64,000 nt of DNA from Macrostomum hystrix (Eukaryota; Animalia; Platyhelminthes): assembly GCA_950097015.1 (NCBI GenBank), contig CATNEN010000001.1:9424001-9488000 (forward strand). The letters run 5' to 3'. Positions 1 through 64,000 of the stretch are shown here, piece after piece. The notes beneath the pieces are model-generated. The model did not search any database. It worked only from the letters and a program-made list of their open reading frames with translations, and had not been told where the DNA came from. The translations under genes and the position numbers were made by a program. Position 1 is the first letter of the stretch. The number at the start of each line of letters is the position of its first letter.

Positions 1-475
1 CTCGACAAAGATTTTCCAGAGGGAGGAAAATCATAGCGCGCTGTGCTTCCCTTGATTAAACGTCCACACCGTTCTTGATTAAAGTGCAACAGTAAACAAT
101 ACGATTTTTTGTTTGCGCGAGAATACAAAAAAGGAGTGTTAATAAACTAAGCTCAACTCAACACAGCCCAAGCTGCCAGGATTTTCCTCAGACGAAATCT
201 CTAAAGTTTTGAGAGAAAGTATTAGATTTTAAAAAAATTCGCCGAGTTTGGACAGTCTTGTCAAAAAAGTCAAAAACAGAAATATGATACAAAAAATTAT
301 TTAACTATGGGTGACTCCTGAGTACATAACATGCTGTACCTTTTACATTAAAAAAATGTACTCCAAAAACACAGACTGATACAATCGCTTTCTAACGACA
401 CCAAGATCATAATGATTGTTTGAGTAGTTTTTTAGTGACATGCTAAAGCAAAAGATGGAACACCCGGAAAATGGC

Positions 476-2017
476 TTAAACATAGGCTCGGATATCCGAC
501 AAGAAGTCATCGGGAGTCAACAATGAAGTTTGAGTTGATTGGTTAGATGGCCCAATTCTGCCGTCGCCAGATTGATGAATACCTTCAACAAGACCGCCCT
601 CGTCAAGCAAGCTATCAGAGGTGGCCTGGTCTTCGAATGCATCCCCCAGTTCAATTAGTGGCGCTGACAGCTTTACGCTGACAAATCTAAAAAAGATCAG
701 TACAAACGCCGCTTCAATTGTCATAAAAAGATAGGCTATGTACAAATCGTTCCACTTCCCAAACACGGGTTTTAGAATCGGCTTCTTGATCGGATAGTTC
801 ATCATCACAGCAGCTGCAACACCAGCAATGCCGGCTCCGACAGCCCACATGGTGAACAATAGCCCCATGACCAGGTTTTTATTACCAGCCGGGGCAACCA
901 GGAACATCAGCTCGTAGCCAGCCGCCAAAGCCAAGGCGTTCGCGATGCCGTCCACAGTGGAGGCCGCACTGTAGACAGTGTGAACCAGCCACGGGTCCGG
1001 TGACGTCAAAGTCTCGCTGGCAGTTTTAGCAGCCCAGGTGTGCCAGGGAATCATGGCAGCCTGACACAGCAGCAGCAAAGCAGCGCCTGAGCAGAAGCGG
1101 ACATTGATTCGACCTTCCCTACTCAACCAGCCGAGTCCATAGCAGCCGGCTAACAGAAGGAGCGTCAACATCGTGGCTGAGTTATAGCCAATGAGCACCT
1201 CTGAACACGCGTCTCTGGTGGAGTTGGCAGTCGTGTAGTTCAGGTAGTAGTTGATCTCCATGCAGTACGTCAAACCACGAATTGACGCAATAATTGTCAC
1301 AAGCAGTACGAGAGGAGCCAGCAGAATGAAGTAGCGCAAAAGTCTGGCTCTCGTAGGGAACTGGAAGCTACCTGACAAGCTGTATTGTGCGCAGTTCGGA
1401 TAACTGGCCCAGTCAAGCTGAAGTGCAAAAGATGCCGCAACATACACCAAGGACGAGAAGCAAATAATCCAGTTCAGGTTAACTTCCGTTCGAATTAATC
1501 TTGGCGCCAATCCAGTAAGTTCTCCTAACGACGCAGCAAAGTAGTACACAACCAGACCGGGTGTCGGGCTGCCAAACTGACCTTGCGACACCTTCATGGG
1601 CGCTGCCAGCAATGGAGCGACGCCGATTCCGTTGGCCAAGCAGCTCGGCACGAGACAAACCAGGTAGACAGTTGGCAGGCAGACAATCTTAGCCAGATCG
1701 ATTGCGGTCACAACAATTGACGAAAGCAGGAGAAGGCCACCAGCGGCGCGAAGTAGTCGAACGTCGCAGATCCACTTGTCTGCAACCAGGCCGCCCAGAG
1801 CAGGTAGGAAGAACTCCACCAGGTAAATAACAATGCCGTATGAGTACGGATTTCCGTCGCTTTTTCCAACAAAGTCGCATTGGTGATCGTGTTCATTCCA
1901 AACAAAGTCTGTTACGCGAATATTACGCACCGCGTTGAAATTGAACGACATGCTTACTCGCATGAAGAACAGAATGACGAAACAATGCTGCCAGGTGCCT
2001 GGTCTAATCCAGCTCAT
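476..2017 (-). CDS. MFS transporter, SLC15/POT (PTR2)-like, uninterrupted CDS (513 aa)
   Basis: About 11-12 hydrophobic segments. GGLVADKW matches POT TM2 'GG.LAD.W.G'. GYELMFLVAPAGNKNLVMGL matches SLC15 'GLEF.YS.AP..MKS...GL'. Acidic, Ser-rich C-tail. Splice acceptor tctcag|G about 40 nt upstream of the ATG (2058/2059). Confidence 0.75.
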   Translation of the reverse strand: MSWIRPGTWQHCFVILFFMRVSMSFNFNAVRNIRVTDFVWNEHDHQCDFVGKSDGNPYSYGIVIYLVEFFLPALGGLVADKWICDVRLLRAAGGLLLLSSIVVTAIDLAKIVCLPTVYLVCLVPSCLANGIGVAPLLAAPMKVSQGQFGSPTPGLVVYYFAASLGELTGLAPRLIRTEVNLNWIICFSSLVYVAASFALQLDWASYPNCAQYSLSGSFQFPTRARLLRYFILLAPLVLLVTIIASIRGLTYCMEINYYLNYTTANSTRDACSEVLIGYNSATMLTLLLLAGCYGLGWLSREGRINVRFCSGAALLLLCQAAMIPWHTWAAKTASETLTSPDPWLVHTVYSAASTVDGIANALALAAGYELMFLVAPAGNKNLVMGLLFTMWAVGAGIAGVAAAVMMNYPIKKPILKPVFGKWNDLYIAYLFMTIEAAFVLIFFRFVSVKLSAPLIELGDAFEDQATSDSLLDEGGLVEGIHQSGDGRIGPSNQSTQTSLLTPDDFLSDIRAYV

Positions 2018-2506
2018 TGCTTGAGTTTAAGTTGGTTTCTGCTTGTCTTTGGAAGCACCTGAGATTAAAGCGCAAAGGAAATGCTTCAAGTTTTCTAAAG
2101 ACACGAATACATTTCGGTTGCTCAAAAAGCTACAGCTAGAGAATAACAAAAATTGTGCTTTAAGACTGACGAAAAGAAATGTTTAAATACTTTCCGAAGG
2201 TCTCATTCATGACCCTATAGTGGCCCATTGTTACTTGTAATTTTGCCCTGGTGAAATGTTATAGGCCATGCTTACGAGTAGTTAATAAAATTAAATTCGA
2301 CGTACCTAAAGAAGTAAATTGAATATGTTTTCCGGCCAAAATACATTTCATTATATTTTTTAGAGATAAAAAATACAAATAATGAAATTATTAAGCAGTA
2401 AAAATATTAAAAACGTGGGTCAGGTAGTAGCACCTGTGTTGCACAGTAGCAGCTTATTGCGCAAACCCACCAAACCCAAACCCACCCCACTGTTGACAGA
2501 AGGGTT

Positions 2507-2822
2507 GTAGGCAATGGCACATCATTTGGTGACACTAGACCAGCAGCCAGCGAGGAGGCAATTCTGCCCATTTTGCTGACTCCTGAGCACACACGCATAC
2601 AGATACTGTACGCAGGCACACGCTAACACAGGTGTGTACATCTGTCCTGACTTGCTCATCGTCAGACAGTGTACACTCTCATTGTTCCTTGGAGGTTGGT
2701 CCTCAAGGGCGTACATTGCAAGACAAGCCCCCAAGCCTTCTCTACGCAACTGCGCCCCAAATGAATGTGGCCTCGCCGATTAATCAAACTCATGGACCTT
2801 GGTGCGAGAAGTAAAAAACGTT
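2507..2822 (-). mobile_element. tRNA-derived SINE family A, copy with eroded head
   Basis: Colinear with the copies at 19013 and 24600 (CAGCCAGCGAGGAGGCAATTCTGCCCATT...CCTTGGAGGTTGG...GACCTTGGTGCGAGA). Confidence 0.85.
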
Positions 2823-3379
2823 TCTTAGGTGTTGAGTCTAAGGACTGAAGGACTCAGGTTGTTTATCCCTTGGGTTAAGATTTGAACATCCGACCTCTCA
2901 GTTAGAAGTCCTGAGCATTAAAAACTCAACGTGTGGATAGTCAGTACAATTAGAAAATAGATTTAAAGCAAAAATGGTATAAAACTTACAAGAAATCCTG
3001 TTGCCAATTGACCAAATTTCATTGCAGCCAGATTTTACGACAATGAACATATTGTACTTTATTATTCGTAAATCTTTTGCCTGACGATCGTATATAAGCC
3101 GTGTCACTAACTCGATTCCAGTAGGTAACTCACTGAGCAACTGCATCAGCTAATGATAACGGTCGCAGATTTGCTGCGGAGATAAGGAGGAAGTTACTAA
3201 GGTAGTAAACAAATATTACTTATAACGACACCATTCGCTTCAAGATAATTTGGAGGCCATGTTTTCATGACCATCATGGCACTGCGGCCTGTAGTGTATT
3301 CGTGAGTGCTTCAAACATTTCCTAAAATAGAAAAGCTTCTAAAACTCTTTCGTAGATTTTAAATTAAAAGCTTGTAAGC

Positions 3380-5190
3380 ATCTGCCCCTTTAACCATCCG
3401 CCCCTTAACCATCCGCCCCTTTAACCATCCGCCCCTTAACCATCCGCCCCTTAACCATCCGCCCCTTTGACCATCCGCCCCTTTAACCATCCGCCCCTTT
3501 AACCATCCGCCCCTTTAACCATCCGCCCCTTTAACCATCCGCCCCTTTAACCATCCGCCCCTTAACCATCCGCCCCTTTAACCATCCGCCCCTTTAACCA
3601 TCCGCCCCTTAACCATCCGCCCCTTCACCCATCCGCCCCTTAACCATCCGCCCCTTAACCATCCGCCCCTTAAACCATACGCCCCTCAAACCATCCGCCC
3701 CTTAACCATCCGCCCCTCAAACCATCCGCCCCTTAAACTATCTGCCCCTCAAACCATCCGCCCCTTTAACCATCCGCCCCTTAACCATCCGCCCCTTAAC
3801 CATCCGCCCCTTTAACCATCCGCCCCTTTAACCATCCGCCCCTTTAACCATCCGCCCCTTTAACCATCCGCCCCTTTAACCATCCGCCCCTTAACCATCC
3901 GCCCCTTTAACCATCCGCCCCTTTAACCATCCGCCCCTTAACCATCCGCCCCTTCACCCATCCGCCCCTCAAACCATCCGCCCCTTAACCATCCGCCCCT
4001 CAAACCATCCGCCCCTTAAACTATCTGCCCCTCAAACCATCCGCCCCTTTAACCATCCGCCCCTTAACCATCCGCCCCTTAACCATCCGCCCCTTTAACC
4101 ATCCGCCCCTTTAACCATCCGCCCCTTAAACCATCCGCCCCTTTAACCATCCGCCCCTTTAACCATCCGCCCCTTTAACCATCCGCCCCTTAACCATCCG
4201 CCCCTTCACCCATCCGCCCCTTAACCATCCGCCCCTTAACCATCCGCCCCTTAAACCATACGCCCCTCAAACCATCCGCCCCTTAACCATCCGCCCCTCA
4301 AACCATCCGCCCCTTAAACTATCTGCCCCTTAAACCATCCGCCCCTCAAACTATCCGCCCCTCAAACGATCCGCCCCTCAAACCATCCGCCCCTTAAACC
4401 ATCCGCCCCTTAACCATCCGCCCCTTAAACCATACGCCCCTCAAACCATCCGCCCCTTCACCCATCCGCCCCTTAACCATCCGCCCCTTAACCATCCGCC
4501 CCTTAAACCATACGCCCCTCAAACCATCCGCCCCTTAACCATCCGCCCCTTAACCATCCGCCCCTTTAACCATCCGCCCCTTTAACCATCCGCCCCTTAA
4601 ACCATCCGCCCCTTTAACCATCCGCCCCTTTAACCATCCGCCCCTTTAACCATCCGCCCCTTAACCATCCGCCCCTTCACCCATCCGCCCCTTAACCATC
4701 CGCCCCTTAACCATCCGCCCCTTAAACCATACGCCCCTCAAACCATCCGCCCCTTAACCATCCGCCCCTCAAACCATCCGCCCCTTAAACTATCTGCCCC
4801 TTAAACCATCCGCCCCTCAAACTATCCGCCCCTCAAACGATCCGCCCCTCAAACCATCCGCCCCTTAAACCATCCGCCCCTTAAACCATACGCCCCTCAA
4901 ACCATCCGCCCCTTAACCATCCGCCTCTTAACCATCCGCCCCTTAAACTATCCGCCCCTCAAACCATCCGCCCCTCAAACCATCCGCCCCTCAAACGATC
5001 CGCCCCTCAAACCATCCGCCCCTTAAACCATCCGCTCCTCAAACCATCCGCCCCTCAAACCATCCGCCCCTCAAACCATCCGCCCTCAAACTATCCGCCC
5101 CTCATACTATTCACCCTTAACCTGTTCGCCCCTCATACCATCCGCCCATCAAGCCCCTCAAACTACCCGCCCCTCAAACGATCCGTCTCA
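3380..5190. repeat. Minisatellite, 15-16 bp unit CCATCCGCCCCTT(T)AA, >100 copies
   Basis: Directly visible tandem array. Variant markers recur 471 bp apart (4319/4790, 4364/4835). Confidence 0.97.
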
Positions 5191-5869
5191 AGCAATTGAT
5201 CCCTCAAACAGTTTTTCATGCTTTACACGAAAAAAAAAATATATAGTGCTAAGTTGCAGCTTGCTCTACTGTCAGTAGAAATATGCGACTCTACAATAAA
5301 CAATGTGGAGTCAATACATTACAAAAAAGATTTCTATCTTGCGCTACACAAAAACCTCCGTCGAGGGACGTGGCCTTGTTTATTCTGTCCCAATGTCTTC
5401 CATTATTGGGTTCATCTAGATCTATGTTACTGAGGGTTCAGCGTTTTAACGATTCAAGTGCCAATCTTCCAGAAATCACGATGCCCCATTTTCTATGTAA
5501 ATCGAAGTTTCAGTTGATTATAAAAGCACTGACAAATACAGATAACCAACTGTGTGTTTATAGGGCCAGTCTCGCTAGCTTTTAAGTAGCATAGCGATTG
5601 CTATTTTTTTAAACTTGCCTTGAAATTTAAATGTCAATCAAAAATGTCTGCATGTCTTAACGACTCGAAAGGTATGGCTACCGATTGCTAACCTACCAAT
5701 CTACCAATAACCTACCAATAAGTATCAGTATTTTCGATTTTGCACGGACGGTGCTAAACTCTGATGAAGCTATTTATTTCTATCAATATCTTGCATCCGT
5801 TTCGTTTCATTGGCTCCAACTTAGTTTTCAGGATAGATTTCGCAGGAATGAGCAGTCCAGATGAGCAGA

Positions 5870-6098
5870 CGCAGCTATTGCGCGGCGCATCTGAAGGCTG
5901 CGTGCAGCTGTTCAGTCCATGGACTGGGGGACGCCACACCCTCCTTCAGTTACACCAGCTAATGCTGGCACCCATTTAACAGCTGGATGGAACTGAAGCA
6001 ATCTTGCTATAGGACACAAATTGCTCCAGTGGAGTCGGGAATCGAACCCCCGACAGTCAAGTCGTGAGTCCGATGCACTAACCACAAGGCTACAACCT
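5870..6098 (-). mobile_element. tRNA-derived SINE family B with CORE-like domain
   Basis: Minus strand: A box (TAGCCTTGTGG), B box (GGTTCGATTCC), then GTGTCC..GCAAG..TTGCTTCAGTTCCATCCAGCTGTTAAATGGGTGCC, resembling the CORE-SINE central domain. Homologous copy at 17130. Confidence 0.8.
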
Positions 6099-7354
6099 CT
6101 GCTGCAGCCTTGTGCTAGGAGTGCCAGGAGTGCAAGGAGCATGCACACTGCTTGTTCAGACCTACCTGTGTATTTTTTATCCCGATAATTATATAGTTAG
6201 GCTACGAGATTTTTCTGCAGCGCGTGTTGTTGCAGAAATCAGCAACTTAGCAACTTCCTTCCTCCTGTTGGCTAACAAGATCAAAAGGATTCGCCGACTT
6301 GGGCTACTTGTTCGACAACCGCGGACGGCCTCGCCTTTCAAACCTTCATCCTTGCGCATCCTTCTATGATTTTTGCACTATATAGGAAATAATGAAAACA
6401 GCTGAAGTCAGGGAGTGTGTGTGTGAGTTGCGTGCGTGCGTGCTTCTTAACACCCAAGTCAGTAATTACGAGTAAGGATGTAGCGTGATTTGTTGTCGGG
6501 TCTGTTGATTTCGAATGAAGAACGTAGCGACTGGACGGTACTTTTACAATTTTAAAATTTTTAGTTCAGTTGAAACTGAACGAACGAGAGATCGTAAAAC
6601 TTCATGTGATATTTCATTCTTTCGACGAAAGCGCTCAGACTAATTTCTACCGCGTTCTTTAATTATTGAATGCGTCAAAACTGACAACAAAAATTTATTG
6701 ACCCTTTTGTTTAAAATCATATATTTTATCCCTTTTGCCCCTTTTGCAGATAATATACTACAGTGTTACTTTCTGTAGCATAAGTACCTTAAAGTACCTC
6801 TAATGTAAGATTCAAAAAGAATCTTTTTCTTTCTTACCAAAGTTAGAATTGTAATCGAAGTCTTGCATTTTTTGGAAACTGAAGTTTAAATCAGTGGAAT
6901 CAAGTTATGACTGGCGTGACTCATTCACTGTCATACACACTCATGAACAAACCATGCGGCTATTATCGCATCTGTTACGAAGCTAATGCTGTGGCAAACA
7001 TTTTTTCCCAGGGGAAAATTGCACTTCTTGTTGCCCCCCGGCAGTTCCCAATACGCAAGTGGAGCCGAACAACTGCAGCCGAATTGTCTGGGGAAGTGAA
7101 TTACCCTTTTTTCAACAATTCTTTTTGCTTGTGCTTTGGCGAAGCAGAAGACGAACTGCAGGCCAACTGGGCCAGGAATGAAAGGGCAATGAGAGGCTGT
7201 GACAGCCTGTCATCCTAGATTTTGGACGCCGCCAGCGCTACTTGGCTTCCTAGGGAAATGTGGCATATGACGAATCTATAGATATAGAAAAGGTTAGAAA
7301 GTCCCGACCTGACCAACAAGATGGGCATTTTAGGATTAGATCACATCAGGTTTT

Positions 7355-8975
7355 TGAATCGTAACAGGAAACGTCGGTAGAATCGTAGCAGGAAACGTCG
7401 GTAGAATCGTAGCAAGAAACGTCGGTAGAATCGTAGAAGGAAACGTCGGTAGAATCGTAGCAAGAAACGTCGGTAGAATCGTAGCAGGAAACGTCGGTAG
7501 AATCGTAGCAAGAAACGTCGGTAGAATCGTAGCAAGAAACGTCGGTAGAATCGTAGCAGGAAACGTCGGTAGAATCGTAGCAGGAAACGTCGGTAGAATC
7601 GTAGCAAGAAACGTCGGTAGAATCGTAGCAAGAAACGTCGGTAGAATCGTAGCAGGAAACGTCGGTAGAATCGTAGCAAGAAACGTCGGTAGAATCGTAG
7701 CAGGAAACGTCGGTAGAATCGTAGCAAGAAACGTCGGTAGAATCGTAGCAAGAAACGTCGGTAGAATCGTAGCAGGAAACGTCGGTAGAATCGTAGCAAG
7801 AAACGTCGGTAGAATCGTAGCAAGAAACGTCGGTAGAATCGTAGCAGGAAACGTCGGTAGAATCGTAGCAGGAAACGTCGGTAGAATCGTAGCAAGAAAC
7901 GTCGGTAGAATCGTAGCAAGAAACGTCGGTAGAATCGTAGCAGGAAACGTCGGTAGAATCGTAGCAAGAAACGTCGGTAGAATCGTAGAAGGAAACGTCG
8001 GTAGAATCGTAGCAGGAAACGTCGGTAGAATCGTAACAGGAAACGTCGGTAGAATCGTAGCAGGAAACGTCGGTAGAATCGTAGCAGGAAACGTCGGTAG
8101 AATCGTAGCAAGAAACGTCGGTAGAATCGTAGCAAGAAACGTCGGTAGAATCGTAGCAGGAAACGTCGGTAGAATCGTAGCAGGAAACGTCGGTATAATC
8201 GTAGCAAGAAACGTCGGTAGAATCGTAGCAGGAAACGTCGGTAGAATCGTAGCAGGAAACGTCGGTAGAATCGTAGCAAGAAACGTCGGTAGAATCGTAG
8301 CAAGAAACGTCGGTAGAATCGTAGCAGGAAACGTCGGTAGAATCGTAGCAGGAAACGTCGGTATAATCGTAGCAGGAAACGTCGGTCGAATCTTACCAGA
8401 AAAGTCGTAGAATCGAGCCAGGAAACGTCGGTAGAATCTTACCAGGAAACGTCGGTATTATCGAACCAGGAAACGTTGGTAGAATCGTAGCAGGAAACGT
8501 CGGTTGAATCGTAGCAGGAAACGTCGTTAGAATCGTAGCAGGAAACGTCGGTAGAATTGTAGCAGGAAACGTCGGTAGAATCGTAGCAAGAAACGTCGGT
8601 AGAATCGTAGCAGGAAACGTCGGTTGAATCGTAGCAGGAAACGTCGTTAGAATCGTAGCAGGAAACGTCGGTAGAATCGTAGCAGGAAACGTCGGTAGAA
8701 TCGTAGCAAGAAACGTCGGTAGAATGGAACCAGGAAACGTCGGTAGAATCGAACCAGGAAACGTCGGTATTATCGAACCAGGAAACGTTGGTAGAATCGT
8801 AGCAGTAAACGTCGGTAGAATCGTAGCAGGAAACGTCGGTAGAATCGTAGCAGGAAACGTCGGTAGAATCGTAACAGGAAACGTCGGTAGAATCTTACCA
8901 GGAAACGTCGGTAGAATCTTACCAGGAAACGTCGGTAGAATCTTACCAGGAAACGTCGGTAGAATCGTAGCAAGA
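7355..8975. repeat. Minisatellite, 24-bp unit GAATCGTAGCA(G/A)GAAACGTCGGTA, ~67 copies
   Basis: Directly visible. Accounts for the ORFs with (LLRFYRRF)n and (ATILPTFP)n. Confidence 0.97.
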
Positions 8976-9300
8976 ACCAACTGCTACAGGCTATGATTAG
9001 AAGTAGTGCTCTTGGTCTTAAACTTCTGATGTGTCGGTTGTGGTAAATTTTATTCTAGAAACTTTATTACAAGGTTACAGTTACTTCTGTTAGAATGACT
9101 AACTATACGTTGGCTATATATACATTCAAAAATTTATTTATTTATAGATTTCATGATGTTTTTTGTGAAATGACGTAAAAATTTGCAGAGAGATCCATTA
9201 GTACTCGTATTTTTGCGATATTCATAAAACAGACAGTTTCAGTTTCTAGTTAAAGTTCGAGCACAAAAATCATATTTGTTTTTTCTTCATCATCATCTGG

Positions 9301-10498
9301 TCAGGTGCAGTGGGCTAGCCTCAAATTGTTATAGTTCCTTGCCGCTGTTACCGCAGCCGCTGCTGATGAATAGGAAGCAATGATGCTGGATTTCTGAGAA
9401 GAGCTGCTGCCTAAAATACGAAAGAAAATTTGGCGTTATATATGACCTCTGAATGCACTCAAAATATTACTAGGCACGATCGGATAATCCAGTGTGGCGG
9501 GAAAAAGAAGCTGTGTTACTATATACTTAAACTTCTCGTAGAATGCGAAATCCACTTTGAAAATTATCTTTCGTCGAGGATGACTATAAGACGTATTCGA
9601 CAATAAGAATAATTGTTAACAATTGCAACAGGGCTTAGGGCAATGGCACATCTGACGATGAGCACACACGCACACAAATGCTGTTAGCAGACACACACTC
9701 ATGCAGGTGTGTACATCTGGCCTGACTTTCTCATCGTGTACACTTCACTGTGCCTTGGAGGTTGGCCCTCAAGGGCGTAAATTGCACGACAAGCTCCCAA
9801 GCCTTCTCTCCGCGGCTGCGCCCCAAATGAATGTGGCCTGGCCGTGGAATCGAGCTCGGAGACCTTGGTGCGAGAGGCAAACGCGGTAACCGCTCTGCCA
9901 CTCACCCCTGACCTAATCGATATTTAGGCTTTAATAAAATGAAATTAACTTTTCTTCTTCCCCTCGTACAAAGGATTCATTAGGTTTTTTGTCCTGATTT
10001 CGTGACCCCTTCATGATTCTTGTGACAATTATCATTTTCTTCTTTTAGTTTAAAACAGAAAGAATTTGTGACGAGAACAGTTTTTTTGTCCATAGTTGTA
10101 GCCACTTGAGTGACAGTTCAATTTCGACCCCAGACTGAAGATAGGCAAATACAATTCGGCCTAATGGCATGGGAATTGATGAAATGCAGACAGCTTGCGT
10201 CCCTTTGACCTGGATTCGGTAGAGATTTTAGTACGAATCGGATCCCTTAATTACCTCTAAATAGCTCTTTTTACTGCGAAAAAAGGAATGAACAGCTCGC
10301 GGATAATTTAAACGAAAACAGGCTTAAATGTTTCATGGTTGCATCGCATGGGCTTCGGACCCAAATTAACGCTTTAGCTTACCTGAACCAACGCTCAGTA
10401 ACGTTCCACCCGCTGTGGCCGTATTGCTGAGGTGATGCATCGGCAGGGGCTTTCTTGGAAGGCTGCCCTGACCCTCCTGCTGAAGCAGCTGCTGTTGC

Positions 10499-10530
<32 letters not shown>

Positions 10531-13500
10531 ATTTTGCGGCAGCGGTGGCGTGGCAAACGCGGTGTCTAGAAGTTGCTCGTTGCTGAAGCTGCGTCCAGCA
10601 TTCGCGGCACCCGACGTTGACTGCTGAAGCGGCGGTAGTTTGACGGTCATCGCAGATGGATCCTCCAACTGATGATAGTGAAGGAGCTGATGCTGAGGCT
10701 GCGGCTGATGCTGAGGCTGCGGCTGATGCTGATGCTGCGGCTGATGCTGATGCTGCATGGATTGCGAACGATTTGAACCTGTCGGAGGCTGAGGCTGATC
10801 ACCAGCGAAGACGTAATAGCACTGCTCAGAGAATGACGCCTTGTTCACCGTGTGCCGAATGAGTCCAGATCGAAGCAGCTGGCAGGCCAGCTTTTTCGCT
10901 TGCCGACGATCGCGGAAGCCTTCAACATGCAGCAGAAGCCAGTCCACCAGTTCACCACCGATGAACGCGCAGGGGATGCGGATCTTCAGCCAGACTCGAT
11001 CGCGCACCTCGAGTCCGCTGTCTGGAAGCCTCAGAGCGCGTACAATATCGCCGCCGTCAGAGTGCACCGTCAGAGCCACTGCAGCTCGCGCTGAGTGATG
11101 CAACTGCTGCAGCTGCTGCAGAGCCAAGTTCGTCGGGCGCTCGAAGTGTCCGCCAGTTTGACGAGCGGCTGCTGCCGCCGCCGTCGCTGCAGCCGTCGAA
11201 GCGGCCGCTGTGGCAGAAGCCGCAGCTGCAAGCCTCGCACTGGATGAACTTGATGAGCTCGACAGCGAGCGACTTCTAGCTGCTGGTCCTCCGGGTGGTG
11301 GCAAAGCGAACGGCATCGGCTGATGCAGCTGGTCTCCGATTAGAGATCCCACATCGCCTTCAGCTTCGTGTCCAGCAAAGTGATTGCTTCGACTGGACTC
11401 TGCTACAATGATGCCATCAGCATTCACTGCCGTCGCAATCGACTGAGGCGGAGTTGCCGCCACTCCAGGCAGTAAGACAACATCCGGGTCGACCAGGGCT
11501 TCTGCCTCTCGCACAGCGTTTGTGTGAAGTATCCAGGCGCGTGGATCTATTGGACGTACCGGCTCTTCCTGAGACACTCGCAAGTACTGACGACAGTTCC
11601 AGGACTTGGCCACCGTCAAACTGATTGGGCCGGCTCGCTGGACCTGCTCTCGAAGAACACGAACCGCGTCGTCGTTCTCCATCCGATCGAACGGAATGCC
11701 GTTGACCTCGAGAATCAGGTCGCCCGGCTGAATGCGGCCATCCTGATGTACCGCGCCGCCCTTCATGATGCTGCCAACGTATATGCCGCCGTCCGCGCCA
11801 CGCCGACTTGCCTGGCCAACAATGCTGATGCCAAGGAACTGCATGGACTCCATGTCCAGCGTCACTGTGATGATGTTCAGCGATAGAGAAGACTCTGTGA
11901 TGCTGCTGAAGGACGACGCCTGAGGGAATGCGGTGTATTCAAAATCAGGTTTCTTATAAAGTATTAAGAATAGAAAGACCACGATCTATTTTGCCAACGG
12001 GGAAAAGACCACGGGCAGTTTAAATTCCCAAACCGAATAACCGATTTTCGTGAAAGTCCATAATTTGGATCAAAATTTAACGTTCGTTTTGATGAACTAA
12101 TTATAAAAGCCGTCCGACGTCAGCATCGTCGAGATACTCAGCGATTCTTGTCGAATACTCTGTTGACAAGGACAGCTAACATTGCTCTGTATATACTGGC
12201 AAATCCATATTGGTTCAATAATAAAGAAACGGAACTATGATAGCCAACTTGGTTACATGATGAAATTTTGCGGGGAAAAATATGCCTTTTGGATTTTGCC
12301 ACCTGACATCCCGACGAGAATCGTTGAATATCTAGACCATGCCGATGTTTGGGATTCTGGAAGTTGTTTCATCGGATAGAGCGGAAATATTTGCGTCATG
12401 ATAGGGATTTTCATGGCGATTGGTTGAGTATTTTAGATTAGTCCTTCAGTAGTTTAAGGCCAAGCTCTAGAGCAGTTGTTAGCTCTAAAATCTTTGCCAG
12501 GAGCGTTAGCTGAACAGCATCCTCAGTCCATGGATTGAACAGTTGTACATGTGGTTTAGGTATCATTTTGGATCTATCTGGGGAAATCGACAAATATATA
12601 TTTTTAAGCGCAAAATTTTACTCCTCAAAGGTGTGGCGCTGCGATGGACGCGTATCACAGAAAGCAAGCAACTGTCTGCGTGGGCGATCAAGCTCAAAGC
12701 AGACAAAAAATCAAACTGTAAGCTGTAAATGCAATGAATTTCCGGGAGAAAAGTCTGCCTGGTCCACAGTTTGAAAGTTGCACTGCATGGTCAAGTCTGG
12801 ACCCGCCAAGCGAAAGTAGGCGGATATGCAATGCAAAAAGCATGTTCGTCCCAGACGTTTTCTAAACGTAAATACTCGTAGACGGAAGAACAAGCTTGAA
12901 GTCTGAAGCGGTTTTTGTACTTTTTTGCTTCGAAGCTGCATAAACTAGCAGAGAAAGTGTGCCATATTGAAACACAAAATAACCACCGCATGGTTCCATA
13001 TAGTAAAGTCACTTCGACGCATAATTTTGTACTTGTAATGGATGTTCCAGTATTTTATGACGGCATAGATAGCAAGTTTTATTCCTGTAAAAACATCGCA
13101 TAACGCATGGCAGTGATAACGTCCGAAAGGCATAGAAGCATAGCTTTTCGCGTTGAATTTAAGAAAAACAGCGTTCAATTTATAGGTATTACGAACTGTG
13201 GATCGCTTGGGTTGGCATAGCGGTCTACCGCGTTTGCCTCTCGCACCAAGGTCCCTGAGCTCGATTCCGCAACGAGGCCACATTCAATAGGGTGGAATAT
13301 ACGCCTCTGAGGGCCAACCTCCAAGACACGGTGAAGTGTACACTGCCTGACGATGAGAAAGTCAGATGTACACACCTGTGTGAGCGTATGTATGCGTACA
13401 GTATCTGAGTGCGTGTGTGCTCAGAAGACAACGGAATGGGAAGAATTGCCTTCTCGCTGGCTGCGGGTCTAATGTCACCAAAAGATGTGCTAATGCCGGC

Positions 13501-14927
13501 AACCCTCGTCAGCGTCTTCGCTTCGTCAGCGTCTCAAGTGTGAGCAGTTGACGATCGAGAACCTGTGAGGTTGTTGTCAGGGAGATGGTGTGGCATTGCA
13601 CGCCAAATTGCTGCACCAGAGCATACAGTATCTGTAGTAGGGTCAGGAGTGGATTCTCTTAGTCCTTGTTGACCAGAAATTTAACAATTTAGACATTAAG
13701 CTTGATGTTCTTATTTCAACTAGGTGGCATACACTCTCGTCTTCGTGTTACTCTTAACAAGTGTGTAAATTCTACAACAAGCCCCAGGCAAGTCTTCTCT
13801 CCGCTTGGCCTCACCGCAGAGTCGAGCTCAGGACGTTGGTGCTAGAGGCAAATGCATTAGACACAAAGAAAGGAATTGAGGTACATTTGCTGACAAAAAA
13901 GTGAAATATTATTTGTTTCGTAAGCCAGCTCACCCTACTAATCCTTGGAGCTTTTCTTTGGCGCTGTCGAAATCTATGAAAATAATTCGACGACATTGTG
14001 GTGGCCGTAGTTGTGCTGAATCTGCGAGATAAGAACGAAATATTATTTTCAAGTGTATTTGGAAGTTAAATCGACGATATTTTGTTGGAGTATATCGTTT
14101 GGATCCAATTTTTTTCTAGTTTCTAATCCCTTTCCCGTTTCCTACTATAGTTATCACTACAATCCCTCAGTTAAGATTTTTTAGCCCTAGTAGGGGGCTA
14201 AAAACACACCTGGACGATTCCGCTTCATCTTCGGAGTCAAAGAAGCTGGTGGTATCCAAATCGCTGCTCATAATCGAACCGGCCGTCTCATAAAGCTGCT
14301 GCTGCTGCTGCTGCTGCTGCTGGCTCCGATTGCGCTGCCGACCCGTCAGCAGTAGGTCGCGTCCAATATTCAGCTGCTGCTGCTGCCCGACGGGCTGTAG
14401 AGCGCTGCCATTGCGGGGTCGATGATTCGGCACGAAGGCATGGTACAGGTGCGCCAGTCGGTCCGGACGAATAAACTGCGGCTTCCGATGCTGACCTGCT
14501 AACAGGCGTCGACTAGTTGTCGATGGCTGCTGCTGCGATTGGGACGGCTGCTGCTGCTGTTGCAAACGGGACTGAGACTTTTGATGCTGCTGCTGCTGTT
14601 GCTGCTGCTGCCTCTGCTGAGTCCACGTGGCCAATGGCTGCCTGGTAATTTTGGCACTCTGCTTGTTGTTCAACTTCTGGAAGCTTGGAAACGGCTCGCT
14701 AGACTGTCGACTGTGCTCCGTGCCGTTAGCCGCAGAGCCGACTAGATTTCGGTCCGCGGCTGCGCTGCCGACGGCCCCTGTCGCATTGCTGCCACCTCCA
14801 GCTGCTCCGTTTCGATTCGAGGCAGCATTCAATCCGATAACACCTGAGGAAGCTACCTGCTGTGACGAGACGCTGTGAGATAGTGGCAGGCTTGATTGAT
14901 GATTCATGACTTCGAAATATTTTCTTT
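9301..14927 (-). CDS. dvl: Dishevelled homologue (basic region, PDZ, DEP). Exons 14927(or ATG 14907)-14210, 14021-13934, 11919-10383, 9410-9301; DIX exon(s) not found
   Basis: SSDLDTTSFFDSEDE, RASSFSSITESSLSLNIITVTLDM, FLGISIVGQ...GGIYVGSIMKGGAV (PDZ), EPVRPIDPRAW, SGLEVRDRVWLKIRIPCAFIG...IRHTVNKASFSEQCYYVF (DEP). All junctions are GT-AG and phase-compatible (2, 0, 1). The last exon ends LAHCT*. Confidence 0.93.
9631..9908 (-). mobile_element. SINE family A copy (intact tRNA head, internal deletion) in dvl intron
   Basis: Minus strand begins GGGGTGAGTGGCAGAGCGGTTACCGCGTTTGCCTCTCGCACCAAGGTCTCCGAGCTCGATTCC (A and B boxes). Confidence 0.85.
13208..13507 (+). mobile_element. SINE family A copy in dvl intron
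   Basis: GTTGGCATAGCGGTCTACCGCGTTTGCCTCTCGCACCAAGGTCCCTGAGCTCGATTCC head, followed by the family body and tail. Confidence 0.85.
13776..13862 (-). mobile_element. SINE family A 5' fragment
   Basis: GGCCTCACCGCAGAGTCGAGCTCAGGACGTTGGTGCTAGAGGCAAATGC matches the family head (reverse complement). Confidence 0.65.
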
Positions 14928-15804
14928 CTGAAATTGTCCTCAAAGTAATGTCCCTAGAACACTGAGGGGTATCTACTTACATCAAAACGCTTCTCTGAAT
15001 GTTGCTTTTCAAGCGAAGTTATTTACAAGGAATGTAGAGAAAGGCGATTGTGGTTGGTCGGCACGATTCCCAATCAAACTTGGAAGGATCGCCATCTTCC
15101 CTCTTACTTTCTCCCATTCCCCATTTTAGATCTATCCCAGCAGCCTCCGAGCACCAACCTCCTCCTCCCCTGACGGTGCCTCATCAAGAGGCTACCCCGA
15201 GAGTAATTAACAGTCAGCCAAGGGACTGCAGGGGCCGTGCTACCGTCCTGTCTGTGCAGGCAGACGAATTTCAGAAGCCACCCTACATCACCCCCTATTT
15301 GGCCTTATGGTCTACGGCTTTCTGTATCCGGGCGGAGGGCAGGGGCTACAGAAAAACTTAGGGGCAGCTTATAGAAACACCAGAAAGCACCACCGGGCTG
15401 GAAAAAATAAGTTTTTCAAGAATCAACTATAAGAAGCTTGGAAAGGCACTGCAGCTGCAACCTGTTATCGAGACGGACAGGAAAATTCCCTCGATGAAAG
15501 CGAGCTATAGAAAGCGAACTAATGAGAGGAGTCAAAAAAGCTCGACCACAATGTTTGAAATTGATTCTAACTTTGGCTACTGTAGCTGGATCAAATATAG
15601 CTCTCATAATGTAACCACTTTTTTGCATGAGAAAACTGATGGCAGAATGAGAAAAATAGTTTCAGTTTAATAAGCATTGTTTGGAAAGCAAATGTAACGA
15701 TAGCCAAGGTTCAATTTTTATTGCAATCCGATAGGGCTAAAATTGCAATGCTTGCTGCTTTGGCATCATAATATTATAACAGCTGGGCTGTTGTTCCGAT
15801 GCAC

Positions 15805-16370
15805 TGAAGATGTCAGGAAGATTTTACAGAAGGATGTCAGAAGAGTTACCACAGAGATGTCAGGAAGATTTTACAGAAGGATGTCAGAAGAGAGTTACCA
15901 TAGAGATGTCAGGAAGATTTTACAGAAGGATGTCAGAAGAGAGTTACCATAGAGATGTCAGGAAGATTTTACAGAAGGATGTCAGAAGAGTTACCACAGA
16001 GATGTCAGGAAGATTTTACAGAAGGATGTCAGAAGAGTTACCATAGAGATGTCAGGAAGATTTTACAGAAGGATGTCAGAAGAGTTACCACAGAGATGTC
16101 AGGAAGATTTTACAGAAGGATGTCAGAAGAGAGTTACCATAGAGATGTCAGGAAGATTTTACAGAAGGATGTCAGAAGAGTTACCACAGAGATGTCAGGA
16201 AGATTTTACAGAAGGATGTCAGAAGAGAGTTACCATAGAGATGTCAGGAAGATTTTACAGAAGGATGTCAGAAGAGTTACCACAGAGATGTCAGGAAGAT
16301 TTTACAGAAGGATGTCAGGATAATTACAAGAGGGATGTCAGGAGAGTTACCAGAGAGATGTCAGAACAGT
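15805..16370. repeat. Minisatellite, 47-49 bp dimer of GATGTCAGGAAGATTTTACAGAAG / GATGTCAGAAGAG(AG)TTACCA(C/T)AGA
   Basis: Directly visible. Confidence 0.95.
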
Positions 16371-17128
16371 CATCAAAATAGCGTTCTATGAGAATATCGT
16401 TTTCTGCTACTTCGATTCATCTATTAACGTACTAAAAAAGACGGTAATATTTCCTTCTGTGTCTTCGAGTTTTTTCTGCCAACTAGTTAGTTAGCAACCG
16501 AAAGAAAACTGTAGAAGCAATAAAAGAGAAGTAGGTGGACAAAAAATAGTCAATTTTCAGCTATTCTCCCACCTGCAACCCTTTCGCTGAAGTGGCATCT
16601 GTTCTGTGCGCCTCGCTACATACTGCAAGCTACATTCCATACGCCTATGCTGGACTTCAAGAATTTAAGTGTGTGTATGTGCGTTGGGGAAGGAGAGGGT
16701 ATTGGAGATGAAAATAGACAAGTGGACACTCAATCATCGCCTGCTTTTCCTGTCTGGGTCGGGGTTTACGGGCACAATCGGCCAGCCTAACGCTAACTTC
16801 CTCCGTGAAATCAGCCAATTATCCCCTCCCTGTGGTATTCAGGTGCATCCTGGAAAAACTAAGGAAACACAAGCGCTGATGTTTGAATAAAATCGATAAC
16901 TCTCTGAATATTTTTAGTTTAGTGCTGAAAAAATGTAGCACTAACCTTTTTTATTTAAGAATTCGACCATATTTTACGAAACCGTGCATCATTATAAAAG
17001 CTGTTTCTAGTTTTGTCCATCGGATATAGGCACGGAGACAAGCAAAGTATTAAATGTAATAAATTTATTATTTATTATTTAGTATTGTTTTATTTAATAA
17101 AGTAATAGTGTATAGTACATTATTTAAA

Positions 17129-17350
17129 GGGGGTTGTACCTAGTAATCAGGGCATCGGACTCATGACTTGAAGGTCCGGGGTTCGATTTCAGACTCTACT
17201 TAGCCAGGTACTTCAATCTGCTTCAGTTCACCCAGCAGTTAAATGGGTGCTAGCATTATAGCTGGGGTAACTGAGGGAGGGTGTGGCGTGCCCGCTAGTC
17301 TATGGTCCAAACAGCCGAACGCAGCCTTCAGATGCGCGCGCAAGAGCTGT
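17129..17350 (+). mobile_element. SINE family B (CORE-like) copy
   Basis: GCATCGGACTCATGACTTGAAGGTCCGGGGTTCGATT head, then CTTCAGTTCACCCAGCAGTTAAATGGGTGCTAGCATT...GAGGGTGTGGCGT...GCAGCCTTCAGATGCG, matching the reverse complement of 5870-6098. Confidence 0.8.
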
Positions 17351-17432
17351 GGGGTGTTGTCGGCTTCAAGTCTGGACCAATTGGGGCAGGTCCCGCAGGT
17401 GTAATGAATTATAAATTAAAATCATTATTACT

Positions 17433-17790
17433 ATTGTCAGGACGTTTCTGTTAGTTCTTGTCAGGACGTTTCTGTTAGTTCTTGTTAGGACGTTTCTGTT
17501 AGTTATTGTCAGGACGTTTCTGTTAGTTCTTGTTAGGACGTTTCTGTTAGTTCTTGTCAGGACGTTTCTGTTAGTTCTTGTCAGGACGATCCTGTTAGTT
17601 CTTGTTAGGACGTTTCTGTTAGTTCTTGTCAGGACGTTTCTGTTAGTTCTTGTTAGGACGTTTCTGTTAGTTCTTGTCAGGACGTTTCTGTTAGTTCTCG
17701 TCAGGACGTTTCTGTAGTATCTTGTCAGGACAGTTATGCAGGTTATTGTCAGGACAGTTCTATGAGCTCTTTTAAGAACGTTTCTGTAGA
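17433..17790. repeat. Minisatellite, 24-bp unit TTGTCAGGACGTTTCTGTTAGTTC
   Basis: Directly visible. Confidence 0.95.
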
Positions 17791-18361
17791 ATCCTGATTG
17801 TTTCTCTTTGTTACTTACTTGTTTGGATCGGTCTCTTTGTTAGTGGTTAAAGCTCAAGGCTTGCTTCGAAGCAATAGCTGCGGCTAAGCTGACGGCTGCA
17901 CATCTGTGGTTTTTGCCGTTTTGGCCATAGACAGTCATTATATAATAATTCATAGAATAAAATAATAATCCATAGAATAATTCAGTCATTGACACTGCTT
18001 CAACTTGGGCCATAGTCTATGGTCAAACATTTTTATTGCAACATTTCACCCCGTACTCAGGCGTTTACGCTCGTACGATGTACTAATTTACGAATCGGAT
18101 TCCTACTTTTAGTAGTCAGTAGTTAGTAGCTCGTAGTACAAAAAGGCGCTCTTCAACTTCAACTTTTAAAGCTATACATCTCAATATGACTACAGAGAGT
18201 AGCTATCGTTGCCTAGTTGCAGAAGGAAAATCGCTATGCAAACTATAACTTTCATTGGTTAAGGGTTCGACCAGCAGGTTTGATAATGCATGGTTCTTGA
18301 GTTTTTTTGTTTTTTTTGTTCGGAAAGAATTTAGTGTGTTTTCAAGAAGAATAGTTTGGTC

Positions 18362-20651
18362 ATGGAAAGAATACTTACTATTCTTGTGTTTTTGCTCTGT
18401 CTAATTGGCTTAAGAGGTGAGTCATAATTTTGCACTTTTTATCTGATAGACCTGAGTTTCAGCTGAGTTTAACAGAGTTTTGCCACAGTTCTACCTGATT
18501 TATTCCCCTATGACGATCTAGAAAGCAAATTACTTTTAACAGGTTATAGCGGTCAACGAGTTGCGCAAATTCAAAGTCCAACTCTCACAGTGACGCCATC
18601 AGATTGTTATCGTTATCCAACAAGATACATCAAATCTAACGGTTCGATACTATTCGAACCGATTGTCAGCACTGATGTAATCAATGTCACTTCTGATGCC
18701 TCAGTGCCAAACTGTTTAATGTTGTGCCGACTAAGAAAATGCGCCGCGGTCGTTGTCATGGAGACAAGCAGCCATTGCCAGCTGGTGATAGTGAACGATG
18801 CTTCTTCGACTCCTGGCCCAGCTGGAAGCCACATTCGGAGGCTGCTGGGCAATCAGGCCGGGGCCAAGGTGTGGAAGTTGGAAAGCTTTGAAGGCATTAT
18901 CCAGAGCAGACAAATGAATCTATCTCGCATTGTTAACAGCACCACCATTTTCGGAAGTGAGTTGGCGCAGCTGTTTCTTCAACCCTTATAATAAAAATAA
19001 GAATAAACGCTTGAGGGCTGCGGGCAATGGTACAACATTTAGCGACTCTAGACCCGCAGCCAGCGAGTAGGCAATTCTGCCCATTCCACTGACTCCTGAG
19101 CACACATGCACCCACTTAGATACCGTACGCAGGCACACGCTCAAACAGGTGTGTACACTGTCACTGTGCCTTTGACGTTGGCCCTCAAGGGCGTAAATCG
19201 CTACGACCCCAAGCTTTCTCTCCGCGGCTGCGCTTCAAATGAATGTGGCCTCGCCGCAGAATCGGGCTCAGGGACCTTGGTGCGAGAGGCAAATGCATTA
19301 ACCGCTCTGCCACTCAACCCCTCCCATTGAATACGGGAATAAGACCTAGAAGCGATAATTTCAGATAGCAGCACAGGTCGTGAGGGTTTTCAGCACAGGT
19401 GCCTCATAGAAATACCTGGCTGCTACCGCATTGAAGCAACCGGTGCTAGAGGTGGCGGATCAGTTTCAAACGGCCGGGTTGGCGGCAATGGCTCATTCAT
19501 TGCTGGCAGCTTCCTGTTGATCGCCGGGACAAAACTAACCATCATTGTGGGCCAGATGGGCAGCGCAACTACAAATCACTACGCAAGCGGCGGTGGCGGC
19601 GGCGGCAGCTTTGTCTATCAATCAACGGATAATATTCTACTCCTTGCTGCCGGCGGTGGTGGCGGAGCCTCTTCAATGTCCAATGGTAAGTCTGAAAGCT
19701 CGAAATTAATTGAAAATGGGGTTTCTGTACTCTACGAAGAGGCCACTATGAAATTTTAATGAACATTTTTGGCTGAAATTTAGATCAAACAAACGTAGTT
19801 GGCAACTAAGTATCGAGGATACATAAATCTGAAGGTAACAACTTGTTAAAAAGTTTTTTGATGAAAAATGAAAGTAAACAGTCTGTGAATGGATGTCTAT
19901 CGGCATGTTTGTTTGACAGCGGAGATTGTCCTTTTTATAGTTTCAATCAAAATCAGGAAGTTTTCTATGTTAACAGACCGCAGTTGACTGTCATTTCGTA
20001 GACACAGTTGGTCAGAGATTGAAAGTCCATAGCTCTTACAACAGGGCTAAAATCTGTCTAAGTGTTTAAAAATCTAAAGTTAAAAGTACACTTGTATTTT
20101 GATTTTTGATTATAGGCTTGCCAGGTCAATACGAATCAAATGGCGGTAATTCCTACGGCGAGAGTGCTTCAAACAAATCCATCATTATTAGCACCGGCAC
20201 GGGTGGCTACAAGGGTTCTGCCGGGTCAAACGACCCGAAAGCAACTCCTAGCGGACAAAATCACGGGGGCTGTGGCGCCGGTTGGCTTGGAAAAGTCGTC
20301 AATTCACGGCGCAGCGCCTCTGATGGCGAGCCGGGCGGAGGTCTAGCCGATGGCTGGATTGGCGGCAACTCCGGCGTTGGCAACTCCGGCGCTGGCGGCT
20401 TCGGCGGCGGCGGCGGCAGCGGCGGCTTGGCTAGCAGCGGCAGTACCGAAGATGTTCTCTGGATGGGCGCAGCTGGCGGCGGCGGTGGATTCAGCGGCGG
20501 TGGAGCTGGGTTGAACAATGTTGAAGCAGGCGGAGGCGGAGGCTCCTTCTGTGACGGCAGCGGGTGTACAGGCACTACTGCTGGCAACACGGCTGGTGAT
20601 CACGGTCGAGTTGTGCTGGGTCTTGTGGCACCGTTTGCAGATTCGTGCTAG
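18362..20651 (+). CDS. Secreted PAN/Apple-like + ALK/LTK-type glycine-rich domain protein, paralogue 1. Exons 18362-18416, 18543-18956, 19365-19685, 20116-20651
   Basis: Signal peptide MERILTILVFLLCLIGLRG. CLMLCRLRKC...CQL has PAN-type Cys spacing. PGCYRIEATGARGG...GSF.L..G.KLTIIVGQMG...GGGGGGSFV...LLAAGGGGG and GGFGGGGG...GGGGGFSGG...GGGGGSF are ALK/LTK Gly-rich signatures. All introns GT-AG, phase 1, in frame. Confidence 0.88.
19013..19322 (-). mobile_element. SINE family A, near full-length copy in intron 2 of Gly-rich paralogue 1
   Basis: tRNA head (GAGTGGCAGAGCGGTTAATGC...CCCGATTC) through the 3' stem GGCTGCGGG/CCCGCAGCC and an AT-rich tail. Confidence 0.88.
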
Positions 20652-21655
20652 AGAGAAACAGAACCGATCGGAAAACCGATTGTTCAATATCGACTCGATA
20701 GGTTGATAGCACACAATGGGAAATACTAGGACGAAAGAAGCAAGGCCTTCTAGTTAGTAACTCACAACTCGAAATGAAACCATCGTGATAGGCTACGAGC
20801 CAATTATCTACTATACTGATTTAGTATTGGTTGAAAACGAATAAAAAAGACGACACATTTCACGTGCTGTGCCATCATCCAGTTAGTATTTGTTTCACTA
20901 CAATCGACGCTGAGTTACACCGTGAGTGAACAAATACTTTTAAATTAGAAGCTAAGAATGCCAGACTCTTGCTTGATTCCTGGAAAGAAAGTTTAATTCT
21001 AGTTTTTAGCTTCCTTAATGGCGTAAGAAAATAACTAATAAATTATAATCTATTGATTACACCTGCCCCAATCGGGTCAGGTGTGCAGCCGGCGCATCTA
21101 AAGGCTGCGTTCTTCTGTTCAGTCCATGAACTGGTTGGACGCCACACCCAACCCTCAATTCTCCAAGCTTCACCGTACCGTGTGTAGCGAAAATACCAGT
21201 CCTGGCCATTCGACTTTAACAAGTCGCAGAGCTTGTTAAAGTCGAATGGAGCACAAGCTGAGCTCGTGAGAGAAAAAAGAATCCAAGAAATAAAATAAAA
21301 ATAAATTTTATCTGTTGACAGCAATAAACACCTGGTAGTGTTCCCTAATTAGCTAATTGGCCAACGTTGCACAGTTGTTTTTTTTCTCAATTTTCTCGAC
21401 AGAATTTTTTCACTTCGAAATGAAAATAATGCAAATAACAATTAAAATTTGCAGCAGCCTCACATGAAAATTGCCCGATTTTGAAGAGAATCCTAAAGGA
21501 GCCAGTTTAGAGTCCCCTCGACGCTGAAAACTCAATGCATATCAAATTTATAAAACCGCTAAGGGGCTTATGAAATACCTTTTTTCTTGATATATCGGAG
21601 TTAACCAGCGCTCTTTACGAGTACATTCATATTCGAACGATTTCATTCTTTGAAA

Positions 21656-24206
21656 ATGGTTCCACCGATTTTGCTACTTGTTTGGATTGTTTCTGTTTTC
21701 AACAATGGACTTGTTGCATTTGGTAAGAATTTGATGCCTCTGCTAGTTTTCAGGTGTCCTCAGGTAGTTTGGAATCTCGCAGGCAAAATCCTGCTTCTTT
21801 GACAGGCTCAGGCATGCAGAATCAATTGGCCTTGCGTTTCTACGTGAAATCAGCCGGACCAGTGCAACTGAATGCCTCCGGAATCAACGTGAGCTATGTG
21901 ATACAACGCCAAGCATGTTCCAGCATTGATTGCCTGGTCGACTGCAAACTCAGGTGCTGCATTGTGGCATCCTTCTTACCGAATAGCAATATCTGTCAGC
22001 TGGTTTTCGGCTTGCCGGCTGAAGCAGATCCTGCAGCTTCTCTTGCTATGGACTTCGGAGGCGACGCTATAGTTTGGAAGCCGGTAGACTTCAAGAACCT
22101 GGTTTCGCTGATCAAAGAGAGCTCCTGGGGTACCATATTTTACGAATTCAAGAGTAAGTTTAAAATAATAATAAATGCTTTCTTTGAAAAATGACCATAT
22201 TAATTTTTTGTTTATTGTAGTCAAAAGTATTTTGACTTTATTGGTTTTATTTTATCGCTAAAGCCCCCATGAAGACTGTTTAGTGGCAGAAAAAGTACTT
22301 CGTGTCATATATGTCTAAACATGTTGCTAAAGTATGTTTAGTGCCATGAAGAGAAGGAATTACTTTAGACGCTATGAAGTTCCGTATAATACTCCTCTGA
22401 GGTACCTTTGTTAAAAATATAATAGTGCTTTGAACAGGTGATGCAAGTGAGACTTCAGCATAGCTCAGACGATCGATCCAGTCATCGAACACATTTCTAT
22501 CTGCATGCTTTCAGATAGCAGCATCGGAAGCAACGGCTCAGTCCAAAAGCTGGATATCAGCATTCCAGGCTGCTACAGGATTGAAATTAGCGGAGCAAAC
22601 GGTGGCGATAATGTGGGTGCGGGAAAGCTCGGTGGCAGGGGAGCCACTGTCACTGGCCAGCTCTTCCTGCAGTGCGGCACCGAGCTGTCCATTGTTGTAG
22701 GACAATCTGGTGGATTAGCCACTCCCACTCTCTCGCCTCAGAGCCACTCTCGCGCCGGTGGCGGCGGAGGCGGAGGCAGCTTTGTGTACCGAACTGTCGA
22801 TCAGCACCTGCTGATTGCGGCTGGTGGTGGCGGAGGTGCTACGAGGTACTTAAATGGTGAGTTTCTATTTATCAATTAAGAACTGCAGGGGCAGAAAATG
22901 TAAAAAAATTCAAATGGCCTACTAACAGTAGAGATACGAGTATTAGCTTGCGTATCGTAGCCTGACGCGTCCGAACCTCCCACCAAGGTCACTTAGTGCG
23001 ACGCCGCGGTGAGACTAAATCCAGGAGATTTCTTGAGGTTTTCACAAGTTTTTAGGCTTGTAATGAAATTTATACCTATATGGACCAACAACCAAGGCTC
23101 ATTGATATTAACACGACCTTATGATGAAGAATTGTACACACCTGTGTACATGAACTTGTGCGTGTGTGAGCTCAGGCCAGTCGACTGTCACTTTGGATAG
23201 TTTTAGCGACATAGTTGTGCCACGTATAACTATTAGGATTTCAAAGATTTTTTTCGATATATGGGAAGCTTCGGTTACAGGCTGTGGTTACAGCTCTGGA
23301 CTCCTGACCGACGGAGTTCAAATATAAAAATAGAAAACGGACTTGTCCTTCGGTCTCATAGTATAATAATAGTATAATAATAACAGTGGCAGTAGGGCTG
23401 TGAGCTACACTCTATGGGCTGGTACACCATATGGTGCCTCTAGTCCAGCAGCTAGCGAGGACGCAAAGCTGCCCTTCTGAGCACGCACTCACACAGGTGT
23501 GTGCATCCGCCCTGACTCATCGTCAAGCAGTGTACACTTTCACTGTGCCTTGGACCTTAGGACATGCGTAAATTGCAAGACAAGCCTCCAAATCGCCGCG
23601 GAATCGAGCTCAGGTACCTTGGTGATTTGGGGTGCAGCCCGCGGGGAAGAGGCTTCGGGTTTCGGTCTCACCTACAGATATTGAACAATTACCATTTCAG
23701 GCGAACCTGGCAATGCTGCTCCATCTGGTAGTGGTTCAAATGGGATTTGGGTAGCTGCCGATAGGGGCATTGGAGGCACAGGTGGTCAGCCGGGTTACAA
23801 CAACCCGAGGGCCGCCGCACCCAGATATAACCACGGTGGCTGCGGCGCCGGCTGGCTGGGCAAGCCCAAGTTCCCGCGTCTTCGAAGGACCGACGGAGAT
23901 AGCGGCGGTGGCCTGAAGGACGGCTGGATCGGCGGTGAGGCCGGAGCCGGCGGCACCGGCTTCGGCGGCTTCGGAGGAGGCGGCGGCGGCGGCGGCGGTT
24001 CCACGCCAATCGACGTATCGGCCGGTGGAGGCGGAGGCTTCAGCGGTGGCGGGGCCGGTCAGTCTGGCGAGCACGGTGGAGGCGGCGGCGGTTCGTTCTG
24101 CGGCACCGTCATCGGTTGCAACGCCACGAAAGGCGGCAACGCGGCGGGCAAGCACGGTCGAGTAGCGCTGCAGCTTCTCGCTGCGTTTGCCGACTGTAGC
24201 GAGTGA
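21656..24206 (+). CDS. Secreted PAN/Apple-like + ALK/LTK-type glycine-rich domain protein, paralogue 2. Exons 21656-21722, 21764-22153, 22515-22856, 23701-24206
   Basis: Signal peptide MVPPILLLVWIVSVFNNGLVAFG; CLVDCKLRCC...CQL; PGCYRIEISGANGG...LSIVVGQSG...GGGGGGGSFV. The last exon (missed by the ORF track) reads GEPGNAAP...NHGGCGAGWLG...GWIGG...GGSFC...HGRVALQLLAAFADCSE*. Same exon layout and phases as paralogue 1. Confidence 0.88.
23394..23625 (-). mobile_element. Degenerate SINE family A copy in intron 3 of paralogue 2
   Basis: Colinear but diverged: CAGCAGCTAGCGAGG...CACAGGTGTG...CGCCGCGGAATCGAGCTCAGGTACCTTGGTG. Confidence 0.75.
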
Positions 24207-24599
24207 AGAGACGAGATTAGTAGTCTCGTCTGTAGAACTTGATACCTTATTTTACAGAAGATCTGGCAAAAGCTCATTTTACGAGCGTAGTAAAACGTTT
24301 CACCTGGCGATAGTCGATAGTCGATCGAACCGCAGCCAGCGAGGAGGCATCCAGCTGACGACTGAGCACAGACTCACAGACGCGTGTTTATTTGCCCCTT
24401 AGGCGTCAAATATGTGGGTTTGAGTTAACCGAGTTACAGTGCTTAAGCTTGAACCGGGAAAATGTCATCTGTCTCACAATGTCAGCTGCCAGTTGTTAAT
24501 GAAGTGCATCGTCAACTGTTTTGGACAAGTAAAAATATTCTTTGTTAACGCCATAACGTCATATATGAAACACCACGGGATTTGTAAGCATTATAATAA

Positions 24600-24920
24600 T
24601 TGGCTGCGGGGAAAGGCACACCATTTGGTGACACTAGACCCGCAGCCAGCGAGGAGGCAATTCTGCCCATTCCGCTGACTCCTGAGCACACACACACAGA
24701 TACTGTACGCAGGCATACGCTCACACAGGTGTGTACATCTGCCCTGAATTTTTCATCTTCAGGCTCTGTACACTCTCACTGTGCCTTGGAGGTTGGCCCT
24801 CATTGGCGTAAAGTGCATGAAAAGCCCCTCAAGCCTTCTCCCCACAACTGCGCACCAAATGAATGCGGCCTCGCCGCGGAATCGAGCTCAGGGACCTTGG
24901 TGCGAGAGGCAAACGCGTTA
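24600..24920 (-). mobile_element. SINE family A copy
   Basis: Well-conserved body and tail. An additional short fragment lies at ~24328-24385. Confidence 0.88.
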
Positions 24921-25568
24921 GACTGCTTTTTTATATTTCTGTTAGACAACAGAATCTCACGCCCAGAAAAGAAATGCAGTTCGTAAAGAAAAGAAAGGAT
25001 ATTCGCCATCACTTTAGTTTTACAGAAAATGTTTTCTACAAACTTTGTATTTTTAGTAAAAGCTAGCTGATCAGCAACACATCTCTACATAAAGAGGCAA
25101 AGTCTAAACTACGCAGAAAAAACTCTTTTCAATGCAACGAAAGCTAAATCATAGGTCATAAAGTTAAGAAGAAGCAGAATGTGAGGTGAATTTATTATGC
25201 TTTAGCTTTTAGACTCAGACTGGAGATCATGCTCAGGGCATTGACTGACAAAGGTACGAGTATAAGTATAAGTAGAAATGTAGAATTCAAAGCCTATTCT
25301 TGGCAGAGAACCGGCAAATATTAAATACCAATGCTAAGCACTGCTTAACGTGGCCGGCAGAAAGTTAAATCGTCAAGAATCCATTACTCTTCTGATTAGT
25401 TCTGATTAGTTGGTTAAAACTCCTTAAATTCCGCAGTCGTAAAATGGTGGCAGCATTAGCTAGGGTAGAAAGTTTGTTACATGTGGCAGTTTTCATTTCA
25501 TAAACTGAACAGACTTAAAATCTCGGATACTATAAAATTCTAAGTTACATTATTCCACAGTAAAAAAC

Positions 25569-28500
25569 CTACAGACTAGTGCATTCGTTTTCATTGAGCT
25601 CGCTAGCTGAGTTCTGCTGCTTCTCCTGAAGCAGTTGGAGGGCGCTTCTAATCTTCTCAACCCTTTCCAGGTCCATGGTCTCGATGGCAATGCATCCATC
25701 CGTGATCAGTGTGTTTGCGCGCTCCAGACAGAACTGCAGATGCTCTAGCTTGTCGCTGTACAGTGCCAGAGTTAGGAGCTCTTCGAGATCAGCGTCTTCC
25801 TGCATCTCTTCGAACCAGCTGTCGACACTGTAGTGACTAGTCGGAAGTAGTTCGGCCTGCAGACTCCAAGCCAGGCAGCGAAAGTTGATGTACAAATGCG
25901 AAGCTCCAGTCACCGAGTGTCTCACTGTGATTAGCGAGCCAGCCTTGCCAGGTAGGCAGAAATCAGGCAGATCACTGATTGGGAAGCAGAATCGCCAGGC
26001 CCAGTCGGAGCCGAAGCCGCCTAGAATGCTCGAGGTGAGGTTTTTATACGGACTCCAGAATCTCTGCACCTGATGCTTAACCAATTCTGTAGCTATTCGC
26101 TCTGCCTCTTCTCTATTGGACTGTATCAGGCGAACCATTGTTAATAGGCAGAGCTGCGTACACCCGAAGACTTCTGGAAGTTTGCTTATCTCGGCTGAAA
26201 GTGCATCCATTCTAGTGACTTCAGCTTCTCTAAGTTCGTCCAGGCTTGGTTGAACAATTCGGTAGGCGGTCAACAGATTTTCTGTACGCTGAGAAACCTT
26301 GCCTGAAAGAAATGCCGACTGACTACCTAGGGGTAGCAGTGTGAACGGGTGAAAGTAGAAGTTGTCTGACTCAGTTGGCTTCACATGCTGCCTAACGCAG
26401 TCCAACAGATAGGGCACATTGTCGCGCAGTTCGGTTAAGCCATCTCGCAACCTAGCTTTGGTCAGATCAAAGTCGCCACCCAGCCCGGCATTCTTAAAGT
26501 ACAGCGGCGCATCCGGCATGAAGAAGTGGGGCATGCAAACATCTGGCGAGCTGTCCCAGTCAAGAAACTCCCGCATGATATCGATGGACGTTTTAAGAAG
26601 GCTTACTAGCTTAGAGCTTTGCCAGAGGCTACTGTCGGCGCTGCACTTATCCAGCATAAAGAACAGTAGTGTTTTAGCGTGATAAGTTTTCAGGCCCGGC
26701 GCTCCGTGGTTCTTTGGCAGCAAGTGTTTAAAAATGAATTTTATCAGTATGAACAATTGGCCCTGGATTGTGCTGAGGCTCTTCATGATTTGCTTCTCAT
26801 GAAAGCTGAAACTAATCCGCAGTTCGTTCGCATTATTTGGTCTCGTAGCTCTAACCAGATGGACTCTGGTGGGCGAGATCGTTCTGAAACTTTTCATCCT
26901 GCCTTCGTTAAGACTGCTGCAGCAGCTGAATGCGTGACACGTGTCCTGGGCGGGCCTGACTCCGCAGCTGTCTGTTCTCACAGCGGGATGGCTACCTGTA
27001 ATCAGAGAGGGGTTCCTTATTGACGACTCCTTGGCTGGGAGGCCACAAGTTTGAATCTAAATCCAAGGGAAACAGTTAGCCTTTAGCAAGACAATTCAGT
27101 ACATCCAAAACATACGTAACTTGTAAACGGTTATCACCATGAGCTCGTTTTACAAGGGTAGAAACTCGGGTGGGTTTAGCGGGCCCTGACCATGGACTGG
27201 ACGGCTGTATCACTGTACATCTGTGCCACACGGGTAAGTTAAGTTTCTGACTCTTACCTATTCTACTGTAATACCAAAGACGGGCTTTCAGTGCAATTGT
27301 ATATAATTAAGCCTACTAGGTTGCCTTCAACTCACCAGCAGGAACTGCAATTTGAGCATGGCCTTCAACTACTGCCAGTCTATGTGCGCCCAGGCATCTG
27401 CAGCCGCCCTCTAAATGAAAAGAATGGGCGTCGTCAGTCATCACAGTCCAGTCGATGTCAGAGTCGGGGGCTATCTTTCCGTTCAGCAGCTTCAAGTTGC
27501 AGCCCCAACCCTCAGCATAACTGCCAGTCATACTGATTTGGTCTTGGGTGTGATTCCGAACCAAGTCCTCGAGCTCCTCGGCGATCTCTTGTTGAAAGCT
27601 GACTCGAATTTGCTTGAAGCCGGCCTTGTTAAGCAGCTCGTGTATTATCATGCTCAGTTTTCGGTCGTCAGATTTTGATTCAACCACTTTTTCGCTCCTA
27701 TAGAACAACCAGGATGAAATTAGAATCATACGAGCGTATTTCTTGAATAAAGCGTATAACATCGTCGTATACTTACATTTTCATTGATTGAAAATTCAAG
27801 ACATCGTTGGTGCTAAAAAGTAAATTTTTATTTCATTGTATTAAATTCCTTCATTACTAACTAATGTAATACAAGAGATAAGTCATCTGCTTGAAAGCAT
27901 AATAATTGCTTCCGTATTCAAACACGCTCACCGTCCTAAAGAGGAGTCCCTTTGACGAAGCAGCAGAAGCACCACTTGCTGGCCAGACTCCACCGCCAGC
28001 TGCCAGCAGGTTTTCCCGTTCCTGTCGCAATGTCGAATATTCGATCCGCGTTCGATCAAAATTTTGGCGCTCCGAACTGCGCCAGCGAGGCATGCTCTGG
28101 CCAGGGCTGTCCGACCGTAGTCGTCTTCAGATTGAACTGACGCTCCGAGGTTGAGAAGTTGATTGACAACGTCGTGTTGATCATAATCCGCAGCTAGCAT
28201 TAACGCAGTACCAACAGACCTCAAGCCCTGATCTGGAGCTGGAGGGTTTTCTAACAGGGCGAAGATAATCGAAACATGCCCGTTGGAGATGCATTTATGC
28301 AGGAGCCTCTCTCGCTGCGTCTGATCAAGCCTAGACAGTGTCAGCTGAAGGGCGACGTTGGCCTTATTTGTAAAGCTGTTCACCGCGTCGATGGCAAGGT
28401 AATTCAGCATCTTGTCATCCATGATAAGCTCACTATTCTCCGCACTAAATAATTCATCGATATTTTCTATAGCCGCAAAGTAAAAAAGGCCAAATACGAA

Positions 28501-30332
28501 CTTACAAAGACCTCTTGCTGCGGCTTTCCTTGCCGCTTGAATGCAGACTCGACTTCTAATAGCCTTGCTATGTATGCGCAGTAGCAGGCACTTGACTTTC
28601 GCCAAGCTGCCCCTCGCGGCAGCGCTGATTCCAGCATTGGCATAGCACTGATCTCTAACCTCAGTGTCCGAAATTCGCTCGGCCATGCTGAATACCATTT
28701 CCCATAAGCGGCAGTCTGTCGCCGTTTCAGCTAATTCTGTCCAGCAATCGTCTCGAACAGCTGGATTACTGATGCTTGTCGCTAATGTCTGGGCTAGAGG
28801 CCAGTTTTGCTGTTTGGCTGCAGTAATGGCGTTTAGTGCGCCGCATTCATCTCTCATTGCCAAATCTGTGATCTCGCTTCTTGCCCGTTCTGACAGCTCC
28901 CAATGACCTTTACTGGCTGCGACCGTTGTTGAATCGATGCTGCACTCCAGTTTAACATTTCGATCGGCAATTTTGTTATTGAAGTAGAAAAACAAGTCCG
29001 TTTGGCCTGATTTGGCAGCAGACGTTGCGGAGCTCCTGTAGCCGAAGTCGCGCAAGGATTCAACGCTAATCAATTCGACAGCTTCAGTAGCAATCTCCCA
29101 CTGCCCTCTAGAGGCGGCAGATTTCGTCACAACGGCGCAGCACTCGTCTCTAAGCTTTTCGTCAGAAATTGTCTCTAGTAGATGAATGGACAAATCAGAT
29201 CGACCCAGTTCGGAAGCTGATATTGCTGAAACTCGGGCGCACTGGTCTCTTAATTCTTTGTCGCCGATTGACGGCAGAAGTTGGCTCACAACATTCCAAT
29301 ATCCCTTCGAAGCTGCAGACCTAATCGCACCGCTGCTGCACTGATCCCTCAGCAAAGGGTTGGAGATGATTCCCTGAATTCTAGACACGGTTCCATCATC
29401 TCCTTGGCTTGCGACGTAAGCGCAAATTTTGCTGCAGCATTCGAACTTGACCTTTTCGTCTCCGATAGATTCAGCGATGCCGATAACAGTGCTCCATTGA
29501 TCATGGAACTTTTTCTGCCATCCTGATTCCCTGACGCTATCGTAAATGGACTCGTCCTCAGTGGTCAGCATTGAGAAATATATTGCCATTTTCTGATGAC
29601 ACTCTGACGCAGCTAAGTCCGCTGTGTTTCTATAAAGTTCATCTCTGGCACTTGGTCTGACATGATGTCAATCAGTTGCTTCACTAAACTCCAGCGATTC
29701 TCTTCGCCAGCAGAAATCGCTGCGTCAATACACACAGTGTCTCTTTCATTGGAATCTGGCACGCATCGGACAATGTTTAGTGTCATGGCACTGGTGCTCC
29801 ATTTGGCAGCCGCATGCGCAACTCTTCTAACACAGTGGGTCCTAAGAATGGAATTTTTAATTGCTTGAATCAAGCATAGTGCTACTTCAAACTGACACCA
29901 CTCTGCCGCTTGACGAGATGCTTCAGCGCAATGTCGATCCCTTCTGGACGGGTCTTCAATCGCTTGGAGCAGTTGAACCATGGCCTCCCAGTGGTTTTTG
30001 TCGCGAGCAGACTTGGCTAGATCGTACAGAGCTTCGTCCATATCAGAGGCATACGAGTACGTAATGAGGAGTCTCCTCGCTTCGTAGGCGTTACCACTAG
30101 CAGCTAAAGAGGTAGCTGCTTGATAGCTTGCGCAATCAAGACTATCTTGCGATTCTGTGAGGCCAATGAGTCTAATAGTTAAAGGCAGGAGCCAGTTGCA
30201 ATTTTTCTTTGCTGCCGCTTTCTTCAGTAGCCAGACTTTTTTGCACCTTGTTGATTCGTTGGCGCTTCTGAACTCCGTAGAACCTCTCAGAATGTAGTGG
30301 CTACGTCTCAACATCTTTACGTCTCTCAACAT
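25569..30332 (-). CDS. cGAS-like receptor (Mab-21-family nucleotidyltransferase) fused to ~17 x 33-aa helical repeats and ankyrin repeats, ~1,396 aa. Exons 30332-27932 (1-nt frameshift at ~29652), 27697-27336, 26995-25569
   Basis: NTase motifs TGSYAEG and DSDIDW, a third Asp in QDTCHAF, then VHLV...ELRISFSFHEK, GLKTYHAKTLLFFMLD and CMPHFFMPD (Mab-21 C-lobe). Donor CG|GTGAGC (27932) joins acceptor TATAG|G (27697) in phase 2. Donor G|GTGAGT (27336) joins acceptor TTACAG|GT (26995) in phase 1. Confidence 0.85.
27950..28310 (-). other. Ankyrin repeats (3 clear, 1 degenerate) within the cGLR gene
   Basis: GTALMLAADYDQHDVVNQLLNLGA, GRTALARACLAGAVRSAKILIERGS, GKTCWQLAVESGQQVVLLLL. Confidence 0.85.
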
Positions 30333-31073
30333 CTCAACAGCTCTACGACGCTGACGACAAAATTCTAAAAACGTATCTCATTAAAGACGTTTTTTACATT
30401 TATAAATACTGCTTGAGATTCTGAAACTGCTATATGTAGAGAGAAGATCCGCTTATAGATATAATATTATCTGCACTTATGTTCTGATCCTGCCCCCCTA
30501 TTTAAAAGATTTCCTTATCTTTACGAATTCTACACTGAAGATTTTTAGACTGAGTTAAAAAAAATATCCACACTGCTAGCTACTGCAGAATGGAGAAACA
30601 GCAATGCAAGGGAAAGTCTTTGAATGTACATTTTATGAGCCCTAGCTAGCAAAAGAACGTTCGCATATCAGTGCTATATTGTGGCTGGCTTGAGTAGACG
30701 TATTTTGTAAGTGTACCTGTTGAGGAATTTAAAACCAAAAGGTAATAGCACTGCACATTTTATTTAAATAAAAAAGCAAAAAAATGTTACTGACTGCTGA
30801 TCATTTTATTTTGCGGTGACGTATCATCAGATATGCAAAGCATATTGATAAATCGATATATATTAACTAAAAGCGTATAATTCGCTTTTCTAATGTAGTA
30901 TCCTTGCAAATAACGAAAACTGCAGAGGCTCCGTTTAGTAGAGTTCTAGTTGAAAAGGATGTGCGCCGATAGCAAGCACTCGGCAGTAGATTTGCTTGAA
31001 GCGTGTATTTGTAGTAGTCTGTGCTAGCAATAATAGCTGAAGGAGTTTTGGTTATGACTGCGCGTGGAGTTTC

Positions 31074-31226
31074 TATTTATAGGCGGGAGCGCGAGTGGGG
31101 AACTTTCCAGAAGGATACCATACATGGCACACGCGCACACGAGAGAAGGGTCGAGAAGATTCTGGAATAAACAAATGAACTCACGCATCATAACAAATGA
31201 GGGAAGTTACTAGAAACTTCCAGAAT
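31074..31226 (-). promoter_or_regulatory. hsp70-type promoter: TATA box plus three heat-shock elements, oriented toward the cGLR gene
   Basis: TATAAATA on the minus strand (31081-31074). HSEs nGAAnnTTCnnGAAn at 31099-31113 (gGAActTTCcaGAAg), 31154-31168 (aGAAgaTTCtgGAAt) and 31202-31226 (gGAAgtTACtaGAAacTTCcaGAAt, 5 units, 1 mismatch). Confidence 0.75.
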
Positions 31227-32119
31227 AATTACACGATCGCCATAACATCTAACACTATCATTTCTCACTGTACATAGTGCATGAAGTCATGACCTTACTT
31301 AATGCTTCGGAAGGGACAAAACTAATAAAAACGAAGTTTGTAATTAAATAGTAAAACAAAAAGGAAATGACAGTTTCCTTGCTTTTAATTAAAGCCTGCA
31401 AAAGCCGTAAAATCTTGCAGATTAGTTATAATTTGACAAGAAAATGAGTTTTTATTTTCCTATATTTTAATTCTTAAAATATATGCTATTTAAATTTAAA
31501 TTGACAAAATCTTTCTAATTTTTTAACTAACACCCGATAGCTAGGCCCTACTATATTAAAAATATCTTTATTAGTCCAAATTACGTACGGGTTAAAATAG
31601 ACCAGGTTGGTAGCCACTATCTGTCTGTCTTTGTGTCTATCTGTTGTTACTGCTATATCTATACATGCGAAGGTGTGACTTCCTGTTAAAAATGGCTGAC
31701 CTAAATTGGCTATTTTAGAAAACTAGCAGTTAGGTAAGGCAATTAGTAATATTCTAAATCTTCATATCCACATGAAGATTATATCTCAGCTTGATTCTTT
31801 GTAGTACAGTCATTATGACAATTATGGTTAGCATTATTTACTGACTTATTTACAAAAAGTTCTCCTTCTGGTGGTTCTTGATTTATGCATATTGTTTCAA
31901 TATTAAAGGACGTTACAATAAATTAGACTTGTTTGATTAAATTATTTTTGGCTGGAATACTAGCAGAAATTTTTTGTCATACTTTATCTACACACAACAT
32001 AAAAATGTTTTCTAGAATGTGTGTTAGGGTACTTCTTGTTTAAGGTTCAGTAGGAACATTTAATTAAGTGAGTGGACAGTTCAATTGCAGAAAGACTCAA
32101 CATGGTAGGTGGTCAGAAG

Positions 32120-32497
32120 GGATCCTAGACACTTCGTCATCCAGCCAATTGGCATGCTTTAAAGTTTGGTCAGTTTGCCATCGACTAATAACAAGCAATC
32201 AAGTTCGTCATCAATAAAGTGAGGGTGGGTTGGTGGTGCAGAGGTGTGAACACACTTCACATTCTAAATTGTCAAAAAGAGGTGTCAAAACTGATTTCAT
32301 TATAAGAGTTGAAAGATAGGTGCCAACACGATGTGAGGAGGGGTGGGGAGGGGTGATTCTGTTCTAACTTTGAAAACTTTTGTTTTATAGATGACAGTGT
32401 CCACAAGTCTAAGTCTCTTTGTCATCTACCCTCTAAGATATTAGACTGATCGTCATCTGGATGACAAAGTTGTAAGATGACAAAGTGTCTAGGTACC
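32120..32497. mobile_element. MITE (non-autonomous DNA transposon) with 22-bp TIRs and 8-bp TSD, Merlin- or hAT-type
   Basis: Left TIR GGATCCTAGACACTTCGTCATC; right TIR (reverse complement) GGTACCTAGACACTTTGTCATC, 19/22 identical. Flanks GTCAGAAG (32112-32119) and ATCAGAAG (32498-32505). Internal GTCATC/GATGAC subrepeats. Confidence 0.7.
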
Positions 32498-33126
32498 ATC
32501 AGAAGTGAAGTGGAGCCAATCAAGGCAAACCAATAAAACAACTTCTGTAGTTCTTTTTATTAGGTTTTGTAGTAGTAAAGCTGCCCAATAAATTTGATAT
32601 GGCAATTTTGCAAAAAACTTTCAAAAATGTTTTTTTTGGCCGACATAATATAAAGATTTTTTAGTATGGCAATTTTGATTAGAGCCAGTCTAAATGCTAT
32701 TGGCTGACATTTGGCTGACTGCAGATCCAATACAAAATCCTTTAGAGTAGTACTTTTAGTTGTATTTTTTTCTCATAGTTAAGTTGCTTAAACTAAAATA
32801 GGAAAATCAAGTTGCCAGATTATTTTAGTTTTTTTATTTCCATATTTTTCAATATTGTTGATGTTATGCAACATTGGACCTTGACAATTCTATTGTTTTT
32901 ATAATATGTTTAAGCCTAGCCCTAGCCCCATGTCTACTCTATATTTGTAGTATTATTTATCTATATAGTAGCTTTTAAATTAAATTGTACAGTTGTGTTA
33001 AATATATGCTTCAGTAGCAGAATAGACTAGATTTAGAAAAAATCTAAACATTTCAGAAAAAAATATGTTAAACAGGCTTTACAACTCTAGGTTAAAAATC
33101 TTGATGTTATAGCAGAGTTTCTAGTC

Positions 33127-33587
33127 TTTGCCACTATCTTGTCTGTCAATAGACAAGTTGACTTATTTGTAGGCAAGTGAAATTCATGAGCAGACATTTA
33201 GAAAAATTTGGCCTTAACTGAAATGAGAAGAAATAAGAAATTAAACTTATGATACCATGCCAGTGTTTGGATAGAAGATCTGCAGATTGTTGGTTCTTTG
33301 ACTAATTTAAATGGATTTGTGGATACTTTTTGCTCTTTTGAAAAAAAATCTCTTGTGTTCTCTTTTTCAAATATACCACACTTGTTATAAGAATAATAGA
33401 CTGTGATATCTTACATGCAATTTCATACCATTGTGATTTTCATAGTTTATTATTTTGTCTTGTGGCAATAAAAGCAATAGCAAACAACTTTGTTTTAATA
33501 GCCCTTTTGGTAGACAAATTTGTAGTTTGTACGCATATTTGAAGTTTCTTTTAAAGGCTAGTTAATAGCAGACAAGATAGTGGCAAA
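33127..33587. mobile_element. Possible MITE bounded by a perfect 19-bp inverted repeat
   Basis: TTTGCCACTATCTTGTCTG (33127-33145) and CAGACAAGATAGTGGCAAA (33569-33587). A related motif lies at ~31613. No clear TSD. Confidence 0.45.
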
Positions 33588-35204
33588 CAAAAGAGTTGGA
33601 GCATTAAGTATAAAATGAAGGTATTGAAGCTAACTTTGGAGTCTAAAATATTGTGAACTGTTTATTGGCTTTTTCTTTGCTTAGTTTTGCTACACAAGTT
33701 TTTTGCTAATATTCATATGAAACAAAAATAGAGCCGTCTGTTTTACTAGCAAGCCTTTGAAATCATTCTATCGTTGACATCATAGTAAGCCTATTGTTTC
33801 CTGTCTAACTTAGCTCTTAATTTGACATTGTTAGATGTCTTGTAATAAATGAGCTAGTCTAGTAGTATATTTTCATACTATATTTAAAAAATGTCCAACA
33901 TGGCCAAAATGGATTTCGCTGAAATGACAAATCACAAGTCATAAATATTTGAAGCAAGCCTTTGTTTCATATCTGGACAATCAATAGTGGGTTACCAAGC
34001 TCTGATGTAGACTAAAAAATCACAGCTCTTACCAAAAAGTGTCATTATATTTTTTGCAAAAAACGTTTCAATTAAAAGTAATTTATATTTTTAGCTGCTG
34101 CAATAACATATCTAGTAGTAGTTTATCTACTAGCATGGATAATGAATAACAGTTTAATGAATAATTATGTTCTTGTCTGGTAAGTTACTGGCAATAAAAG
34201 TGGACAGAATGGGTCAGCATCTGCAGTCTACTTCGCTTAGCAACAGTGTGACTTACTTCTGTCATTCTATTCAAGCATTGTCAAACGATGACGAATCTTG
34301 GCAGTATTCGAAGACTTTTAAAGTTGAAAACATAGTTGAAGACAAAGACCTCATTGTTAACATCGTACACCCCGCGCACTGATTGTCTCATCATCGGTAA
34401 TTAAACTTGTTTGGCTTCCTTTAGTCATAGCTTTGTTACAGAATATCCCATTATAATTAGCAGTCCAGTTCCCAAAGCGCCAATGTTTTACACTTGACAT
34501 CATGAAAAAGGGTTATATTTGCTTTCATCGCTGGTACCTTCCTATGAGGATTTCTCTTTCGTGTCTGATTCTTCTGGCACACTTTCTTTACCCTTCTAAG
34601 TCAGGCAATTCCCCCGCCTATCCATTTAGAGTGTGATAGTTGCCATGCATAGGTAAAAAGTTGCACCGGCTTAGTAAGCTCTATATAATTTCGGCTTCTG
34701 GCAGGAAATGGCTTATAGCAAGGTGGGGCTTCCAAAAAGCTGGTCCCGTTACCTGCTTGTAATCCAGTTTAGAGGCTTTGTGCTTAGCGGACGAAAGGGT
34801 GGGGTTGGGAGAGAGGAAGACAGGGATTTTCCATTCCAGACTCTTTGTAATGGGGACGACCAGTTTTTTTGGTCGAAGATTCGTAGTTTGTTCAGTTTTA
34901 ACTACCTTGAACAGAACAGGTCTATTTATATCTCAGTCTTCTGCAATCTGTGTGTTAACTGCTAGCTACTTAATTCGGTTAGTTAGCTGCGCCTGGTAAG
35001 GTTAATTATCGCTCTATAACTATTCTGTTCAGTGTTTGTAGTATTCGTCATATCATTCGGTATATCTATTCCAGACAATTTTGTCCCATTCATATGTGAA
35101 ATATACCTTCATTTGAGTCTCTTGTTCACCTTACTTAGAGAAGAATTCGCACCAAACTGGAGATTTGGAGTCAAATCAATCTGAGGATTTAGGATGAATC
35201 TGAG

Positions 35205-35835
35205 GATCTGTGTGAATTTAGGATCAATCTGTGGACCTGTGAGGGTGTTGGATCAATCTGAGGATCTGTGAGGGTGTTGGATCAATCTGAGGAAATGTGA
35301 GGGTGTTGGATCAATCTGAGGATCTGTGAGGGTGTTGGATCGATCTGAGGATCTGTGAGGGTGTTGGATCAATCTGAGGATCTGTGAGGGTGTTGGATCA
35401 ATCTGAGGATCTGTGAGGGTGTTGGATCAATCTGAGGATCTTTGAGGGTGTTGGATCAATCTGAGGATCTTGTGGTGGTGTTGGATCAATCTGAGGATCT
35501 GTGAGGGTGTTGGATCAATCTGAGGATCTGTGAGGGTGTTGGATCAATCTGAGGATCTGTGAGGGTGTTGGATCAATCTGAGGATCTGTGAGGGTGTTGG
35601 ATCAATCTGAGGATCTGTGAGGGTGTTGGATCAATCTGAGGATCTATGAGGATTTAGGATCAATCTGTGGATCTGTGTAGATTCAGGATCAATCTGTGAG
35701 GATTTTGGATCAATCTGTGAGGATTTAGGACCAACCTGTGGATCTGTGAGGATTTAGGACCAATGTGTGGATCTGTGAGGATTTAGGACCAATCTGAGGA
35801 TCTGTGAGGGTGTTGGATCAATTTGAGGATCTGTA
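35205..35835. repeat. Minisatellite, 29-bp unit GGATCAATCTGAGGATCTGTGAGGGTGTT
   Basis: Directly visible. Confidence 0.95.
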
Positions 35836-37057
35836 AGTTTGTCAGATCACCTTATAGATTGTGGTGCATATAGGAAAAAGTGCATTCTTAGTTTGAATGA
35901 CACGAAAACAGGGAAATGATTTTAGAAGAGCGAAAATAGTATTGATAACATCGTCATTAATCATGAATCACCTTCATAATTGTACCTATAAATGTACTGG
36001 CGCAAAGTTAAAAAAAGTTCTTTTCTTCGGATTTGTTGCATCGAAACTCTCTATCTGACCTGGGTAAAATAAATAACAGCGGTAATGTTCCATTCTGTTA
36101 GTCTTTTTCTTATCTAACTCTTAAAGCCTCTCTTTTTTACCAGTATTTCCCTATGTTATGCTATTAAACTGATTGTCAAGTACTGCATAGCGAGGCTTAA
36201 TCTGAATGAGGAACTGGGAAATTCGCCAGTCGAGTGGATGTGTTAGATAAAGCAAGTCTTAGCTTGCGCTTTGATTCAACCTATATTGATGCTTCATTCC
36301 GCTAACTTTGCAAAACACCAAAAAACCCATCAACTGGGCATTATAAAAGCTTTAAAGTACTTTGAAGTACTTCGCTTCATCATCAGAATTCGTCAACCGT
36401 GTCCTGCTGTGACCCGAGAACAGATTTTTTATTAAAAGTACAAAATAAATAGTTATAGTTAAGCCTAAAGATTAACGTTTCTTTTCCAAAGAATTAATTA
36501 AGTTCGCTCCCTGCATTTGGATCATTAATTGACAATGATCAACAAACAACGATTTAAAACAGATGTTGACTTGCCAATTATCTATTTTAAATCTTTGTTT
36601 ATTGATCAATTTGATAGGGGATATTCACGAACTCGTGTGTTCCTGGTTTATATTTAGATTTGAATCAAATCTCAGTTTTTGTCTTTTTTTCTTAGGAAAA
36701 ACCAAGGTTCATGCTTCAACTGTGACCAGATGACCTAGAAAGATTTCCAAAAAAATTTACGACTCTTGCCTTTATTCTTGCTTTCTTTTTTGTGTGATGA
36801 ATTTGGCCTACTATTTGCTAAACTAACATTACGAGTATTTATTTTTAAAAAAATCCAGCAATACACTTCTATCGTCAATTTTTTGCATGTATGCTACACA
36901 CTTTCTATGTTGCTTAGTTTTTTGTTTCCTTATAGCAACTGTTGTGCAATTCATCTATAATCCCTTAATCCAGCGCTCCATGGGTAAGCGTCTCGCTGGC
37001 CAATTATCCAACCAAAAACGACACAGGTGTGATAAAATAGACGAGGGATAAGACAAA

Positions 37058-37810
37058 AGAGAGACGTGTCTGGAGAGATGAGACACGGGAGAGATGAGAC
37101 ACTGAGAGAGATCAGACACGGTAGAGATGAGACACTGGGATAGATGAGACACATTGATATGAGACACTGAAAGAGATAAGACACGGTAGAGATGAGACAC
37201 TGGGATAGATGAGACACTGGGGGAGATGAGACACTGAAAGAGATAAGACACTGGGAGAGATAAGACACGGGAGGGATGAGACACTGGGATAGATGAGACA
37301 CTGGGGGAGATGAGACACTGAGAGAGATGAGACACGGTAGAGATGAGACACTGGGGGAGATGAGACACTGAGAGAGATGAGACACGGTAGAGATGAGACA
37401 CTGGGGGAGATGAGACACTGAGAGAGATGAGACACTGGGATAGATGAGACACATTGATATGAGACACTGAAAGAGATAAGACACTGGGAGAGATAAGACA
37501 CGGGAGGGATGAGACACGGTAGAGATGAGACACTGGGAGAGATGAGACACTGGGATAGATGAGACACGGGAGAGATGAGACACTGGGATAGATGAGACAC
37601 GGGAGAGATGAGACACTGGGATAGATGAGACACTGAGGGAGATGAGACACTGAGAGAGATGAGACACATGAGAGATAAGAAACAGGAGATATAAAATACA
37701 GTGGATACGAGACAGGGAAGATAAAAAACAGGAGAAATGCGACACAAAATAGAGATGAGATGCAGGACAGATAAGGAATGGGAGAGATAAGATACAGGAG
37801 AGATGAGACA
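37058..37810. repeat. GAGATGAGACAC-family minisatellite (~17-20 bp unit)
   Basis: Directly visible. Source of the spurious SVSHL/CLISP ORFs. Confidence 0.93.
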
Positions 37811-38754
37811 AGGGTTGGCTGGATGGATGAGTCTTATTGATAACGTACAGTAAAATTTTTCTGGGAGACAATACAATAGAGAAGCCAGCTAAGAGAGATG
37901 TTGAATAAAGACACTTGACTGGGTTAGGGAACATTGTGCTGGCTCCAGGTACTGATGCCAAGTCCTTCTTCTGTGTCGTGTTTTTTTTCTGCCGGAACTG
38001 TTAAAGCAAACACTGGAGTGCTATAGAGTGACATTCTATCTGCTGTTTTTTCCTATTTTTTCTTTCAAAAGCAGTGCTCTCCTTCCTGTACTAGTCCTCT
38101 TACTCATCAACATTCTGACAAAAATTAGTTGGCAAGAAATTAAAAAAATGGCAGCTTGGACCGACACTCCGACAGGAAAGAAAAGGTGTTAAAAGAAAAA
38201 ATTAGGAAGGCATTGGAGCTTGAGGGAGGGTACTGCAAAACTGGCGTTCAGCCAATCAGATCGTGCCTTCATTCTATTTGCTTGTAAAGACAAGAGGGGA
38301 CTTGGCCTAGCTCTGTTCCTCGACCCTCTTATAAACGTCTTCTCTAATAAACTTCTTCTACTACGCAAGAATTTGTCTGCGAGTTTTACGTCATATTTGG
38401 CTGTGTTGGCATTCTATATAAATAATTTCATTAATTAATACTGGAAGAAAGAAAAATTACTATTAACATTTTACTATTTACAGCTGTTGGCCTTTTTAAC
38501 ATTTGCTGTTCGTGTCAAGTTAAATAAGCAGCAGATCTGCATTGTATCTGCATTCTAGAGTCACTCAACGTCTGCTAACGTCGATTCGACCTATATAAGT
38601 CACAATTTCTGCTCCTTATTCATACATTGCGAACTTCTGCACTTCATATTCGATGAGTTGATTATGGTGAGAGTTTTTGCTACTTTTTATTCTTAATAAC
38701 TTCAGTAATTAGCTTGACTATTTAGTGATATGTGAAAAACATTTTACATAATAA

Positions 38755-40435
38755 AACTTTCTAGAAAATACTGTTTCTAGATTTCCTAGTTACAAGATAA
38801 TGTATTTTTAGATCTAGTTTCTAGATTTCATAGTTTCTAGATCTTGTTTCTAGACATTCTAGTTTCTAGATGTTCTAGTTTCTAGATCTTGTTTCTAGAC
38901 GTTCTAGTTTCTAGATGTTCTAGTTTCTAGATCTTGTTTCTAGACGTTCTAGTTTCTAGATGTTCTAGTTTCTAGATCTTTAGTTTCTAGATCTTCTAGT
39001 TTCTAGATCTTCTAGTTTCTAGATCTTCTAGTTTCTAGATCTTCTAGTTTCTAGATCCTACAGTTTCTAGATCCTACAGTTTCTAGATCTTCTTTTTTCT
39101 AGATCCTACAGTTTCTAGATCTTCTAGTTTCTAGATCTTCTAGTTTCTAGATCCTACAGTTTCTAGATCTTCTAGTTTCTAGATCTTCTAGTTTCTAGAT
39201 CTTCTAATTTCTAGATCCTACAGTTTCTAGATCTTGTTTCTAGACGTTCTAGTTTCTAGATGTTCTAGTTTCTAGATGTTCTAGTTTCTAGATATCTAGT
39301 TTCTAGATCTTTAGTTTCTAGATCTTTAGTTTCTAGATATTTTAGTTTCTAGATCCTACAGTTTCTAGATCTTATAGTTTCTAGATCTTCTAGTTTCTAG
39401 ATCTTCTAGTTTCTAGATCCTACAGTTTCTAGATCTTCTAGTTTCTAGATCTTCTAGTTTCTAGATCTTCTAATTTCTAGATCCTACAGTTTCTAGATCT
39501 TGTTTCTAGACGTTCTAGTTTCTAGATGTTCTAGTTTCTAGATGTTCTAATTTCTAGATGTCTAGTTTCTAGATCTTTAGTTTCTAGATCTTTAGTTTCT
39601 AGATATTTTAGTTTCTAGATCCTACAGTTTCTAGATCTTATAGTTTCTAGATCTTGTTTCTAGACGTTCTAGTTTCTAGATGTTCTAGTTTCTAGATCTT
39701 GTTTCTAGACGTTCTAGTTTCTAGATGTTCTAGTTTCTAGATCTTTAGTTTCTAGATCTTCTAGTTTCTAGATCTTCTAGTTTCTAGATCTTCTAGTTTC
39801 TAGATCTTCTAGTTTCTAGATCCTACAGTTTCTAGATCCTACAGTTTCTAGATCTTCTTTTTTCTAGATCCTACAGTTTCTAGATCTTCTAGTTTCTAGA
39901 TCTTCTAGTTTCTAGATCCTACAGTTTCTAGATCTTCTAGTTTCTAGATCTTCTAGTTTCTAGATCTTCTAATTTCTAGATCCTACAGTTTCTAGATCTT
40001 GTTTCTAGACGTTCTAGTTTCTAGATGTTCTAGTTTCTAGATGTTCTAGTTTCTAGATATCTAGTTTCTAGATCTTTAGTTTCTAGATCTTTAGTTTCTA
40101 GATATTTTAGTTTCTAGATCCTACAGTTTCTAGATCTTATAGTTTCTAGATCTTCTAGTTTCTAGATCTTCTAGTTTCTAGATCCTACAGTTTCTAGATC
40201 TTCTAGTTTCTAGATCTTCTAGTTTCTAGATCTTCTAATTTCTAGATCCTACAGTTTCTAGATCTTGTTTCTAGACGTTCTAGTTTCTAGATGTTCTAGT
40301 TTCTAGATGTTCTAATTTCTAGATGTCTAGTTTCTAGATCTTTAGTTTCTAGATCTTTAGTTTCTAGATATTTTAGTTTCTAGATCCTACAGTTTCTAGA
40401 TCTTATAGTTTCTAGATCTTCCAGTTTCTAGATCA
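38755..40435. repeat. Minisatellite, 16-bp unit TTCTAGTTTCTAGATC with a 765-bp higher-order duplication
   Basis: Directly visible. Variant markers at 39086/39851 and 39291/40056. Confidence 0.97.
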
Positions 40436-41151
40436 TAAATTAGATCATATATTCAAGATTATGTGTGACATAAGTTAAATTTAAAAGTTTAAAAATCTTT
40501 AATAAATACCGAATAGCATTTTACATTCTGCATTCGTAGTTTAGGTGGGACTTCAAAAGGGGGCCTGGGGATTTGGCATGCGGATTTTTAAGAGGCGTAA
40601 GGTTTCCCGCCTGAAGGCTAAACTTCAGATGAAGGGTATCGATAGGTGCTGAAAATATGTATATGTAAGCATTTCGCTTGGCCTAACACTAGAAAATATA
40701 TGACGATGGCTTTGTTCTCATGCAAAACAGCCTTAGCAGTGTAGGGATCTGCAGAGACTTGACCGTCTTTCTCTCTCCCCTCTGCTACATATTTCTGGCG
40801 AACACGCTGTCAACACTAGATATAACTTGATTGTCAGTACCAGTTGGGATCTTTTAATCTCGCCGAGAAACCCTTAACATATCCGTGCTCTCCTCTCCGC
40901 AGATATGTCTTTCTTCCAATTCTTTGTGTCAGTTGCAGGCAAAAGCGGTCGGCTTGCGCAATATTTCTTGTAGTCATAGTCATAGATCGAAGACTATTGA
41001 TAACACCCAGGTTGGGGAAGTGGGCTGATTTTGAAAAGAGGAGGATGGCTTAGAGCGATAAGATTTTAGGATTTTAAGGAAGGCGTTAGATTTGATACTA
41101 TTTAACCGAAAATCGTGCTAGAAATTTTAATTTTCTGGGATCTTTTTGTAA

Positions 41152-41350
41152 GGTGTGAGTGGCAGAGAGGTCTAACTGAGGTCCCTGAGCACGATTCCGC
41201 GGCGAGGCCACATTCATCTCGAAGTCCTAGCGATAGATGTACTCACATGTGTGAGTATGTGCTCAGGAGTCAGCGAAATGGGCAGAATTGCCTCCTCGCC
41301 GTCTGCGGGTCTAGTGTCACCAAGTGACGTTCTAGTGCTCGCAGCCCTCC
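41152..41350 (+). mobile_element. SINE family A copy with internal deletion
   Basis: GAGTGGCAGAGAGG...GGTCCCTGAGCACGATTCCGCGGCGAGGCCACATTCAT...GCTCAGGAGTCAGCGAAATGGGCAGAATTGCCTCCTCG...GGGTCTAGTGTCACCAA. Confidence 0.82.
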
Positions 41351-42857
41351 CGCAATTATGATTGTTAGTATTAAGGTCATTTTGTGAAATCGCTCTTGTT
41401 TGAACTTTGCCGACAAGGTCTGTATGTTTAACTTGTCGGGTGTGTTATATTTTTCCTCTAAATATGTCGTGGGAACTTTTCTCAAAAGTAGAGTTTAATT
41501 TATATTTATTCTCATTTCGGCGCCAGTGTCGCCCAAAAGCAAACAAAATATTTAGTCTTTTGATGACTTTCGACTGCATCGAGGGTGCTTCCGTCCCAAC
41601 TTGGTGTGTTCTATGTTTGCTTAACTTGATCCAATTTGACAGCCAGCAGTTTAAATTCTTTATTCTGTATTTCAATTCTTTCTTTATAATTGAAGAATGA
41701 ATGAAGCACTAGAAGGAAGGGAAGGTAAAATTTTTTCTTGCCGCAGGATTGCTTTCTGTGTACAGTTAGTTGACAATCGCATAGTCGCTGGGTTGCAGCC
41801 GTGTCTCTCTCTGTCTCTCTGTTTATGACTTGGCTTAGTTTTTGTCTAAATAATCCCTTTTTGCGAGCTCTGCATGTCCCGATTGCCTGATTCTAGTCTA
41901 GGAGAGAGGACATGCCAGACATTGTGACCTGTGGCGTTTCCTCATCCCCGCTGCTGCCAGCTTAGCACATTCTTGAACAAACAAGAACCTAGCCTAGTCT
42001 TGGAAAATGATTTCGCCTTTCGCTAGAGGTCTTGGGTATACAAGAACAAGGAACTACTCGTAGAACAATTTCTCTAAACTTGTCACAGCATATCGAAATT
42101 CTATTATATATATATAGCTGACGTCTACAATAAGTCCTGGTTTCTAATACTGGTAGCAAATATCCTAATAAAGGGCTATACTAGTTTATTCCAACCAACC
42201 ACATTGGCCCCCCGCAACATCGCACCCAATTCGTCATTTTCCTTTTTCTAAAGCTAAAGCATTTAGCCGAAGTCTAATAAAATAAGTCTTACGTTTTTTA
42301 AGTATCAGAGTTGGCCAGCTTCAAGGAGAAAAATTGTGTTTTATTAGTATATGTGTATATATAAATTCCAGTGTATAGGTGCTGCTGACAGCAATGTTAC
42401 TAAGAGCAAAAATGTGACTTAAATGTCAGACTATAACTTTTGCCTCTCGTACTGTGTTTGGTATGTCGTTAAGCTATCTGCGTAGAAAGTGTTTAGTTTT
42501 GGCCCACGCCTGACCTAAATTACTATGGCACCAAATTTTACGTCTACTTTATAGCGACTCATTTTAGGCTGGAAAAGTTTAATTTTTAAGCGAATAGGCT
42601 TTATAGAAGATTGCCTTCTTTCAGAGTTGACGATACTAATCAGCGATTCCAAAAGAATCGACTATTTTTTAACAAGGACATGAGATTCTCAGAAATATGT
42701 TGACTCTTCAGATAGTGACCAACTTTAGAGATCGGCTATTCGTTAATAGATATACTGATCAAAGAAATATACTCGTACTATTCTATTGAAAGATCTGCGA
42801 TTAAGTAGTCGGTGACTGTTCAGAAACCGATGAATCATCCTAAAAATTGCGTTTTTA

Positions 42858-43650
42858 TCGCCGATTCTTTAGAAATCGACGATTATTTAAACCTAGACGA
42901 TTCTTCAGAAATCGACGATTCTTCAACCTAGACGATTCTTAGAAGCCGACGATTCTTCAGAAATCGACGATTATTTAAACCTAGACGATTCTTAGAAGCC
43001 GACGATTCTTCAGAAATCGACGATTATTTAAACCTAGACGATTCTTAGAAGCCGACGATTCTTCAGAAATCGACGATTATTTAAACCTAGACGATTCTTA
43101 GAAGCCGACGATTCTTCAGAAATCGACGATTATTTAAACCTAGACGATTCTTAGAAGCAGACGATTCTTTAGAAATCGACAATTATTTAAACCTAGACGA
43201 TTCTGCAGAAATCGACGATTCTTCAGAAATCGACGATTATTAAAACCTAGACGATTCTACAGAAATCGACGATTCTTCAGAAATCGACGATTCTTCAGAA
43301 ATCGACGATTATTTATACCTAGACGATTCTAAGAAGCAGACGATTCTTCAGAAATCGACGATTATTTAAACCTAGACGATTCTTAGAAGCAGACGATTCT
43401 TCAGAAATCGACGATTCTTTAAACCTAGACGATTCTTAGAAGCCGACGATTCTAAAGAAATCGACGATTATTTATACCTAGACGATTCTTAGAAGCAGAC
43501 GATTCTATAGAAATCGACGATTCTTTAAACCTAGACGATTCTTAGAAGCCGACGATTCTAAAGAAATAGACGATTCTTTAAACCTAGACGATTCTTAGAA
43601 GCAGACGATTCTTCTGAAATCGAGGAATCTTTGGAAATCGGCGATTCCAA
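42858..43650. repeat. Minisatellite, 53-bp unit made of three GACGATT(C/A)TT subunits
   Basis: AAATCGACGATTATTTAAACCTAGACGATTCTTAGAAGCCGACGATTCTTCAG repeated. Confidence 0.93.
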
Positions 43651-44591
43651 AATGCAAAAATTCGTCATGCTTTGGCGTCATGCATCAATTTAATATATAA
43701 TTAGTGTTCTCCCGTTTCTTTTAGATTACATAAGTGAGTTACCTATGCTATTTTCACAATACCGAAATCGATGTCTAAATTGCGCAAATAAAAAAACTAC
43801 ATTTTAGGCATTACTCAGTAAATGAATTGTCGTACTCCTAAGTGTCAGTAAGCTCCAAGGTAAAATGAATGCAATGCACAGAATCCTGAAATCACTGACG
43901 CATAGGTAAAGATTTATTACAGAGATCGTCCCAGAATTTGGCACGAATTCGGGCCCTAATTTAGATTGTAGCAATGGATATTGCATTAGTAAGTAGCGAA
44001 TATTTCTTTTGTTTTTTCTCTGTGGCCTAAATTTTAGTCACTTCCTTCCTCTTCGCGAGTACATTATTACGCACAGGAAATCCCTTATATATATACCTTA
44101 TTAGTAATTTTTTGTGCATATATTATTCAACAAGGCGCGCATTCTTTTGACAGCTGAAGTGTGACAATTCATATTGCATACAATAATGTCGCTTGCTGAT
44201 TATAACCGTTTGACTTCTTAAACACTTACTGCAAAAGTAACCAACAGCCCAAAGAAATTCAATATGCATGTATATAAATATTTCTAATTGTAAAGCTTTG
44301 GGTTGCGAGTGCAAATTTGCAATTTTGCCTTCTTCCTTTACTTGCCTTGCTGGTCTTGGCTTCTCATTTCCTTTAGGGCTTAGATTTCTTCATAAAGAAA
44401 TAAGAACTCTTCGATTGGCAATTAGAAATATTGAGTTTCTCATTTGACTAGGTGACAAGGGGTCAAAGTTGGTTTCCTGGATTCCTAGTGCAAAGTCGGT
44501 TACGTTTTTTGCCGTGCTAAAATAATTATTCATAAATAAATTGAATTGACGTTAAGGCGTTGATTTAGCTAGTAATCTAGCATTTTTTACT

Positions 44592-45716
44592 ATCAGTTGA
44601 TGTATTGTCAGTAGATATGTCAGTAGATGTGTCAGTAGATGTGTCAACAGTCAGTTGTATTGTCAGTAGATATGTCAGTAGATGTGTCAGTAGATGTGTC
44701 AGTAGATTTGTCAGTAGATGTGTCAGTAGATGTGTCAGTAGATGTGTCAGTAGATGTGTCAGTAGATATGTCAGTAGATGTGTCAGTAGATGTGTCAGTA
44801 GATTTGTCAGTAGATGTGTCAGTAGATATGTCAGTAGATGTGTCAGTTGGATTGTCAGTAGATGTGTTAGTTGGATTGTCAGTAGATGTGTCAGTTGGAT
44901 TGTCAGTAGATGTGTCAGTTGGATTGTCAGTAGATATGTCAGTAGATATGTCAGTAGATGTGTTAGTTGGATTGTCAGTAGATGTGTCAGTTGGATTATC
45001 AGTAGATGTGTCAGTTGGATTGTCAGTAGATGTGTCAGTTGGATTGTCAGTAGATATGTCAGTAGATATGTCAGTTGGATTGTCAGTAGATGTGTCAGTT
45101 GGATTGTCAGTAGATGTGTCAGTTGGATTGTCAGTAGATATGTCAGTAGATATGTCAGTAGATGTGTCAGTTGGATTGTCAGTAGATGTGTCAGTAGATG
45201 TGTCAGTTGGATTGTCAGTAGATGTGTCAGTAGATGTGTCAGTTGGATTGTCAGTAGATGTGTCAGTTGGATTGTCAGTAGATGTGTCAGTTGGATTGTC
45301 AGTAGATGTGTCAGTTGGATTGTCAGTAGATGTGTCAGTTGGATTGTCAGTAGATATGTCAGTTGGATTGTCAGTAGATGTGTCAGTAGGATTGTCAGTA
45401 GATGTGTCAGTTGGATTGTCAGTAGATATGTCAGTAGATATGTCAGTAGATGTGTCAGTTGGATAGTCAGTAGATGTGTCAGTAGATGTGTCAGTTGGAT
45501 TGTCAGTAGATGTGTCAGTTGTATTGTCAGTAGATGTGTCAGTTGGATTGTCAGTAGATGTGTCAGTTGGATTGTCAGTAGATGTGTCAGTTGGATTGTC
45601 AGTAGATGTGTCAGTTGGATTGTCAGTAGATGTGTCAGTTGGATTGTCAGTAGATGTGTCAGTTGGATTGTCAGTAGATGTGTCAGTTGGATAGTCAGTA
45701 GATGTGTCAGTTGTAT
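44592..45716. repeat. Minisatellite, 12-bp units GTCAGTAGATGT / GTCAGTTGGATT
   Basis: Directly visible. Confidence 0.96.
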
Positions 45717-46424
45717 CTATCGATGCTAACCCCTTGTTAGTCAATCAGTGAATTAGTACCTTATATGTAAATCAATCTTCAGTTACCATAGTTACCATAT
45801 AAATTGTCAATGGTTTACTGTACTGATTTTGTTGTTATATCTTATGTTTAGGGTTGTGGCATCCGTTAAATTTAGTCTTATAAAACATACAAACAAGATT
45901 TTCATTTTTAGTATATAAAGAAGAAGATATATCATCGAATTTCAAGTCACACTAAACAACTGTATTCCCTTGATTGGGTTTATATTTATTTTATTACATA
46001 TATATTATATTATGGAAGATTCCAGTTCTAGTCCTGTCACATAAAGCAGTCCAGCTCGTTATCTAGACTCCGCCCCAAATAGCTTATTATTATTTTACTT
46101 AATAGATGCTTCTCATTGTGTATATTTATTGTGTTAAATTATGACGCAATACAGTGACTAAACAGATGCTGAATAGCTAGTTAGATGATACGAAAATTGC
46201 TATAAAATGCGCGCCGTGCTTATTATCAACTGTTGCGCAATTCAAAACATTCTAAACTATTATTGTATCTGCCACCTTAGCAGCTTGTTTGTAATCTCAG
46301 ACGCCATCTGAGACTGTGCATTTCTAGTGACAATGTGCTTCAAATCTTTGACAGCTTCAAATGTAGTTTCGCTTATGCTAGTATTATTTAGATACGAATT
46401 ATACTTGATACTTTGCCTTGCGTA

Positions 46425-47125
46425 CTGAAACAGACACAGACAGACAGACACCCAGGACAGACAGACTGATAGATAGAAACGCAGGACAGACAGACAGTCA
46501 GACACCCAGGACAGACAGACATTCACCCAGGATAGATAAACAGAAAGACACCCAGGACAGACAGACACGCCTGATAGATAAACAGAAAGACACCCAGGAC
46601 AGACAGACAGGCAGGCAGGACAGACAGACAGTCAGACACCCAGGACAGATAGACAGACACCCTGGACAGATAGACAGACACGCAGGACAAACAGACACCC
46701 AGAACAGACAGACAGGCAGACACCCAAGACAGATAGACAGACACCCTGGACAGATAGACAGACACGCAGAACAAACAGACACCCAGGACAGACAGACAGG
46801 CAGACACCCAGGACAGATAGACAGACCCTGGACAGACAGACAGACACCCAGGACAGACAGACAGACACCCAGGAGAGACAGACAGAAACCCAGGACAGAC
46901 AGACAGACAGACACGCGGGATAGATAAACAGACAGACACCCAGGACAGATAGACAGACACCCAGGACAGATAGACAGACACGCAGGACAGACAGGCAGAC
47001 ACCCAGGACAGACAGACACCAGGGACAGACAGACAGACACCAGGGACAGACAGGCAGACACCCAGGACAGATAGACAGACACCCTGGACAGACAGACAGG
47101 CACCCAGGACAGACAGACAGACTGG
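46425..47125. repeat. GACA-rich minisatellite (CACCCAGGACAGACAGACAGA-type unit)
   Basis: Directly visible. Confidence 0.93.
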
Positions 47126-48756
47126 TCTAAGATCGATGGCAATAGAAGGATGTTTCGTAGGTTGGTGTGGCAATTTTCTTTCAAAGCGATGATGTCATCC
47201 GTTTCCCAATTCCAATTTTCTTCCCTGCAGATGTTTCACAGGGGTTTGGCTCTAATTACCAGATTTTGCAAGACCTGGGAAGCTGGGGGGGCGGTATCTG
47301 ACTGCCAACCGACCTTACCTACCAACCCTTATCCCGTGACATCTGTGTCTTCTGTAGCCTGTATCTAAGTGAGTGTTTGTGTATATATATCCTTCACACT
47401 CTGATTATGCAACACCTATGCTTTAGTTCCTTAGGATTTCAAAAAGGGGATACCCTGCTGGTGTGGAATGCTATTTTGAAGTTCTTAGGTTTTTGTGTTA
47501 TAATAAGTAATGCTATTCTTCATTATTTTCTCCCTGTCTGATCGTGTGCAACCAAGCGATAATTTTTTTTGAAAATCTGCTTTAAATCGTGAGAGAAATT
47601 TTGAAAGGAGATCAGAAAGACAAAGTGTGTAATATGTAGTCTAGTTTAGCTATACTTATTAGGCATAATTGATTATTTCGTTGGTTTCCTAGTCCTTTTA
47701 GAAGAGATATATTGGCCACTAAATTTACGAAGAATTTCTGTGGCCATAAGTCTGCAATAGATTGTTTTTATTATTAGTAAGAGGGCATTAGGATTCTTGG
47801 TCTGACTTTTAACAGAGCCTCATCTAGGCCTCAAATCTAAATCTAAGATCCTGTCTCTCTTCATTGCGCTTGCCTGTTTTATCCCAATTATCTTTTTCGT
47901 CCTAGTCTTAAAGCTGGCGGACATCTGTCCTACTAATTCCCCTCCATAAACTAGGTACTATCAAAGATTAAGGCAGGATTAGTATAAATCTTGTCTAGAC
48001 TAGCATTGGGCATTTTCTGTGCCTGATTTCACCTTCTTAATCTACATTTTACGATTTTTCATATCGAGTGAAAAAATCGAAAAAATAAAATGCTCTTTGT
48101 TGTAACTAAGACTTATAGCGCCTCAGATGAATATATATGCAGAAAAGAAAAATTATTTATTGAATCTTTGTTTCAGAATTAGAATAATCTATATAGGGCC
48201 AGCTGTTATAGAATTTCTCACAAATATCACCAATCAAGCGATTGAATGCCGTTATTTAAGCACCCTCTCTCAGACCCATCTATCCTCCACCATCAGCCTG
48301 CTTTAGTTATATAAAGCCCCTTTAAGCCCTATGGCTATGATAATTCGTGCCCTAAGCGCTCATATAGGAGCTTAACAATTATAATCCTGTCTCCCATCCT
48401 ACTGTAATAGACCAAGCGTAACCCATTAGTTTAATGTTTGACGCTGCATGCATTTAATAAGAAGATTGGGCTAGTTATTAGTTCAATTATTCATCCCTAC
48501 TAAGTCATCCACATATTTTATCTTTGCTTACTATCTATCTCCACTATTCTTGCTATCATTTTGCCATCTTGAATATTTGATTTTCGCGACCTGTCTTGGA
48601 GATGTCGAATGATCTGTCTGTCTGATGCGTGTTAATCACTTATTTAACTCGTCATTCTATTTAAATGATGAATTACCCTCTTCTATCTAAGATCTACTAG
48701 GGCTGTGTTTTTTAAGAAGTTTTTTGTACTTATTTGTTTTCACATAATTAATTTTT

Positions 48757-49150
48757 CTGTCTCATTTCCCGTCTCATCTCCCCTGTCTCATCTCTCCCGT
48801 CTCATCCCTCCCCTGTCTCATCCCTCCCCTGCCTCATCTCTCCCGTCTCATCCCTCCCCTGTCTCATCTCTCCCGTCTCATCCCTCCCCTGTCTCATCTC
48901 TCCCCTGTCTCATCTCTCCCGTCTCATCCCTCCCCTGTCTCATCTCTCCCCTGTCTCATCTCCCCTGTCTCATCTCCCCCGTCTCATCCCTCCCCTGTCT
49001 CATCTCTCCAGTCTCATCTCTCCCCTGTCTCATCTCTCACCTGTCTCATCTCTCCCCTGTCTCATCTCCCCCGTCTCATCCCTCCCCTGTCTCATCTCTC
49101 CCCTGTCTCATCTCTCACATGTCTCATCTCTCCAGTCTCATCTCTCCCTT
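48757..49150. repeat. GAGATGAGAC-family minisatellite, reverse orientation (TGTCTCATCTCTCCC)
   Basis: Directly visible. Confidence 0.92.
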
Positions 49151-50454
49151 TGTCTTACGTCTTTCCTTTTTATCTCTCTATGTGAACGTTTTTCCTTTTT
49201 ATCTCCCTATGTGAACTTTCCGCATTTTCAAAGTAGCTCGATTAGATTATATCATAATGAAATTCAACATTTTCAATCCAAACTAGTAGCAATTTTTCGC
49301 GACTTTTAAAATCTATTGTCGTCGTTCAAACGTGATTGGTGACAGGTATGGATTATGTAATCATAGATTGCATGTATATGAAATAGTATTTGCAATGATA
49401 AATTGTTGTGCGCGGTCAGCCAAGTGTGAGGTCAGTCCAATATTAGGCTTTATTCTTCGTGGTAGAACAAAGCAGAATAAAAGAAATACACACACATTCA
49501 CACACGGTTGAATGAACCTGCGTAGGCCCTATAAATTCGTCTATTCATCTAGGACTAGGTAGAAAAGGGTGTTATTATGCTTATAAATATTATATATATA
49601 TATTTGTGTGTGTGCGTTAATCACCTTTCCTATCTTAGTATTTATCCGGGCGGCAGGTGGTCCTTCGTCATTTGATCTCTCCCCTCAAAGCAGACTGCTT
49701 TGGAATTGACAAAGCAGTCAAAAAGAATTAGGCCCTGTAGAAGCCAAATAACTTAAACAAAATCATGCTTTGGTCGATGCTAGAAAACTAAGTGCAGAGC
49801 TGTCAAATTTTACAGCGACAACTGATCACGTGATATTTCTGTCGATTGAAAAAAAAACATTAAAAAACTCTAGATAGAAGACGCTATAAAAAAGTATAGA
49901 AATCTTCTCTTTCTTTGTTAGTTCAGTGGCTTTAATTCTGTCAAATCATTGGCGGCTTTGTCAAAATTGATCATGTGGGCCACTTATAATTTGTTGATTT
50001 TAGTTGTCAAAAATGGAGCCAGCATTGTCTGCTGCAGCAGCATTAATTAACTGCCAAACACGGTTAATCTGGGTCATAAAAATTCTATCTTTTATAATAA
50101 GATTACTTTTTATTGTTATTAGCTTCTCAAGCTGCAGGTCGGTGCAGGTCACACTGCTCAGCGGGAATTTTAATGCCAGACAATTGCCAGGGGTCGTTAT
50201 AAAAAATGATCAGAGAATTTGACATTAAGTGAGTATGTAGGGAATGCTGGTATGATGTAAAAAACTGGAAAGCAAGCAATAGCTTTGGCACTGGTAATTG
50301 GATAGATAAGGGTAGATGGTAGTAGGTTAATGAGTTATGGCCCATGTTAGCTTCTGAGGTAGACACCTTTTACGATAGGGACACGCGTAGAGTAATAGAG
50401 AAAGAGAGTTAAAATGTTCGGGGAAATCTGTAAAATAAATACGGAAATAAGCAG

Positions 50455-51575
50455 GAAGAGAAGTAGGCTAATGGGAAGAGAAGTAGAGTCATGGGAAGAG
50501 AAGTAGAGTCATGGGAAGAGAAGTGGAGTGATGGGTAGAGAAGTAGAGTGATGGGAAGATAAGTGGAGTGATGGGAAGAGAAGTAGAGTGATGGGAAGAG
50601 AAGTAGAGTGATGGGAAGAGAAGTAGAGTCATGGGAGGAGAAGTGGAGTGATGGGTAGAGAAGTAGAGTGATGGGAAGATAAGTGGAGTGATGGGAAGAG
50701 AAGTAGAGTCATGGGAAGAGAAGTAGAGTCATGGGAAGAGAAGTAGAGTGATGGGAAGATAAGTGGAGTGATGGGAAGATAAGTGGAGTGATGGGAAGAT
50801 AAGTGGAGTGATGGGAAGTTAAGTGGAGTGATGGGAAGTTAAGTGGAGTGATGGGAAGAGAAGTGGAGTGATGGGAAGAGAAGTGGAGTGATGGGAAGAT
50901 AAGTGGAGTGATGGGAAGATAAGTGGAGTGATAGGAAGAGAAGTGGAGTGATGGGAAGAGAAGTGGAGTGATGGGAAGATAAGTGGAGTGATGGGAAGAT
51001 AAATGGAGTGATGGGAAGATAAGTAGAGTGATGGGAAGAGAAGTAGAGTGATGGGAAGAGAAGTAGAGTGATGGGAAGAGAAGTAGAGTGATGGGAAGAG
51101 AAGTGGAGTCATGGGAGGAGAAGTGGAGTGATAGGAAGAAAATAGTGATGGGAAGAGAAAAAGAGTGATGGGAAGAGAAGTGGAGTGATGGGAAGAGAAG
51201 TAGAGTCATGGGAGGAGAAGTGGAGTGATAGGAAGAAAATAGTGATGGGAAGAGAAAAAGAGTGATGGGAAGAGAAGTGGAGTGATGGGAAGAGAAGTAG
51301 AGTCATGGGAGGAGAAGTGGAGTGATAGGAAGAAAATAGTGATGGGAAGAGAAAAAGAGTGATGGGAAGAGAAGTGGAGTGATGGGAAGAGAAAAAGAGT
51401 GATGGGAAGATAAGTGGAGTGATGGGAAGATAAGTGGAGTGATGGGAAGATAAGTGGAGTGATGGGAAGATAAGTAGAGTGATGGGAAGAGAAGTGGAGT
51501 GATGGGAAGAGAAGTAGAGTGATGGGAAGAGAAGTAGAGTGATGGGAAGAGAAGTAGAGTGATGGGAAGAGAAGT
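50455..51575. repeat. Purine-rich minisatellite, 20-bp unit GAGTGATGGGAAGAGAAGT(A/G), with 97-bp higher-order repeats near 51106-51400
   Basis: Directly visible. ORF ends at 51109/51206/51303 are spaced 97 bp apart. Confidence 0.96.
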
Positions 51576-52149
51576 TGTGTCTTGGTAAAAGATGTTGAAT
51601 GATTGGGAGTGGTATGCTGGTAAATAGGAAGTGTGAAAATTAGATAGTATGTTAAAGTGCAACGGCTAAAAGCCATCCAATAGTTGAGTGATCAATATGT
51701 ATCTAAGTTATACTTTTGCTTATTCTTGAATAAAATATGTGACATAGAACGCAAAGAGATAAAAAATTGAAAAGCGGATCTGCAGAGAACAAAGGATGTC
51801 GGCGGTTTGACAATGAATGAATGAGTTGCAGAGAAAAATGACTTAGTCACATTGCGGCTCACTCCCAGACAACAAAGAGACGGTCGCTTCTCATCTAAAA
51901 AAATCTGCGAGTTCTTTATAGAAAAAACAAAGAGAGTCGCTTTTTAAGTAACAAAAAACGATAAGCTTGAGAAAGGAGGCAGAGATTTATGCTTTTCTGT
52001 AGAAAAAAATAATGCTTTGTTCTAACTCGTCTGCTCTAGTCTGGGCTAGGAGAAAAAATAATTGTTGCTTTTTTATTATGACTGTACCCTGTTACCGGGG
52101 AAATTGTATAATATGCTTAGAAAGAGATGAATAGAAGTTATAGGAGAGA

Positions 52150-52692
52150 AAAGACAGTCGAGAGATGAGTCCGTTAAGAGATGAGAGATAAGAAAGTTGA
52201 GAGATGAGACAGTTGAGAGATGAGAAAGTTGAGACATGAGACAGTTAAGAGATGAGACAGGCGAGAGGTGAGTCAGTCGAGAGACCAGATAGTTGAGAGA
52301 TGAGACTGTTGAGAGATGAGACAGACAGGCGAGAGATGAGACAGTTGAGAGATGAGACAGGCGAGAGATGAGACAGGCGAGAGGTGAGTCAGTCGAGAGA
52401 CCAAATAGTCGAGAGATGAGACTGTTGAGAGATAAGACAGGCGAGAGATCAGATAGTCGAGAGATTAGACAGTTAAAATATGAGAGAGCTGAGGTATTTT
52501 AGTAATAATTAAGAAGTTGGAATGTACTACGTTAGATTTTAGAGCTAATATCTCTCATCTCTCCCGTGTCAGGAGAGATGAGACACGGGAGAGATGAGAC
52601 GGCAGAGACGAGACACTGGAGAGATAAGACACTGGAGAGATAAGACACTGGAGAGATGGGACTCGGAAAAGATTAAACACAGGAGAGAGAAG
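52150..52692. repeat. GAGATGAGACAG/C-family minisatellite blocks (52150-52490, 52550-52692)
   Basis: Directly visible. Confidence 0.85.
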
Positions 52693-53541
52693 AGCTTATC
52701 TGACCGTACTACTGTTGGTCTATTTTGATATATAAAAAACGAGTTTTGTCTGCTCTGCTCTAGCTAAGAGTCGCTAAGTAGCAAAAACGGTTCATTCAAT
52801 CAGTTCATCGGTCTATGTTCTGTTTGTATATTTCTAGTTTTCTAATAATTGATGAATCCTTCAAACTGCGCAATTGCGAGTTGCCAACTAAAAAAGTGCC
52901 ATCAGTTTTTCTCTCCATCAATCAGTTTTGCCTTTTTTGTCACTTCATCATTGTAGAGTCACTCTATATTCACTGAGGAGTTTCTCATCCCCTCTTCCCA
53001 TCTCCCTTCCGGCTGTCAACGTCAAAAAATAGTTTTTTTCATCATCAATCGACTAACTGGCTAACCGACTAGCTTTATTAAAAAATTTAGTACGAAAATA
53101 AATAATGGACTATTACACACTCACTCGACTGGTCCAGATTCTGAGCACACAAAAGACTAGAGAGTGTGGAGTAGAGATTGAAAAAGTTTTCATGTGCATG
53201 TGTGTGTGCTTCTGCGTGATGGCTTATAATATGGCACCGCGAGGGTGATGAAAATTTTCTACGAATATTTTTTCCTAGTTAATAATAGTGTGCCTAGATA
53301 CGCAGAGCATACATTATGAATCGGGTGCGCGCGTGAATGCGTATGCAGCCTACTGAATGCACCAGAATTTTTTACCCTTCCTCCTCTACGATAGAAGTAG
53401 CCCAACAGACTTTGGGGATGAGAAATTCCAGCATGTCAATAAATCAATAATCCATCAGTCTCCGACCCTCTCTTACTCACTTCCCTTCTCTCTCAAAAAT
53501 ATATATATAGCCCTTTAGCTGAGCAAATGAAAAAGCTGCAC

Positions 53542-54028
53542 AGAGACATAAGAAATGAGACCCGGGAGAGATGAAACACAGGAGAGATAAGACACGGGAG
53601 AGATGAGACACGAGAGAGATAAGACGCTGGAGAGATGAGACACGGCAGAGATGAGACACGGGAGAGATGAGACACGGCAGAGATGAGACACGGGAGAGAT
53701 GAGACACGGCAGAGATGAGACACGGCAGAGATGAGACACGGGAGAGATGAGACACGGCAGAGATGAGACACGGGAGAGATGAGACACGAGAGAGATAAGA
53801 CGCTGGAGAGATGAGACACGGTAGAGATGAGACACGGTAGAGATGAGACACGGGAGAGATAAGACGGCAGAGACGAGACACTGGAGAGATGAGACATGGC
53901 AGAGATAGGACTGGAGAAAGATGAAACACAGGTGAGATGAGACACGGTAGAGATAGGACTCGGGAAAGATGAAACACAGGAGAGAGGAGACACGGTAGAG
54001 ATAAGAGACGAGAGAGATAAGACACGGC
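53542..54028. repeat. GAGATGAGACACGG-family minisatellite
   Basis: Directly visible. Confidence 0.92.
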
Positions 54029-54811
54029 CACAATTGCTCTAGATCACTTAGTTAGGATAACTTAGGAAATGTGTCCATGGACTAAACTGCAGTACACAGG
54101 CTCATTGGTAGCGCCCAATAGCTACGTCCAATATTTGTAAAGTTTTAAGGTCATATTTTAATTGAAAAAAATGTTTCAAAACGGTTACTTTCTGTTCTTT
54201 GCTTTAGTCCTAGTTTAAAAAATTAAAGAAAAAATATTTTCTAAGAAATGCACTCATTATCGTGCTTCATCAATCTTTGCTTTGGAAAGGTATTTCTTGT
54301 TCTTTTTTACCCCTGCTATTGGCGTTGTCAACGAGCTTAGTAGCTACCTAATCTTGCATCCTTAGCAAGCTATTCATAATCTCCCTAAAACTAAAATGCT
54401 TTTCTTTTGTACCTTTCCAGTTTCTGTTTTACTTACATGCCTCTTTCACACAGTAGCTTTTGTCGAAAAAAAGTATTTTAGTTTTTCCCCCACTTCTATT
54501 TCTCTCTACCTTTTTCTTTCTTTTCGACACTTTTTCCCTATTTCCAATTCCTTGTCCAATGCCTTGGCGGTGGCATCAAAGGAATTCAAATTGCTGCTGC
54601 TGCAGCCTTTTGCCTTCTCTGTGTTTCTCTTTAGCCTAGTGTCTCTTCTCCTGTTTCATCGCGAGACGCGTTTCTGTCTCCCCGTGTTTGTTTTGCAGCG
54701 TTATTTCCTCTCTCAATTTTAGTAGACTTTTTTTGCAGAAAAAACATATAAGCATGCAATACTCATTTTGTACAATGCATCTGTTCATGCATTGTCTTTT
54801 GTTTCCTGTAT

Positions 54812-55678
54812 TTCACCTGTTTCTCACCTGTATGTCTATCAGTTTCTCACCTGAATGTCTATCAGTTTCTCACCTGAATGTCTATCAGTTTCTTACCTGA
54901 ATGTCTATCAGTTTCTCACCTGAATGTCTATCAGTTTCTCACCTGAATGTCTATCATTTTCTCACCTGAATGTGTATCAGTTTCTCACCTGAATGTCTAT
55001 CATTTTCTCACCTGAATGTGTATCAGTTTCTCACCTGCATGTCTATCATTTTCTCACCTGCATGTCTATCATTTTCTCACCTGCATGTCTATCAGTTTCT
55101 CACCTGAATGTCTATCAGTTTCTCACCTGTTTGTCTATCAACACCTGCATTTCTATCAGTTTCTCACCTGTATGTCTATCAGTTTCTCACCTGCATGTCT
55201 ATCAGTTTCTCACCTGTTTGTCTATCAGTTTCTCACCTGTTTGTCTATCAACACCTGCATTTCTATCAGTTTCTCACCTGTATGTCTATCAGTTTCTCAC
55301 CTGTTTGTCTATCAACACCGGCATTTCTATCAGTTTCTCACCTGTATGTCTATCAGTTTCTCACCTGCATGTCTATCAGTTTCTCACCTGTTTGTCTATC
55401 AACACCGGCATTTCTATCAGTTTCTCACCTGTATGTCTATCAGTTTCTCACCTGCATGTCTATCAGTTTCTCACCTGTTTGTCTATCAACACCTGCATTT
55501 CTATCAGTTTCTCACCTGTATGTCTATCAGTTTCTCACCTGCAAGTCTATCAGTTTCTCACCTGTTTGTCTATCAGTTTCTCACCTGCAAGTCTATCAGT
55601 TTCTCACCTGTTTGTCTATCAGTTTCTCACCTGTATGTCTATCAGTTTCTCACCTGCATGTCTATCAGTTTCTCACCA
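54812..55678. repeat. Minisatellite, 23-bp unit CACCTG(A/C/T)ATGTCTATCAGTTTCT
   Basis: Directly visible. Confidence 0.95.
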
Positions 55679-56303
55679 GTAAAACCTGATCTTATCGCAA
55701 CGCAATTAGATGTGTGAGCAGTCTCAAACAAAAAAGGCATTTATTTGAGCATTCGCGCGCTGAGGCTTACTAGCTAATTAAAATCTGTTTGTATTAGTAA
55801 ATTGTGTTTAGTTATATGCAGAATTGAAATGGCAGTTTGAGTCTCTATTTATTTTAATTCTAAATTGTTTTAGCTTGACGTAGGCAAAGAGAGAAAAACT
55901 ATTAATTAAACACACGGGCAGTTTAATGTTCTTTTACATAGGACAAAAAACTGTGTTTCTCGTAGCAGTAGGTGCGATCCCTCTCCATTGACAATTGTCA
56001 CAAACCAAACAACAATAATAATAATAATAAAAAAGCTAGTGGTCTATCCAGAAACTTTCTTGAACAATCGCTTATTTCTGCTATTATGTAAATGTGTGCA
56101 TTTCTTGAATTATTTTATTGGGGCAGAATAAAACTGTGCATTGTTTCTAAAGAAAATTTCTTTCCAACTTGTTTTGTTAAAAACGTCTTACACATTTGAG
56201 TTGCGAAGCAATTTCTCACGATTTTTAGTTTATTTTCTTCACTTGCATTTCCGTTTGCTAAAACGATTGGCATAGTACAGAGCTCTACATTTATTATCAT
56301 AGA

Positions 56304-58016
56304 GATTCAGGCTCCTGAAGGTTTTCTAAGGGCCCTGAAGTTTCTGGGTTCTGACGGTTTTCTAGGACCATGAAGTTTCAGGCTCCTGAAGGTTTTATAG
56401 GGCCATGAATTTTCAGGCTCCTGAAGGTTTTATAAGGTCATGAGGTTTCAGGCTCCTGAAGGTTTTATAGTGCCATGAATTTTCAGGCTCCTGAAGGTTT
56501 TATAGGGCCATGAATTTTCAGGCTCCTGCAGGTTTTATAAGGTCATGAGGTTTCAGGCTCCTGAAGGTTTTATAGGGCCATGAAGCTTCAGGCTCCTGAA
56601 GGTTTTATAAGGTCATGAGGTTTCAGGCTCCTGAAGGTTTTTTAGGGCCATGAATTTTCAGGCTCCTGAAGGTTTTATAGGGCCATGAATTTTCAGGCTC
56701 CTGAAGGTTTTATAAGGTCATGAGGTTTCAGGCTCCTGAAGGTTTTATAGTGCCATGAATTTTCAGGCTCCTGAAGGTTTTATAGGGCCATGAATTTTCA
56801 GGCTCCTGAAGGTTTTATAGGGCCATGAATTTTCAGGCTCCTGAAGGTTTTATAAGGTCATGAGGTTTCAGGCTCCTGAAGGTTTTATAGTGCCATGAAT
56901 TTTCAGGCTCCTGAAGGTTTTATAGGGCCATGAATTTTCAGGCTCCTGCAGGTTTTATAAGGTCATGAGGTTTCAGGCTCCTGAAGGTTTTATAGGGCCA
57001 TGAAGCTTCAGGCTCCTGAAGGTTTTATAAGGTCATGAGGTTTCAGGCTCCTGAAGGTTTTTTAGGGCCATGAATTTTCAGGCTCCTGAAGGTTTTATAG
57101 GGCCATGAATTTTCAGGCTCCTGAAGGTTTTATAAGGTCATGAGGTTTCAGGCTCCTGAAGGTTTTATAGTGCCATGAATTTTCAGGCTCCTGAAGGTTT
57201 TATAGGGCCATGAATTTTCAGGCTCCTGAAGGTTTTATAAGTTCGTGAGGTTTCAGGCTCCTGAAGGTTTTATAGTGCCATGAATTTTCAGGCTCCTGAA
57301 GGTTTTATAGGGCCATGAATTTTCAGGCTCCTGAAGGTCTTATAAGGTCATGAGGTTTCAGGCTCCTGAAGGTTTTATAGGGCCATGAAGCTTCAGGCTC
57401 CTGAAGGTTTTATAAGGTCATGAGGTTTCAGGCTCCTGAAGGTTTTTTAGGGCCATGAATTTTCAGGCTCCTGAAGGTTTTATAGGGCCATGAATTTTCA
57501 GGCTCCTGAAGGTTTTATAAGGTCATGAGGTTTCAGGCTCCTGAAGGTTTTATAGGGCCATGAAGCTTCAGGCTCCTGAAGGTTTTATAAGGTCATGAGG
57601 TTTCAGGCTCCTGAAGGTTTTATAGGGCCATGAATTTTCGGGCTCCTGAAGGTTTTATAGGGCCATGAATTTTCAGGCTCCTGAAGGTTTTATAAGGTCA
57701 TGAGGTTTCAGGCTCCTGAAGGTTTTATAGGACCATGAATTTTCAGGCTCCTGAAGGTTTTATAAGGTCATGAGGTTTCAGGCTCCTGAAGGTTTTATAG
57801 GGCCATGAAGCTTCAGGCTCCTGAAGTTTTTATAAGGTCATGAGGTTTCAGGCTCCTGAAGGTTTTATAGGGCCATGAATTTTCAGGCTCCTGAAGGTTT
57901 TATAGGGCCATGAATTTTCAGGCTCCTGAAGGTTTTATAAGGTCATGAGGTTTCAGGCTCCTGAAGTTTTTATAAGGTCATGAGTTTTTAGGCTCCTGAA
58001 GGTTTTATAAGGCCAT
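56304..58016. repeat. Minisatellite, 35-bp unit TTTCAGGCTCCTGAAGGTTTTATAGGGCCATGAAT, ~49 copies, with a 420-bp higher-order duplication
   Basis: Directly visible. Sequence 56461-56810 recurs at 56881-57230, including the CTCCTGCA variant. Confidence 0.97.
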
Positions 58017-58696
58017 CTTCAGACTTCTAAGTGTTATCTCGGCCTCGAATTTAGTGAATTTTGGTATTAAATGGCGGTGTGTGTGTGAACATGGCGCCGA
58101 AAATCTACAGTTGCGGCATGTGGGGTCACGCTAAGGTCGCATTCTCACGTTTTCGCGAGCACAATGTAGCTACTATACAGCTGGAAACTATTAAGTGGAT
58201 CTCCTTCCGCTGTCCCTATCTCCAAGTGATTTTCCACAATAGCTTTTTGCTACAAATTAGTCGGAAGTTTATTGTTTTACCAAAAGCTAGGAACTAAGCA
58301 AAAAGTTACAAGCGCAGAAAGTTTAGAAATGGCTTTTTTGTTCTTGCTTGCCGCCGTACAACAACAAAGTGGCAATATGGCCTACTTGCACGCAGTCCCA
58401 ATTACAAATTGGACAATCCGCAGAATTATTGCTATTGTCTTTGTATTTTGCCGCCAGTATAGCCTAGTATCTACCTACTCTACGATGACGTGTTGTATGC
58501 GTTTTTAGCTAGTTATAGCTCAATATACCCAGGTGTCTAAATGTAACAGACTTTTTTTATTGCCTCGCAGCTTAAGCTTTTATAAAATGCGTCCTCTAAA
58601 AAATAGCAACATTTCCTGTCTATTCAGTTTCTTTTCTGCTAAGTTCCTACTTTAGTTTTTTGTCTGTTTCTTTTTACCTTTTTTTCTGTACAGTAT

Positions 58697-59530
58697 ATGT
58701 CCTCAGTCTCTATCCTGTTTATCACCAGTTTCTATCCTGTTTATCATCAGTTTCTATCCTGTTTATCCTCAGTCTCTATCCTGTTTATCATCAGTTTCTA
58801 TCCTGTTTATCATCTGTTTCCATCCTGTTTATCCTCAGTCTCTATCCTGTTTATCCTCAGTCTCTATCCTGTTTATCATCAGTCTCTATCCTGTTTATCC
58901 TCAGTCTCTATCCTTTTTATCATCAGTTTCTATCCTGTTTATCCTCAGTCTCTATTCTGTTTATCATCAGTTTCTATCCTGTTTATCATCTGTTTCCATC
59001 CTGTTTATCATCAGTTTCTATCCTGTTTATCATCAGTTTCTATCCTGTTTATCCTCAGTCTCTATCCTGTTTATCCTCAGTCTCTATCCTATTTATCATC
59101 AGTTTCTATCCTGTTTATCCTCAGTCTCTATCCTGTTTATCATCAGTTTCTATCCTGTTCATCATCAGTCTCTATCCTGTTTATCATCAGTTTCTATCCT
59201 GTTTATCCTCAGTTTCTATCCTGTTTATCATCAATCTCTATCCTGTTTATCATCAGTTTCTATCCTGTTTATCCTCAGTCTCTATCCTGTTTATAATCCG
59301 TTTCTATCCTGTTTATCATCCGTTTCTATCCTGTTTATCCTTAGTCTCTATCCTGTTTATCATCAGTTTCTATCCTGTTTATCCTTAGTCTCTATCCTGT
59401 TTATCATCCGTTTCTATCCTGTTTATCCTCAGTCTCTATCCTGTTTATCATCAGTTTCTATCCTGTTTATCCTCAGTCTCTATCCTGTTTATAATCCGTT
59501 TCTATCCTGTTTATCATCCGTTTCTATCAG
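58697..59530. repeat. Minisatellite, 22-bp unit TTTATC(A/C)TCAGT(T/C)TCTATCCTG
   Basis: Directly visible. Confidence 0.96.
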
Positions 59531-61293
59531 ATTGTAGCATTTAAATTTGAAATCTGACTTTATCAATTACGTGATGGAATTTTATTTATCGATCGATACC
59601 ATCGGGCAAAATAACGTTTAGTTACTATAGAAACACACAAAAAAATCTGAAACCACAGAGACAGAGGCACTGTTTAGATCGTGACTGTAAAGTCACGATT
59701 TGCAATGCGAACTATATCTAGACTTTTTTCTCCCAGATTAAAATCTTTCTCTTTTGGTCGAAGTTTTTTTTAGTTTGGGATTCTTACACTTTGAAATTAG
59801 CATTTTGGGGGAGGATGGGAAAGGGAAGATTTTTTTACTCGTTTCTCTATAGGTTCTAGTCTGTCTGGGTGCATCTCGCTGTGTGTGTCCTTGTTGACCA
59901 ATGTCTCCGTCTCTCTTCTCTCTCCTCTCTAGTCGTCGTCTTCAAAGCCTTGTCTCTCCCCCTTGGGGATCCGGGCTGCCGGAGGGGGGTTGCTGGGTTG
60001 ATTAGAAGATCTACTATGAATTCTTACTATTACACTATAAAGGGTGAGAGAGAGACAGATAGAAGGCCGATGACTCATCGACCACGTCACCTCGCTCTCA
60101 CCCTCTTTCTCTCCCCCTCTCTCCCCTCCTCTCCTCCTCTGCGCCCCCTCTATTTCTCGCGCAAAGCCTTTCCCACGAGTGTTGTTAAGGCTCCGGCTTT
60201 TCTCTAACGGAACGGAACGGAAGACTTGCGCGCGGAAAAGGGCTAGGAAAAAAATTATTTTATGGATTAGATTAGTTTTATAATCTATAATAAGACTGGT
60301 GGCATGGTCCGGCAGTTAAATATTTTATTGAATCTGTATTTCTACTCCTGTCTGTCTGCTTGGCTGGTTAGATAAAAAAGTGTTTTAGATGGAAATACCA
60401 TGCATGTAGCCAACTTTCCTGTTCCGTTAAAACAAAAAAACCGTAAAAGAATGACCGTTGAAATATAATTTCTAAAATCACTGCTCTGCACTTCTCTCTC
60501 TCTCTCACTCTGCTCTGAGCCCTACTCAACCAGGCTCTCTTGCCCTAGTACTGTACGCTAGCTTTATACTTTGCCAAAATGGCATCTTTTAGCCTAGCGT
60601 CTCCATCACCATCTTCCATCTCCTGTCTTGAAATTAGTTTTTTCTCTCTCTGCTCTCTCATCCTCTTACCGCCGCTTTCTCCACTCCCTTTCTAACCCCC
60701 CCGCTATCGACGCTTTGCTTTAGGCCTCACTGACACACGGGATGTGATTAATCCCACCAACCAGCCTACACCACCCACCTCCTCCCTCTCTCCTCTCTCT
60801 TTCTTCTTTGGCCCATTCCTCCCATCCCCATTCTAAGCCCTAAGGCCTCATTCATTTTCCCCTCGCACACACACCTCATCTCCGCAGATCGCCCCCCCCC
60901 TAGCTCACTCGACCATGTGTCCTCCCGCTCTCCTGCTCACATACACACACATAAGCTCGGAGCTCTTTTTAATTCGCTGCCTCCTCAGTCTTCTCCGCTG
61001 CTGCTTCTGCTGCTGCTTTTTCCCTTATTTTCTTGCTCTATTCGTCAGCTCGAACTCACGATAGAAAATTCGAATTCATGACAGCAACAAAAAATAATTG
61101 CAGATCAACAACGGCGCCAACGTTACTGCTATGAGTCTCACCTGTAGTTTGGCTTGAGCACACGGATTGCTAGTATTCTAGTAGCTAAACTAAAATCCAA
61201 GTTTGAATTCGGCCACTATCAGTATCGTATTCGATCATACCTGCTATCTGTTTCACTGTCTGAAGTCCTTGGTCGCTACTGGCGCAGGCAATT

Positions 61294-64000
61294 ATGAACA
61301 GATTGCCGCATCTTCAGCCGCAGCTGCTGTTGCTGTTGTCGCTAATCTGGCAGCTTTATCTGGTTGCTATGGCGTCGGCAAGCGATCCAGTCATCACTCA
61401 TCCGCCTACCGATGCGTACGCAATGCGCGGATTTGCGCTATCGTTGACCTGCGCTGCTACTGGAGATCCTAAGCCTAGAATTACCTGGTACACAGCTGAC
61501 AATAAGCGACAGGTGACATTCTTTTTTGTTTTTCATTTTCTTCACCTATGGTGATGGCATTTAGAACAAACGCAACAAATTTTAAGCACACACTGGCACC
61601 GCTAGACCAGGGCCACATGCGGCCCTCGAAGCTTCCAAATCCTGTCTAGTATTTCCCTTGTCTCATCTGGAGATGGAGAGTCTCATCTATTTGGTCTCAT
61701 TTCCCGTGTCTCTCGTGTCTTCTTCTCATCTCTCCCCTATCTGATCCCTCCCCTGTCTCATCTCCTCGGGGGTCGGTGGCAGAGCGGTAAACGCGTTTGC
61801 CTCTCGCACCAAGGTCCCTAAGTTCGATTCTACCCTAGCTGATACTGGTACCCATTTTACATCTAAGAATCAAACTCCCGAACCTATAAGTCAGACTTCT
61901 CTAACCTATTGCCACCTGAAACTTCGTCGCAAATCAGGTGAACTCAATGTCGGACAATCCGGTGCGCGGCGAGATTCACCTAGACACTTCGGGCAAGCTC
62001 ACCTTTCTTAACTTCGATCCGAAATTCGAAGGTCGTTATTATTGCAACGCTAGCAACGAGCACCGCTCGGTTGTGAGCGAACCAGTTTGGGCGCGCATCG
62101 CCTTTTTGAGCGACAAATTCCGATCCGAGCCGCAGAGCAAATCGGTGCCAACCGAGTCCACCATTGAAATCGAATGCGACCCCCCGGAGGGCCAACCAAA
62201 GCCGGAGGTCTCCTGGAGTAAGAATGGCTTACCGTTGAACATCGACGACAGGCGCCTAGCTGTCATGGACAACGGCCATCTGCGCATCCTGCGAGCCAGC
62301 GTCTCCGATGCCGGCGAATACGCTTGTCAGGCCAGAAATCTGGCCGGAGAGCAAGTCTCAGCATCCGCCATCATCAGTGTGAAATCGAAGCCGGTGTTTG
62401 TCAGAGCTCCAACAGATGTTCGCGTTATGCAAGACGATAATGCCACCTTCAACTGCATGGCCAGGGGCGAGCCGGCGCCTACGTTGAACTGGCGCAAAGA
62501 TCGCGGCCAGATTGTTAAATCTCGCTCACTGTCGCATAGCAACGGCTCTTTGACAATATTTAACGTTCTGCCCAGCGATGCCGGTAAATACATTTGCGAG
62601 GCTTCAAATAGCGCTGGCACAAACGAAGCCGTCGCTACCCTCTCTGTGCGCTTCAGGCCGGAGTTTGTTGAGACTCCGTTTGATCAGGTGGTAGCCGAAG
62701 GCTCTCGAGTTGTATTCCGCTGTCGCGTTGTCGGCGATCCCAAGCCTAATACATTCTGGTCCCAGGGCCTTGGCATGTACATCTTTGCTGATACTCCGCC
62801 TAGCAGCGAAGAGAAGCTTCGCGGAGTCAGCGTCGGCACAGACGGCTCTCTGATTATCGATCCAGTCCGGCCCATTCATCAGGGCAAGTACGAGTGCCAC
62901 GCTAATAGCTACGCTGGCACAGTGCAGTCCTCCGCCACCCTGACAGTGACGGCTAGAGCCACCTTGGCTCCGATCATCGCCGTGGGTCCGCAGAGCCAGT
63001 CCGTACCGCGCGGTCAGGATTTGCAGTTAAACTGTGAAATTGACAGCGATTATCGGCGAGCTAATACCAGATTTCAGCAGCGAACTATTTGGTACAAGAA
63101 TTCGGAACCGATTAAACATCCAACTAATCGTGTGCACTTCAATATGGATGGATCGTTGAGAATCTACGATTTGCAGCCGTCGGATCGTGGCAACTACACA
63201 TGCGCTATCTCTGTCGGCGGAGAAACCACCAAATGGCCAACACCTGCCGTTATTAACGTCATCAATCAACCGACATCTTCAGACGATCTTAATCGTCGCC
63301 GACCAGACGTCATCGACTTGCCGCGTCCGCCTAGGGCCATTGTTGTCACCGATAAAGGCGTCGATTGGGTTTTATTGAAGGTCACCCCGGACACATCCTC
63401 GCCTGCAGTGTTGGATGGCGAGTCGCCGCGTTATCAGGTGGAATATTTGTCTCACGATCTTGGCTCCGGTTGGCAGATGTTTCCTCACCTATTTGAGTCC
63501 GAGACTCTGAAAGTTGAAGGCCTGCGCAGTGAGACGTCTTATCAGTTTCTGGTGCGCACAGTCACTAGTCGCGGCGTATCGAAGCCGTCCGCATTATCGC
63601 CTGCGGTGCACACGGAGGCTAAGACTCCGGACGACCAGTTCCGCTACTCGGACATACCGCAGTACTTGCAAAAGATGCGCTACTCAAATTTCCGCTTGGA
63701 GGTGATGAAGAAGGATGTAGTGCGCGTCATGTGGATGGTTGAAGCGAAGAAAAACACTTTAGAACTGACGCATGGCTTTCACGTCAATTATCGCGCCGTA
63801 CCGCTTCGTCGCTGCATCGATATTAGCCAACTAACAGAACTAGATCGCAACAGTCATTGCTCATTAAAGAATGAGGAACAGTTGATTAATCATTTGAGAT
63901 CTAGAACTGGCAAACCAGGCGTCGGTGCTGCTTCAGCTTCTTCTTCGTCTGCGGCAGCCTATCCAGACGGTCTCGATGGCGAAGAAAGTTTAAGCTATGC
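61294..64000 (+). CDS. robo: Roundabout (Robo) family Ig/FN3 receptor, 5' part. Exon 61294-61512, exon 61938->64000 (continues past the window end)
   Basis: Signal peptide; Ig1 PVITHPP...LTCAATGDPKPRITWY...EGRYYCNASN; Robo Ig2 signature IAFLSDKFRSEP...IECDPPEGQPKPEVSW; five Ig domains, then FN3 (YQVEY...GSGWQ...VEGLRSETSYQFLVR). Phase-0 GT-AG intron 61513-61937. Confidence 0.88.
61768..61865 (+). mobile_element. SINE family A tRNA head joined to an inverted SINE family B core fragment, in robo intron 1
   Basis: GGGGTCGGTGGCAGAGCGGTAAACGCGTTTGCCTCTCGCACCAAGGTCCCTAAGTTCGATTC, then TAGCTGATACTGGTACCCATTTTACA, similar to CAGCTAATGCTGGCACCCATTTAACA at ~5957-5982. Confidence 0.7.

Follow-up and report, generated by a model that had tools for sequence, protein, structure and literature searches.

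Does a run of minus-strand open reading frames in the flatworm Macrostomum hystrix encode one cGAS-like receptor and, if so, of what kind and in what state? Four such ORFs lie within positions 30332-25569 of a 64,000-nucleotide stretch of contig CATNEN010000001.1 (assembly GCA_950097015.1; hereafter the window), at the positions given in the ORF list behind the original prediction. That prediction had joined them, through two introns and a one-nucleotide slip, into a hidden receptor with a repeat solenoid, ankyrins and a nucleotidyltransferase (NTase).

The four ORFs form one gene

The four ORFs are parts of a single minus-strand gene of about 1,408 codons, as predicted; what was taken as its first intron is actually two introns around a mini-exon. 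The resulting gene model has four exons (30332-27932, 27812-27777, 27697-27336 and 26995-25569), with the following features:

29616-30332, minus: exon 1 in its first frame, ORF A (239 codons, ATG at 30332), from the ORF list and repeat register
29645-29660, minus: frame break, a -1 shift between ...IDIMSDQ and ARDELY..., outside any homopolymer
28477-29644, minus: exon 1 read in its second frame, with cryptic ankyrin-type repeats 8-19 at an exact 33-residue period
27932-28476, minus: last part of exon 1, with a degenerate linker of 66 residues, then three canonical ankyrins; phase 2 end
27813-27931, minus: intron 1, 119 nt, GT..AG, from a run X1 contig spliced at 27812/27932
27777-27812, minus: mini-exon, 36 nt, in frame, TNDVLNFQSMK plus split codons, from the contig joint
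27698-27776, minus: predicted intron 2, 79 nt, GTAAGT...TATAG, from consensus sites, fitting phase and the contig's 37th matching base
27336-27697, minus: exon 3, encoding the spine helix together with the N-lobe of the NTase, which carries G-S and DSDID
26996-27335, minus: intron 3, 340 nt, GTGAGT...TTACAG, phase 1
26394-26995, minus: exon 4, first part, with the third catalytic Asp, the short segment after it and the helical Mab-21_C lobe
25569-26393, minus: exon 4, remainder, encoding an acidic C-terminal domain specific to the family (about 270 residues); stop TAG at 25571-25569

The gene is probably transcribed. Among read contigs from two runs (library type of both not on record), matches at 100% identity fall on all main exons, including ORF A (29727-29936 and 30272-30423), the end of exon 1 (27932-28214), exon 3 (27353-27612) and the C-terminal domain part of exon 4 (25569-26393). 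Contig depth is zero at 27141-27339, inside intron 3, and no contig of the two runs spans intron 3 or the frame break. At the splice junctions, the reads agree with the original prediction in part: a spliced contig confirms the donor at 27931 but joins 27932 to 27812 instead of 27697, and no contig crosses 27336/26995. The short side of the joint at the mini-exon has 37 letters. With the mini-exon included, the linker from LLLL to KLS measures 33 residues, equal to the corresponding linker in the homologue P0017 (PAA62074.1). A direct 27932/27697 splice is also in frame, and differs from the splice form of the contig.

The phase 1 intron at 27335-26996 stands as proposed. It has consensus splice sites and no contig depth inside, its position is common to paralogues, and the junction is collinear with homologues. 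Moreover, its splice product, HAQIAVPA-G-SHPAVRTDSCGVRPAQD, matches the M. lignano proteins and an intronless M. hystrix paralogue in length, with no indel needed.

The N-terminal array resembles ankyrin repeats

Upstream of the canonical ankyrins, the protein carries about 19 exact 33-residue repeats with the consensus IsD..lRDeCcr.aA.SAAs.G.Welv..Ll.., of which about seven lie in ORF A, beginning at about 30257 by repeat register. A Pfam search gave no match in these N-terminal 33-residue repeats of the window. By hhalign, repeats 8-19 match the repeats of P0017 (probability 99.8, E 1.8e-27), and the window repeats match the canonical ANK profile (probability 78%, E 1.8e-5) in an ungapped alignment of 81 columns that keeps the AA..G..LL register; shuffled controls of this comparison gave E values of 0.5-0.9. 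The P0017 version of the repeat matches the same profile with a probability of 92.7%. An earlier hhalign comparison with single ankyrin sequences had given a weak signal (P 0.005-0.009), and the profile-to-profile run is clearer. BLASTP aligns the repeats of the second frame of exon 1 (E 3e-34), and also ORF A, to the repeat region of P0028 (UniRef A0A1I8JJ31). An Atlas search with the array returned low scores (0.81), leads at best.

Judged from these profile matches, the array consists of cryptic, putatively ankyrin-derived 33-residue repeats, and the proposed "solenoid" probably does not stand as a separate repeat class. The canonical ankyrins are present as predicted, with a Pfam Ank_2 match at 28209-27955 (7.9e-19, 68.5 bits) and an Ank match of 48.5 bits (ORF B residues 461-545). 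In the related protein PAA68676.1, Ank_2 is annotated at residues 19-75, 51-139 and 246-327 (Li et al, 2023, Table S2; PMC9980059). If the array is ankyrin-derived, counting domains with Pfam makes the sensor region of these proteins look smaller than it is.

The catalytic domain is modelled as a cGAS-type nucleotidyltransferase

The catalytic motifs of the original prediction are present in the window: G-S (TGSYAEG) at 27525-27520, DSDID at 27465-27451 with its catalytic Asp pair at 27459-27457 and 27453-27451, and a third Asp at 26945-26943 (RPAQD). All are kept in every covering paralogue piece of our alignment A3, although the aligned pieces are 27-50% identical to the window exons, which argues for selection on catalysis. 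The segment from the third Asp to HLV is short relative to a distant paralogue subfamily in A3, in agreement with the observation first made on the window alone.

Domain searches, run on the exons one at a time, recovered part of what had been expected. Pfam Mab-21_C (PF20266) matches 26726-26502 (E 5.2e-6) and, at 27.0 bits, clears its gathering cut-off of 24.1, and Ank is found as described above, but the Mab-21 core (PF03281) is undetected in the window exons, P0001, P0002 and L016, even at E 10. The same core profile detects the canonical Mab-21 gene of M. hystrix (L013) with 128.7 bits. NTP_transf_2 gives a weak on-target match across the exon 3 motif. A search of the PDB with the A3 profile ranks cGAS at 3e-5, cGLR1 at 1.3e-4 and MAB21L1 at 0.026; the sequence-profile alignment to cGAS-type structures covers the helical lobe only.

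The fold was modelled with AF2 on the homologue P0002, which is 48% identical and has the window exons in its alignment, rather than on the window protein itself (pLDDT 86.3). In Foldseek, the top matches to this model are all cGAS (E 2.6e-8), and VIA-align gives Z 20.9 over 262 residues for human cGAS and Z 19.6 for Cv-cGLR1. In the model, G-S follows strand 1, the two Asp residues open strand 2, and the third Asp lies in a neighbouring strand. On this homologue model the NTase is a bilobal cGAS-type fold with a predicted intact G-S / D-x-D / D site; together with the Foldseek and Mab-21_C matches, the model bears out the proposed cGAS/Mab-21 fold with a complete catalytic motif set. The C-terminal domain (P0002 residues 336-635) is well modelled and lies outside the cGAS-aligned stretch. 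Its motifs SDWAWRFCF, LYINFRCLAWSLQAELL and DLEELLTLALYS are conserved across paralogues, and an Atlas search with it returned only low-score (0.81) leads, namely mollusc Mab-21_C proteins.

The gene belongs to a large, catalogued family

The paralogue search proposed earlier found at least 90 scored paralogues in the M. hystrix genome. All 32 of the 32 fetched paralogue loci contain an N-lobe exon match, located just upstream of the exon-4-like piece where checked, and the intronless paralogue encodes all parts within one ORF of 948 aa. M. lignano homologues combine Ank, NTase and Mab-21_C within one protein, and full-length proteins of the same architecture in public databases measure 1,217 and 1,355 aa. 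The whole-library profile search (A2) kept its ankyrin columns, and giant ankyrin proteins dominate below about rank 60, which makes it uninformative beyond Macrostomum.

Five M. lignano relatives appear as cGLRs in the catalogue of Li et al (2023; PMC9980059), who expressed all five and also noted their fusion to ankyrins. Two of them, the Ank_2-annotated PAA93208.1 and PAA68676.1 (cGLR-92 and -93), belong to the same subfamily as the window gene. The description of the protein as hidden thus has to be withdrawn: the gene belongs to a very large ankyrin-cGLR family that was catalogued in 2023, with relatives annotated and expressed. Within this family, the window copy is by sequence identity, about 50% to all known members, a separate and apparently old lineage. 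With it, the catalogued flatworm cGLR family gains a diverged and possibly broken member, together with a corrected gene model of four exons including the mini-exon.

A one-base deficit near position 29650

The slip noted in the original prediction is a real frame break in the assembly, by both sequence and repeat-register analysis. Both reading frames are open across 29667-29613, and the 33-residue register runs unbroken only with one base added between caa and gcc, at about 29651-29649. Contig depth is about zero at 29529-29727; the stretch is single-copy, and the assembly contains no second haplotype of it. The missing base reflects an indel, arising in the assembly or between alleles, or else an inactivation that happened very recently.

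If the deletion is real, translation would end at the TAG at 29615-29613, and the remainder would be a decaying, still-transcribed relic, a young pseudogene in a family whose genes often arise and are lost. We consider this possible but doubtful. The break is not homopolymeric, the single-copy locus offers no second haplotype in contradiction, and no close intact twin exists for the gene, whose identity to each of the other members is only about 50%; in addition, some scored paralogue matches contain in-frame stops, so that decay does occur in the family. Against this, about 4.2 kb of coding sequence holds exactly one defect, no splice site, framework residue of the repeats or catalytic residue is damaged, and contigs at 100% identity fall on all main exons. 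The break could also separate two products, a 239-aa repeat protein from the ATG at 30332 and a protein of about 1,160 aa from the ATG at 29589, the latter carrying 12 repeats, the ankyrins and the NTase and made by reinitiation, an internal start or trans-splicing. ORF B does have its own ATG 24 nt past the stop of ORF A, but the repeat register and motif cross the break and, in the frame of ORF B, extend upstream beyond ATG 29589, and the relatives P0017 and P0028 have a single uninterrupted array, which makes this arrangement very unlikely.

A different objection concerns the enzyme itself. MAB21L1 is thought to be a non-catalytic scaffold, and the window protein could likewise be a Mab-21-like scaffold that uses the cGAS fold for binding only. 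The undetected Pfam Mab-21 core and the restriction of sequence alignment to the helical lobe fit this possibility, as does the absence of published activity in our search for any M. lignano or other family member; the main text of Li et al (PMC9980059) names no M. lignano enzyme. However, retention of G-S, D-x-D and the third Asp across the diverged paralogue pieces, the existence of a separate canonical Mab-21 gene in the genome, and the ranking of cGAS and cGLR1 above MAB21L1 in the profile search (3e-5 versus 0.026) render it improbable.

A candidate ligand-switched pathway with STING-like receptors

The activating ligands of cGLRs known to us are dsRNA or dsDNA, and we know of none for ANK-fused cGLRs. 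The window protein as a whole is acidic and its NTase core approximately neutral (K+R 37, D+E 38), whereas nucleic-acid-sensing cGLRs have a pI above 8.5 (PMC9980059). From this composition a non-nucleic-acid ligand is plausible, in line with the earlier suggestion that proteins rather than DNA or RNA are detected.

A diverged, membrane-free family resembling the STING LBD occupies at least 13 loci in the same genome, which makes the proposed signalling without STING unlikely. Pfam STING_LBD scores 25 bits, under the cut-off of 27, in 5 of 10 members. With the family profile, the best 60 of 64 PDB matches are all STING (best 7.5e-5). The structural model is poor (pLDDT 60.6), and in an unbiased fold search with it the top 11 matches are STING (Z 9.4-6.3). 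No transmembrane part was seen in the STING-like LBD exons. A single-sequence homologue search with a STING-like ORF returned nothing, and a profile search returned one M. lignano protein.

Overall, the window gene is probably an ankyrin-cGLR family member with a ligand-switched NTase whose messenger is read by STING-like proteins, its activity, ligand, product and receptor all being putative. In this model, a ligand other than nucleic acid, probably a protein, would be bound by the ankyrin array or bring about its release; the NTase, thereby switched on, would make a nucleotide second messenger, which soluble STING-like proteins encoded elsewhere in the genome would read. To our knowledge, Platyhelminthes have been reported to lack a cGLR-STING network; at least 90 cGLR-like and at least 13 STING-like loci suggest that both halves of the pathway persist in basal flatworms.

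A solo LTR bearing a heat-shock element lies about 560 bp upstream of the gene. As a dedicated promoter of the gene, this heat-shock promoter was rejected, as it sits in a dispersed LTR-like repeat. An extended scenario, in which the old separate lineage senses a non-nucleic-acid ligand through its 19-unit cryptic array, the solo LTR may drive expression, and soluble TIR-like-fused STING-like receptors read the product, is unlikely in our estimation; if true, it would mean a full cGLR-STING network linked to stress.

Comparison with known systems

The P0002 model shares its bilobal fold with vertebrate cGAS (PDB 7ftu, 4k9b; rmsd 3.4 Å to human cGAS 162-521, 19-21% identity), with G-S, the acidic pair and the third Asp at matching secondary-structure places. 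Unlike vertebrate cGAS, the window protein is by composition without a basic DNA-binding surface, has a shorter post-Asp segment, and adds a large N-terminal ankyrin array and the C-terminal domain of about 270 aa. The cGLR fold is likewise common to the P0002 model and Cv-cGLR1 (PDB 8gjw). Ankyrin and TPR modules are fused to 13% of cGLRs (Li et al; PMC9980059); compared with invertebrate repeat-appended cGLRs (Cv-cGLR1 and the ANK-cGLRs of S. pistillata), the window array is much longer and cryptic. With MAB21L1 (PDB 5eog) and canonical Mab-21 (L013), the window protein shares the superfamily and the C-lobe. Mab21L1/2/3 are without a predicted functional active site (Li et al; PMC9980059), whereas the window protein has G-S and all three acidic residues.

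The closest counterparts are the M. lignano ANK-cGLRs. The window gene differs from them in species (a 220-Mb genome) and in its one-base frame break, and the repeats of P0017 are near-identical, whereas those of the window are mutually diverged and Pfam-invisible. Both share 33-residue repeats, ankyrins, the cGAS-like NTase and the C-terminal domain in that order, the motifs TGSYAEGW, DSDIDWTV and GVRPAQDTC, an intron at the same position after HAQV, and 45-49% identity over exon 4.

Gene structure and transcripts

The four minus-strand open reading frames (ORFs) that the original prediction joined into one gene are present in the window's ORF list:

30332-29613, minus strand: ORF 1
29589-27928, minus strand: ORF 2, with canonical ankyrins at its end
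27762-27316, minus strand: ORF 3, with the G-S...D-x-D stretch
26981-25569, minus strand: ORF 4, with Mab-21_C

The predicted intron 27335-26996 is bounded by GTGAGT and TTACAG in phase 1, and its junction reads HAQIAVPA-G-SHPAVRTDSCGVRPAQD, a stretch identical in length to M. lignano proteins and to an intronless paralogue in the genome assembly of the window (G000); the intron position is common to paralogues. Parts of the gene occur in two public sequencing runs, whose library type is not on record; contigs from these match its exons at 100% identity and have zero depth in 27141-27339. One of these contigs is spliced from 27932 to 27812 on the minus strand with GT..AG ends. The predicted exon end at 27932 is therefore correct, but the single predicted intron 27931-27698 is instead two introns enclosing a 36-nt in-frame mini-exon:

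27931-27813, minus strand: intron, GT..AG, from the spliced contig
27776-27698, minus strand: putative intron, from consensus sites

With the mini-exon, the linker from the last ankyrin to the nucleotidyltransferase (NTase) is 33 residues long, matching M. lignano P0017 (PAA62074.1). The exons sum to 1,408 codons once a single base is inserted at a frame break near 29650. Around this break, the stretch 29667-29613 is open in both frames, and the repeat period is exactly 33 residues on either side. The 33-residue register and the I-S-D-x3-R-D motif carry across only if one base is missing (caa/gcc, ~29651-29649), in agreement with the predicted 1-nt slip between ORFs. Because the site lies outside a homopolymer, is covered by no contig of the two runs, and sits in single-copy sequence, an assembly or allelic indel and a fresh inactivating mutation both fit, and the break may be either.

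Repeat array

Upstream of the canonical ankyrins (Pfam Ank_2, 68.5 bits), an array of ~19 units spans 30257-28477 (consensus IsD..lRDeCcr.aA.SAAs.G.Welv..Ll..). Pfam returned zero matches to this array, and an Atlas search gave HEAT/TPR leads, all low-scoring. Profile comparison identified the same repeat in the N-terminal array of P0017 (probability 99.8, E 1.8e-27). The canonical ankyrin profile matched the window array (78%, E 1.8e-5) and the P0017 array (92.7%, E 4.2e-7), both in the AA..G..LL register and ungapped across 81 columns; column-shuffled controls gave E 0.1-0.9. On these profile matches, we read the proposed "solenoid" as a probable cryptic ankyrin array: the predicted repeats and ankyrins stand, and a separate solenoid class is unlikely.

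NTase core and C-terminal domain

Pfam detected Mab-21_C in ORF 4 (27.0 bits, cut-off 24.1) and a weak on-target NTP_transf_2 match across the G-S...D-x-D of ORF 3. Of the domains proposed for checking, Mab-21_C and Ank_2 were thus recovered, and the Mab-21 core was undetected in the window exons. We modeled M. lignano P0002, which is 48% identical to exon 4, from an alignment including the window exons and paralogues. The model is confident (pLDDT 86.3, pTM 0.87), and its best Foldseek matches are all cGAS (E 2.6e-8). VIA-align superposed it on human cGAS with Z 20.9 and an rmsd of 3.4 Å over 262 residues, covering cGAS 162-521, and on oyster Cv-cGLR1 with Z 19.6, supporting the predicted cGAS/Mab-21 fold. 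The model places G-S after strand 1, the aspartate pair of DSDID at the start of strand 2, and the third aspartate in an adjacent strand; as predicted, all are kept, here in every aligned paralogue piece (27-50% identity to the window exons). By sequence profile, the helical lobe alone reaches cGAS (3e-5), cGLR1 (1.3e-4) and MAB21L1 (0.026). Beyond the cGAS-aligning stretch, the gene encodes a further ~270 residues, a domain specific to this family that is acidic and conserved.

Family-wide, the N-lobe hairpin conserves H-x4-C-x(n)-C (27420-27385), and one or two cysteines directly follow the third aspartate (26942-26922; both in columns 140-210 of A3, the alignment of paralogues with window exons). 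Judged from sequence conservation, these residues could form a putative small zinc site.

By composition, the NTase core is approximately neutral (K+R 37, D+E 38) within a protein that is acidic overall, whereas dsDNA and dsRNA sensors have a pI above 8.5 (Li et al, 2023; PMC9980059). Taken with the long ankyrin array, this composition would fit a non-nucleic-acid ligand, in line with the original suggestion that something other than DNA or RNA may be detected.

STING-like genes

A Pfam STING_LBD search of G000 gave one near-threshold match, to an ORF with at least 13 relatives or loci in the assembly:

G000 C2:8.97-9.10 Mb cluster, plus contigs C39, C38 and C7: STING-LBD-like loci L034-L044

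A profile of ten members matched STING chains in the PDB in 60 of the 60 matches listed of 64 (best 7.5e-5). Using a poor structure model (pLDDT 60.6), Foldseek ranked STING first (E 4.7e-6), and the best 11 matches in an unbiased VIA-align search were all STING (Z 9.4-6.3); the C-terminal part gave weak TIR-like VIA-align matches (Z about 5). The LBD is diverged, with a GEAFAWNF.TFLRLI.PNL start motif and WASP replacing YATP. No transmembrane part is encoded in its exon, and the proteins seem to be without a membrane portion. Their sole database relative is P0176, an M. lignano 'Death domain-containing protein'. The proposed genome search for STING thus uncovered a diverged STING-LBD-like family, and the suggestion of signalling without STING is therefore unsupported.

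Genomic context

The proposed paralogue search of G000 (220 Mb, 42 contigs) found at least 90 scored exon-4-like loci of 182 candidates. All 32 fetched loci have an N-lobe-exon match, just upstream of the exon-4-like piece where checked, and many have ankyrins upstream of that. One paralogue carries all parts in a single 948-aa ORF. Identity between the window copy and any other member is no more than about 50%.

Several loci stand out. At L017:3603-5987:+ (C1:367.6-370 kb), a single open frame passes from a Mab-21_C/C-terminal domain directly into the repeats and ankyrins of the tandem copy that follows, an apparent fusion of, or read-through between, two adjacent family genes. At L015:2336-5911:- (C2:3.317-3.321 Mb), a paralogue's last exon extends ~700 residues into a tandem repeat of a 13-residue, HPSKLRASSVN-type unit before the stop. 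L013 (C24:4853213-4853761) is the sole canonical Mab-21 gene of G000 (PF03281, 128.7 bits), distinct from the expanded cGLR-like family.

The cGLR gene has ordinary animal genes as neighbours and does not lie in an immune-gene cluster here; a neighbouring gene and a repeat in the window are:

10366-14943, minus strand: Dishevelled homologue (PDZ, DEP and Dishevelled-specific domains)
30892-31250, minus strand: dispersed repeat, ~355 bp, with copies in L047-L051 and elsewhere in G000

The window's three perfect TTCnnGAAnnTTC sites (HSEs) all fall at 31100-31225, ahead of a TATA box, and TATAAATAG lies at 31079-31071 in this upstream 'heat-shock promoter'. We rejected a dedicated promoter of the cGLR gene, the element being an LTR-like repeat with at least 40 copies in G000 (7 at 86-94% identity). 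Since it is dispersed and a 70%-identical subfamily forms direct pairs ~4.73 kb apart, LTR-fashion, we read it as a probable solo LTR that bears heat-shock elements.

Relation to known cGLRs

Li et al (2023; PMC9980059) describe ankyrin or TPR modules on some cGLRs and include five M. lignano proteins in their screen list. Their main text does not name M. lignano, and we accordingly found no published activity for the Macrostomum ANK-cGLR family. Our analysis corrects the exon structure and reinterprets the repeat array of a genuine gene that belongs to a known type, the ANK-cGLRs of Macrostomum flatworms. Its best homologues outside G000 are all M. lignano proteins, and full-length ones (1,217 and 1,355 aa) share its architecture. 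Two of the five screened proteins, PAA93208.1 and PAA68676.1, belong to its subfamily; the domain table of Li et al gives Ank_2 for both, in PAA68676.1 at residues 19-75, 51-139 and 246-327.
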